Source: Eledone cirrhosa (taxonomy: Eukaryota). Taken from it: a stretch of DNA of 64,000 nucleotides. Below the pieces are notes generated by a model, which had not been told where the DNA came from, made no database searches, and was given only the letters and a program-made list of their open reading frames with translations. Location: NCBI GenBank assembly GCA_964016885.1, contig OZ024740.1:167338001-167402000 (forward strand), read 5' to 3'. The position numbers were made by a program, and so were the translations under genes. Below are positions 1 through 64,000 of this stretch, piece by piece (the stretch's first letter is position 1; the number at the start of each line of letters is the position of its first letter).

Positions 1-1340
1 TGAAGGGATGTTATATTTTTAATCCAATACCCCTGCACACCATCTGGGCCTGGTGATTTCCAGTTGGTTATTTTTTTGGCCTGCCCTTTAAGAGTTTCAA
101 CTGTGATACTGAAATCAGTTTTTGGTGTGCTTGTTCACTAATCTCCTTTTGTACTATCTCAACCCACACTACCTGATCATTATGTTCAACATCCTGCTCC
201 CATATTCCTCTCCAGAATGTCTTAGTCTGTTCCGCCTCAGGGATCAACTCGTTGCCTCTTTCTTTCCCTTCAAGCTGTCCAAACAACATCTTCTGGTTGT
301 TGTCAAACATACGGTTCTGTCTATACCGACTGACTCTGCTCTCATACCGCCTAATCTTTGCACTCTTTGCTACAATGCGTTGCTTCAGTTCCTCTATGAT
401 GATATTTAGCTTTTTCCTCCTAGTTTTGTACTTTATTTCCAGTCTAATTTTACTGTCTTTGTTTTGTAGTGTCCCATTCAGTAGGGACTCAAGCTTTCCA
501 GTGTCATTTCTCATTTCCTTGATTTGACCTTTCAGTCCTTTTTCTTCCACCAAGGTTCTGATCTTTCTTGTTTGTTGTTTCCTCTCGCTTTTATGCCAAG
601 TAATTTCCTCACCGCATTTGCTGTTGCTTTGAGGATATAGTTGCATTGAAGGTTCCTCGCCTCAAAGTATGGGATGACTTTGTTTACCTTAGCTGTTGTT
701 TCTTTTAAGTTTTTCCTCTCTACACATCTCAGGTTCATAGGTTTCCCACTATCATTGTTCATTTCATCTACCACTAAGTTTAGGATATCAACCAAATCTT
801 GTCCTAGCCCGTCAGCATTCATTTCCTCAATGGCCGTATCTTTGTTCCAGCTGTTATTTATTTCAGCATTCAGATCATTGTCTGCTTCGGATGCTTCCTC
901 CGTTCTCTCAATCTCTTCACCATTTCCCACTGGCTCGTTTGCCTGGCATATTCCACTCTCCATTTCCAACCTAATCTCTCTGCTCAGTTCCTCCAGTTCC
1001 AACTCTCTTATCCATCCTTTAGTTCTTATTGCCCGAGCCTGCCCGGCCAATTTTTTTCATCTAATTTAAATAGACCAATATCGTTCCAGATGTTATGCAT
1101 CCGTTTCTCCTTTGGGTAACTCTTCAGGTAACATTCCATTACAGTTCTATTCAATTCTTTCGTCCATTTGGTTCTTGTCCCTTTCCTACTTCTTCTTCTT
1201 CTTCCTCCAACAGCAGCAGTATTTGGATGACAGCCATGTCCTTGCTGCTGGACTAGGGGGCGCTTGCTGGGTGAGAGTCTATCACATGACGTTCAAGTCT
1301 CCTCTTCACCGTTATTCGAACTGTTTTAGGTTCGACATTT
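1..1340 (-). mobile_element. Dong/R4-clade (RLE-type) non-LTR retrotransposon, 5' portion, frameshifted; RT continues off the left edge
   Basis: Minus-strand frames give R4/Dong N-terminal motifs (RTKWTKELNRTVMECY; LKQRIVAKSAKIRRYESRVSRYRQNRMF; FWRGIWE) and KSPGPDGVQGYWIK near base 20-60. Homologous to the element at 20040-23393. Confidence 0.8.
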
Positions 1341-2297
1341 AAACACTCATATCGAGGATTGGTGAATGTATGGTTACATAACCACCGGTGATTTTATCAC
1401 CCCAGTGATTTCATCACCCCCGGTGATTTTAGAATGGCACCATGACGCTGTAGACGAACATAAATAAACAAATAAATAGATAAAAACTTGAAAAAATAAA
1501 CATAAGTTTCATTGTAATGTTTGAATGTCTAACTTAGACTTTTTTGTTTGTTTGTTTGTTTTTTTCCTTTACGTTTTTCGTTTTTCAAGGCCAGTAACAT
1601 CGGTTACTAGTGTTGTTGTTGCTGCTGCTGCTGTCTTTGATGTTTTGTTTTTGTTGTTGGATTTGTTCTGTTCTATAATCTTTCGACTTGTTGCTTATTA
1701 TTATTATATTATAGTTTAGATTTGACATTGTTTAAACTAAACATTTTCAGAGATATACAACAACAATAATTATTTTGGTGTTGTTGTTGTTGATGTTAGC
1801 TGTTTGACCGGGTCACTAAATCAGTCTATTTATATCTTTGGATACCTTCCTCGCTTCTATTCATGTGTAGTGGCACTACTACCACCCCTCTCGTAACAGG
1901 AGGTAGTGACGGAATAGTGGTGGTAGCGTTGATGTAGTGGTGGCGGTGGTGATTGGATAGTAGTACTATAGTGATGGTGTTGCTGTAGCCGTTTGTTTGT
2001 ATTTGGTTAGATTTTTTGTGGTAGTGGTGACGGTGGCGGCGGCGGTGGTAGTGTTGGTGGTGAAATTATTTGGTTGTTGTTTGTAACCATTTTCTTGTTT
2101 TACTATATAATTTCTGATACAAAATTAAATATTAAATATTGGAGCCCTATGCCATAATGTGATGCGTGTAACTTCCTGAGAGCTAAGACTGGTATCTTAT
2201 GTTCCATTTGTAATAATAATTATTCTATCACAATTGTTTTAAATATGTAAAAAATCAAAACCTTACGGGAGCTATTCCATAACATTCTATCCACCAT

Positions 2298-5200
2298 GTG
2301 CGACCAACAACAACCACACCACCAAACATTTTATCCACCAAAAACACCAACAACGCAAACAAAACAAAACACTCACACCAAACAGCAACAAGAAGAAAAC
2401 AGCAACAAAATCACCCCTACCCCAAAAAGTACACAGCCATAAACATGGCAAATGAAGAACTCATACAATATATAAAGCAGCACACAGACATCACAGAAAA
2501 AAACTACTACACCCCACCAACACCAAGAACTCTCTCGACAAACACAAGCATCATTGATATCAAAATAGAACAGTACAAACTTTTAAAACAAAAATTCCCC
2601 AACGCAGTTGGAGACTTCGGAGGGTCGGTTACCAAGAGGATATACACTAACATCCTCTTAGAAACACACATGACCAGCCAAGGGGATGGTTTTACTGTCT
2701 CTTCACCACACGATCAAGGTAAGTGACCCTTTCTCACTTGCCCCGTTTCTCATCCAACATGGCCGTGCTCAGAATAGGCAGTATAAAGGCACGTGGCCTG
2801 GGGTCATCTTGGAAGCAGGGTCACCTGCTCAACGACCTCAGGTCACTAAACATAGATGTGGTGGCCATCAGCGAGACCAGAATCTCCGAAGCACGAGTCT
2901 TCGCACCGATCTTCGGCGGCTACGATGTATACCAGCCGTCCAGGATCGGGGGGAGAGGTTGCCGTCCTTTTTCGGAGATGCTTCTATCTCGCCATACAGG
3001 CCATCTTCCTAGACCCAGAAGGTAAGTCGGTGGTGCTGGCCGTGACTGACAGCGAATGCAATTCTTTTAGGCTAGTAGCCGTCTACACCACAACTGGGGC
3101 AGGACGGCCCAGATTTCTTCAGACGTCTAGAGACTTTTCTATGAACGTCCCGCTCTTTAGTGTTAGTGGGCGACTGGAACGGTATCTTGGATGCGCGTTG
3201 GAATTGTGTGGGGCTAGTAGATAGAGGAGGAGGCTGCAAGAGCCTCACCAACCTGCTCAGACGTTTTTAACTGTCTGAAAGGTATCGACTGGGTCACTCT
3301 AATGTGCCAATGTGGACATGGACAAACCGCATCGGGTCATCCAAATAGTATCTCGATAGGGTATTCTTCAGAGAACAAGATAAGGTTAGTATAAGTTGTC
3401 CACAATTTAAAATAGTCGACTAAATAGACCACACATTTGTGATCTGTGAGATCGACATAGACAGACTTCATAAACAAGTGCCCGGTTACTGGAAGCTGAA
3501 CGCGTCTTTCCTGGCGCGCAAAGCCTACAGAGACCGGATTAGTGTATTAGTTAAGCCGGTTTAGCAAAGGACTAGTGATAGAGGAAAATAGAGTAGAAGG
3601 AGGGCTAGTCAGAAAGATAGAAGAGGCGTTTAGCACAGGCATTGCAACCGACGTGCTTGTGGTGAGATTGGCACTCGACCAATTTTTCAACGCAAGACAC
3701 GAAGGCTGCGTTGTCAGAGCTAGAGCGCGTGCTCTGAAACACGAGGGGACAAAAGCTGTCCAATGGGCCCGGGTGGCAGAGGCGCGACGTGGCAACAAGT
3801 CCACAATTCGGTTTTTGTCTGACTAAAACGGGTGCGTGTTGCTCGAACCCGATCAGATGTGTGAAGCTTTTCAGCAGCCTTGTGCTGAACTGTTCGGGAG
3901 CAGCGGCTGGCCGGATCGGGGTATGGACACAGTGTTGCCAAAAGCCAATAACAGCCGGTGAAATACGGGAAGCGATAGCGCTGCTGAGAAAAGACAAGAA
4001 CAATGGGGATGTTATCGATAATTTCAGGCCCTTAACTCTGCTAAACGCAGAGTTCAAGGTTTTGGCCAAGGTGTTAGCAACGAGGTTGGCGCTTGTCGTC
4101 AAGGGTCTGGTGGGAGTGGCGCAGACATTCGCCATTCCGGACAGATCCATACAGGACAAACTCCACCTCATGCGATACATCACAGAGAGGGTGGTTAAGG
4201 AACCTGGCACGGGTGGGGCCCTGATCAACTTGGATCAATACAAAGCATTCGATAGGGTCGACCATCGGTACCTGGCGGCGGTCCTCAAGGTAGCCGGTTT
4301 CGGGCCCGTTTTCAGGGGTTGGATCGCTGCGATGTACAGCGACATCTGCTCAGTTGTGAGGGCGAAATGTCGCAGCCGTTCAGCATGATGCTCTCGGTCC
4401 ACAAGGGTTGCCCCCTCTCGTCCCTCTTGTACGTATTGGCTCTCGAGCCATTACTGCACAAACTGGGAGCGATGAGGGGCGTCCCACGCGAACTAGGATA
4501 CGGGAAATCCGAATCGGCTTACGCCGATGACCTCACCGTGGTGTGGTCGAGCACCAGACACGTCCAGATGCTCGGCACCGCTCTCAAGGAGTACGAAGCG
4601 GTGACACGAGCAAAGATAAACCAAGAAAAGTCGGTAGACTTCCAGCTCGGCACCTGGAGTGGCAAGTCCATACCGTCCGACAGCGTCGTGGGGTGTTGGA
4701 CGGACGGACCGGTTAAATTGCTCGGGGTCTGGTTCGGACCGGACCTCCAGATGGAAGAAACCGAAGCGAGGTGACGAGCAAGGTGGCCTCCCTCACCCAG
4801 AAATGGGCCGAGAGGAAGCTGTCCCTGAAAGGCCGGGCGGAGGTGGCGAGCGTACATCGCATCCGTCATCTGCTACCGCCTTACCGTCTTCCCTTGCCCC
4901 GGCCCAACTCCCACCAAAATGGAGCGACTCCTCTCCCGCTTTTTGTGGAAGGGACGCGCTCCCATGGTCAGACGATCAATCTGCTGTCAACACCCGTTGT
5001 GTGTAGGACTGGGCATGCCATAGCTGATGATGCGCAAACATGCACTAAGGCTGCGAGATCTCTGATGCTTCCTTGACGGTGAACAGGTGTGATCGCCGTT
5101 CACCAGGAACGTTTTCCCACAGCTCTTCTCCTTGACGGAGCTGCAGTCCTGGGTCAGCAAAAGACCGAGGGATAGCGCTTGGAAACAGGAATGTCTCCAT

Positions 5201-5928
5201 GCGCTCACTGCCCTCTGCCAGCTGGGCACCAGTATCGGTGGAACATCCACCTCGGAGTTCTATAGAGGACTAGTGGAGGGGAAGAGCGACGACGTTCTCG
5301 GAGAGATCCTGGGCGTCGAAGAAGATCAGCTGTTTGCTCTCTTCCGGAGTACTTTCAGCCCAGGGCCTATGGATAATTTCCAAAAATCCCTGGCCTGGCA
5401 GTGCTACCGGGGAGCGTTGCCGGTTCGAGATAAGCTCTACAGGCAAGGAAGTGCCGTCAGCCGAGCCTGTCCAAGATGCGCGCAGAGCGACGCAACCGTC
5501 GTGCACGCACTCTTTCAGTGCCCGAGCATTGCTGACCTGTGGAGCTATGTCGAACTGTTGCTGTCGCGTGTAGGGCTGATCGGGTTATCGACTGAGTCCA
5601 TTGTGCAGATGGTCTCGACGTCTTCCTTCGAGGAGGAAGCGCAGGCGGTTTTCATTTGCCTGGTGGCCATGGCGAAAGAGATTGTGTGGCAGACAAGGTT
5701 GAAAGGGTTAAAGACAGACACTTTCCTTTTCGGCGAATTCCTAATTAATTTTCATTTTTATTGTTTATATATATATATATATGTTTCTATGTCTTTTTAT
5801 TTTCTTCTTTTCTTATATAAATAATAAAAATCTTTACACGCACAAAACCCACATCGTACCGTCCTGTACCGTCCTGTGCCGTCTGTAATGTTTTTCCTGA
5901 CGTCAGCCCTTGTGGGCAATAAAGAAAT
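2298..5928 (+). mobile_element. Degraded, internally deleted L1/Tx1-clade LINE copy (ORF1 3' end, APE, RT, 3' UTR)
   Basis: Colinear and highly similar to 8270-12370. Fragments include LRIGSIKARGLG, FRPLTLLNAEFKVLAK, YADD and CPRCAQSDATVVHALFQC, with many stops/frameshifts. Ends in cccttgtgggcaataaagaaat. Confidence 0.92.
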
Positions 5929-5941
5929 TATTCTTCTTCTT

Positions 5942-6328
5942 TGAGTCTCAGGCATTGATTTTTGTTAACTGGAAAGTTTGTTGAAATTAATATCAAGCCA
6001 CTACCTGCAGCCTCAGATATTCAGGACGTATCGGAGGGTTCTTGCTGTTCCCAGCAAGCATGGCTTTTGAAGTGTTCCAAAAAGCGGGGCTGGGCCAATT
6101 TTCTTTAACCATCCCTGGAAATTTTCGGGATAGTACCTAGTGCACCTATGACAATCGGGACCACTTTGACTTCATGGCAGTTCCATATCCTTTTTAACTC
6201 CCACTTTAAGTCCTGGTATCGGTTAATTTTCTCCCTCTCCTTCTCTTGCACTCTCGTGTCGAATGGGCAGGCCACATCCACAATCAGGCACGATCTTTTT
6301 TCCTTGTCCAAAACCACCAGGTCAGGTC

Positions 6329-6330
<2 letters not shown>
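5942..6330 (-). mobile_element. 5'-truncated Dong/R4-type element: RLE endonuclease C-terminus and 3' UTR
   Basis: ORF 6105..6422(-) reads PDLVVLDKEKRSCLIVDVACPFD...KINRYQDL...VVPIVIGALG (PD..D..K RLE motif); bounded by (TTA)n at 6331-6359. Confidence 0.85.
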
Positions 6331-6359
<29 letters not shown>

Positions 6360-6574
6360 GAATGCTATGGTTGACGGAGGCTCGGCTCTGTAAGGTACTG
6401 TACATTTTGAACGCTTTAACAATTGTAAATTGTTTAAAACTTAGACCAACTTGTAGACAAAAACACCCTCCTCCTCGCGAGAGGGGTCTTTCTGCCCGTT
6501 ATTTGGCCCTTCGGGGTTAAATAACTGCTTATTGGAGTTTTGTACCCAATATTTATTTTTAACAAAAAAACAAC

Positions 6575-8667
6575 ATGGCTACGAAAAAGAATTTGCATAG
6601 GTCACTCCCACTCATTCCGTCTTCTTCTTCCTCAATCGTCACTACAGCAGAGAGAAGATTGTCTCTCTCCCTCCCTTCTTTAAATGTGTCTCTCTCTCTC
6701 CCTTCTCTTTCGCAAGCGACGAAAGAAAAGAAAAGTCTCGTGCAAAGCGTGCAAGGTTTTTCCACGACGACGACGACAGCGACGAAACAGGTGTGCGGGA
6801 AATACGAAAACCCAGTTCATTCGTCTGACGTCAGGAATAATAGCAGTAGCAGCCGTAATAACAACAGCAACAGTGACAATGAAAACAACAGTAGCAGCCG
6901 CAACAGTATCACCAGCAGCATAAACAACAACAGCATTAGCAGCAGCAACAACAACCACAGCAACAGCGGCGAAGGCAGTAGTCGTAGTACCTGCAGCAAC
7001 AACAAAAGTAACAGCAGCTCTGACGACAACAACAACAACAGCAGCATAGAAAAACCAATCTCATTTGCAGGTATTGCGAAAAACCTGGAAACAATCCTCA
7101 TAACAAATGAGGAATTAGAGGAAGCGAAGAAGATGGTGACAAAGAATGGACACCGAGCAATCTGCAAGGCAGCGAAAAATTTTTTCGAAACCCAAGAGCA
7201 CTGTACGGTCACGTACCGTACAGTAAGTACAAAATCCCGTAGGGTGGAAAGAGCCACAGAGGCCCAAATACAAAAAGCCTTGGGGTCTGTGTGGCAGCGG
7301 AAAACGCACATCACCCGAGGCAAAAAATATGCCACCGTAGACGTACTTTTTGCCACACCCCAGGAGGCAAAGGCCCAATCCGTAGTGACCCTAAGGAGCG
7401 AGGAAATGGTGTTGGTGCCCCCTACTGCGGGCAAAAAATTGTGAGGGTCAAACTGACCCACGTCCCCCCCGGAATGGCCCCTTCTTGGCTGGCCGCGTCT
7501 GTCCTCGTCGGAATCGAGGATAAAACAACTGTACTGCAAGTACAGAAAAAAGTAAGAGAAGATTGGGTCGGCACCTACATTGAGATGCTAATCCAAACCA
7601 ACCAGGAGTGCATCGAAGCTATCCCGGATGTGATAGACTTCGATAACGGCACTCAACTGCCCATTAGTGTTGAGGGCAAACGCCCGAAATGCTTTCGCTG
7701 TGGATCGAAGACTCACCTCAGGGCCTTCTGCAACGAGAAAACCCTGAGAAAGGAGAAAACCCCCCTATTTCCGAATCCGGCTCCACGGCTACCAGCAACA
7801 GGACAAGCGGCAACCAGGAACGATAGGTCCGTGGCACCCATACCCACGCCACGGAAATCAAAAACAGCAGCAGCAGTGGAAATACTAACAACAACAACAG
7901 CAATACCAAATGCAGCTGCAACAGAGACTCCAGTGCAAACATCACCAACAACAACAAGTGAAAGAGTGGAGCTGGTACCCCTCCCCGACCTCACAGAATC
8001 AGACATGGACTCTGAGGTGGGAGAGGGATGGCAAAAGGTCGTAAGAAGGCACAAACGCAGAAGCAGCGCATCGTCGCCTTTGAAAAGGGAGGAAAGAAAT
8101 GAGAAAAGGGTAAAGTCTACTGCAAAGAGACCCACAGCAGCAACACCACCAACACCATCACCACCCACACTAGCACCACCATTACCACCGGCGACAACCC
8201 CACCGCCAACAACACCTTCAACACCACCACCACAAGCACCAACATCGCAAACACAACAACAAAACACACACACCCAGCAACAACGACAAGAAAATAGCAG
8301 AACCCCCCCCCCCCACAAAAACAAATGCACGGCAATAAATACACACAACAAGAAACTAATGACTTACATAATTGAACACACAGACATTTCACAACAGGAC
8401 TACATAATACCAGCACCAATCAAAACGCCAACTAACATAAGACTGCTAAAAATAGCACAGAAACAATACACAAACATTAAAACGAAATTCCCCAACGCAG
8501 TTGGTGATTTCAGGGACCTAGGAGGAACCATCAATCGAAGAGTATTTTCAGACATTCTCTTAGAAGAGCCGACGACCAGCCGAAGGGACGATTCAACGGT
8601 CCCTTCACCAGACGATCAAGTGAAAAGGGATGTAAAAACCATCCCTCCTCTACCAAAAGTACGGTAA
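6575..8667 (+). pseudogene. Tx1 ORF1 (gag-like nucleic-acid-binding protein), split by one frameshift near 7418-7440
   Basis: ORFs 6575..7444 and 7291..8667 overlap. CX2CX4HX4C knuckle CFRCGSKTHLRAFC, N-terminal Asn/Ser tract, and Pro/Thr-rich C-terminal region. Confidence 0.85.
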
Positions 8668-8702
8668 GTGGTCTTTCCCATCTTTTCCACTCTATTTTAA
8701 AC

Positions 8703-11700
8703 ATGACCTCACTCAGAATAGGCAGCATAAATGCGCGTGGCTTGGGGTCGTCATGGAAGCAGGGTCACCTGCTCAACGACCTCAGGTCACTAAACATAGA
8801 TGTAGTGGCCATCAGCGAGACCAGAATCTCCGAAGCACGGGCCTTCGCACCGATCTTCGGCGGCTACGATGTGTACGCATCTCCCAGCCGTCCTGGATCG
8901 GGTGGAGGAGTTGCTGTGCTTTTTCGGAGAGGTTTGGATCTCGCCATACGGGCCATCTTCCTGGACCCAGAGGGTAAGCTGGTGGTGCTGGACGTGACCA
9001 GCGGAGACGGGCAAGCTTTCAGGCTAGTGGCCGTCTATGCCCCGACAGGAGCAGGGCGGCCTGATTTCTTCCGGCGTCTGGAGACCTTTCTTGGAACGTC
9101 CCGCTCTTTAGTGTTAGTGGGCGACTGGAACGGGATCTTAGATGCACGCTGGGACTGTGTGGGATTAGCGGATAGGGGTGGAGGGTGCAAGAGCCTCACC
9201 AACCTGCTCAGGCGTTTTGAACTGTCTGACAGGTACCGATTGGATTTCCCGAATGTGCCAATGTGGACTTGGACAAATCGCATAGGGTCATCCAGATCAT
9301 ATCTAGATAGAGTATTTTGTAGGAAAATAGATAGGTCTAGCATAGGCTGTCCACAATTCAAGATAGTCAGCTACACGGACCACAAATTCGTGATATGTGT
9401 GCTTGATTTAGATAGGTTTCATAGACGAGGACCCGGCTACTGGAAGCTAAACGCGTCCTTACCAGCGCGCAAGGCCTACAGAGACCGGATTAGCGAACTA
9501 GTTAAGCGGGCGTTGATGGGGGCCATCGTCAACAACAAGTGGTGGTTTGCTCTGAAAAGAGCGATTAGAATAGAATCGATTAGGTTTAGTAAGGCTTTAG
9601 CAATAGAGAAAAATAGAGCAGAGGGAGAACTAGTTAGAAAATTAGACGAGGCGCTTAGCAAAGTCATTGCGACCGACGTGCTTGCGGCGAAATTGGCCCT
9701 TGACCAATTCTTCAATGCAAAGCACGAAGGCTGCGTTGTCAGAGCAAGGGTGCGTGCTCTCAGACACGAGGGGACGAAAGCCGTTCAATGGGCCCGAGTG
9801 GCGGAGGCGCGTCGTGGCAACAAAGCCACGATCCGGTCTTTGGTGGACCACGACGGGCGCATGCTACTCGATCCCGGGCAAATGTGTGAAGCTTTTCAGC
9901 GACACTTCGCTCAGCTGTTCGGGGGCAGCGGTGGGCCGGGTAGAGGGATGGACTTTAGTGTCTACCTCGACGGACTGCCGCGGCTCTCGGCCACTGAGGC
10001 GAAGTGTTGCGAAAAGCCGATAACAGCCGCTGAAGTAAGGGAGGCAATGACTGGCTGCACAAGGGGTAAATCGCCTGGTTTGGATGGTCTGCCCTATGAA
10101 CTTTACGTACAGATGCCAGACTTGTTCGGAGGCCTCTTGGCGGACGTCTACTGCAACTGGCAACAGAACGGGAGAATTCCCAGTTCTGTGAGCCGAGCAG
10201 CGGTGGCACTGCTGAGAAAGGATCCGAACAAGGGGGATAACATAGATAATTTCCGGCCCATAACTCTGATAAACACAGAGTTCAAGATTTTGGCCAAGGT
10301 GCTAGCAAAGAGGTTGGCGCTTGTCGTTGGTGGTCTGGCGGGAGAGGCGCAGACATGCGCCATTCCCGACAGATCCATCCACGACAACCTCCACCTCATG
10401 CGATACATCATAGAGAGGGTAGCTAAGGAACCTGGCACGGGTGGGTCCTTGATCAATTTAGATCAGTCGAAAGCTTTCGATAGGGTCGACCATCGTTACC
10501 TAGCGGCAGTCTGGAGGGCGGCTGGTTTTGGGCCCGTCTTCAGAGGCTGGATCGCTGCCATGCACAGCGACATCTGCTCTGTGGTGAGAGTGAACGGTCA
10601 CCTGTCGGAACCGTTCAACATCATGCGCTCGGTCCGCCAAGGATGTCCCCTCTCGTCCCTCTTGTACGTATTGACTCTCGAGCCATTACTGCACAAACTG
10701 GAGACGTTGAGGGGAGTCCCGCGCGAACTAGGATGCGGAAGATCCGTGTCAGCATATGCGGACGATGTCACCGTAGTGGTGTCGAACGCCAAACACATCG
10801 AGGCGATCGGCACTACACTAAGAGAATACGAAGCGGTGACAGGAGCAATGATCAACCAGGAAAAGTCAGTGGGCCTGCAGCTCGGCACCTGGAGAGGCAG
10901 GTCCATGCCGTCCAACAGCGTTGTCGGACGCTGGACGGACGGACCGGTTAAATTGCTAGGGGTCTGGTTCGGTCCGGACCTCCAGACGGACAAAAACTGG
11001 GACGAGGTGACGAGCAGGGTGGCTTCTCTCACCCAGAAATGGGCGGAGAGGAAGCTATCCCTGAAAGGTCGAGCGGAGGTGGCTAATGCGTACATCGCGT
11101 CTGTCATCTGCTACCGCCTGACCGTCGTACCTTGTCCTAAGCCTCGCCTGACTGCGCTGGAGCGTTTGCGCTTTCGTTTTTTGTGGAAGGGACGCGCTCC
11201 GGTGGTCAGGCGGTCCATCTGTTGTCAACACCCGCTACGTGGAGGGCTGGGTATGCCGTGGCTGATGATGCGCAGGCACGCGCTCAGGCTACGACATCAC
11301 CACCTCTTCCTCGACGGTGATCAGGTGTGGTCGCCGTTTGCTAGACACGTATTTCCCCAGCTCGTTTCCTTGACGGAGCTGCAGTCCTGGGTCAAGCGAA
11401 GACCGAGAGGGAGCGCCTGGAGACTGGAATGTCTTCAGGCGCTCACAGCCCTCGACCAATCGGGCAATGTGATCGGTCGAAACTCCACCTCGGCGTTCTA
11501 TAGAGGATTAGTGGAGGGGAAGAGCGACGACGTACTTGGGGAAACTCTAGGCGTCGACGAAAATCAACTAGCCAATCTCTTCGGAAGAACTTTCGGGCCA
11601 GGGCCTATGGACAACTTCCAGAAATCTCTGGTCTGGCAGTGCTACCGAGGAGCCTTGCCAGTTTGGGATAAACTCTACAGGCATGGAGGTGCCGTCAGCC

Positions 11701-12121
11701 GGGCATGTCCGAGATGCGCGCAGGGCGACGAAACCGTCCTGCACGCACTCGTCCAGTGTCCGAAAATTGCTGACTTGTGGGTTTATGTCGAACACCTGCT
11801 GTCGCGTTTAGGACGGATCCGGCTATCACTGAGTCCATCGTGAGGATTGCCCCGCCCTCCTCCTTTAGCGGGGAAGGGCAGGCAGTTTTTATCTGCCTGG
11901 TGGCCATGGCGAAAGAGATAGTATGGTGGACACGTTTGAAAGGGCTGAAGACGAGCACTTACCTCTTCGGTGATGCTCTGATTGACTTTTTTAAATTTCA
12001 TTTGAAAAGGAAAATCAGAGTAGAGAGGGAAGTGCTCTCTTCCCAGCATTTTGTTGAAAGATGGGTGAGAGAAGCAAGAATGGCCCGAGTGAATGGGCCT
12101 ACTCTGAGTATATATCTGTAA
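8703..12121 (+). pseudogene. Tx1 ORF2 (APE endonuclease - reverse transcriptase - CCHC finger), one frameshift near 11828
   Basis: 1046-aa ORF with SINARGL/ISETR/GDWN/YLDR/TDH APE motifs, QGCPLS and YADD RT motifs, and CPRC-X8-H-X4-C. Continues in ORF 11777..12121. The paralog at 5581-5600 (ttatcgactgag) shows one base missing here (ctatcactgag). Confidence 0.93.
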
Positions 12122-12369
12122 ATTAAAGGTGGAAAACTGGGAGAGGGCACTTGCCTTGGTGGTCAGGGTCATTGTGGCTTTTTACTGGGCTTTCTCCACA
12201 AATGTCCCTCCGAAGTCTCCCCCCTATTGGGGAATTTTTCATTGTTATTTTTTGTTATATCCTCTGTTTTTGTTTTTTACACGCAGAAATGCCCATTTGT
12301 ACCGTCCTGCATTGTCCTGCACTGTCCTTAATGTCTACTTTATGTAAACCCTTGTGGTTAATAAAGAAA

Positions 12370-12447
<78 letters not shown>

Positions 12448-12952
12448 CTGTTGTTGTTATCCGGATGATCATTGTTCTTCGTTCAATTTTCCTTTGTTTT
12501 CTCAATAATGTTTTATGAATTCGTGACTCCATAAATTAGCTCTAAAACCATCATTAGGACATGGATTGTTCTCGATAATTAAACAATAAATCAAGATACA
12601 AGTTGAATACATTGAATACATTTCGAATAATTCCTGGTTGTCATTTTACCGAATTGACTTTTAGAAGAGAGTGACGTAACGGTGTTGTCTGTATGTTGTT
12701 CTTTCTATATGTTGTTTATATAGTTGTTTCTATTGCCATACTTTTCACATTTGTTTTTATCTCTTTTATGTTTCTATTAGTTTTGTTTAAGTTTAATTTA
12801 TCTTAGTTCTGTTATGTTTTGTGTCGTTTATTCCTTTATTTCACTTCTTTCTTTTGTGTTTGTGTTAATGTTGTTTGTAGATCGTTAACTTGTCACGTTA
12901 AGTAGGAGAACAGGATAGTCATAATGTAGAAGTGTTGAACAACAAATAAGGA

Positions 12953-13078
12953 AAGAAGAAGAAGAAGAAGAAGAAGAAGAAGAAGAAGAAGAAGAAGAAG
13001 AAGAAGAAGAAGAAGAAGAAAAATAAGAAGAAGAAAAAGAAGAAGAAGAAGAAGAAGAAGAAGAAGAAGAAGAAGAAG
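12953..13078. repeat. (GAA)n microsatellite
   Basis: Direct reading of a long gaa tract. Confidence 0.95.
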
Positions 13079-14099
13079 GCAGAGGAGGAGGATATCGAGA
13101 ACTCAATTTCGACTGATGTTTTACAATTGAAGGGACATTATGTAGACGAACGATGTAAATGAAATTGACAGAACTACAGACATAAACAATATAGAGACAA
13201 AGTTAGGGAGACAGAGAAGCAAATGAGACAGCGAAACAATTCGCCAATGAAACTGGGTTAGAAGAGAGAAAGAAAACTATACTCGTCAAATAAAACAACC
13301 ATAAAGAATTGTAAGAGAAAAATACAATTAATAAATAAATACAGATTCTAAAGTATGAATTAAAAAATTGCATGTACTAGTGCGTTCGTATGTGTGTGCA
13401 TGTGTATGCTTGTCTGATCCATACTGTTTCAGTATCTCTATTTACAACGTGTGTATGCCTTTAATCCGCACACCGGTGTGTTTGTGTGTGCGTGCGTGTT
13501 TGTGAGTACGTATGTGTGTGCGGGGTGTTTGTGCGCGTATTTGAGTTTAAAAAAAAAATAAAAGTGACGGAGAGAGTTTCTTTATACACAACCTTGTATT
13601 TTATTTATAGAAAGACTGAAAAAAAAAGAAGAAAAGAAGACTGAGAAAGAAAACGCAAACATTGATCGTTTTTAAAGCCTAATGTAAAAATAGTGAAGCA
13701 ATCAAATTTTTATTGTTTTCTGTTTGACTGAATTGATCCCTAACGTATGCTTTACTTCAATGTCACTTAGAATTGTGATTGCAGGATTATTGTTTGAGTC
13801 TTTCACTATTTTTGATTATGTCAAACTCGAGAGACATTTGATATTGTTTTAATGACAAATAAGGCAAGACAGGAAAACATTTTACAAATTTTAAGATTTT
13901 ATTTAGGGAAATGTCAGGAAGAAAGTTTCTTATTTTTGCATATATTCAATACGCAAGGCAGATTTTTCTCACATTTCATAAATCCCGATCACATTCTTCA
14001 GTTTTTGTTTCATATCAAGTGCATTTTATAAGTTGTCGGCAGAGATCTTCTGCTAGAGAAAGGATTGCAGGTGGTTAATTGTGATACGGTCACAAGATA

Positions 14100-14705
14100 T
14101 GATGGCTAGTTGCGTTATAAGCGGGGCACTGCCGGAATTATAAGCAGCCCCGGACTAACATTGGTAAACTACTAGGGGAGATGGAGCAATGGGTAAGACC
14201 TGTAACTCCTAAGAAAACACTTACAATCCAGTGACGTAGCAAGATGAGGCGAGTAAAGGCTGCCTCTTAAAATGCCTAGTCTTGACGGGTTTGACAAAGT
14301 ACTAGGTTGGTAATTTTCGATAATAAGACCACTGAAACTGAAACTGCGTTGGTCATTCGAACTGTCATGTAAGGTGAAGGATGGACACACAAAGATTGCG
14401 TATCCCGAGACCCCAATGTGGGTTTGGAAGGGAACATACTTTAACAGATGGAAACTGGAACATCACAACCCTCACATGTAAGGAGCAGGAACTGGTGAAA
14501 TAGGTTAGATGCTAACGGCTAGATACGGTGTAGGCCCTGATTTAGATGGCAGATGGACGCCCCACTATTCAAGTGTGGCTCCTGAAATGACTGCACAGGT
14601 GGGAGTTGGGTTACTCACCATCCCCCCGCTGTCAGAACGTGCTATTGACTGGAACCTGTCAGGAGAGAATATCTGCCTCTTGAAACTTAGCAAAAACGAT
14701 AACTG
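14100..14705 (+). mobile_element. Degenerate 5' UTR and APE N-terminus of an RTE/CR1-like LINE
   Basis: GC-richer island; ggaaactggaacatcacaaccctcacatgtaaggagcaggaactggtg encodes an APE-start-like WNITTLTCKEQELV; later YSSVAPEMTAQVGVGLL resembles the APE 'GVG' motif. Confidence 0.55.
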
Positions 14706-14733
14706 ATGTACTACTTTATGCTTATATATGTCG

Positions 14734-14798
<65 letters not shown>

Positions 14799-15826
14799 AA
14801 TCTTCAACAACGAAAATGAGATAAAATTTGTTGAATAACGACATTTTAATAAAAATTCGCTTCTATTTCTAGCAAGTCAAATACCCACACATTAGCTATC
14901 TTTTGTTTCGGGTGGAAGATTACACTCGACCACGCTGGGAATTAAAATCACACTGAGAATATTAAAACTAACTATTGGTTATTTAGACACTTGTTTTACA
15001 CTTTCAGGCAATTTTCAACATAATATTTACTATCAGCAGCCAACGAAGGACCCTGAATGAGGCAGTCAATCTGCCGCATATCACAGACATATCTACCTCA
15101 AATACACACTGCAACGTAAACTAGGATATATCCGGTGAATAACGCAGAATGAAAGGGCAAGATTATCGCGGTTAAGACAACTTTAGTCATATTATCTGAT
15201 TTGTGTCGTCTGAGCTAGGACTAAACAAATACCAAACTCAACAAACTTACTTGGCTGCCTCTATATCATGAGCCAATATTTTAGAGCTGGCAGTAGAATT
15301 TTGCTCATAGCACGCCCCACAATGACCAGAAACATTGGATAATGAAATCCGGTATGCCTGCAATAAAACGAAAGCGAGATAAGATTTGGTGAATATTTTG
15401 TTCATGCTGAATGGTCTGTTCATTAAAAAATTACCTGCATCTATTCAAACACAGCCACACCGGAAATATATGTTATTATTTTGTAAAATCAATCTATGGT
15501 ATTAGTTGTAAGAAAGAAACTGAATAAATTTACAAAACACAATTTGAATCCAGTTTAATGATGTATGATCTTATCCTATCACGTTTTTACTTCACTTGGC
15601 TGAATTTAAGTCTATGTTGGTTCTGTGAGTATTTCAGGACCGTTGATGGATTTTAAAATAGATATTATTTAATTGTAGCGTTTCACCTGCATAGATGATA
15701 ATTTATCTTTAAATATATTGCCATTTATTGTTTGTGCGTTAGTTACAATTGTTTTATTCTTATTTCCCTATTTTTCATTTATATATTTATTTGTATAGAG
15801 TAAAACTTGTATTTGACGTGTCATTT

Positions 15827-19890
<4,064 letters not shown>

Positions 19891-19981
19891 CTTTTTTGTT
19901 CCAGAACCTAAATTGCCAATTATCTCTTTTATATTGTTCTGGAACATCATTGAATTGGAAAAAAAAAAAAAAAAAAAAAAA

Positions 19982-19983
<2 letters not shown>

Positions 19984-20040
<57 letters not shown>
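19984..20040. repeat. (TAA)n tract preceding the Dong/R4 element (after an A-run)
   Basis: Direct reading. Confidence 0.95.
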
Positions 20041-20041
<1 letters not shown>

Positions 20042-23000
20042 TGATCAGATCAAGCTATTAGCACAAAGTCAGCGAAGGGAAAATTAAACATGTGTCAGTG
20101 AAAACGAGGTAAACTGTAACACTTCGAATCCCAGGGTTGGGGCGGAATCACTGGCAACAGAACAAATTAAAGAAAGGATCGAAAAAGTGGAGGGAGTGCA
20201 TGCTCAGAATGAAACTCCAAATGAAAATAATGAGATCGTAAATGATAAAGAAATGAATGAGAATGAACTTGCCAACTTGAAGGATGAAATTATGATCGAA
20301 TGGATGAAAATGAAAGAATCTGACATGGGGCAACGAGACACCCTCCCTAAGATCCAGAACTCCAAACAGAACCAAAAGATAATACACAAGACTAACATAA
20401 TTCTCAAAAACATTATCATCACAAACAAACTAAACATTACTGATTTAAATCATCTCTATTATGCATCGGCTAAAGTCACCACTCACTTATGTGGAGTGAA
20501 GATGAAAAAACAAAGGAATTCCCACAAGAAATCTACTTGGCAAGAGAACATCAATCGCCAAATAAACCTTCTCCGATCTGACATAGAAATTTTAACAAAC
20601 TATAAAGTAGGTGAACATGTTAAACAAACTAAACTTAGAAAATTGAAAAAAGAATACAGTATAAAATCAACATGTGACATAGACATGCTGATAGAAATAA
20701 TCAAGCAAAAAGTGTCGGCCAAAGCTGCTCGTATAAGGCGCTTTGAAAAACGATATAGATTCTATAAGGACAAATTCTATATGTTCAAAACAACCAAAGA
20801 AACTTCTACAGAAAAATTGGTAAGTCAACAATAACTGCTAAATCAATACCACCCAAAGAGGAAGTGCAAGAATTCTGGGAAAAGATCTGGGCCGAAGAAA
20901 AAGTTCATAACATACATGCCCCATGGATAGACAGACAAATGAAAGATACAGCTCACCTTGAGGAACAAACATGGGAAAATATAACAGTTGAACAGTTGCG
21001 CTTGGCTCTAAGAAAAACCAGCAAATGGAAATCCCCAGGAAAAGACAAAATACAAAACTTTTGGATAAATGCCTTCACAGAGTCTCATGAGCTGTTAGCC
21101 CAACTTTACAATGAAATAGTTAAGGAGCCAGAAAAGATACCTTCATGGCTAGTTAACGGCATTACATTCCTGCTTCCGAAGAATGATGAGACAAACAATC
21201 CCAAAAATTACAGACCGATAACTTGCTTGACCACAATGTATAAAATTTTAACATCAGTCCTAACTGAATACACTTATAACTACCTGATAACAAATGACCA
21301 ATTTCCCATTGAGCAGAAAGGGTGTAAACCAGGCTCATATGGCTGTAAGGATCAGCTTCTGGTTAACAAAATGATACTGGAAGATTGTCATAATAGACAC
21401 AAAAATCTATCGATTGCTTGGATAGATTATAAAAAAGCATTCGATAGTTTGCCACACAGTTGGATTGAAAAATGTTTAGAGATTTTCAAAATATCCCCCG
21501 TTGTCAGGAGGTTTTTTTCATTCAGTATGAAGACATGGAAAACGACACTCCTTTTGAATAGTGAAACAAAATCACTGGAAGCTGGAGAAGTTAATATTAA
21601 TTGTGGAATTTTTCAGGGTGACTCTTTATCACCGCTTTTATTCTGCATCGTACTTATACCATTAAGTAAAATTCTCAATGAAACAAAACATGGATATAAA
21701 GTCTATGACAAAACCATTAATCACCTGTTCTACATGGATGACCTGAAACTATTTGCAAAAAATGATGAACAATTGCAAGGGCTATTATCCACTGTGAAGC
21801 AGTTCAGTGATGACGTTAACATGGAGTTTGGACTAGATAAATGCGCCAAAGCAACGTTCACCAGAGGAAATCTGCTGAAGAGTTCAGACATTAATCTTGA
21901 TCGGGGGAACGTGATAAGAGAACTTGATCAAGAAAAAACTTACAAATATCTAGGTGTTTGTGAAGGAGACGGAATCAAAAACTCGACAATGAGGGAAAGG
22001 ATAAGGAAGGAATGTTACCGCAGAGTAAGAGCAATCTTAAGAACGGAATTGAATGCAAGGAATAGGATCGATGCCATAAACACGCTTGCCATACCAGTAG
22101 TAACCTACAGTTACAATGTCATCAACTGGTCAAGCACAGAGATCCGTAGGATCGAAAATTCTTAACTATGTACAGAATGCATCACCCTAAGGCAGATATA
22201 GATAGAATATATCTCCCTAGGAAAGAAGGAGGACGTGGGTTAATCCAGTTAGACATTGCGTTGAAAACTGCAACAATTGGATTATCTACATATCTAAGGG
22301 AATCACATGATTGGATGATCAAACTCGTTTTGAAACACGAAAGCATCAAAAGATCATATTCCATTACAAAAGATGCACAAAGATACAGTAATGGACTACA
22401 AATTTCAGAAGTCCCATTTACTGCTGAAATGGAAAACACAGAAAAACAAAGCAGGTAAAAGTAACTGCAAAGAAAGAACTGCTACAGAAACTGGCTAAGA
22501 AATGGCAAGAAAAGCCTCTGTATGGAAAATACCCAGAGCGAGCTAACAATCCTGATGTTGACAAAACTTTAACCCATCAGTGGTTGGCATCCTCTGGACT
22601 GAAATCGGAGACTGAAGGACTGATTATATCGGCAACAAAAAATTACCAAGCCAACATAATAAAAAATGGGTGCAGCCCATTATGCCGAGTATGCAAAAAA
22701 CAACCAGAGACCATTGACCATATAATTTCAATGTGCAGTCCTATAGCTCCAACCGAATACCTAAACAGGCATGACAGAGCTGCACAATACATACATTGGA
22801 TAATGTGTAAGCATTTTGACCTGCCCCAACAAAAGAATTGGTGGGAGCATCAACCACCTCCCATACTTGAAAAAGATCACATCTCAATCTTGTGGAACTT
22901 TAGCATCCAAACAGACCGAAAAATAGATGCAAACAGACCTGATATAATATTGAAAGACTTTCAAAAGAGGGTATGCCTGCTAATTGATATGTCTGTTCCA

Positions 23001-23393
23001 ATAGACAAGAATGTATCTATAAAAACATTTGAAAAATTGAGCAAGTATAAGGACCTGGAGATAGAAATTGGAAAAATGTGGAAATTGAGAACTAAAACAA
23101 TACCAGTGGTTGTAGGCGCTCTGGGAATGATACCTAAAGGGTCTAATGATTACTTATCGCAAATCCCAGGAAACCCGCGTATAGGAGAAATACAAAAGAT
23201 AGTACTAATGGGAACTGCCTATATACTAAGGAAGATTCTGTCAATATAAGTACATCACAAGTCTAAACACTAAAGATGCATGTATGAATATGTATGTTCT
23301 TTCTTGAACATGGCGGACCTTGTTGTCTCTGCAGGTCACTGGTTGAGACTTGGTGATAACTCGTATGAACATAAAGCAAGATAAATGCAACTG
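20041..23393 (+). mobile_element. 5'-truncated Dong/R4-clade RLE retrotransposon (RT - CCHC - RLE) inserted in (TAA)n
   Basis: ORFs 20187..20834, 20864..22165 (YRPITCL, IDYKKAFD, QGDSLSP, YMDD), 22168..22458 and 22584..23249 (CRVC-X8-H-X4-C, RPDII..D..K). (TAA)n on both sides (to 20040; 23394-23412), the known Dong-type target. Confidence 0.93.
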
Positions 23394-23846
23394 TAATAAT
23401 AATAATAATAATAGTACACTATTAATAATTATTAATGCACTCGTGCAATGCCTGTGCGTGACGAATATTTTTAATGTGTGGAAAGACTGTGCACTGAGCC
23501 AATCCCACTCTCTGAGCGACAGTAGCTATAACCCGAAAAGAAGAAAAGATCAACATCATCGGTAACTACTGAGCCGCAGGTTTTATGTCGGAGTTAAGCC
23601 AGTTTCCTGAGATGCATTCTCCTAGAAGAATGCCCTGACAAGTGCTAGGGGTTCTTCACTCCCAGTGGTTTAACTGCGCCACCGGCCATCCAGCCCGATT
23701 ATTTCTATGTCCCCGCGCGCGCAAAAAAAAAAAAAAAAATCACTTATTGACACTTATACGTACGACATACACATACGCGCATACACATGCGCGCACACAG
23801 CAACACTCATACATACAAACAAACACACACGCTACTCTACTCATTT

Positions 23847-23900
<54 letters not shown>

Positions 23901-24044
23901 CCGTCATTACTGATACAAGATTACAAGATTATGTCAACTGTTGACTTTCAAGAGTTTGTATAGTTGAAGCCGATCGTACTACAGTCCAGTATTATTATAA
24001 TTGCTTTACAGCGGGTTTTGAGCTCAGAGCGTGGAAGGCCGTCA

Positions 24045-24083
<39 letters not shown>

Positions 24084-24185
24084 AGTATTGAAATTTCCGT
24101 TGGAAACAGAAAAGGTCATAGAAGTGAAGAGTGCTCTATGTAAGTAACAGAGCAAAATTTAATGTATAAAAATCAATACAATATA

Positions 24186-24263
24186 ATTACCTCATTACCA
24201 GAGGTTTCCCGAATGAGGCGAATACGAAAGAAACGTCTTCATTCGTTCGTCAGACGAGGCAAT
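24186..24263 (-). ncRNA. Type I hammerhead ribozyme, probably in the 3' region of the adjacent Penelope element
   Basis: Reverse complement: attgcctcgt CTGACGA a cgaatga..tcattcg g GAA acc tct ggt A atgaggtaat. Stem I is 10 bp (2 GU), stem II 7 bp, stem III short, GUA triplet; the stem II closing pair is mismatched. Confidence 0.7.
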
Positions 24264-25021
24264 ATAAAACATGGGTAAATACTTAGAAAAACTCATCAAG
24301 AAAGTCAAAAAAAAAAAAAAAAAAAAAAAGATATAGACAAATTAAAATATATAAAAATCTATCAAGAAATATAGTTAGGTGTGTGTATATGTATGTATAT
24401 ACGCTCACAGATGTGCATATATGTGTATGCACATATGTATACGTATAGTGAAAAAGTGTGTGTAAATCTAAAATTTAGGGCAAATGTATCTGTATGTCTG
24501 TAATCTACAGACAGAATAGTTACATCATAAGTATATGAATATGAAGGCGCGCGCATAAAAACACCTACACACTCGTACACTTAGATGCGGAAGTAAAAGA
24601 GGTAAGGGAGTGTAATAATTAAAGGAAAGTATCAATATCGATATATTTATAAAAATGGAACAATTCTTTAGAAAGAAAAAATTTAAGAAAGAAAAAATTA
24701 AAGAAAAGAAGACAAAAAAAGGTACATACATACACAGACACGCATGTCTCACAAAAGAAACGCAAAAATATACATTCTTATATACACACGCGCATTTACA
24801 CATCCATACGTTCGATACGTACATACACACACACACACACACATACTTACACTCACAAATATTGAGTTGTTTGCATGCACACGCATAAAAATGAGTAAGT
24901 AAAAAAAAGGGGGGGGGGAGAAAAAAGGAACAAAACATAAAACCGAGATGTCAAAAACACGGATATAAAGACACATACACATACGCATAATATATACACA
25001 CACACACACACACACATATAT

Positions 25022-25058
<37 letters not shown>

Positions 25059-25464
25059 CACGCACGCGCGCGCACATACGTAGTCACTCATGTACATATA
25101 TGAAAGTATACACACATTAAGGCGTTCAGCCATATTGATACAGGGTGTAAAAAACTTGTGGATAAGTAAGTACAAATATAAAATTGTAAGATTGGCAGCG
25201 CAAAAATAAAAAAATAAAAATAAAAATGAAAAATATATCTGGATTGAAAAACACAAAAGACATGTGTAATCAGTTAGTGGAGGAAAAAGGGAAGTAAAAA
25301 AAGGGGAAGTAAAAAATGGAAAGTGAATCGGAGAATAAAGGGAGGGGGGGTTGGTGGATGTGAAGTAAAAATAAAAAAATAAGAGTAAAAATAAATGAAA
25401 TTATTGACAAGGATAAAAATGAAAGTAAGTCAGAAAGGGTAATTAAAAAGAGAATAATAAGAGT

Positions 25465-26975
25465 TTATGGGGGATAAGTATCTGAAAGTGTGTTAAGTTT
25501 ATATGAGCTGGAAAGCAGGTGTGATTTCATGTGTGGGCAACTGGTGAAAAGTTCCGTCTTTGTGTTCAGGCAGGTCTTTGGTGATTTCAGATTTTGCAAT
25601 ATCCAATATTTTTCATTTATGCAGAGCGTGCATTTTCTTGTTCCTCTAGCATATTCTTTAGATTGGTTCAAAATTGACCAATCCATTTATATTGGATGCC
25701 TTGGTCTTTCAAATCCCAAATTCTGCTAGCCAGAGCTGTTGTAAATCTTTTTTCTGGATGTCGAAAGGATGCGACATGTGAGTAATAACGCGTTTTGAAT
25801 TTGTCTTGCGTCATACCCACATATCGTTCACTGGTGGCTGGATGGTTGTTGCTGATGGTTGTCACTTTAGCCGCATATACAATGGCTTTGGTGTTGCATT
25901 TACCTTGTAATGGGCATTCACTTTTGATTCTACAGGAGCAAGTTTGATTTTCTCTAGGTGATATTTTGTTGAGGATATAGGACTTAATAGGGGGACCGCA
26001 GGAATAGCTAATTTTAACACAGTTTCTGTTAAAGATCTTATAGTATCTATGTGTTCTAGGGAAATGTTTATCTAGGAGCTCAAGGAATTTTTTGCCTACA
26101 TTAGTTTTAACTGCTAGAGAGTAGGGGGGGGGGGGTGAACCAGTTTATTTTTCTTTTCCTATTTTTATGTTTAATAGAGTTAGTATAGTTAGGTATGTAT
26201 TTAATCGGTTCGCTAAAACCGCTATTTTGGAGGTGGAGGGCTTTATTATAGTAGGGGGATGCCTTATTAAAAATAGCTTCTGAGGAAGAGAGGGTGGAGA
26301 TCCTACGGCTAATATTAGGGATAAGGTTTTTAAAAACTATAGGTGGATGGCAAGATCCTTTATTTATATATTTTAAGTTTTCATTAGGTTTATGGTATGG
26401 TTTATAAGAAGCAGTAGGCAAATCTAGGTTTATATCTAGGAAATCTACGTTGGAAAGGTTAGTGTCAATAGTAATTTTAAGATTAAAACTAGCGAAGGTT
26501 TTTATTAAGTCTTTCCTTAATCTATCTAAGTTATGGCCTATGGTGGTATGGGAAAGTATTAGACCATCGTCGCGATAAAGCCCAAAAATATGGTTAGGAA
26601 ATTTTTCTTTAAGTGTATGTAAGAGGAATAGGTCGACCAGATCACAAACATCGGCACTGTCGTAAGAGCCCATTGAGACATCGAATGGGTTCTCTGGGTT
26701 AGATATTTTTACCCAAGTGTCATTATCATTAACAAGTAGAGTGTTCCTAGCATGCAAGATGACATTCTCTTCAATATCGGAGATATTAGTAAACCCTCTA
26801 GCGAAATTTAAAGCTTTCACTAAAAGGGTCTGAGTAATAGATGGGTAGAAATCTACAATGTCAAATTGGGTGAATCTAGAACTGATTTTGTTTTTAATAT
26901 TATTAAACCAACGTACTACTGTTTTTAATATTATTAAATAACCAATGTACTACTGTTTTTAATATTATTAAACCA
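25465..26975 (-). mobile_element. Penelope-like element (RT + GIY-YIG endonuclease), 5'-truncated and frameshifted
   Basis: ORF 26107..26820 has MGSYDSADVCDL...GLYRDDGL...VDFLDINLDL. Downstream frames give VYAAKV/ERYVGMTQDKFKTRYYSH and CTLCINEK...CPH, typical of Penelope GIY-YIG domains. Confidence 0.88.
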
Positions 26976-27372
26976 ATGTCTTTAGATAAAAATAACAGGT
27001 CCATTCATATATATATATATATATATATATGAATGGACCTGTTATTTTTATCTAAAGACATTTTCTCATTCTTTCTGCTGATGAAGGACTAGGGTTCGAA
27101 ACGTTAAGTCCCTCTTCTTGCTATTTCAATCGTTGACCTAATATAATCCTTCCATATATGGTGTACCGATCGTGTTGTTATTTCTATTTACCTTTTACAT
27201 ATATATATGTTTGGTGGCTACAAACAAATTCCAAAATACGGGCGCGAATTTTAATGTACTTGTTCACGTGACAGTCATAATTTCATTTATAACCGTTTTT
27301 TTTTGATTCTGTAAAAAAATCTAACTTTCTAATATAAATATATGGTGCGTTATGGTCCAGCTGGTTCCTTAC

Positions 27373-27406
<34 letters not shown>

Positions 27407-28037
27407 ATGAAGGAAATGTGGTAAGGAACCTAGCAGGACCATAACGCACCAGAATACTCAATACTTAGGGTAGTAGAGTGGGTAATAGGAAGAAATAGCC
27501 GTCGAAACGGCTTGAGCTCTGCCGTCGGGGTTAAATGTTTTCCTATATATATATTTCTCCATTTCTCCCCGCTATGTTTTCTCTCTCTTACTCATTCTCT
27601 CTATGATTGTCTTTCTGCCATCTACTTTAATGTATATTCAACTACTTACTCTCACTCAATAGTTATATTTAACTCTTATCTAAATGATTTTCCTTCTTTC
27701 CCGCTTATGACTATTTATATAGCTATTATTTATATTTCTTTAAGTAGGTAGACCAAATGAAGACTTGCAAACGTATAGGTATAATCATCATTTTCTGGAG
27801 ACGAACATTCTGGAGACGTTGATATTATAATGCCGACTTCACGGTTTAGCGAAGAATGTTTACTTTACATCACAATCTCAACATATATAGATGTTTATTT
27901 TATAATGAATAATCTGTGAACAAATAATTACTTATGGAAATTAAATTAATAGGGTTGGGCATATTCTAACGTCTAATGACTATATAGATCTTTCAACCAT
28001 ATTTTTCTTCATGGGCAGTCCAAAGGTTGTCTATATT

Positions 28038-28110
28038 TAATTGTTTCTACTTTTGGCACAAGGCCAGCAATTATCCAGTGCATTACTGGTACTTTATTTT
28101 ATCGACCCCG
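28038..28110 (-). mobile_element. 3' fragment of the tRNA-derived SINE family seen at 32041
   Basis: Reverse complement of ggggtcgataaaataaagtaccagtaatg...gctggccttgtgccaaaagtagaaacaatt. Confidence 0.8.
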
Positions 28111-28459
28111 ATATTTAATGAGACCCAAACACGATTTGAAATCGGTCTGGCACGACAGTTTTCCTATCTATGAAGAGAAGAAAGAACTTACTAAAACTTG
28201 TTTGTTGAAAAAAGAAGTGACATAGTCACTACTTTAAAATAAAAGAGTAATGTCTTTAAAATGTTTTTAATTAAGCATACAGTATATTGCCAAATATACT
28301 ATATATACTTCATATATATATATATATATTAGAAGTGAGGGTTTTTTTTACAAAATGAAAAGTAACCGAGGTGTCCTACACGAATGAAAGTATGAGGAAA
28401 AAAGATGAAATCGAAAATGCAACTGGGCGAAACCGGAACCAAATAAATATACTCTTTTA

Positions 28460-28880
28460 TCTTTTACCTGTTCCAGCCATCCGGCTGAGGCCATGCTGGG
28501 GCAGCGCCCTTGTTGCTACACATTTTATCTCCAGCTCGTATTGGTTGGCCACTGGTGTAAGAGGGAGTTTGTTTCTGCTGCCCTTAGGATTCCCTCGTGT
28601 CTTGCTGTGGGCTCATCCGGGATCCTGGATAGCAAGGTGTCGAGATGTTTCTTGAAGACATCCACCTTCACACCATGCAAATCTCCCTCGGCAGCTTGTT
28701 AAAGAGTTGAGGGCCCTTCAATGCCAAACTATTGTAATATCTGCTCCTTATTCTAGATGTGGAAGACGGGACCTTTGGCACCACACAGTGACGTCCTGTT
28801 CGACGCTTGGTCCAGCTCCCAATGCCAGAGTTTGGTGCTCGTCTCTCCAGGACTTTCCACATGTAGCTCAATGCGTACAT
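28460..28880 (-). mobile_element. 3' fragment of a CR1/L2-group LINE
   Basis: ORF 28668..28880(-) YMWKVLE...GRHCVVPKV...NSLALKGPQLFNKLPREI resembles CR1-group ORF2 C-termini and is followed by a short 3' UTR. Confidence 0.6.
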
Positions 28881-28924
28881 TTAAAAAAAAAGACTCCAGT
28901 TGCATTTTCGATTTCATCTTTTTT

Positions 28925-28979
<55 letters not shown>

Positions 28980-29146
28980 ATAATATGTTGAGAAGGTAAC
29001 ACACCAGAGAGAGATATATAGTGCGTTATCAATAATACAGGGAAAAAACCACCAGTGTATGGAATCTATAACCTATGAAAGGCAGACTATAGACACGATA
29101 ATTAAAAATATAAATTAAAGCGTAAATAAATACCTCTATAACTATA

Positions 29147-29229
29147 TTACACACGTACAAATCCAGAGATATGTTTCGCCAGAGAAATTGTTGAAAGAAA
29201 TGTTAGTCTCGGTTCATCAGCGTGTGTAA
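29147..29229 (-). ncRNA. Type I hammerhead ribozyme (inverted copy)
   Basis: Exact reverse complement of 29792-29874. Confidence 0.75.
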
Positions 29230-29791
29230 GGCTATACATCTCAGACAACACTAAGAGAATTTTACAATTGACTGTCCAGGCACACGTGGGAGAGAGAAGT
29301 CACAGCGTGTTTAAGGGCAGTGAACCAGTGGCCTCTGAGAGACGAACTGCTAGAAAGGGCAGCCCAAAGCCACTCAGAGAAGGGTGCTCAACCAAACAGA
29401 TAGGAAAGGCTGTTGTTAGGAGCGAAATATCACGATGAATTCCCTGTATTATTGATAACGCACTATATATCTCTCTCTGGTGTGTTACCTTCTCAACATA
29501 TTATATTCTAAAGGGCTCAGGATCTCTTCCCCTTTGAGCACATTATTTACAGGGAATAACGACGGCCTATGCCTCCGTTAATTTATCGTGATATTTCGCT
29601 CCTAACAACAGCCTTTCCTATCTGTTTGGTTGAGCACCCTTCTCTGAGTGGCTTTGGGCTGCCCTTTCTAGCAGTTCGTCTCTCAGAGGCCACTGGTTCA
29701 CTGCCCTTAAACACGCTGTGACTTCTCTCTCCCACGTGTGCCTGGACAGTCAATTGTAAAATTCTCTTAGTGTTGTCTGAGATGTATAGCC

Positions 29792-29874
29792 TTACACACG
29801 CTGATGAACCGAGACTAACATTTCTTTCAACAATTTCTCTGGCGAAACATATCTCTGGATTTGTACGTGTGTAA
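29792..29874 (+). ncRNA. Type I hammerhead ribozyme
   Basis: ttacacacg CTGATGA a ccgaga..tctctgg c GAA acatatc tctg gatttgt A cgtgtgtaa: perfect 9-bp stem I, extended stem II (A-C closing), 7-position stem III with one mismatch, GUA triplet at 29863-29865. Confidence 0.75.
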
Positions 29875-30123
29875 TATAGTTATAGAGGTATTTATTTACG
29901 CTTTAATTTATATTTTTAATTATCGTGTCTATAGTCTGCCTTTCATAGGTTATAGTTTCCGTACACTGGTGGTTTTTTCCCTGTATTATTGATAACGCAC
30001 TATATATCTCTCTCTGGTGTGTTACCTTCTCAACATATTATATTCTAAAGGGCTCAGGATCTCTTCCCCTTTGAGCACATTATTTACAGGGAATAACGAC
30101 GGCCTATGCCTCCGTTAATTTAT

Positions 30124-30177
<54 letters not shown>

Positions 30178-30209
30178 ATATATATATATAATTATTTATA
30201 TATATATAT

Positions 30210-30328
<119 letters not shown>

Positions 30329-30623
30329 CTGTACGCACACGATAAACAACAGATGCCACGTGTTGTCCCTCTCCGACAAATAACCTTTCCCCCTCGGAAA
30401 ACCGCTGGCTGATGGATGTGAAATCCGAAGGATAGGGACAATTAAATCACTTCCAAAGTAAATCTATCTCGTGATTTATTTTTACACTCTTTCTTACGTT
30501 CTTCTACACCCTCTACGTCTCATTCTAAATTTCCGCTTACATCTCCCTCTCTCTCTCTCATTACCACCCGATTCTGTTACCTGGAGATTTACACATCTGC
30601 ATTGCTGAGGCTTCCAAAACGTT

Positions 30624-30669
<46 letters not shown>

Positions 30670-31551
30670 TATGAACATATTTGACAGAGGAGGAATAAAA
30701 TGTCTACCAGAAATATTTTCCATGAGTCATAAATTGTAAGTTTGTAAGAAGTATACAGCAGAATAAAACCAATAAAACAGTTAAAAAAACCTGTGGCGGC
30801 TGAAGATAAATTTTTGGATTAAATATTGTATAATTTGTTGACATTTGTTTCTTCTCTCTATTATCTGTACCCTGTGCTTTTCCTCGATGCCAACCTTATC
30901 TTTCTTCAATTATATCTCTTCCGCTGTCACTCCAGTCTATCGCTCGCAGTTTCTATTCGATTGAAAGTTCCCTTTGACTGTCATATTTTTATCTTACAGC
31001 CGTTCTCCGATCAGTGCGCATGCCCACACTTTCATGCTTTCTCAAAGAAATAATTTTAGTTTATTCCCTCTCCGTTGAGACTTTATAAGGTTTAGTGTCT
31101 GATGGCGCGATAGAGCTGAAGACGCAGCCACGTCATTACAAAGGATTATTTTTATATTGAGTGGGTGGGGTGGGTATATTGTGAGGAGAAAACAGAGGAA
31201 AAAAAGTTAACAGATTCCGCCTTGCTGATGTCCTTGTTTGACAACCGAGATTTTAAGGAATTGACTCCATCTCACTCGTTCTTGACTGCTCTGACGAACA
31301 CCAATGACTAATAGATTACAAACATATCGAGATGTTCCTGATTTCTTCTGGAAAATGAAAACGTTTCTGTAAGGAAGATATCATAAGAAATCTACAGTTG
31401 TTTATATTATATGTTTGTATTTCCAGACGAATATCTCTACCTATTTATTTCTTCATCTATCTATCTGCCTGTCTCTCCTTAAATAGATAAAGAAGGAACT
31501 AGTTACTTCCAGTAAAAGAAACGCACACACACATAAACACACACACACACA

Positions 31552-31643
<92 letters not shown>

Positions 31644-32040
31644 TGCAAAGTTTTTGATATGAAATCGTGTGTCGAAACAAATATTGTTATATATATTTGG
31701 GGAGGGTCATATTGTTATAATATTGCCAGAAATAATAATAGAACACACTCACTGTTTGGTTTGGGTTGGTTTTCGCTTCTGTATCTTTTATATCTCCATA
31801 GTTAATTTATCTAGCAATCAATGTTTATTATCGATTCACCAACGGTTAAAAATACAGATATGAAAAAATATATATATAGTCTATAAAAAATCTGGACATT
31901 ATCAGTGGTACTATTATGTTTCCTCCCGTTGTATTGTAATGTCTACACCATTTTTATTTTTATTTATTCATTTATTTATTTTTCTCGGCTGTTACACACA
32001 CTTCTGCAAATTCCACGTCATTAATTATCTAACACTATAG

Positions 32041-32226
32041 TGCGGTGGATTGGCAGTATCGGTAGAGGGTCGGAAGCCATGCTTTGACGCATTGAGTTAC
32101 GGCTCTTGCCATTCTGAGTTCAAATCCCGCCGAGGTTAACTTTGCCTTTCATCCTTACGGGGTCGATAAAATAAAGTACCAGTAATGTACTGGGTAATTG
32201 CTGGCCTTGTGCCAAAAGTAGAAACA
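32041..32226 (+). mobile_element. tRNA-derived SINE with Deu/Nin-like central domain; 17-bp TSD
   Basis: A-box-like tggcagtatcgg, B-box gagttcaaatcc, and core ttgcctttcatccttacggggtcgataaaataaagtacc. TSD attaattatctaacact at 32020-32036 and 32227-32243. Confidence 0.88.
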
Positions 32227-34024
32227 ATTAATTATCTAACACTCAAAACTAAATCGCACAATTAATATATCTGTTTCTCTGTTCAAAGACTCACACATTT
32301 CCTCGCTAGCCATTTTTCTTTCCAACAACAAAGCATATATATGTATCTTCGGGCATCTTGTTCAAATCGCTTATTGCATCGAAAGCTCTTGTAATCTATC
32401 AATACTTCTGTGGCAAAATGCTATATATCTTTCGATAACATACGCCCAGTATTTCCGATCCTCAATCTATTCAAACTACTGTAATTCAATTTTATTTAAA
32501 CTCTTTGATCTATTCATTAGGACTTGTACACTTCTTTGTTTAACCAAATCAAACTAAAAGGAATGTGAGGCAATGCGACGCCCTTTGAAGATAATATTAT
32601 CGAAAAACATTGCATTTATAATAATCGTGGTAGAAACATTAACTTGCCTCTGCCCCTGCAAGGTACAACTTTGTGTAAGAAATTCTATATTTCCGTATTT
32701 ATTTGATGATTTAATATTAATTTGTTGTAGCCTCAGAGTTCGTTATAATTTAAACTAATGAGCAGATAGAGTATTTGAAGAAAATAATTTACTGTTTATT
32801 GAAAGGGCACACGCAAATATAAAACGAATTATATAAGAAGCCCTAATGAAAAGATCTGATGCACACACACACACGCACACGCACACACACACACACACAT
32901 ATATATACACATATTTCTAAAAAGATATCTAATCGGTGGATGGTTTTGTTTCGAATGTGAGACAAATCTGAGTAACAAATACTGAAACAGAAGTAATTAA
33001 AAAATCTCTGAATTACATTTAAAGAATGACTGACCATGCGTAAATTCGGATTCAAATTCGTATAATTATTCAATTCTAACTGCAGAAGTTTTCATTCCTT
33101 GAAAGCCATCAAAGAGATTGGAGTAAGGGGCATAGGGGGATACGAGTGGAGTAATCTATAATATTTGCTAATTGATTTGAATTACAAATTCTCTAAGATC
33201 CGAGTTCGTGATCAGATTTTGATTCGATGTTGTATTGACTTAAGAAAAGCATGAATGTCTCAAACATATGTTGAATTCAAAAGTTTTAACTAAACCCAAC
33301 GTAATACGTGCATTGAATTTATTAACTGACTCTCAGATTTATTTTTGTATACCATATATATTTTCCCTATTTTTTATTTCACTTTATTCATATTTATTTC
33401 ATACGGAATTATTTTGTTCTAACAGATTAAAAAAATATATATTTTCCATTATTCAATATGTATAACCGACCCCTTCCCCTCTTAAGTAAATACTGTCCCT
33501 ATCCTTACCACATGGTGTTTTTTTCACAGGAACCCAAGGTTATTCGAGTAGACATAGAGGTATATAAAATAGTATATTAACTATATCAATCTAACTAACC
33601 TATGATTAACTTCTATCATATACAATTCTCTTCCCACGCTTAGGCAAGATATCAATTATACACAATCATCTTTGTGGATGACAATCACCTAGTCTGAAGA
33701 AGATACTTAAACTCAATTATCGTTCCAATTAGGGTGAAAATGGACATGGTAATTGCAACATCGCGTGATATAGGTAGTTACTATCGACCTTCCGATGACA
33801 GTGTATCGTTTCAGTATTAAGATACTTAGGCAATTCATCAATATTTTTGTAGATATCACTGTATGATATAAAACTTTGAAACGAGGCGCGTTTCTGGCAG
33901 AATAGCTTATCAGAGAAAAACGAAAATTATTAACTAATGAAGTTTTAAGCCAGAAACAACATTCCTCGCAGTATGCAATTTAATATATTGTTTGGACTTT
34001 TTTTGCATTATTGTGTGTTGATAA

Positions 34025-34238
34025 GGGCGGTGGATTTTCAGGATCAGTAGAGCATCGGACAATATGTTGCAGCATAGAGTTACGGCCCTTTACGGTCTGA
34101 TTTCAAATGCTGCTGAGGTTAGCTTGGCCGGTCATTCTCACGGGGTCGATAAAATAAAGTGACAGTGACGCAGTGGGGTCCATTTAATCGACTTTCACCT
34201 CCCCCCAAATTGCTGGCCGTGTGTCTAAAGTAGAAATG
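34025..34238 (+). mobile_element. Diverged copy of the same SINE family
   Basis: Aligns by eye with 32041-32226 from ggcggtggatt to aaagtagaaa. Confidence 0.8.
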
Positions 34239-34239
34239 A

Positions 34240-34345
34240 AGCATGTCGTCGTTGATCGAGTAGCAGAGGTGTAAAAATATACCATTCTGGATAGATCCAT
34301 TGACGACAACATTCACCTTATACGATACATCATAGAGAGAGTGCG
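34240..34345 (+). mobile_element. Short decayed Tx1 RT fragment
   Basis: Matches 10318-10430 (agatccat.gacgacaac.t.cacct.at.cgatacatcatagagag). Confidence 0.75.
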
Positions 34346-34915
34346 TAAGATACCTAAGATACATTATAGAGAGAGAGTGCCTAAGATACCTAAGATACAT
34401 CATAGAGAGAGTGCCTAAGATACCTAAGATACATTATAGAGAGAGTGCCTAAGATACCTAAGATACATTATGGAGAGAGTGCATAAGATACTTAAGATAC
34501 ATCATAGAGAGAGTGCCTAAGATACCTAAGATACATCATAGAGAGAGTGCCTAAGATACCTAAGATACATTATAGAGAGAGTGCCTAAGATACCTATGAT
34601 ACATTATAGAGACAGTGCCTAAGATACCTAAGATACATTATAGAGTAAGTGCCTAAGATACCTAAGATACATCATAGAGAGAGTGCCTAAGATACCTAAG
34701 ATACATCATAGAGAGAGTGCCGAAGATACCTAAGATACATCATAGAGATAGTGCCTAAGATACCTAAGATACATCATAGAGAGAGTGCCTAAGATACCTA
34801 AGATACATTATAGAGAGAGTGCCTAAGATACCTAAGATACATTATAAAGAGAGTGCCTAAGATACCTAAGATACGTTATAGAGAGAGTGCCTAAGATACT
34901 TAAGATACATCATAG
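34324..34915. repeat. ~34-bp minisatellite, ~17 copies (gatacat[c/t]atagagagagtgcctaagatacctaa)
   Basis: Direct reading; period 34 (e.g. 34500 to 34534) with 32-36 bp variants. Confidence 0.95.
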
Positions 34916-35227
34916 AAGACCTGTAATAAATATTCCCATGTTTTCAATCAAAACTTTTTAGTGTGATGACAACTCTACATGTTTCGCTATCTTTCACACA
35001 CACTCCCTCTCTCTCACTGTATTTTTCACTCAAAAACAACAATTACACACTGTTTTTTTTTCTTGAAACAAATTTTAATTCTATCTATCTTTAACACACA
35101 CACGCCATCTCTCTCCACGGCACCTGCCCTTATAGTGAACGTCTTTTTTTAAATCTGTGTTGCGTTGTCTATATATTAAAGAAAATACAGAATTATACAC
35201 ACAAATAACCCCGCCAAACATAGACTG

Positions 35228-35231
<4 letters not shown>

Positions 35232-35324
<93 letters not shown>

Positions 35325-35345
35325 TCTCTATCTCGCTCTCTCTCT
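35232..35345. repeat. (CT)n microsatellite
   Basis: Direct reading. Confidence 0.95.
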
Positions 35346-35449
35346 TTCATTGTATTTTTCTTTCAATAACAATAACACCAACAACCTGGCATAATTAAAT
35401 TCTTTTTAAACCCGTGTTTCGTTGTCTACGTGTTGAAGAACATACAGAA

Positions 35450-35460
35450 ACACACACACG

Positions 35461-35552
<92 letters not shown>

Positions 35553-35565
35553 TACACATACACAG

Positions 35566-35640
<75 letters not shown>
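35450..35640. repeat. (CA)n microsatellite
   Basis: Direct reading. Confidence 0.95.
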
Positions 35641-35642
<2 letters not shown>

Positions 35643-38177
35643 TAATCAACCAACAAAAAACTCTGTATTTTTTTCGTTCATTCACACGTTACCTTTCAGT
35701 TAGAGAGAGGGAGAGGTTGAGTGAAGGAGATGTGAAGTAGTATTTCCCTCTCTATATAGGGAGAGCACGACGGACGGGCGACAGACAGACATGTCTTTTA
35801 TTGTAGTATAGATTGTTGTTGTTGTTTTAGTTATCCAGCTTGATTTTCTATTTTTCTGACACATTTATTTACCTCCCTCACATTCCTATCAATTTCATTC
35901 CTTATCTGTCATTCACTGCCAACCTCTCTGTATAACTCTCCCTCTCACCCATTCTCACTTACACTCTTTAATGCCGACGCATGTCTTTGTCTCTTCTAGA
36001 TGTCCTTTCGAAAGGGAAAGACATAAACCCTCCCTAATTCACATAATGTTACCTCGCACACGTTCTTCAGGCATTTTGTACGAAAGTTAGCATGAGAGAA
36101 AGGTGCAACAGCAAGGGATAGATAGAGAGGAAAAGGAATATGAAAAGAAAAGTGAAAAATAAAATAGAACGAAAGTACCATCAGAGAAAGTAAAATCGAT
36201 AGAGATTAGCTGTAGCTAGTGAGGTCGGACGAATGGATCCTAAACAACGGTGCATCAATAAAGCATGAAGGTTGCCTAAGACTGTTAAAAGATGCATACA
36301 AACAAAATCCTAAAACATTGCATTCTGATACATAAACCCAATCACATACACAAGTATATTCCGCGTACAAGCAGAGAGCACTTAAGAGATAGTGAACGAC
36401 ATGCTTTGTCCGTCTCTGTTGTGACTTATCACTTGCTGGAGAGTTGAATGAATGTAAATTCACAGAGTTTTAAATTTCTCATCGCAAACCAAGCAATCAT
36501 ATGTTTAAACTTGAAATCACCGACCATTTGTAATTATGGATGTCTTTATGCTGGAAGAAGGTTTTCATAATACAGAGTGCATTATTAGAACAGGAATTCA
36601 CTAAGACCTCTCCAGTCATATTTAGATCGGGATTGAAATACAACAGCAAGTCAAGCATAACATACATTGTTATTTGACCTGTTAGATATGGCAGCGAAAT
36701 ATCCCTTAACGCTATAAACCCCTTTTTTCTTCCTGTAGCATTAATGCTATGTCAATGAAACAGTGTAAACGACTGATAGGCAAATGTTTCTGCATTACAA
36801 AAATGTTGCTGACGTCATCATGTTAATGATGACACCATGAGTTTTAACCAGATGGGTTTAAAATCTAGTAATATTTTTGTGTTAACAATTATTCCAGAAC
36901 CACCACTAAGGCTATGTAATAGGTATTGAAATAGGTACGGTCATGTACCTTCCCGTTGACATGGATAATAAAACAACATCAATGCAATGTTAAAGTTTTG
37001 CGAAAGCTTTGTTGCTAAGGTAACCACATGCTTGCCATGAAAATAATGCGGTTGCCGTAGCAAACTTTGCAATGCAACTCAAAAGATTGGTAATGTTGAT
37101 TGGCCATATGTGTTTTGGTTACAAAGCTGTATTGTCAAATTTATAACAAGAAAAATGAACGATATATACTGTCTCCATACCAAAGAGATGTTTCTTTAAA
37201 ATCCGTTACGTGAACATTTCACATGGTAAATTTTAAGAAGTTCTCCAATCTAAAAATATCTGCTTCCTTTCAAAAGTTATTCAGAAAGAAAAAATCACAG
37301 CAAAGGGATCTAATAGTCCCCTCACTGTATAATAGGGGTTAAAATGCACAATAACGTCATAAAAAAAGTATGTATTGAGTAGTGTATTCAAGAGCATATT
37401 GTATCTAAACAGAAAATACGGAACTGTTACATCTAAAATATTTATTTATTTCCGTTTTTGAAGCAATCTATTATTTATCTAATCCCTATATTTCTATTGT
37501 TTTTCACGAAACCGGTGGTTAAGATGTCTTCTGTTCCCTTCTCAGCTGGAACTATCATAAAACAAATGAAATTATACTTACGCCTGTTCTTTTATTCTTT
37601 CTTTGTATTCCCGCCGCCACTTAGCAATCTCCGCCTTCTCCATCACACCTACCAACCCATTATGTTGGCATTAATTGAATTACAACATTCGAGGATTGTC
37701 TGTGATGGTTATAACACTGAATAAGCAGGCTGTCACCAACTCGAATCGGCCCTTTGTTGTCCATTTTCTATTCTATTTTTCTTTTCGATATAATCCCCTT
37801 GCCTTATAGAACTAATTCTGCAATTAACATCTGATAAAATTGTCTACGTCTTGCATCATCATCTGATGATAAGGCTGGGACATCGAAATGTCTATAATGC
37901 TTTCACAGAATTAAGAGTTTGGGATAGGATTTCGAGTCAGTCCTTCTGTTGTTTTAATAAATACTTAACTCCGTCCATGCACCACCCACAGGATCTCACA
38001 TCTATGATGGATATTTTGCAAAACGTTTAGTGCTTTAGTTAATTCATCTAGGCGTTGTTGAAATAGGCGCATGACCTCAGCTGAAGATATGCTAGTATAT
38101 ATGAAGCGTGCATCAAGGTTGAATGCGTACTAGGTATTTATTGTCGTATCGTATGGGATATTCTTTTATAGAGATCT

Positions 38178-38377
38178 NNNNNNNNNNNNNNNNNNNNNNN
38201 NNNNNNNNNNNNNNNNNNNNNNNNNNNNNNNNNNNNNNNNNNNNNNNNNNNNNNNNNNNNNNNNNNNNNNNNNNNNNNNNNNNNNNNNNNNNNNNNNNNN
38301 NNNNNNNNNNNNNNNNNNNNNNNNNNNNNNNNNNNNNNNNNNNNNNNNNNNNNNNNNNNNNNNNNNNNNNNNNNNNN
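38178..38377. other. Assembly gap (200 N)
   Basis: Run of N; the fixed size suggests a scaffolding join, so contiguity across it is not base-level evidence. Confidence 0.99.
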
Positions 38378-38749
38378 CACACACACACATATATATATAT
38401 ATTAAAAGAAAGGGATTTGGACTACTACGCAACAATTATTGAATTTCCGTCTATCAAATCACATTTTTTTAATGTGCTGACCAGTGAAATCGAATACGGA
38501 ATCCCCTGGTTGCTAACTGAACACATTAACCACTCGGACATAATTCCGTCCAGAATCCGTCACATAGTAAATGAAATGATAATCCCACGCTGACACAAAT
38601 TTAAATTCCTTCAATGTATACTAAATAACCTCCAGCTTATTGCTACAAAGTGACATTAATAAATATATTTATGAAGTATTAGTGATTGATGATTGCATGA
38701 CATAGAAATATCAACCAATACACTTTATTATTACTATCATCATCAGCAG

Positions 38750-39234
38750 GGGCAGGCAGTTTTTATCTGCCTGGTGGCCATGGTAAAATAGGTCGTATGG
38801 TTGATGCATCTGAAAGGGTTGAAGACGGGCACATTCCTCTTCGATGATGCCCTCATTAATGTTTTCAGTTTTCACATGAAAAGGAAAATCAGGTTAGAGA
38901 GGGAAGTGCTGCCTTCCAGCCAGTTTGTTGAAAGGTGGGTGAGAGAGGCAAGCATGGCCTGCTCTGAGTATGCGCCTGTAAATTGAAGGGGGAAACTGGG
39001 AGAGGGCACTTTCCCTGGTGGTCAGGGTCACCGTGGCTTTTTTAATGGGCTTAACTCCACCAATGTCCCTCGAAAGACTCCCCTCTATTGGGGAATTTTC
39101 CTTTGTTTCGTTTTTCTCATTTTCTGCGTTTTTTTACTTTACACGCTGAAATGCCGATTCGTACCGTCCGGTAACGTCTTGTGCTGTCCTTAATGTTATA
39201 CTTAATGTCAACCCTCGTGGTTAATAAAGAAAAC
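38750..39234 (+). mobile_element. 5'-truncated Tx1 3' end followed by (TTA)n
   Basis: Highly similar to 11876-12370; ends ccctcgtggttaataaagaaaac then (TTA)n. Confidence 0.9.
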
Positions 39235-39270
39235 ATTATTATTATTATTATTATTATTACTGTTATTATT

Positions 39271-39561
39271 AGTCTTAGCCATTGAAGTTATTTAACTGGA
39301 AAGTTTCTTCAAATGAACACCAAGCCGCTACCTACAGCAACAGATATTCAGGACGTATTGGCGGGTTCTTGCTGTTCCCAGCATGCATGCCTTTTGAAGT
39401 GTTCGATAAAACGGGGTTGGACTAATGTTCTTTAACCATCCTTGAAAACTCTTTGAGATAGTACCTAGTGTTCCTATGACAATCGGGACGACCTTGATGT
39501 CATGACAGTCCCAAATCCTTTTTAAATCCCACTTTAAATGCTGGTATCGGTTAATTTTCTC
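39271..39561 (-). mobile_element. 5'-truncated Dong/R4 3' end
   Basis: Colinear with 5944-6232 (aactggaaagttt...gatattcaggacgta...tttttaa.tcccacttta). Confidence 0.85.
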
Positions 39562-39716
39562 GAGTGAACGGGTCTGCTCTCAGTATGCGCCTGTAGACTG
39601 AGGAGTGGAAAAACTGAGAGAGGGTGGTTGCCCTGGTGGTCAGGGTGGCCGTGGTCGTTTGTGTGGTTTTCGCCACGAGTGACCCTGGGAGGTTTCCCCC
39701 TTCTTGGGGAATTTTT
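39561..39716 (+). mobile_element. Short Tx1 ORF2-end/3' UTR fragment
   Basis: Matches 12086-12238 (cgagtgaa.ggg.ct.ctc..agtat..ctgta...ccctggtggtcagggt...ttggggaattttt). Confidence 0.8.
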
Positions 39717-40479
39717 GGTAAGTATATACGTTCAACAATCTGGCAGGAAGGTATGCGTTGCTGACGATAGCTAATAAGCTTGAAACTAGTACAGCGTTCC
39801 TTTGTCAGTGTTGAACAAACGAGCAACGATGGTTGCTAGGCTTAATATGGGATGTTTGTTTACAAACACACCGAGCATTATAATAAATGTTCGGTGAATC
39901 TATATGTACATATATATATGTGTGCATGTATGTATATATATATATACATACTACTGTACGTCTGTATACATATATATATGTACGTGTACATACTTATATT
40001 TAAGTAACAGCCATACTAAGTGTGGGAAATGAAATTTCGTTTCATTTTTTCCGTTTATCGTTTTCAGTGCACCCAGCCGATTAACCCACTCGATATGCAA
40101 ATTGGGCTACTCAGCCGTTAATATGCATAAGGTAAGTATATACGTTCAACAATCTGACAGGAAGGTATACGTTGCTGACGATAGCTAATAAGCTTGAAAC
40201 TAGTACAGCGTTCCTTTGTCAGTGTTGAACAAACGAGCAACGATGGTTGCTAGACACTACGGCTTAATACGGGATGTTTGTTTACAAACACACCGAGCAT
40301 TATAATAAATGTTCGGTGAATCCATACGTACATATATACATGTGTGCATGTATGTATATATATATATATATACTACTGTACGTCTGTATACATATATGTA
40401 TGTACGTGTACATACTTATATTTAAGTAACAGCCGTACTAAGAGTGGGAAATGAAATTTCGTTTCATTTTTTCCGTTTA
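39717..40479. repeat. Tandem duplication of ~345 bp (period 414)
   Basis: 39717-40058 recurs at 40131-40479 with few differences. Confidence 0.9.
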
Positions 40480-40482
40480 TTA

Positions 40483-40580
40483 GCCGAGGTTGACTTTGCC
40501 TTTCATCATTAGGGGGTCGATAAAATAAAGTACCAGTAATGAACTGGTAATTTGCTGGCCTTGTGCCTAAAGTAGAAACA
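40483..40580 (+). mobile_element. 5'-truncated SINE (32041 family)
   Basis: gccgaggttgactttgcctttcatc...gctggccttgtgcctaaagtagaaac. Confidence 0.85.
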
Positions 40581-41383
40581 TTTAATATAATATATTGTAT
40601 TTATTGTTTCATTTGTTTTTTGTTGCGCCTTGAATCTTTTGCATATTTTATGCCCTTACTATTAAGTATTGTTTTGTTTTTCTATTATTATTTTTAGCAT
40701 TCCATGTCTCCACTCCGTCAAGTAGAGCTATCAATTATCTCTCATGGCTGTAGACAGCATGGTGAGAATTGAACTCAGGTTTTAGTTGCTACGGTTAAGT
40801 GGATGTTGTTAGTAGTCAGGTTGCAGCTTGCAAAAATCAAGTGCCCCTTCCATGACCGCAAACACATCAGAAAAAATGTCCCTATGGCGTGTTGAATTAA
40901 ATGTAGTATGGGGAGTGCATAAGTGGTTGAAAGTGAAATTATTGTGGTGGTGGTGGTGGTATAGAAGTTGGTTGGCTTCTGACAGGGAATAGCAGGAAAT
41001 ACTTCAAGGAAATTTTCAAAGTTCTGTCTATCTATGATGTCATCTAATTTAGTCTTATCTCAGTACTGTAAGACGTGTGATATAGAGGGAACATCAGTGA
41101 GTGAGTAAAGGAATTAGCAGTGTACTTAAGACGCCTGCAATCTATCATATACCTAACATCCTCAATCATTATCACAAGCATATTCTCATATACCGTCACA
41201 TATTCGTTAACACAAGCATGCATACGCTCAAACACACCAAACACGGGTTGAAAATCCACTAGGTGAAATGTGCGTCCTTGACTATGGTTTGCTAATTAGT
41301 TGTGGTACTAGGTCTATACGAAACTCGTCCTCTGGACTGATTGCCCTGCTTACTACGGATATAAACTCCAGGTTTTTAATACC

Positions 41384-41430
<47 letters not shown>

Positions 41431-41625
41431 TGATAATAATAAATGTGAAGAATAAAATCCGAAGAGGGCTCGCTAAGGATGATATATATATATAAACATA
41501 TATAAAACCGTAGAGCAAATATTTATTAAAATAACAGATTAAAGTTTAAGCAGAGAAAATCACGTTAATAGCGAAAGCAGCGATTCTTTGCTTAAATTTA
41601 AATGTTATTTTAATATATATATATG

Positions 41626-41721
<96 letters not shown>

Positions 41722-42787
41722 TAAAATAACAGATTAAAGTTTAAGCAAAGAATCGCTGATTTCACCCTTAACGGGATCTTCTGAAACTAACAAAGTCAAT
41801 CTGTAAACGCAGAACTGGATATTTCAAAAACGTTGCAACCGGAGGAAGACAGGAAGACGATACTTTGGTTCGTGGTAACGTTCGCTGGCAAAGAACGGGA
41901 AAAAACGAATAATACGTCATTAATAGGAGCGGTGAAAAACAATTACGCGCAAAGACAAATCCACGTTTATGGTATATAAATATATATATATATACATATA
42001 TAGACATATATATATATTGTATATTATATATATGTCTATATATATATGTGTGTGTGTGTACATAGATGTATATATGTGTGTGTATATATATATATATATG
42101 CGTGTGTGTATATATATATATATATGCGTGTGTCTATGTCTATCTGACAGTCGGTGTCTGAGCGTTTTTATGTCTGTATTTATGTATGTGCTTGTTCGTG
42201 TTTTGTATATATGAAAAAGCTTTTCTAACAAATTAACGTGATTGTGTTCAATTTTGAACTTCTCAAGAAGGAATTTTATATTAACTTGTAAGTTAATTCT
42301 GTATTTTTAGTTTGAATAATAGCTCTATATATCAATTTGCTTATTAGCGTTTCAAGACCTATACCTCCTCATTTTCAGAATACAAATATTAGTATTAATG
42401 GTAAGTTGCTCGTATGCAGGATAAATAGTTTGTAAGAAAATGATCCTCATTATAATTATTTAACTCTATTTGAAGAAAGGTTATATTACTTAATACAACC
42501 ATACTTTTACTACTTTCAGATTTATTATATCTATATATTTATCCTGTTAACAAGGGCAACGGCACTTAGCATTATTCCCAAAAATTAATCCATTCCGCTA
42601 AATGATAAAAACATTTGAGATCATACAGTACATTATTTAAATTGTACAAAGTTGAGTGTTGAAAGCTTCCATTAAAAGAACAAAATGCTATTTTCCCCCG
42701 TGAATTTCTCAGGATATGCGAAGTTAATGTTGATATGAGATTTACATATACATATAAATATGTACGTGCATTATCAATCATGTATAC

Positions 42788-42914
<127 letters not shown>

Positions 42915-43214
42915 TGTGTATGTGTGTGTGTGTGTGTATTGAATATGTTGAGAGACCATCTTAGTTGCGATTTGTCAAGATGATTGAAAGCTGAATGAGT
43001 CCATTCGATACAGAAATATACAGAACAAATCCATCAATGGTGTAAAGCATATGGTAATAAATTCAAAAACAGAACGATCATAAAATCTCAGGGCATGAAT
43101 AATAAATAATTATAAATCCAAGGGTTTAGAGAGGATTATACCAAAATAGACAACCCTACTATAAACCACGCTATGCCCGATCTACTACTAATGCTTACAG
43201 ATGTTTATATATAC

Positions 43215-43245
<31 letters not shown>

Positions 43246-44459
43246 GACAGGATATCAGTAGAAAAAAAATCAAGGAGAGTAATGCCCAATCCATTGCAAG
43301 AGAGCTTATAAATAAATCAGATTTCAAACACTAAATATATATGCCCGACCTTAGGATACGGAGTCCAGTTATGGCCACCGCCTTATACTGAAAGAGCCTC
43401 TTCAAAACTGGTCTCTCATCGGGCGCCGAGAAAAAAATCTTTTTATCTGACCGCCCTATAAGAGGACAGTTTTGAAGATGCTCCTCCGCTATAAATTGCC
43501 GGCCAAGACTGGACCCTGAAACAAAAGAACACGCATGCATGTTATGTCTATGCAACTTTTTCTTTTACTATTAAGAAGTGCCCTTGCAACCGACGTAGAT
43601 TACATCTGTATAAAAACACACCGTGTAACCGAGACTGCACGAACGTGTATAAATATATACACATATCTAATATGTAGGTATTTAAACATTCCAGAAAATA
43701 CGAATTGCCATTTAAATTGAAAAAAGGATAAACATCTCTCATCACTTTCGAATCTTACTGGTCTCTCATCAGAAGACGCTTATAGCATTCAATCATCCAC
43801 AAGGAAACATACATGTTATGGGTATTTATACCCGTTTGCTCTTAGTAGTATTCTAAAATGGACATACTAATTTGCATAAAATTAGCACTCGTGCTGGTAA
43901 TTAATTGATATACATAGTAAGAAATGTATGATAGAATTATATCTGTAAAAATACAGAGTGTATAACCGAGACTGCACTAAGGTGTATAAATATGTCTAAT
44001 ATGTAGGCATGTGATTCTGACAGAAAAGATGTTCATAATTTTATCAATTTACAGGGAAAATTCTATGTTCTAGCACGTTTACATGCCTACATATTGGATA
44101 TCTGTATACATTTATACTCATTCTTCTTTATTATTTAAACATTCTGCTAACACTCTGCTGGAATCTCAGTGTTGTTTCTATCTATATCACGACAATAGGT
44201 ATAGTCTTCATGCAAGATTGATGCAGGAAAAGTGTAAGAAACAAGAGGTTAATTGATCTCGCGGGTGTCATTGACACCATCAATAGGCAAAAGCTACAAC
44301 TTCAAATACCAGGATTAACGACGCCTGCCACTTCTATGTGGTCATGCAGCTGCACCCTGGAAGATGATTTGGGATAGAATGTCATGACATGATCCATGAT
44401 TGTACCATGCAATCATCTTCTTCCATTTTTACCTTCCTTGTGAAACCAAAGACCAATAG

Positions 44460-44824
<365 letters not shown>

Positions 44825-46417
44825 CAGTGCAAAATATAATAAACAATTTAGTACAGAAGTAAATAACCACGAAATATGTTTTTCGGACCTCCGAAAGGTT
44901 TTAATAGCAGACCATGTAAAATTACAGGATAGAGGGGACGATATTTTGCTTTTCCTAATATAGATTTATCCCGCGCGTGCCTGGTGCCTTTATAACACCT
45001 TCTCATAGGTTTTGGGATGATAATATTGATTCATTTAATATTATGCTAATTAAGAATATGACTACAAGATAATTGTGACATCGTATTTCCTTAATATAGT
45101 ATATTTTGCTCAGATTTAATATGATCAGGCTCCTATTCTAACGAGTATGGGCCAGTTTCCGTCAATTTATTTATTCTCCTATTCCAACATATCTTTAGTG
45201 AGTTTTCTTTATCCATCTTGAGATTGCTTAGACTTATTTTTTGTATAAAAGTTTATACATTTAGATAATAGAAACATATTTAATCAGAGAAAAGGGCCAA
45301 GTAGAGGAACAGTAAATTAAGGAAAATCATGTTTAGTGAGCAGAAGAATGCGGAATAATGACAAAGGCTGTTTCCTTAATATTTTCAAATATTAATTACA
45401 CTTGCACGAATTTCGCTATAACTCCATATTATCTGCATAGGTCTAAAGTGGGTTTATGAAATTCGACTTCTCCGTAGCTCTCATTGTCAAGTAAGAAGTT
45501 TGTAGAAAAAAACGAATTTCTACAAACTTCATACTTGACGGCCCAATATTATATAAGTCATAATAAACGTACACATAAATGAAAATATAATAGATATGTA
45601 AAGAGATAATAAATCAACGCAACTAAATGAGAATGAAAATAAATGTGAAGAGGGATGTTAAAATGTTAAATGTTAAAAAGCATTGAGTACCATTACAACG
45701 GAAATTCAGTGACAAACCGGTTAAATAAATGTGTTGTCATTTCCTCCCTGTAAGTCAATATTTACAGTAGTCCAAGAATGCCATTAACGTATATGGATAT
45801 AGATGAGGTAAGACATACATTGTTCCAAGAGCGATTCCAGCGAACGATTCTATCTCTTAAATTTGTTAAGTGTGGCACCTAGATAAATTTCAAATGTACG
45901 ATTCAGATCTACTACAGTATTAAACACGCCCAACATTAATAAAACGTAAGTATATCTATGACAGGCTAAACGTACTCGTGATTTCCTTTCGAAAAAACTT
46001 TATTTCCCTTTGTTCATCTTCTTAATCGTATCTATTATTCTATTTCTTCTTTCATGTCGTTGTATTCTGATGAAGAAGAAACGACCGAAAGTTTAAGATG
46101 TTTTCCTACTAGTATTTTGAGCATTACGTTGAAAAAACAGGAATATGAAAATACTGATTTAAATATCAAATTCATTGGGTGCTCTAGTCACTGATATACT
46201 GGAATGTTCACGAACGAAATGTCTTTTGTTGTTAATCAACACGACCAGGGAACCAATATATGGGTTATTACAAATTTGAAAAATGGCGACGTTGAAAATA
46301 CTGATGGCAAATTTTCGTGACAGTAATTAAGAATATTTCAGAGATTATGTTATTTATTTATCAAGCTGTCTGTTTAGTTGTATTTATTACTCTAAGTTTA
46401 TATACATAATATGTATG

Positions 46418-46592
<175 letters not shown>

Positions 46593-46939
46593 TGAGAGAG
46601 AGAGAGAGAGTTGGCCACTAGCAGTCGAAACATCAAGAGCTCAGCTGTCGTGTAGTAACTCATGACAAACTGATACATATAGGGAGGGCCGGGGTATGTA
46701 TCCGTATGTGTGTGTGCGTTTATGTGTGGGGTATATATTTACAAACCAGCTACAAAAGTTGTATTTTTGTTCGTGGTCGGGAATATGACATGTCTATACA
46801 TAGGACCAGTTGATTTGATGATATTTTACTTTTAAGTAAGAACATTCATTTATATAATATTTCTGGTAAAAACTATATAAGATCGGCTGTATTAGAATAT
46901 TATCTTCGCTTTGAAGGTAATCAAGTTGTTTTATATACG

Positions 46940-47039
<100 letters not shown>

Positions 47040-47559
47040 CATACATACATAGATAGATGCATATATTTGTATGTGTGTATGTGTGTGTTTGTGAACGCGT
47101 ATCACGTGGTGGCATCCTAAAAGCGCCCTCAAAGCACATGGCTTTTCTTGGGCATATTAAAATCCTGGTGCAGGATTAGAATGAGCAGCATTGATGATAC
47201 TTATGAATGTTCGCATCTCATTTAATCTCGGGTGTTTCGCGCGTTTTACCTTCGACAGTCAGTCAGACAAACTCAGCTAGTTCTAACTGAAAATTCTCAA
47301 CTATATAGCAGATATATTGATTTACAACTAATTGAGAATTTGAGCTTTCGTCTCACAATTGGTCCGTCGTTCATTTAATTCTAACTTATAGACGATGAAT
47401 AATACTACTCTTCCGTCTTTAATTCACAAATCAATACCTTATTGACATTTTATATCCAAAGACAGTATCATCAATTCAGATTTCCCGGAGAGACATAGAG
47501 CATCTAGTTACACACCATCGACATACCACTACAACAATGATACGACACAAACGTTATGG

Positions 47560-47830
47560 TATTCAGCCAACGAATCGAACTGTCGTGTGCTCGTTTCTCT
47601 GCAGCGCATTGTATCATTTAACACAGCACAATATCTCCAGTTGTTCCAGTCCACTCAGTAGAACTGAGTTGTGTCTGTAATTCATAGAGACATTATGCGT
47701 CTCACTGAATCTCCCTGAATATTCAGGGAGATTCAGTGAGACACGTATTTGAGAATGTTCAGGCTCTTGCACGAGAACTCTGTTCCGCTGATCAAACTGC
47801 TAGACCTCACGTTGTCGAAACCAACGTACA
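47560..47830 (+). mobile_element. Decayed SINE of a second family, related to 54030-54259
   Basis: Segments ctgaatctccctga...acacgt...gctc...ttgcacg...ctgttccgctgatc..actg..accctcg correspond to the reverse complement of 54030-54130. Confidence 0.5.
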
Positions 47831-48221
47831 TCCAACAACAATGTGTGTAGATGCGTATTTATCCATATGTAAACCACATATTATCCACATTATTACGTGT
47901 AGCTATTTGACTATATGTATCTATTTGTATGTGTACATCAACGTCGTTAAATTAGTTTGTGAAAGTTACTTTGGGAAAAACGTCTTGTTTTCATCAGCTG
48001 TCTGTTTGACACAGACACAAACATCTCCGTTTACCAATAACAGAATAATCTATTATTGTACATCAAAGCATATATGGACACCCTGGACAAGTGGAATAGG
48101 TAAATTAGGGAACATCAAAGGGATTTGACAGTCGTAATTTACATCCAATTAAATAAATGTTTGTGTGTGTGTGCGTGTGAGAGAGTGTGTGTGTGTGAGT
48201 GTGTGTGTATGTATGTATATC

Positions 48222-48352
<131 letters not shown>

Positions 48353-48551
48353 TATATATATACATATGTGTATATATATATATGTATATACATACGTATA
48401 TATATATATGCGTGTGCATGTCTAGATATATATATATATGTATATACATACATATGTGTATATATATATGTATATACATACATATGTGTATATATATATA
48501 TGTATATACATACATATATATATATGTATGTGTGTGTGCATATATCTATAT

Positions 48552-48652
<101 letters not shown>

Positions 48653-49229
48653 GTATATTCATGCATATAAATAGATAAACTGCTCTTGGGTATTTTATCT
48701 TATATATGTTCATAGATTTTTCACTATAGCATTCTGAATGTATTTTACCTCTACGCAACAATATTATTTCGGCTATATAGAGACGCGTTCGTGTCTTTAA
48801 GCATGTACGCCTGTCTTTATAACTTATTCCCTCATTCCAAAACATATTTATCACACTGCTATCGTATTTTATACCGGCTTTATTTGCAGATAGGCCCGGA
48901 ATTATCCAGGTGTCTTAAACAGTAATATTTCTCTATGTAGGTATTTTCGAAATCCATTCACACTTCAATTAATTTACAGAGGCTTTGTCATAGTTCCGAT
49001 TAGTTTCCAATTGTTTGAATAATTGACTCCGTTAATAAATAGTAGCAGAAAAACCCTCTCGGGCGGTTTTCTGCTAGCATATGTAGTGTGCCTATTGGTT
49101 TTATACGCAAATATATATGCTTATAGATATGATATGTAAATTGAAAAGTAAATTGACAATATCTTCTTCTTCGCCCACTTATTTTTGAGAAGCTCATTGT
49201 GGCAGAGTTCTCCTCAAACACTATTTCCA

Positions 49230-49700
49230 GTTAGTCTGTCAAAAGCAAACATCTCTAACTGATCCAGCTGGATCCTAAAGCGTTATCCAACTATCTTGCT
49301 CGGGGTCTAACTCTGGGTCTCTTGCTGTTTGGTTTTGCCGGTAAAATCTTTCCGGCGATTCTTTCCTAAGGCATTCTAACCACATGCTCATAATATTGGA
49401 GTTGTGATCTCTCAATTTGGAGTAGCGGCTCTACTAGGAGTGACTCTCTGATCTCTGCCCATTTCTGCCGTTTGTTTTTGTAATTGTATTCTTTCGGTCA
49501 TTACCCAAGATTCATGACCCTCAGTAATGGTTGGCAGAAATACCAGGAAGACAGCGAGTTTGGCTTTACACCTATCTCCCTTTTTCTGATTACTGAATGT
49601 TGGAGTTGGGGCATTACTGCATCCGCATTTGCAATTCTTGAACTTAATTCACTCCTGCCTTCCATCACTCATGATACTTGAACTTCTCCAGCTGCTTCGG
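49230..49700 (-). mobile_element. Decayed 3' end of an RTE-like LINE
   Basis: The minus strand shows remnants of post-RT motifs (SQLQYYEHVVRM..., KRPRVRPRARWLD-like) with stops. Confidence 0.55.
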
Positions 49701-50346
49701 ACTAAACTAAAACTGGAACGAACAATGAACCAAAACCAAATTGCCATGTTCTCTAAAGAGTTACCTCCCTCACATCCTACCTAATCCTTTTTCTAATATA
49801 AATGAATTACCCCCTCTCATATCTCTCTCCACTACCTGACCACCCTGAATTACCTCCCCCTGCATATTAACTCTCTAAAAATTGAAATAATATCAAACCC
49901 CAGACTACCATCATCGATCAAATAAGCACTCTTGCCATAATAACACATTTTCAACTGCTTATCTTCAAGAATTATGCCTGTAAATAATATTAATTTTTCT
50001 TTCCCATTACCTTATCATGTTCCACATTACCCCCTTTTTTCTTCTTTCTTTTCACTTGAAAAACCTTGTTTGTAAATAACATTATTCTTTCTTCCCCATT
50101 TCCTTAACATGTTCAACATCACCAATACAAATTACCTCCTTTGATAATGCATAAAATGTTGAAACCGGTAATAGACAATTATTAAATATATAAATAAATA
50201 AATAAATGCCATTGTTAATTAACAAATAAATTATCCACACAAAGTAAAATATTTTGTTTTAAACACTTTCTAACCCAGAAAAAATAAAAAAAAGTAAAAG
50301 GGAAAAGATATATTTTTCTTCCTAATAATCGTCTTTTTCTCCCTAT

Positions 50347-50402
<56 letters not shown>

Positions 50403-50490
50403 GTATATCTGTCACATAGTCTCTTTTTATCTCTCTTCACACACTCAATCTTTCTTTCTTGCTCTGTCTATATATATATATATATATATA

Positions 50491-51290
50491 ACTTAAAACC
50501 CAGTGGGAATACGAAGAAAGCAAGAACAGGGGAGGGGGTCCTCATCAGTTGTCTACTGGGGGGTCTAGGATATATCTACGCTTTAAAGACAAGATACCAC
50601 TTCACCCCAGGGCGTCAATAACTGGATAAGTTATTGGGAAAACGAAGGAAGGAGGGAAGGAAAGAGAAACAGTACCATACACCTAAAAAAAAAACACAAA
50701 CTGAGCAATGTGCGAGCAACTATAGGTAGGAAATCCAAGACCACTCGATGAAAGACCTTAAGTTCGAAACCGAGTAATCGAGAGAAAGAAGACACAAAGT
50801 GGAGAAATAGGTAGGTAGAAGGGGAGAGAAGAATGGTCACAGCGAAAAACATGATGAAATATATGGAGAATAGAAACGGTTGTGTAGTTGGTATTTATGG
50901 TAACTTAAAATGCAGTGTATTGAATACGAAGAAAGCAAGAAGAGTGTATGTATGGGGGGGGGGGTCCTCATCAATTGTCTACTGGGGGTCTAGGATGCTG
51001 CTCGCACATTTCTCGGTTGGTTTTTTTCGGTGTTTTTTTATTGTTTCTCTTTTCTTCCCCTTTGCTTTCCTTCCCTCCTTCCTTCGTTTTCCCAATAACT
51101 TCTCCAGTTATTGACGCCCTGGGGTGAAGTGATATCTTGTCTTTAATGCGTAGAAATATTCTAGACCCCCAGTAGACAACTGATGAGGACCCCCCCCCCC
51201 CCCCGTTCTTGCTTTCTTCGTATTCCCACTGCATTTTAAATTACCTTAAATAGCAACTACACAGCCATTTCTATTCTCTATATATTTCTA
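50491..51290. mobile_element. ORF-less element with direct repeat (period ~413) plus inverted copy, flanked by (TA)n
   Basis: 50491-50571 recurs at ~50904-50996; 50999-51288 is the reverse complement of 50491-50718 plus 50858-50910. Confidence 0.75.
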
Positions 51291-53133
51291 TCTATATATG
51301 TATATATATACATGTGGAAGTATTGAAATTTGAATCTTTTAAAAGAAGTGAATCTTGGAATATGCAATAAAGTTATTTCTGATTAATCATTTGTTACGAA
51401 ATTGAGTAGATAAATTATGTAATATTCATTCATCATCTATTCACAGTAATCCAACTTATTTTACTAACGGGATAAAAAATATATATTCTGAACGCTGTCC
51501 GGCACTCCTCCCTTTATTATAGCTAAGAATCCGATTAGTCGTAATTATAATTTGCATTGTGACTTTCAAATCTGTATAGTTACTTAATATGCATACACAT
51601 ATTTTTATACAAATACGTATACATATATATTATACCGTATATGGACATATTTAGGGTATATACCGCTTTTATTTATATATGCATCCTTATATCTGAGAGA
51701 TGTATAATTGATTCGGATGTTGGTCTCAATAAGTTTGGAACTCTTTTTCATTTTTTAGGGAAATACGTACGTAAGTTATGCGTATATACTTACATGTATC
51801 AATGTGTATGTTTACATAGAGGTTTCTCACAATTTGTATTAATTCATGACTTATGAATCAATGGGCAATTTGGAAATATAGTCAAGAAAATGCTGATAAC
51901 TACAATGATATTAATAAAGTATCAATTTGGTGGGAAAACGTGGACAGAGATACCCGCAGGGAATCTAACCTGGAATTTCTCCTTTGCGCTAAATGCTACT
52001 AGACGCTAATTACATATCTTTATAAATTATTTAAATGTGAAGATAGTAGTATAAATATTATGAAGCATTAGAACATTTTAAATTTTAAAACATAAACGAC
52101 ACAATGCAGATAACTATAATAACATGTGATACATATATATATAATAGATGAAAATAGAGTAATGTACCTCTGCCGGCGAATAAATATTACGTACGGTGAA
52201 TTGAACTGAATATTCAGCATACAGGAGATTGAGAGTACTTCTGATGAAACTCGAATGAAGAACTGTATCTATTTTTATCTATACAGAAATACGTAAATTA
52301 CACGCTTGCTCATATGAATTTGTTTTCAAACTCTTTAGCAGCTTTGGTGTCAGTTATGTAATGTTTCCGTGGGAAAGTATTTTATGATTCATTTGCCTGC
52401 GTGTTTAATCGCTTATATGTCGATATATTCATATAACTGCTACTTGTAACTTTACAATAATACGGATAGACACATATGATATTTCTATATATCAGCAGAA
52501 AATGTAGAATGTTACATAAGTCTAACAGAGTGCTACATCTTTAATTGACAACTACTTTGCTGACGTGGAATTCGCGCATTAGTATGGTACTGCACATGTA
52601 GTAACAATTTGTGCAACAGATAGGAGAACCTCTCTTGTGATAAAAGGCATATGATGATAACAAAACGAACGATTGACATGAACATTTATGGGTGCTTTGC
52701 CATTACAACAGAGATAATCACGTAAAAATGTACGACGAAATGTAGAAAGACAATGAAATCAGCATGAAAAATGTGCAACATGTTATCGCTGGAAAAATTG
52801 AAAAATGAAAAAAATCAATATTCGTCAGAAATCGTAAGAAGAATGTGATTCGGATGCAGAGTAGACGTAAAGGTGTATGAAACCTACCAAGGTTTAGAGA
52901 TAAAAAAAATCGACGGTTGGTGTAGAGAGGAAGAAAGCTGGAGAATGACACTGTGTGAAACAAGGAAAGATTAAAAGACGGAATCAGAGAGAACGAGGGA
53001 GTGGGAGATGAGGAGAAAGTGTTGGGTGAAAACAAAGAAGAAACAGAGGCAGCTTTTTGAGAGAATGCACAGTTACTGGCGATGAAGTCACAACTATATC
53101 TTTACCACTTCAGTCACATTATTGGTGTGCAAT

Positions 53134-53320
53134 GGCGGTGGATTGGCAGTATCGGTAGAGGGTCGGACACCATGCTTTGACGCATAGAGTTACGGCCCTT
53201 GCCATTCTGAGTTCAAATCCCGCCGAGGTTAACTTTGCCTTTCATCCTTACGGGGTCGATAAAATAAAGTCCCAGTAATGTACTGGGTAATTTCTGGCCT
53301 TGTGCCAATAGTAGAAACAA
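53134..53320 (+). mobile_element. Full-length tRNA-derived SINE (32041 family); 15-bp TSD with 1 mismatch
   Basis: Nearly identical to 32041-32226; ttattggtgtgcaat at 53119-53133 and ttatttgtgtgcaat at 53321-53335. Confidence 0.9.
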
Positions 53321-54029
53321 TTATTTGTGTGCAATGTCGTGCATTAAAGTGGTATTGTACATCTAATTACTCTTTACATATTAAATTAGAGAACCATACT
53401 TGTGGTATGATGCATGTGAGGATCATCAAAATAAAGAATTGATAGGAAAATTTACGAGTTTATTTCGACAAGAAGAGTTATATACACATAAAAGATAAGG
53501 ACTAAAAGTAAATAGATTACAGATTTAAGCATGTAATATCTGTAACATTTTAACACCGAAAAATTGCTAAGTTGAAAATTGTGAATTTCATGAGACTTCG
53601 TGAGTTCAGTTTGTAGAGCTGGGGTAAAGAGGATTGCTACCTACAATGTTTGCGAAGTAAAAGACTGAAGGATGGGCTATCTTATTATTTTTGCTTCGGT
53701 CATTAGTTCTTTCATGCGGGTAACGACAAACGTTAAGACTTATTTAATATTATACGGACCTGAAAACCTCTAAAAGCCCAAACGGTGAGTACCATGAAAT
53801 AAATTGCCCCAAAACGGGGATAAATGACGCAAATTGGGGGGGAGTTTACATAATGAAAGTTATTCCCATTTCCACAAGAGAAGAGAAGACATCTCTCACC
53901 TATCCGAAAGCGTTGAACTAATATATCTTCATTGTACTGTATACTTCACCTGTTTTATGTTTTCCTTCACACTTACACATGAATATATATTGTTTTCTTG
54001 TACTTCAGTCATTTCCGACAAGTGTTGAG

Positions 54030-54259
54030 GTTGATGCACTCAGCGGAAATGCTTGTTCATGAAATTAGCGTATAAATGCCTCAGCATTCCAATGAAATAT
54101 GCACCCTTAATGTAGTTGCCAGTGTGTGACAGAGTTACATACTGTGTCATAAAGTCCCTTGTTCAAGAATACAACGCACCATCTGATCCGGGAACTGAAG
54201 TAACGACTGTACACCCGTGAGCTGAACACTCTCGACACTAATCACTAACACACGTGCCT
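54030..54259 (-). mobile_element. Old tRNA-derived SINE with CORE-like domain
   Basis: Reverse complement has a tRNA-like head followed by gcgttgtattcttgaacaagg (CORE-like gtgtccttgagcaag motif). Confidence 0.55.
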
Positions 54260-55622
54260 TCACACAAATCGAATGCACACATATGTACACATGCGCACGT
54301 GTGTGTGCGTGTTGTTTTTATGTGTGTCTATAGCTGCAGAAATACACGCATACATACACGCATACATAAATAGATAGATTGATACATGTTTGTGTGGTGT
54401 GTGAGTGTGAGTATGTGTGTGAGTGTGTGTGTGTGTGTGTGTGTTTGTGTGTGTTTGCGCATGTGTGCGTGTTATTGTGTCTGTGTGTAGATGAGTGTGT
54501 ATAGATGATTTGTTACCCTTAGTCTGGTGGTTTACGACCACAAATAATCGTTAATTTAGTTTAGGGAAGGTCTCGGGGATTTGAATTTCTGTGTGCAGGG
54601 AAAGAATCTAACATTTTGGACGCTTGCCATTTTTCCGATGCAGATAAAATATTTTAAAATGTTAGAGGCGTTATCGCCTCGATTGCAAAATTGCGAATAC
54701 TAAAATTATTAAAAGGGTTCTTGTGACTGTGGCTGATGTGGATTGAAAGAAATAAAGCTAATGAAAGCTAATGAAAGCTAATGTGTGTTGTCTTTTTAAT
54801 GGGTTCAGTTTTATATCACCTTTAATAACAAATTTCTAATCAGCTTAAAGATTTCCTGGGAGATTTTTATGGAAGACTCACAGTCGTCGATTTATGCGAT
54901 TCTTTCCTCTCCAGGCTACACATGTTGTCCAGGAGAAGGCGAAGACGATAAAACATTGCACCAGAAAGGGCACTGGCGATGATATCTGAGCGGTGAGCTG
55001 GAGCAAATAGAGGAAGGCACCCTATCGACACACTATTATCAATAATTTCGCAAATAAATTACTCCAAACAGGTACGTTTTTAAGGAAACAGAACTGAAAG
55101 TTGACTGTCGTTGGATTTGAAATGGTAGTGCAGAGAACCAGGAGTAATTACGTTCCTCAGGCTCTAAATTCTCTGCTAATTTATCAAAATTAGTGAATGG
55201 ATAAGTATATGCTGATGCATATGTTTATCACTATGTAGCAGTAAAAAGTTGGTAAATTTGCATTACTAGTGCAGCCAATATATGTCAAGAAAGACATTGA
55301 TTATGGTTTTCACAAGAGGAAATATTGAAATACTAAATATGTAAAAAGCTGAAACTAAGAAACCCCAAGATATCATATATGTCCATTTAATGAAAAGCTT
55401 TCATATTCACTTTCAATAAAGTTAATTTCGATACTACCGGAGACAGACATTTTTTAAGGAAGATTTTCGTGAAAAAAAGGAAAGAAATATCGACTGGTAA
55501 TCGGAAAAATACGGAACTAAATAAATAAACATGGGGAATATGTGTGTGTACATGAGGGTGTACATGAGGGGTTATAATAACTTTTTATCTATATACATCA
55601 TATGTATAAACTTTTTTATTCT

Positions 55623-55668
<46 letters not shown>

Positions 55669-56219
55669 GAGAGAGAGAGGGGGAGGGAGAGTATGTGTGT
55701 GCCAGGGTATGTGTGAGTTTGTGAGTTACAAGCAAAGCGGAAATTGATAGACACAAACAGAAAATCAGATAGGTTGATAGATAGAGAGACGGGATTCATA
55801 AAAAATACGTATTTAAAACAATGTTTCTAAAGTTACATGATTGTTGAAATTGTAAATATAGAACGAACAATCATCTATGTGTATGGATGCGCAGAGGCTT
55901 ACCTACACACAGTCTTGAGGAAAATGTTCTAAGACAAAAATATTTGAGCAAAACAACTATTGTTGATGTCAATATTTTTTCTCATGTCAACCCTGTCGAA
56001 ATGTTATATATTTCATGAAACCCATGATCATCACATCTCTTCGAATACTTTAAAATACATTGTTCAACGTGATTGTTTCTTATATTGTAAGGCAGCAGGA
56101 TAAGACTTGAGTGAGATATCATTGCTGTTCCTAACACGTCAACAGACATTGTGAATGCTCACTAGGAAAGAAATGTCAACTGCTCATATAGATTCAAATT
56201 AGTATGGAAATGAGATATG

Positions 56220-58690
56220 TTTCTTTATTAGCAACAGGGGCACAAAGAAGGGGACAAATACAAAGGGGGAAGTTTACATACAATAAACACGTGTAAAATA
56301 TTATCACAAATGTAATTTAAAAGTTAATCGATTTTCCCCAATAGGGGGAGACATTTCATATGGATAACACATACCCACGTTAAAAAAGTGCAACCCTCAT
56401 CTCCAGGAGTACGAAGAGTTTGTACCACTTTCCTCTCTTCCTCCTTTTCCTCAACCTACAGGCTGATATAGAGAAAAGGCCCATTCACTCGGGCCATTCT
56501 CGCCACTTTCCCCCACCATTCATAAAACCGGAAAGAAAGGTGTCTGACCTCAGCCCTTTTAACCTCGTCCACCATACAACCTCTTCTGCCATAGCTATCA
56601 CACAAAGGAAAACCGCCTCTCCTTCGTTTTTGAAGGAGGGTGGCGGTTTGATTATGACAATGGACTCGGTGGTCAACTGGATTGGTCCCACCCGCGACAA
56701 TAGTCGTTCTACATAGCCCCACAGGTCAGTAACGTCCGGGCAGTGTACAAATGCGTGCGCGACGGTTTCCTCTTCGCGCACGCATCTCGGACAGATCTTT
56801 TTAGAAGGGTACCTGCCCCGGCGCCCGTGTCTGTAGAGCTTGTCTCGAACTGGTAGAGCTCCTCGATAGCACTGCCAGGACAGGGACTTTTGGAAGTTGT
56901 CCATCGGTCCCAGGCGGAAGGTTCTACCGAACAGACTGGCCAGTTCGTCTTCATCTACGCCCAGAGTTTCTCCGAGCGCGTCGTCGCACTTGCTGCGAAC
57001 CAATCCTCTATAGAATGACGAAGTGAAGTCTCCACTGATCGCCGGGTCCGCTTGAACCAGGACTGCAGCCTGGAAAGCGAGATGAGTTGTGGGAATGCTC
57101 GCCTCACGAACGGGGTCCTCACTGGTTGTCCGGTGAGGAATACGTGGTGGTGCCGCAGCCTGAGCGCTTGTTTGCGCATCGTCAGCCACGGCACCCTAGC
57201 CCTCCGTTTGAAGGGTGTTGGCAGCAGATGGATCTTCTCACCAAAGGAGCCCGCTTCTTCCAAAGGAATTGGAAGAGCGCGCGCTCCATTTTGGTGAGCG
57301 TTTTGGCTGGACAAGGCACGACGGTCAAGCGGTAGTAGATGACGGACGCTATAAAAGTCTTCGCCACCTCCGCTCGACCTTTCAAGGATAGTTTGCATCG
57401 GCCCACTTCTGGGTGATTGCAAACACCTTGGCCGTCACCTCGTTCTAGTTCTTCTCCACCTGGAGGTCGGACCAAACCAGACCCCGAGCAGCTTTACTGG
57501 TCCTTCCGTCCAGCGTCCGACGACGCCATCGGAAGGCATCGGTTTGCCCCTCCACGATCCGAGTTGCAAACCGATGGACTTGTTCCGGTTCAGCTTCGCT
57601 CCTGTGACCTTTAGTATTCCTTCAGTAAGGTGCCGACTTCCTCGAATTGCGACGTGCTCGACACCATAACTGTCATGTCGTCGGCGTAGGCCGACGCCGC
57701 TTTCCGCAGTCCCGGTTCCAGAAGGAAGCCATGCAATAGCTCCAATTTCCGCAGTAGTGGCTCGAGAGTCAGTACGTACAGAAGGAAGGAGAGAGGGCAT
57801 CCCTCTCGAATGGATCGCGTGATATGGGACGGTTCTTGGAGGTAGCCGTTCACCTTGAGCCTTGAGCAGTTGTTGCTGTTGTGCATTGCAGCAACCCAAA
57901 CCCTGAACACGAGTCCGAAGCCTGCCGCCTCGGACACCGCATCCAGGTAACGATGGTCAACCCAATCGAAAGCTTTAGACTGATCCAAGTTGATCAGAGC
58001 CCCACCTAAGCCGGGTTTACATCCTACCCTCTCTATGATGTCTCGCATGAGGTGGAGGTTGTCGTGTATGGACCTGATCGGTATTGCGCATGTCTGCGCT
58101 TCTTCCACCAGGTTTTCGACGACAAGCGCCAGCCTCTTTGCCAACACCTTGGCTAAAATCTGTAACTCTGTGTTTAGCAGAGTTATGGGCCGGAAGTTGC
58201 CTATGTCATCCCCCTTATTCTCGTCCTTCCTGACTAGTGTGACTACGCCCCTGGTCACAGAACTGGGAATTCTCCCGTTATGTTGCCAGTTGCAGTAGAC
58301 CGCTTCCAGGAGACCGGAGAACAAGTCCGGCATTGCTACGTAAAATTCGTAGGGTAGACCGTCGAGACCTGGAGATTTGCGTTTGTCGCATTGGCTCAGC
58401 GCGTTCCCTATCTCAGCGGCTGAAATCGGCTTTGCGCAGAACTTCGCCTCGCTCTCCGAGAGTCGCGGTAGGCCGTCGTGGTATGGACCAAAATTCATAG
58501 CCCCTCCCGGCGCGCCACCCTGCCCGAACAGCTGAGCAAAGTGCTGCTGAAAGGCCGCGCACATCTGCTTCGGCTCACGTATCACGCGTCCGTCTTGGTC
58601 CTTCAAAGACCGAATCGTGGACTTGTTGCCACTATTCGCCTCGTCACCCGGGCCCAGCTAACAGCTTTGGCTCCCTCGTTACCCAGAGCA
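56220..58690 (-). mobile_element. 5'-truncated, frameshifted L1/Tx1-clade LINE of a distinct subfamily
   Basis: ORF 57611..58606(-) has KSPGLDGLPYEFY, FRPITLLN, LDQSKAFD and YADD; ORF 56485..57189 has CPRC..H..C; 3' end cccctgttgctaataaagaaac. Confidence 0.92.
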
Positions 58691-60208
58691 CGTGTTTTGC
58701 TTCTGATAGCTGCTAGTTTAGTGTTGGTAGTAAAAGAGATACATTTCTTCTGAGATAGTGTATACATTAAGCTAAGATGTATAAAGAGATACCTACCTTT
58801 TCTGCCTATGGAAATTGTAGACGTTTTCTAACGTTTTATGCAATCTTTGGAATCGGCAAATTAGACTTACTTACTATTCAGGTTTAGAATTCATTAAATC
58901 TAGTCATATGAAATTGATATTATAAAAGATACCTGTCTAGAAATAAATGTTAACAATGACTATCAATGGATTCATTTAGCTAAACATAAGTTACCTGTCT
59001 AAGGAACCAGACTGAGACATAGAGATGTTATAAGATTTAATCACCTGAAACAACAAAATATTGAATTCATAAACCCTATGTTCAGTATCAGGCTCTGTCT
59101 ATTCACAACTCAATTTCTTTGAGAAGAAGGTTATAGGCAGCCGTGTTGGCAATGGTGTATTACTAGCATTGAAGTGTTTATCGTGGCGATAATGGAATCT
59201 AAGAAATAGTAGATCGAAAAATGTCGGAAAAAAACACAGATATGCTTTCTATAGGCTGATAAAATCAATGAAAAAGGAAGTCTATTTGATCAACGTAAAC
59301 CAGTTGTTGGTTTGTGTACAGTATTTCCATATAAGTGTTAATAAAATATTTACGAATAATAGAACACGTATCCACATGTATGTATGTATGCATGTGTGTG
59401 TATGTATGTATTTATATATTTAAGCATGTATGTATGCATATATATGTAAGCAGGTATGTATGCATATATATGTAAGCAGGTATGTATGCATGCATGTATG
59501 TATGCATGCAGACATCCATGCAGACACTATGTGTGCATATGTATATATGTGCATATGTGTGTAAAAATGTATTTCGATATTGAATAAAACGGAAACGTTT
59601 ACGGTTGCAACTACTATAGTTCCTTTTTAGGATTATCAAATTGCAATGAGAATATGTAGGAAGTATAGGGCATGTATATATAGAGTTCATGAAAAGCAAA
59701 AAAAAACATGCATAAAGGGAATACGAAATGAATGTTCAAAGATGCACAAATGAAATTAGCAGGTGAAGTAAATGAACTCATCATCAGGTGAAATTCAAAT
59801 TATTGACTAAAATAGGATTAGTTTATGTATTTATAAAGCGGTTAGGCTGAAAAAATAACAATTCCCTGGAGCGGGATTTTCGCATTATAAAATGTCTCGT
59901 TTATACATTTTCTTTCGGTAAGACACGTATTGGGGAGGAAATTTGTTGTTTTTTTCAACCTCTCATAGGGTTGCGTGACCCGAATGCCTCTTCGCTTCTT
60001 TAATTATAGAATTCATATTCCTTGATAGTATTGAAGGCCCATTCATTAGCAATGAAAAGGGATTTCTATATCTTTGTCCGATAATTGGTTTAAAATATTT
60101 GGATAATTCTGAATAACACTTTAAAAAATCGAAATTTGAAACATATATGTGATGATATAAATGCAAAGTATACAAGCCTTTTGGGGTATAATGTATGGTA
60201 AATATATT

Positions 60209-60643
60209 ACTAGACCTGAAAAATTCGCAAGCTCAAAAGAGCCACAGAATGTTATAATAGACCTTCAAAAGTGTGGGACTAGAGTTGTTGCTCAAAAATA
60301 TTGTAATCATTATCTATCGTACACTCTTTTATAAAAAAGAGACTCATAACGAACTCAAGACGACACGATAATTATGTAAGCTAATGTTCAATATCTCATA
60401 TTAGATGTTTAGTAATGATTAATACGAAATTCACTTAAAACGAATTCTATATTATAAATTCACTTAAATAATTATCGTGTCCTCTTGAGTTCGTTAAGAG
60501 TCTCTTTTTATAAAAGGATGCCAGAGAGTGTACGATAGTCAATGATTACAATATTTCTGAGCAACAACTCTAGTCCCACACTTTTGAAGGTTTATTATAA
60601 CATTCTGTGGCTCTTTTGAGTTTCCGCATTTTTCAGGTCTAGT
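60209..60643. mobile_element. Foldback / MITE-like element with ~170-bp inverted arms
   Basis: actagacctgaaaaat...gacacgataattat (60209-60375) pairs with ataattatcgtgtc...atttttcaggtctagt (60468-60643); AT-rich spacer of ~90 bp. Confidence 0.85.
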
Positions 60644-60946
60644 TTAATATTTTTTAAGGCAACGCTTGTAATAACTCTAGTTAAACGTGATATATATATA
60701 TTAATAATAAATTATCGTTGTAATGTAATTAGATTATATAATTGTTATTTTATAAATGATCTTATAAATATTATTGTAAGATGTCTAAAAATATATTTCA
60801 GACTTTCAATATAAACAACTACAAAAAACAATCAATATTAAATAAATATATTTTACATAATAATTGTTATAGTTGAATTAATAAAAATTAAATATTACAT
60901 ACAAATAGTCTAACATAATAATAAAAACATAATCTAACATAATAAT

Positions 60947-61091
60947 GGTTTCTTACTTAGGCACAAGGCCAGCAATTTTGGGGTGAGGGAAAAGTCGAAG
61001 AAATTGACCCCAGTACGTGATTGGTACTTTATTTTATCGACCCCGTAAGGATGAAAGGCAAAGTTAACCTCGGCAGGATCTGAACTCAGAT
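60947..61091 (-). mobile_element. 5'-truncated SINE (32041-related) with 19-bp TSD
   Basis: TSD cataatctaacataataat at 60928-60946 and 61092-61110; Deu/Nin-like core on the minus strand. Confidence 0.88.
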
Positions 61092-62025
61092 CATAATCTA
61101 ACATAATAATAATCTAATAATCTAACATAAAACGAACAATAATATGGACAAATATACAAGTAAATATGATACAACAAATATTATAAGCATGTTATAACGA
61201 ACTGAAAAAAATAGTTAATATAAATTTAAAAAATCATATATAAATTAATAATACCAAAAGAAGAAAAATATTTTGATGATAAACGACGAAATACAGGAGG
61301 AAGATTCGAAAGCGAAACGATAAATCGACGTGCAAACAAAGTGGCGGATGCTTTTAAGCAACAATTACTCTCATTGGTTTATTAGCCAATAAGACGATAC
61401 ATTACAAAAGATGTTTGGCAGGGATCACTAAGGCCAATGAAAACCCTTGAATTTTTTATTCACCAGCTACGCATATATGTCAGAAGACACGCAGACTTAA
61501 AACATTATGTTGTTAGTCACTGCGTGTCTAACAGATTCAATTTTGCAAGTCATAGTTTGTGTTAACGTAATTCTTATATACAATCTAGAAACCGTATTAG
61601 TTACAAACATGTTGCAATAAATGATCTTTTTTTTTTCATAAGAATATATACTGTCGATGATACGTATGCTCGGGTTAGAAAAAATTGCAAGGTTTTTGAA
61701 AGTTACGTTGAAGAAGTTATTACTACTGGATAACAAACGTACAATTAAATGTAGTAATATAACAACATTATATTTAAAATTCGTGCTTGAAATATTATAA
61801 TGTCTACTACAGCCTAAGTGCATTCATCATCAATTATATTCTCGAAATTGTATCCCTTACATTGGTACGACTACAGCTCAAATTTGCAATTTTCCCAATG
61901 TATTTTAAACGGACTGGATATTTCATACGTACGTGTTCGTTTATACATGTATGCATGTATGTATATATGTATGTATATATACATGCATGCATGTATGTAT
62001 ATATGTATATATGTAAGTGTGAATG

Positions 62026-62460
62026 CATGTCAGGTCGCTTTCCAGTCCTACTGGTAACATGAAACCCTGTACAACCCGTCTCAAGGTCGGGTCGTAGGTG
62101 ACTAAATCAGCAACCCCACCAACCTTGGTGAGGAGGGTGATATTTGGACACCCTGCGGGATGATAAATAAGACCCGGCAAAGGGCGGAGGAACCCAGCAG
62201 AATCAATGGCCATCCAAATAGAACTAGTACATGTTTTCCCCTTGGAGTGAAAGGCTCCCAGTTGTTGTCACAACACCTTTCTAGGAGAGAGAAACGGAAA
62301 AACCCTGCGGCTTAGGAAGGACCCGATGATGTTGAACAGTTCTCCTTTTAGGGTAGTGTTTTTGATGCTCAGAGAGTGAGATTGGTCAGAGCAAGGCCTT
62401 TCCCCACGTAAATAAACCTCAAAGCACAACCATTGCTTGTTCAAGATCTGTTACAAGTTC
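62026..62460 (+). mobile_element. Probable isolated LINE 5' UTR (RTE-like) beginning with a degenerate HDV-like ribozyme fold
   Basis: GC-rich island between microsatellites; P2, P3, P4 and CTAA elements at 62026-62115; no ORF follows. Confidence 0.45.
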
Positions 62461-62786
62461 GTGTAGCTAAAAGTGCACCATTTTCTGTAATCTGACAAGC
62501 GATAGTAATACTCTTAGCAGAGTTTTGCAGCCATCATGTATGCATGTATGATTGTATGAATGTATATATGCATATAAGTATATATGTATGTACGGAGATA
62601 CGTATATCTCTCTATTTGTATTTATACAGATATAACAGTTGTTTTGTTGTAGGAAAAATTTTGAAATTTCTAACGAGCTTAAAATTCATAGAATATATTT
62701 TGGTATTCACAAATCAAATTTTACCTGATTGTGTATTGTAGAAAATGCAAGTAGTAGTTGATTGTGTACGTCCATGTGTAGTGGGG

Positions 62787-62832
62787 ATATATATATATAT
62801 ATATAATGTGTATATATATATATATATATATA

Positions 62833-62928
<96 letters not shown>

Positions 62929-63041
62929 GTGTATATATACATATATACACACATATATACATATGCATATATGTGTATATGTATATATATATATATTTAT
63001 ATATATATGTATATATATATATACACACATATATATATGCA

Positions 63042-63128
<87 letters not shown>

Positions 63129-63142
63129 ATATATATATATAC

Positions 63143-63179
<37 letters not shown>

Positions 63180-63190
63180 CATTTATATAA
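62787..63190. repeat. Long imperfect (TA)n/(TG)n microsatellite
   Basis: Direct reading. Confidence 0.95.
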
Positions 63191-64000
63191 AGAGAGAGAG
63201 AGAGGGGGGGCAAGAGCGAGGGAGAGAGATACAGACTGATAAACACTCTGACTGAAAGTCAGATAGATAGATAGATGCAAACAAAATTAAAAGATGGTGA
63301 AATAATAGAGATATAGATAAATTGTGAGGGTTGGAATGAAAGGGTGAAATCTAGAGTAAAGAAAGTAGAGATAGATATAAGTGAAGGAAAACGTTTTCCT
63401 CCCTTGTTTATCAATCGGTGGAACAGCACTCCTGACAGAATGTATAGGGTGTACATAGTACAGAGATAAATAGACATAGGGAGACACAGTGCGACAGAGA
63501 ATGAGTGTAGAGCTGAAAGAGAAGTGTGTGCTTGTAAAATGATGGAAGTCAATTGGTCGACTCTTGTTAACTTTTATCAAATTACTCATCTTGAGGCATT
63601 TAGATTTATTTGTTTCAGTTGTTTATTTTATATTTCCGATTCTGTGGCGTATTTTTATTCACTATGAGTCAATCATTGAACAAATTGTTAGTAGAATTCA
63701 TCAATCTCATCAACAATTCTTTCAAAATACGAATATTTAATTGACGACTAACTAGAAAAGGAAGCAATGTTTCAAAAGCAGCTATTTTCTCTCGTTACTA
63801 AACCATCCGTTCTAGTTTCCCCTCTTGTATACTTTTCTTTCTATCTTTCCTGTTTCTATTTTTAAACGATTTTCTATTTATATATTTTTATTTTCTATTC
63901 GCTCCACATTATTCCCATTGCATTTATTTTCTTCTCTTTTTGTATATAGAGATTCTTCATTTACAAACCAATGATCGACAAAGGTGAAACAATGTAAATC

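Follow-up and report, generated by a model that had tools for sequence, protein, structure and literature searches.

Architecture of the locus

The window analysed here, a 64,000-nt stretch of the Eledone cirrhosa assembly GCA_964016885.1 (contig OZ024740.1, positions 167,338,001 to 167,402,000 of the forward strand), contains two arms of a 537-nt unit lying back-to-back between (TA)n tracts, i.e., a tandem right arm and an inverted left arm. The right arm (29440–30127, + strand) comprises 1.28 tandem units (unit positions 1–537, then 1–151) and ends at a distal fixed site, henceforth called site A (“tail+” end), with ATAT at this end being common to element and target up to 30131. The left arm (28974–29441, − strand) comprises unit positions 141–537, then 1–71, and ends at a proximal fixed site, henceforth called site B (“tail−” end). 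Both arms are 5′-truncated and meet in a head-to-head junction at 29436–29441 with a 2-nt overlap. The stretch between sites B and A (unit 68–151) forms an 84-nt “tail” at 30044–30127 (+ strand; compare PMC11167929), of which an internal second copy is located at 29507–29590.

In terms of repeats, the locus consists of a direct repeat of 155 nt (29440–29594 and 29977–30131; 100% identity, spacing 537) and an inverted repeat of 468 nt (28974–29441 and 29580–30047; 99% identity, 138-nt spacer). The arms differ at 29956, at 29961, and at one junction base; in a comparison of 56 young loci, the changes at 29956 and 29961 were seen in the right arm only. The (TA)n target was delimited at 28928–28975 on the left flank, where the TA repeat tract as called runs 28928–28986 and is shared with an older Neptune-type fragment at its B end, and at 30128–30326 on the right flank (repeat call). 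Any target-site duplication at the element ends would be indistinguishable within (TA)n. The initial annotation of this locus, i.e., about 1.3 tandem copies of a 537-nt unit plus a near-identical inverted copy of ~467 bp with 2–3 differences, inserted in (TA)n, was borne out in all of these points. It had also proposed a young insertion based on the near-identity of the arms, in agreement with their difference of 0.7%, which is typical of the young subfamily (0.2–0.9%).

No open reading frame (ORF) of at least 120 aa overlaps the element at 28974–30131, and with the unit taken as circular, frames starting at ATG extend to 50 aa at most; the element is non-coding, and the GC content of the unit is 40.6%, i.e., below 50%. 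From the arrangement of the inverted arms, a dsRNA hairpin formed by read-through transcription would be geometrically possible.

Family size and subfamilies

The 3.0-Gb genome was searched with the 537-nt unit, yielding 2,683 candidates (40 scored), and with three shorter queries, yielding 1,509, 1,022, and 1,478 candidates; candidate numbers are not copy numbers. The 149 fetched stretches corresponded to 105 loci, and to 103 after dropping the segmental duplicates L059 and L153. These loci are the top matches of the four queries and not a random sample. The family comprises at least 103 distinct loci, which fall into two age classes with 68 young loci (94–100% to the present copy) and 35 older ones (79–89%). 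Arrays within the family reach about 4.4 head-to-tail units. Many haplotypes coexist, and several of them have their own homogeneous multi-unit arrays. Across these 103 loci, the element was confirmed to be what had been annotated, namely a multi-copy, non-autonomous, hammerhead-bearing element of Penelope-type tandem plus inverted structure. The annotated statement that the unit is larger than typical held only in part, as 537 nt is above the 150–450 bp given in PMC7229834 but inside the 51–972 bp given in bioRxiv 10.64898/2026.07.22.740005, as far as these sources were available.

Two four-unit arrays (L177, 1842–4005, and L019, 423–2578) carry variants shared by alternating units or by the middle pair, a pattern suggestive of post-insertion duplication or conversion in dimer steps. 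Array homogeneity is therefore no proof of rolling-circle copying.

Hammerhead motif and terminal domain

A type I hammerhead motif was identified in the right arm at 29792–29874 (+ strand), with predicted cleavage after GUA at 29865 (unit 426), and its mirror motif of identical sequence in the left arm at 29147–29229 (− strand). The core consists of CUGAUGA, GAAA, and GUA (29863–29865), and stem I has 9 bp, so that the annotated motif was recovered in each arm. Mismatches in this copy are an A-C at the base of stem II, which is the state in its subfamily and is replaced by A-U in other subfamilies, and a U-U in stem III.

The assignment as a ribozyme is based on the core motif and on how well it is conserved, because the Rfam search returned no family at gathering thresholds and the 96-nt ribozyme region alone folded no better than shuffles (z −1.13), its minimum free energy fold being one without the hammerhead junction. 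The whole 537-nt unit did fold better than shuffles (z −3.36). The core was intact in 69 of 79 family loci. Across 24 copies, the proposed helices were paired to 88%, vs 21–57% when slid along the alignment, and covariation in the same copies was not beyond shuffles (37/500). Between subfamilies, the catalytic core and inner stems were identical (0/38 sites vs 44/499 differences elsewhere, p 0.06), and loop II differed at 8 of 30 sites; a stricter test with a wider site set, in which ribozyme-selected loci were left out, resulted in p 0.22. These values are only suggestive of purifying selection acting on the ribozyme.

Upstream in the unit, a multi-stem domain was predicted at 29440–29554 (+ strand; unit 1–115), which is closed by an 8-bp stem and contains site B. 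Judged from the modelled fold, it is a candidate protein-recognition element; no compensatory changes were observed in it (0/32 pairs changed on both sides).

Each strand of the locus carries a single sense hammerhead and thus lacks the two consecutive units by which Li et al. (bioRxiv 10.64898/2026.07.22.740005) define an “active” copy. The locus can therefore not itself yield a 537-nt monomer and is most readily regarded as a dead end. In the family, two hammerheads per arm, i.e., the two-unit arrangement, occur in 15 of 161 arms.

Fixed outward ends and their pairing

Across the 103 loci, 161 of 168 outward 3′ ends were located at two fixed sites 84 nt apart, with 89 ends at unit 145–155 (site A), 72 at unit 66–71 (site B), and seven elsewhere. 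The canonical ends abut TA repeats in 155 of 161 cases, and both sites end in short AT alternations matching the target. Circular permutation with variable breakpoints, as expected by the initial annotation, was rejected on the basis of these fixed ends.

Two arms were present at 65 of the 103 loci: 56 of these combine one A end with one B end, one is A+A (L126, nested-looking), one is B+B, and seven have one other end. Considering only two-armed loci with both ends canonical, A+B was found in 56 of 58 (two-sided p 1.2e-14 vs even odds), and it was distributed over 36 young and 20 old loci. The fixed ends match the known two-start-site “tail” of Penelope-like elements (PLEs), which was shown in PMC11167929 to be the stretch between two internal start sites of reverse transcription (RT). 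For the distribution of the tail, a qualitative rule is given in PMC8557442 and PMC3846280, i.e., that it is often found at one end only.

Junctions and arm lengths

At their inner ends, the arms are joined 5′-to-5′ at variable points. An overlap of 1–11 nt was recorded for 41 of 65 junction rows, based on BLAST end points, which may overstate overlap. The 5′ ends cluster near the base of a hairpin at unit 501–20 (59/169), partly as a sampling effect, and show no peak at the predicted cleavage site (427), with 7 of 169 lying within 421–440. RT run-off at a cleaved 5′ end was rejected for lack of this peak. Within loci, arm lengths were uncorrelated (rho −0.03), the two arms begin at unrelated positions at the junction, and the B arm often exceeds the A arm in length, covering sequence that the latter lacks.

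Relatedness of arms and continuity of the template

In all 15 loci with an arm overlap of at least 300 nt, the partner arm ranked within the closest 7% of all comparisons, and the arms carried the same haplotype. In the 14 young loci among them, partner arms differed by 0.2–0.9%, vs medians of 1.7–2.9% for the other comparisons. Short overlaps do not discriminate between partner and other arms; over such overlaps, arms were 9–11% apart in the old loci L130 and L186. The arms of the nested locus L126 were 6% apart. Of 138 locus-private alleles, 15 were present in every covering copy, six in some copies, and 117 in one copy only. The 15 alleles present in every covering copy lie on both arms at nine loci and, at seven loci, recur across the tandem units of a single arm. 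No strand excess of A-to-G changes, i.e., of editing scars, was detected among private alleles (p 0.21 and 0.24).

The predicted cleavage site is crossed by 101 of 161 arms, and 60 of 161 are longer than one unit. Of 127 crossing segments, 121 were unchanged at unit 424–429 and the other six had substitutions; no indel scar was present in these 127 segments by aligned positions, and one deletion was counted among 122 segments by pattern. Three jumps within the same strand, in L006, L122, and L180, pass over the cleavage site.

Given that arms share haplotypes and private alleles and that most of them cross the cleavage site, a single RNA, either uncut or re-closed, likely served as the template. 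From these sequence comparisons, it would be mostly continuous across the cleavage site, i.e., either a ligated circle or an uncut multimer. The initial annotation had taken the greater-than-unit insert as the footprint of a ~537-nt circular RNA; by itself it is not, because a tandem transcript left uncut leads to an identical product.

Search for the mobilising element

GIY-YIG elements were searched throughout the genome (10,596 candidates, 150 scored), and 81 loci were screened for homology to the unit with blastn and nhmmer. In these 81 loci, a small share of the 10,596 candidates, no autonomous element homologous to the unit was found, except that L035 carries an isolated 67-nt piece of the unit beyond a TA tract; weak AT-rich matches at unit 448–493 were judged to be due to chance. 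Contiguity with an ORF for RT and GIY-YIG was seen at none of the 103 family loci. PLE ORFs are located near L010 and L024, but beyond simple-repeat tracts, and the interpretation of the element as a solo pLTR of an ORF-bearing PLE was rejected on this count.

A Neptune-type family (L086) resembles the element in its ends, as it also has two end sites, 68 nt apart, in (TA)n and downstream of a minimal hammerhead-like motif. Its ORF-bearing, Neptune-type copies L095 and L099 combine A and B on opposite arms in (TA)n with a 68-nt tail, and L203 combines B with a non-canonical end. Mobilisation of the family by a PLE is very probable, and the end geometry suggests that a Neptune-type PLE RT/GIY-YIG protein is likely the one acting in trans.

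A two-armed fragment of the L086 family neighbours the studied element at 28323–28425 (− strand, 93% identity) and 28883–28931 (+ strand, 90% identity). It has tail+ and tail− ends (A+B), and its right end lies on the same (TA)n as the element. The interior of the fragment (~28460–28880) resembles SINE and LINE 3′-end sequence. A further piece at 27229–27336 resembles the terminal part of L086-family elements (83–84%). Elsewhere in the genome, hammerhead-like motifs were observed near the GIY-YIG elements L201, L205, L211, L218, L228, L232, and L087, some with a long stem II or in inverted pairs, and many without the pair that is usual at the base of stem II.

LINE-type RT frames in the window are located at 8508–11843 (+), 16466–19907 (−), 20768–22165 (+), 56485–58657 (−), and 3738–5824 (+), one of them, of 1111 aa, combining an AP-endonuclease, an RT, and a zf-RVT domain. 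These frames were rejected as mobilisers, being AP-endonuclease types at a distance and without link to the element.

Proposed mechanism and alternatives

With good confidence, the family is described as a non-coding hammerhead repeat (non-LTR retrozyme) whose 3′ ends fall at two fixed points within (TA)n, for which a Neptune-type PLE likely supplies the RT/GIY-YIG protein in trans, and whose two cDNAs are both made from one RNA. Dual priming on one RNA is probable as well. In such an event, a PLE protein, probably as a dimer, would bind the RNA near unit 1–151 and nick both strands of the TA tract. Each nicked end would then pair with a short AUAU stretch of the same RNA, at site A for one end and at site B for the other, and two cDNAs would be made, truncated at variable points, and joined by microhomology to give head-to-head arms; the template RNA would effectively be longer than one unit. 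Several of these steps have counterparts in the in vitro work of PMC11167929, in which, in the parts considered here, the PLE protein nicks and extends both strands, uses two internal RNA start sites, and is a predicted dimer. There, start sites were used without strand preference and ribozyme cleavage was not needed, the element PAc inserting without hammerhead cleavage.

On balance, a ribozyme-made, ligated circle transcribed from a multi-unit source locus is the more likely template, and an uncut tandem transcript otherwise. The full sequence of events, in which a PLE RT/endonuclease dimer primes both TA-tract strands at once at two sites on one such circular RNA and rolls round it, is put forward tentatively, with somewhat less than even confidence.

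A quite possible alternative keeps enzyme and ends the same and takes an uncut linear tandem transcript as the template; no circle would be involved, and arrays would be renewed by unequal crossing-over or by insertion into existing copies. It is favoured by the use of unprocessed RNA by PAc in vitro, where the hammerhead was dispensable for insertion (PMC11167929), by the cleavage of only one of nine Xenopus retrozyme dimers in vitro (bioRxiv 10.64898/2026.07.22.740005), by the local duplication patterns of L019 and L177, and by both tests of ribozyme selection falling short of significance. Homogeneous multi-unit arrays specific to each of several haplotypes argue against it, as do the private alleles running through the tandem units of one arm in seven loci and a ribozyme core and inner stems that stayed unchanged between subfamilies though loop II did not.

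That the two arms derive from two separate RNAs on an asymmetric dimer, or the long arms from RT jumps across the cut ends of linear monomers, is unlikely. The unlike arms of the two old loci and the three jumps spanning the cleavage site would fit such events, and if a single source locus were dominant, two RNAs made from it would resemble each other; the agreement in haplotype at all 15 loci with long overlaps, in a family in which many haplotypes coexist, the crossing segments with no indel scar in 127 by aligned positions and one deletion in 122 by pattern, and the missing 5′-end peak at 427 speak against them. More unlikely still is an inverted arm arising from fold-back or self-priming of one cDNA, from an antisense template (PMC3846280), or from later gene conversion rather than from two independent priming events on one RNA, since, although the arms would likewise be identical, palindromic junctions are read as self-priming in PMC3846280, and 5′ ends do cluster near the hairpin base, arms with unrelated junction positions and uncorrelated lengths are not expected, simple copy-back cannot give a B arm with sequence absent from the A arm, and the exact stop of the second arm at the other fixed site is left unexplained.

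Sharp in vitro predictions (one RNA or two, circle or chain) follow from the family, whose unit is a small substrate without coding capacity for which two start sites are mapped, a near-strict rule of one A and one B end applies, and many copies are marked by haplotype. Dual priming on a circle, if true, would be the first genomic read-out of the integration of an animal retrozyme circle, and the one-end tail and inverted arm of PLEs would follow strictly from dual priming. Both the transposition cycle of PLEs and the return of retrozyme RNA to DNA are described as open in the consulted portions of PMC8557442, PMC11167929, and bioRxiv 10.64898/2026.07.22.740005.

Relation to known elements

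By the sequence features tested, the element belongs with the metazoan non-LTR retrozymes as characterised in the consulted part of PMC7229834 (Cervera, de la Pena 2020), self-cleavage and circular RNA being predictions here. It shares with them a non-coding tandem unit, the type I hammerhead motif, a comparable GC content (40.6%), dispersed copies from monomers to multimers, and PLEs in the same genome. Mobilisation of retrozymes by PLEs was proposed both in PMC7229834 and in bioRxiv 10.64898/2026.07.22.740005 (Li, Clavereau, Pollet), the latter making the case for non-LTR retrozymes being non-autonomous derivatives of PLEs. In contrast to the present family, fixed ends, inverted arms, and A/B pairing are not mentioned in the portions of these two accounts considered. 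Self-cleavage and circular RNAs were demonstrated for published metazoan retrozymes, whereas the present family is known from its sequence.

Insertions of EN+ PLEs (PMC8557442, PMC3846280, PMC11167929; as far as available) resemble the family in having partial tandems, an inverted 5′-truncated arm, a tail at one end, AT-rich or microsatellite targets, and two RT start sites downstream of the hammerhead. They differ in that the present family has no ORF and a tail of 84 nt vs 30–40 nt, and AUAU at both of its start sites matches the TA target, in contrast to the start sites of PAc, which are non-homologous. The tail that is reported there as “often only at one end” was counted here as a near-strict rule of one A and one B end. 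Similarities also exist to the MRC1-type elements of Chlamys, which, according to the section of PMC8557442 considered, derive from PLEs, are non-autonomous, carry pLTRs, and form multicopy insertions arranged head-to-tail; unlike the present family, for which no such relative was found in the 81 GIY-YIG loci, they resemble an autonomous family at the 3′ end.

Neither the counted A+B rule and the arms from the same template nor a statement of the dual-priming-on-circle reading was found in the literature searched, which was mostly outside subscription journals. The family is a new member of an element class already known (metazoan non-LTR retrozyme, non-autonomous PLE-like), and the supplements of bioRxiv 10.64898/2026.07.22.740005 may list comparable families.

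Further observations

Just downstream of the hammerhead motif, a U-rich, small-intron-like stretch bounded by GT and AG was observed at 29888–29948 (unit 449–509). Many 5′ truncations map to unit 505–513, near this stretch, and no copy with unit 449–509 cleanly excised was seen among the family copies. One arm of L006 carries a later insertion of ~186 nt with an 18-nt duplication (910–1095). Contigs of three sequencing runs carry pieces of the family, none of them spanning the locus at 28974–30131. Finally, a minisatellite with a 34-bp period and 17.4 copies is located at 34324–34916 of the window.
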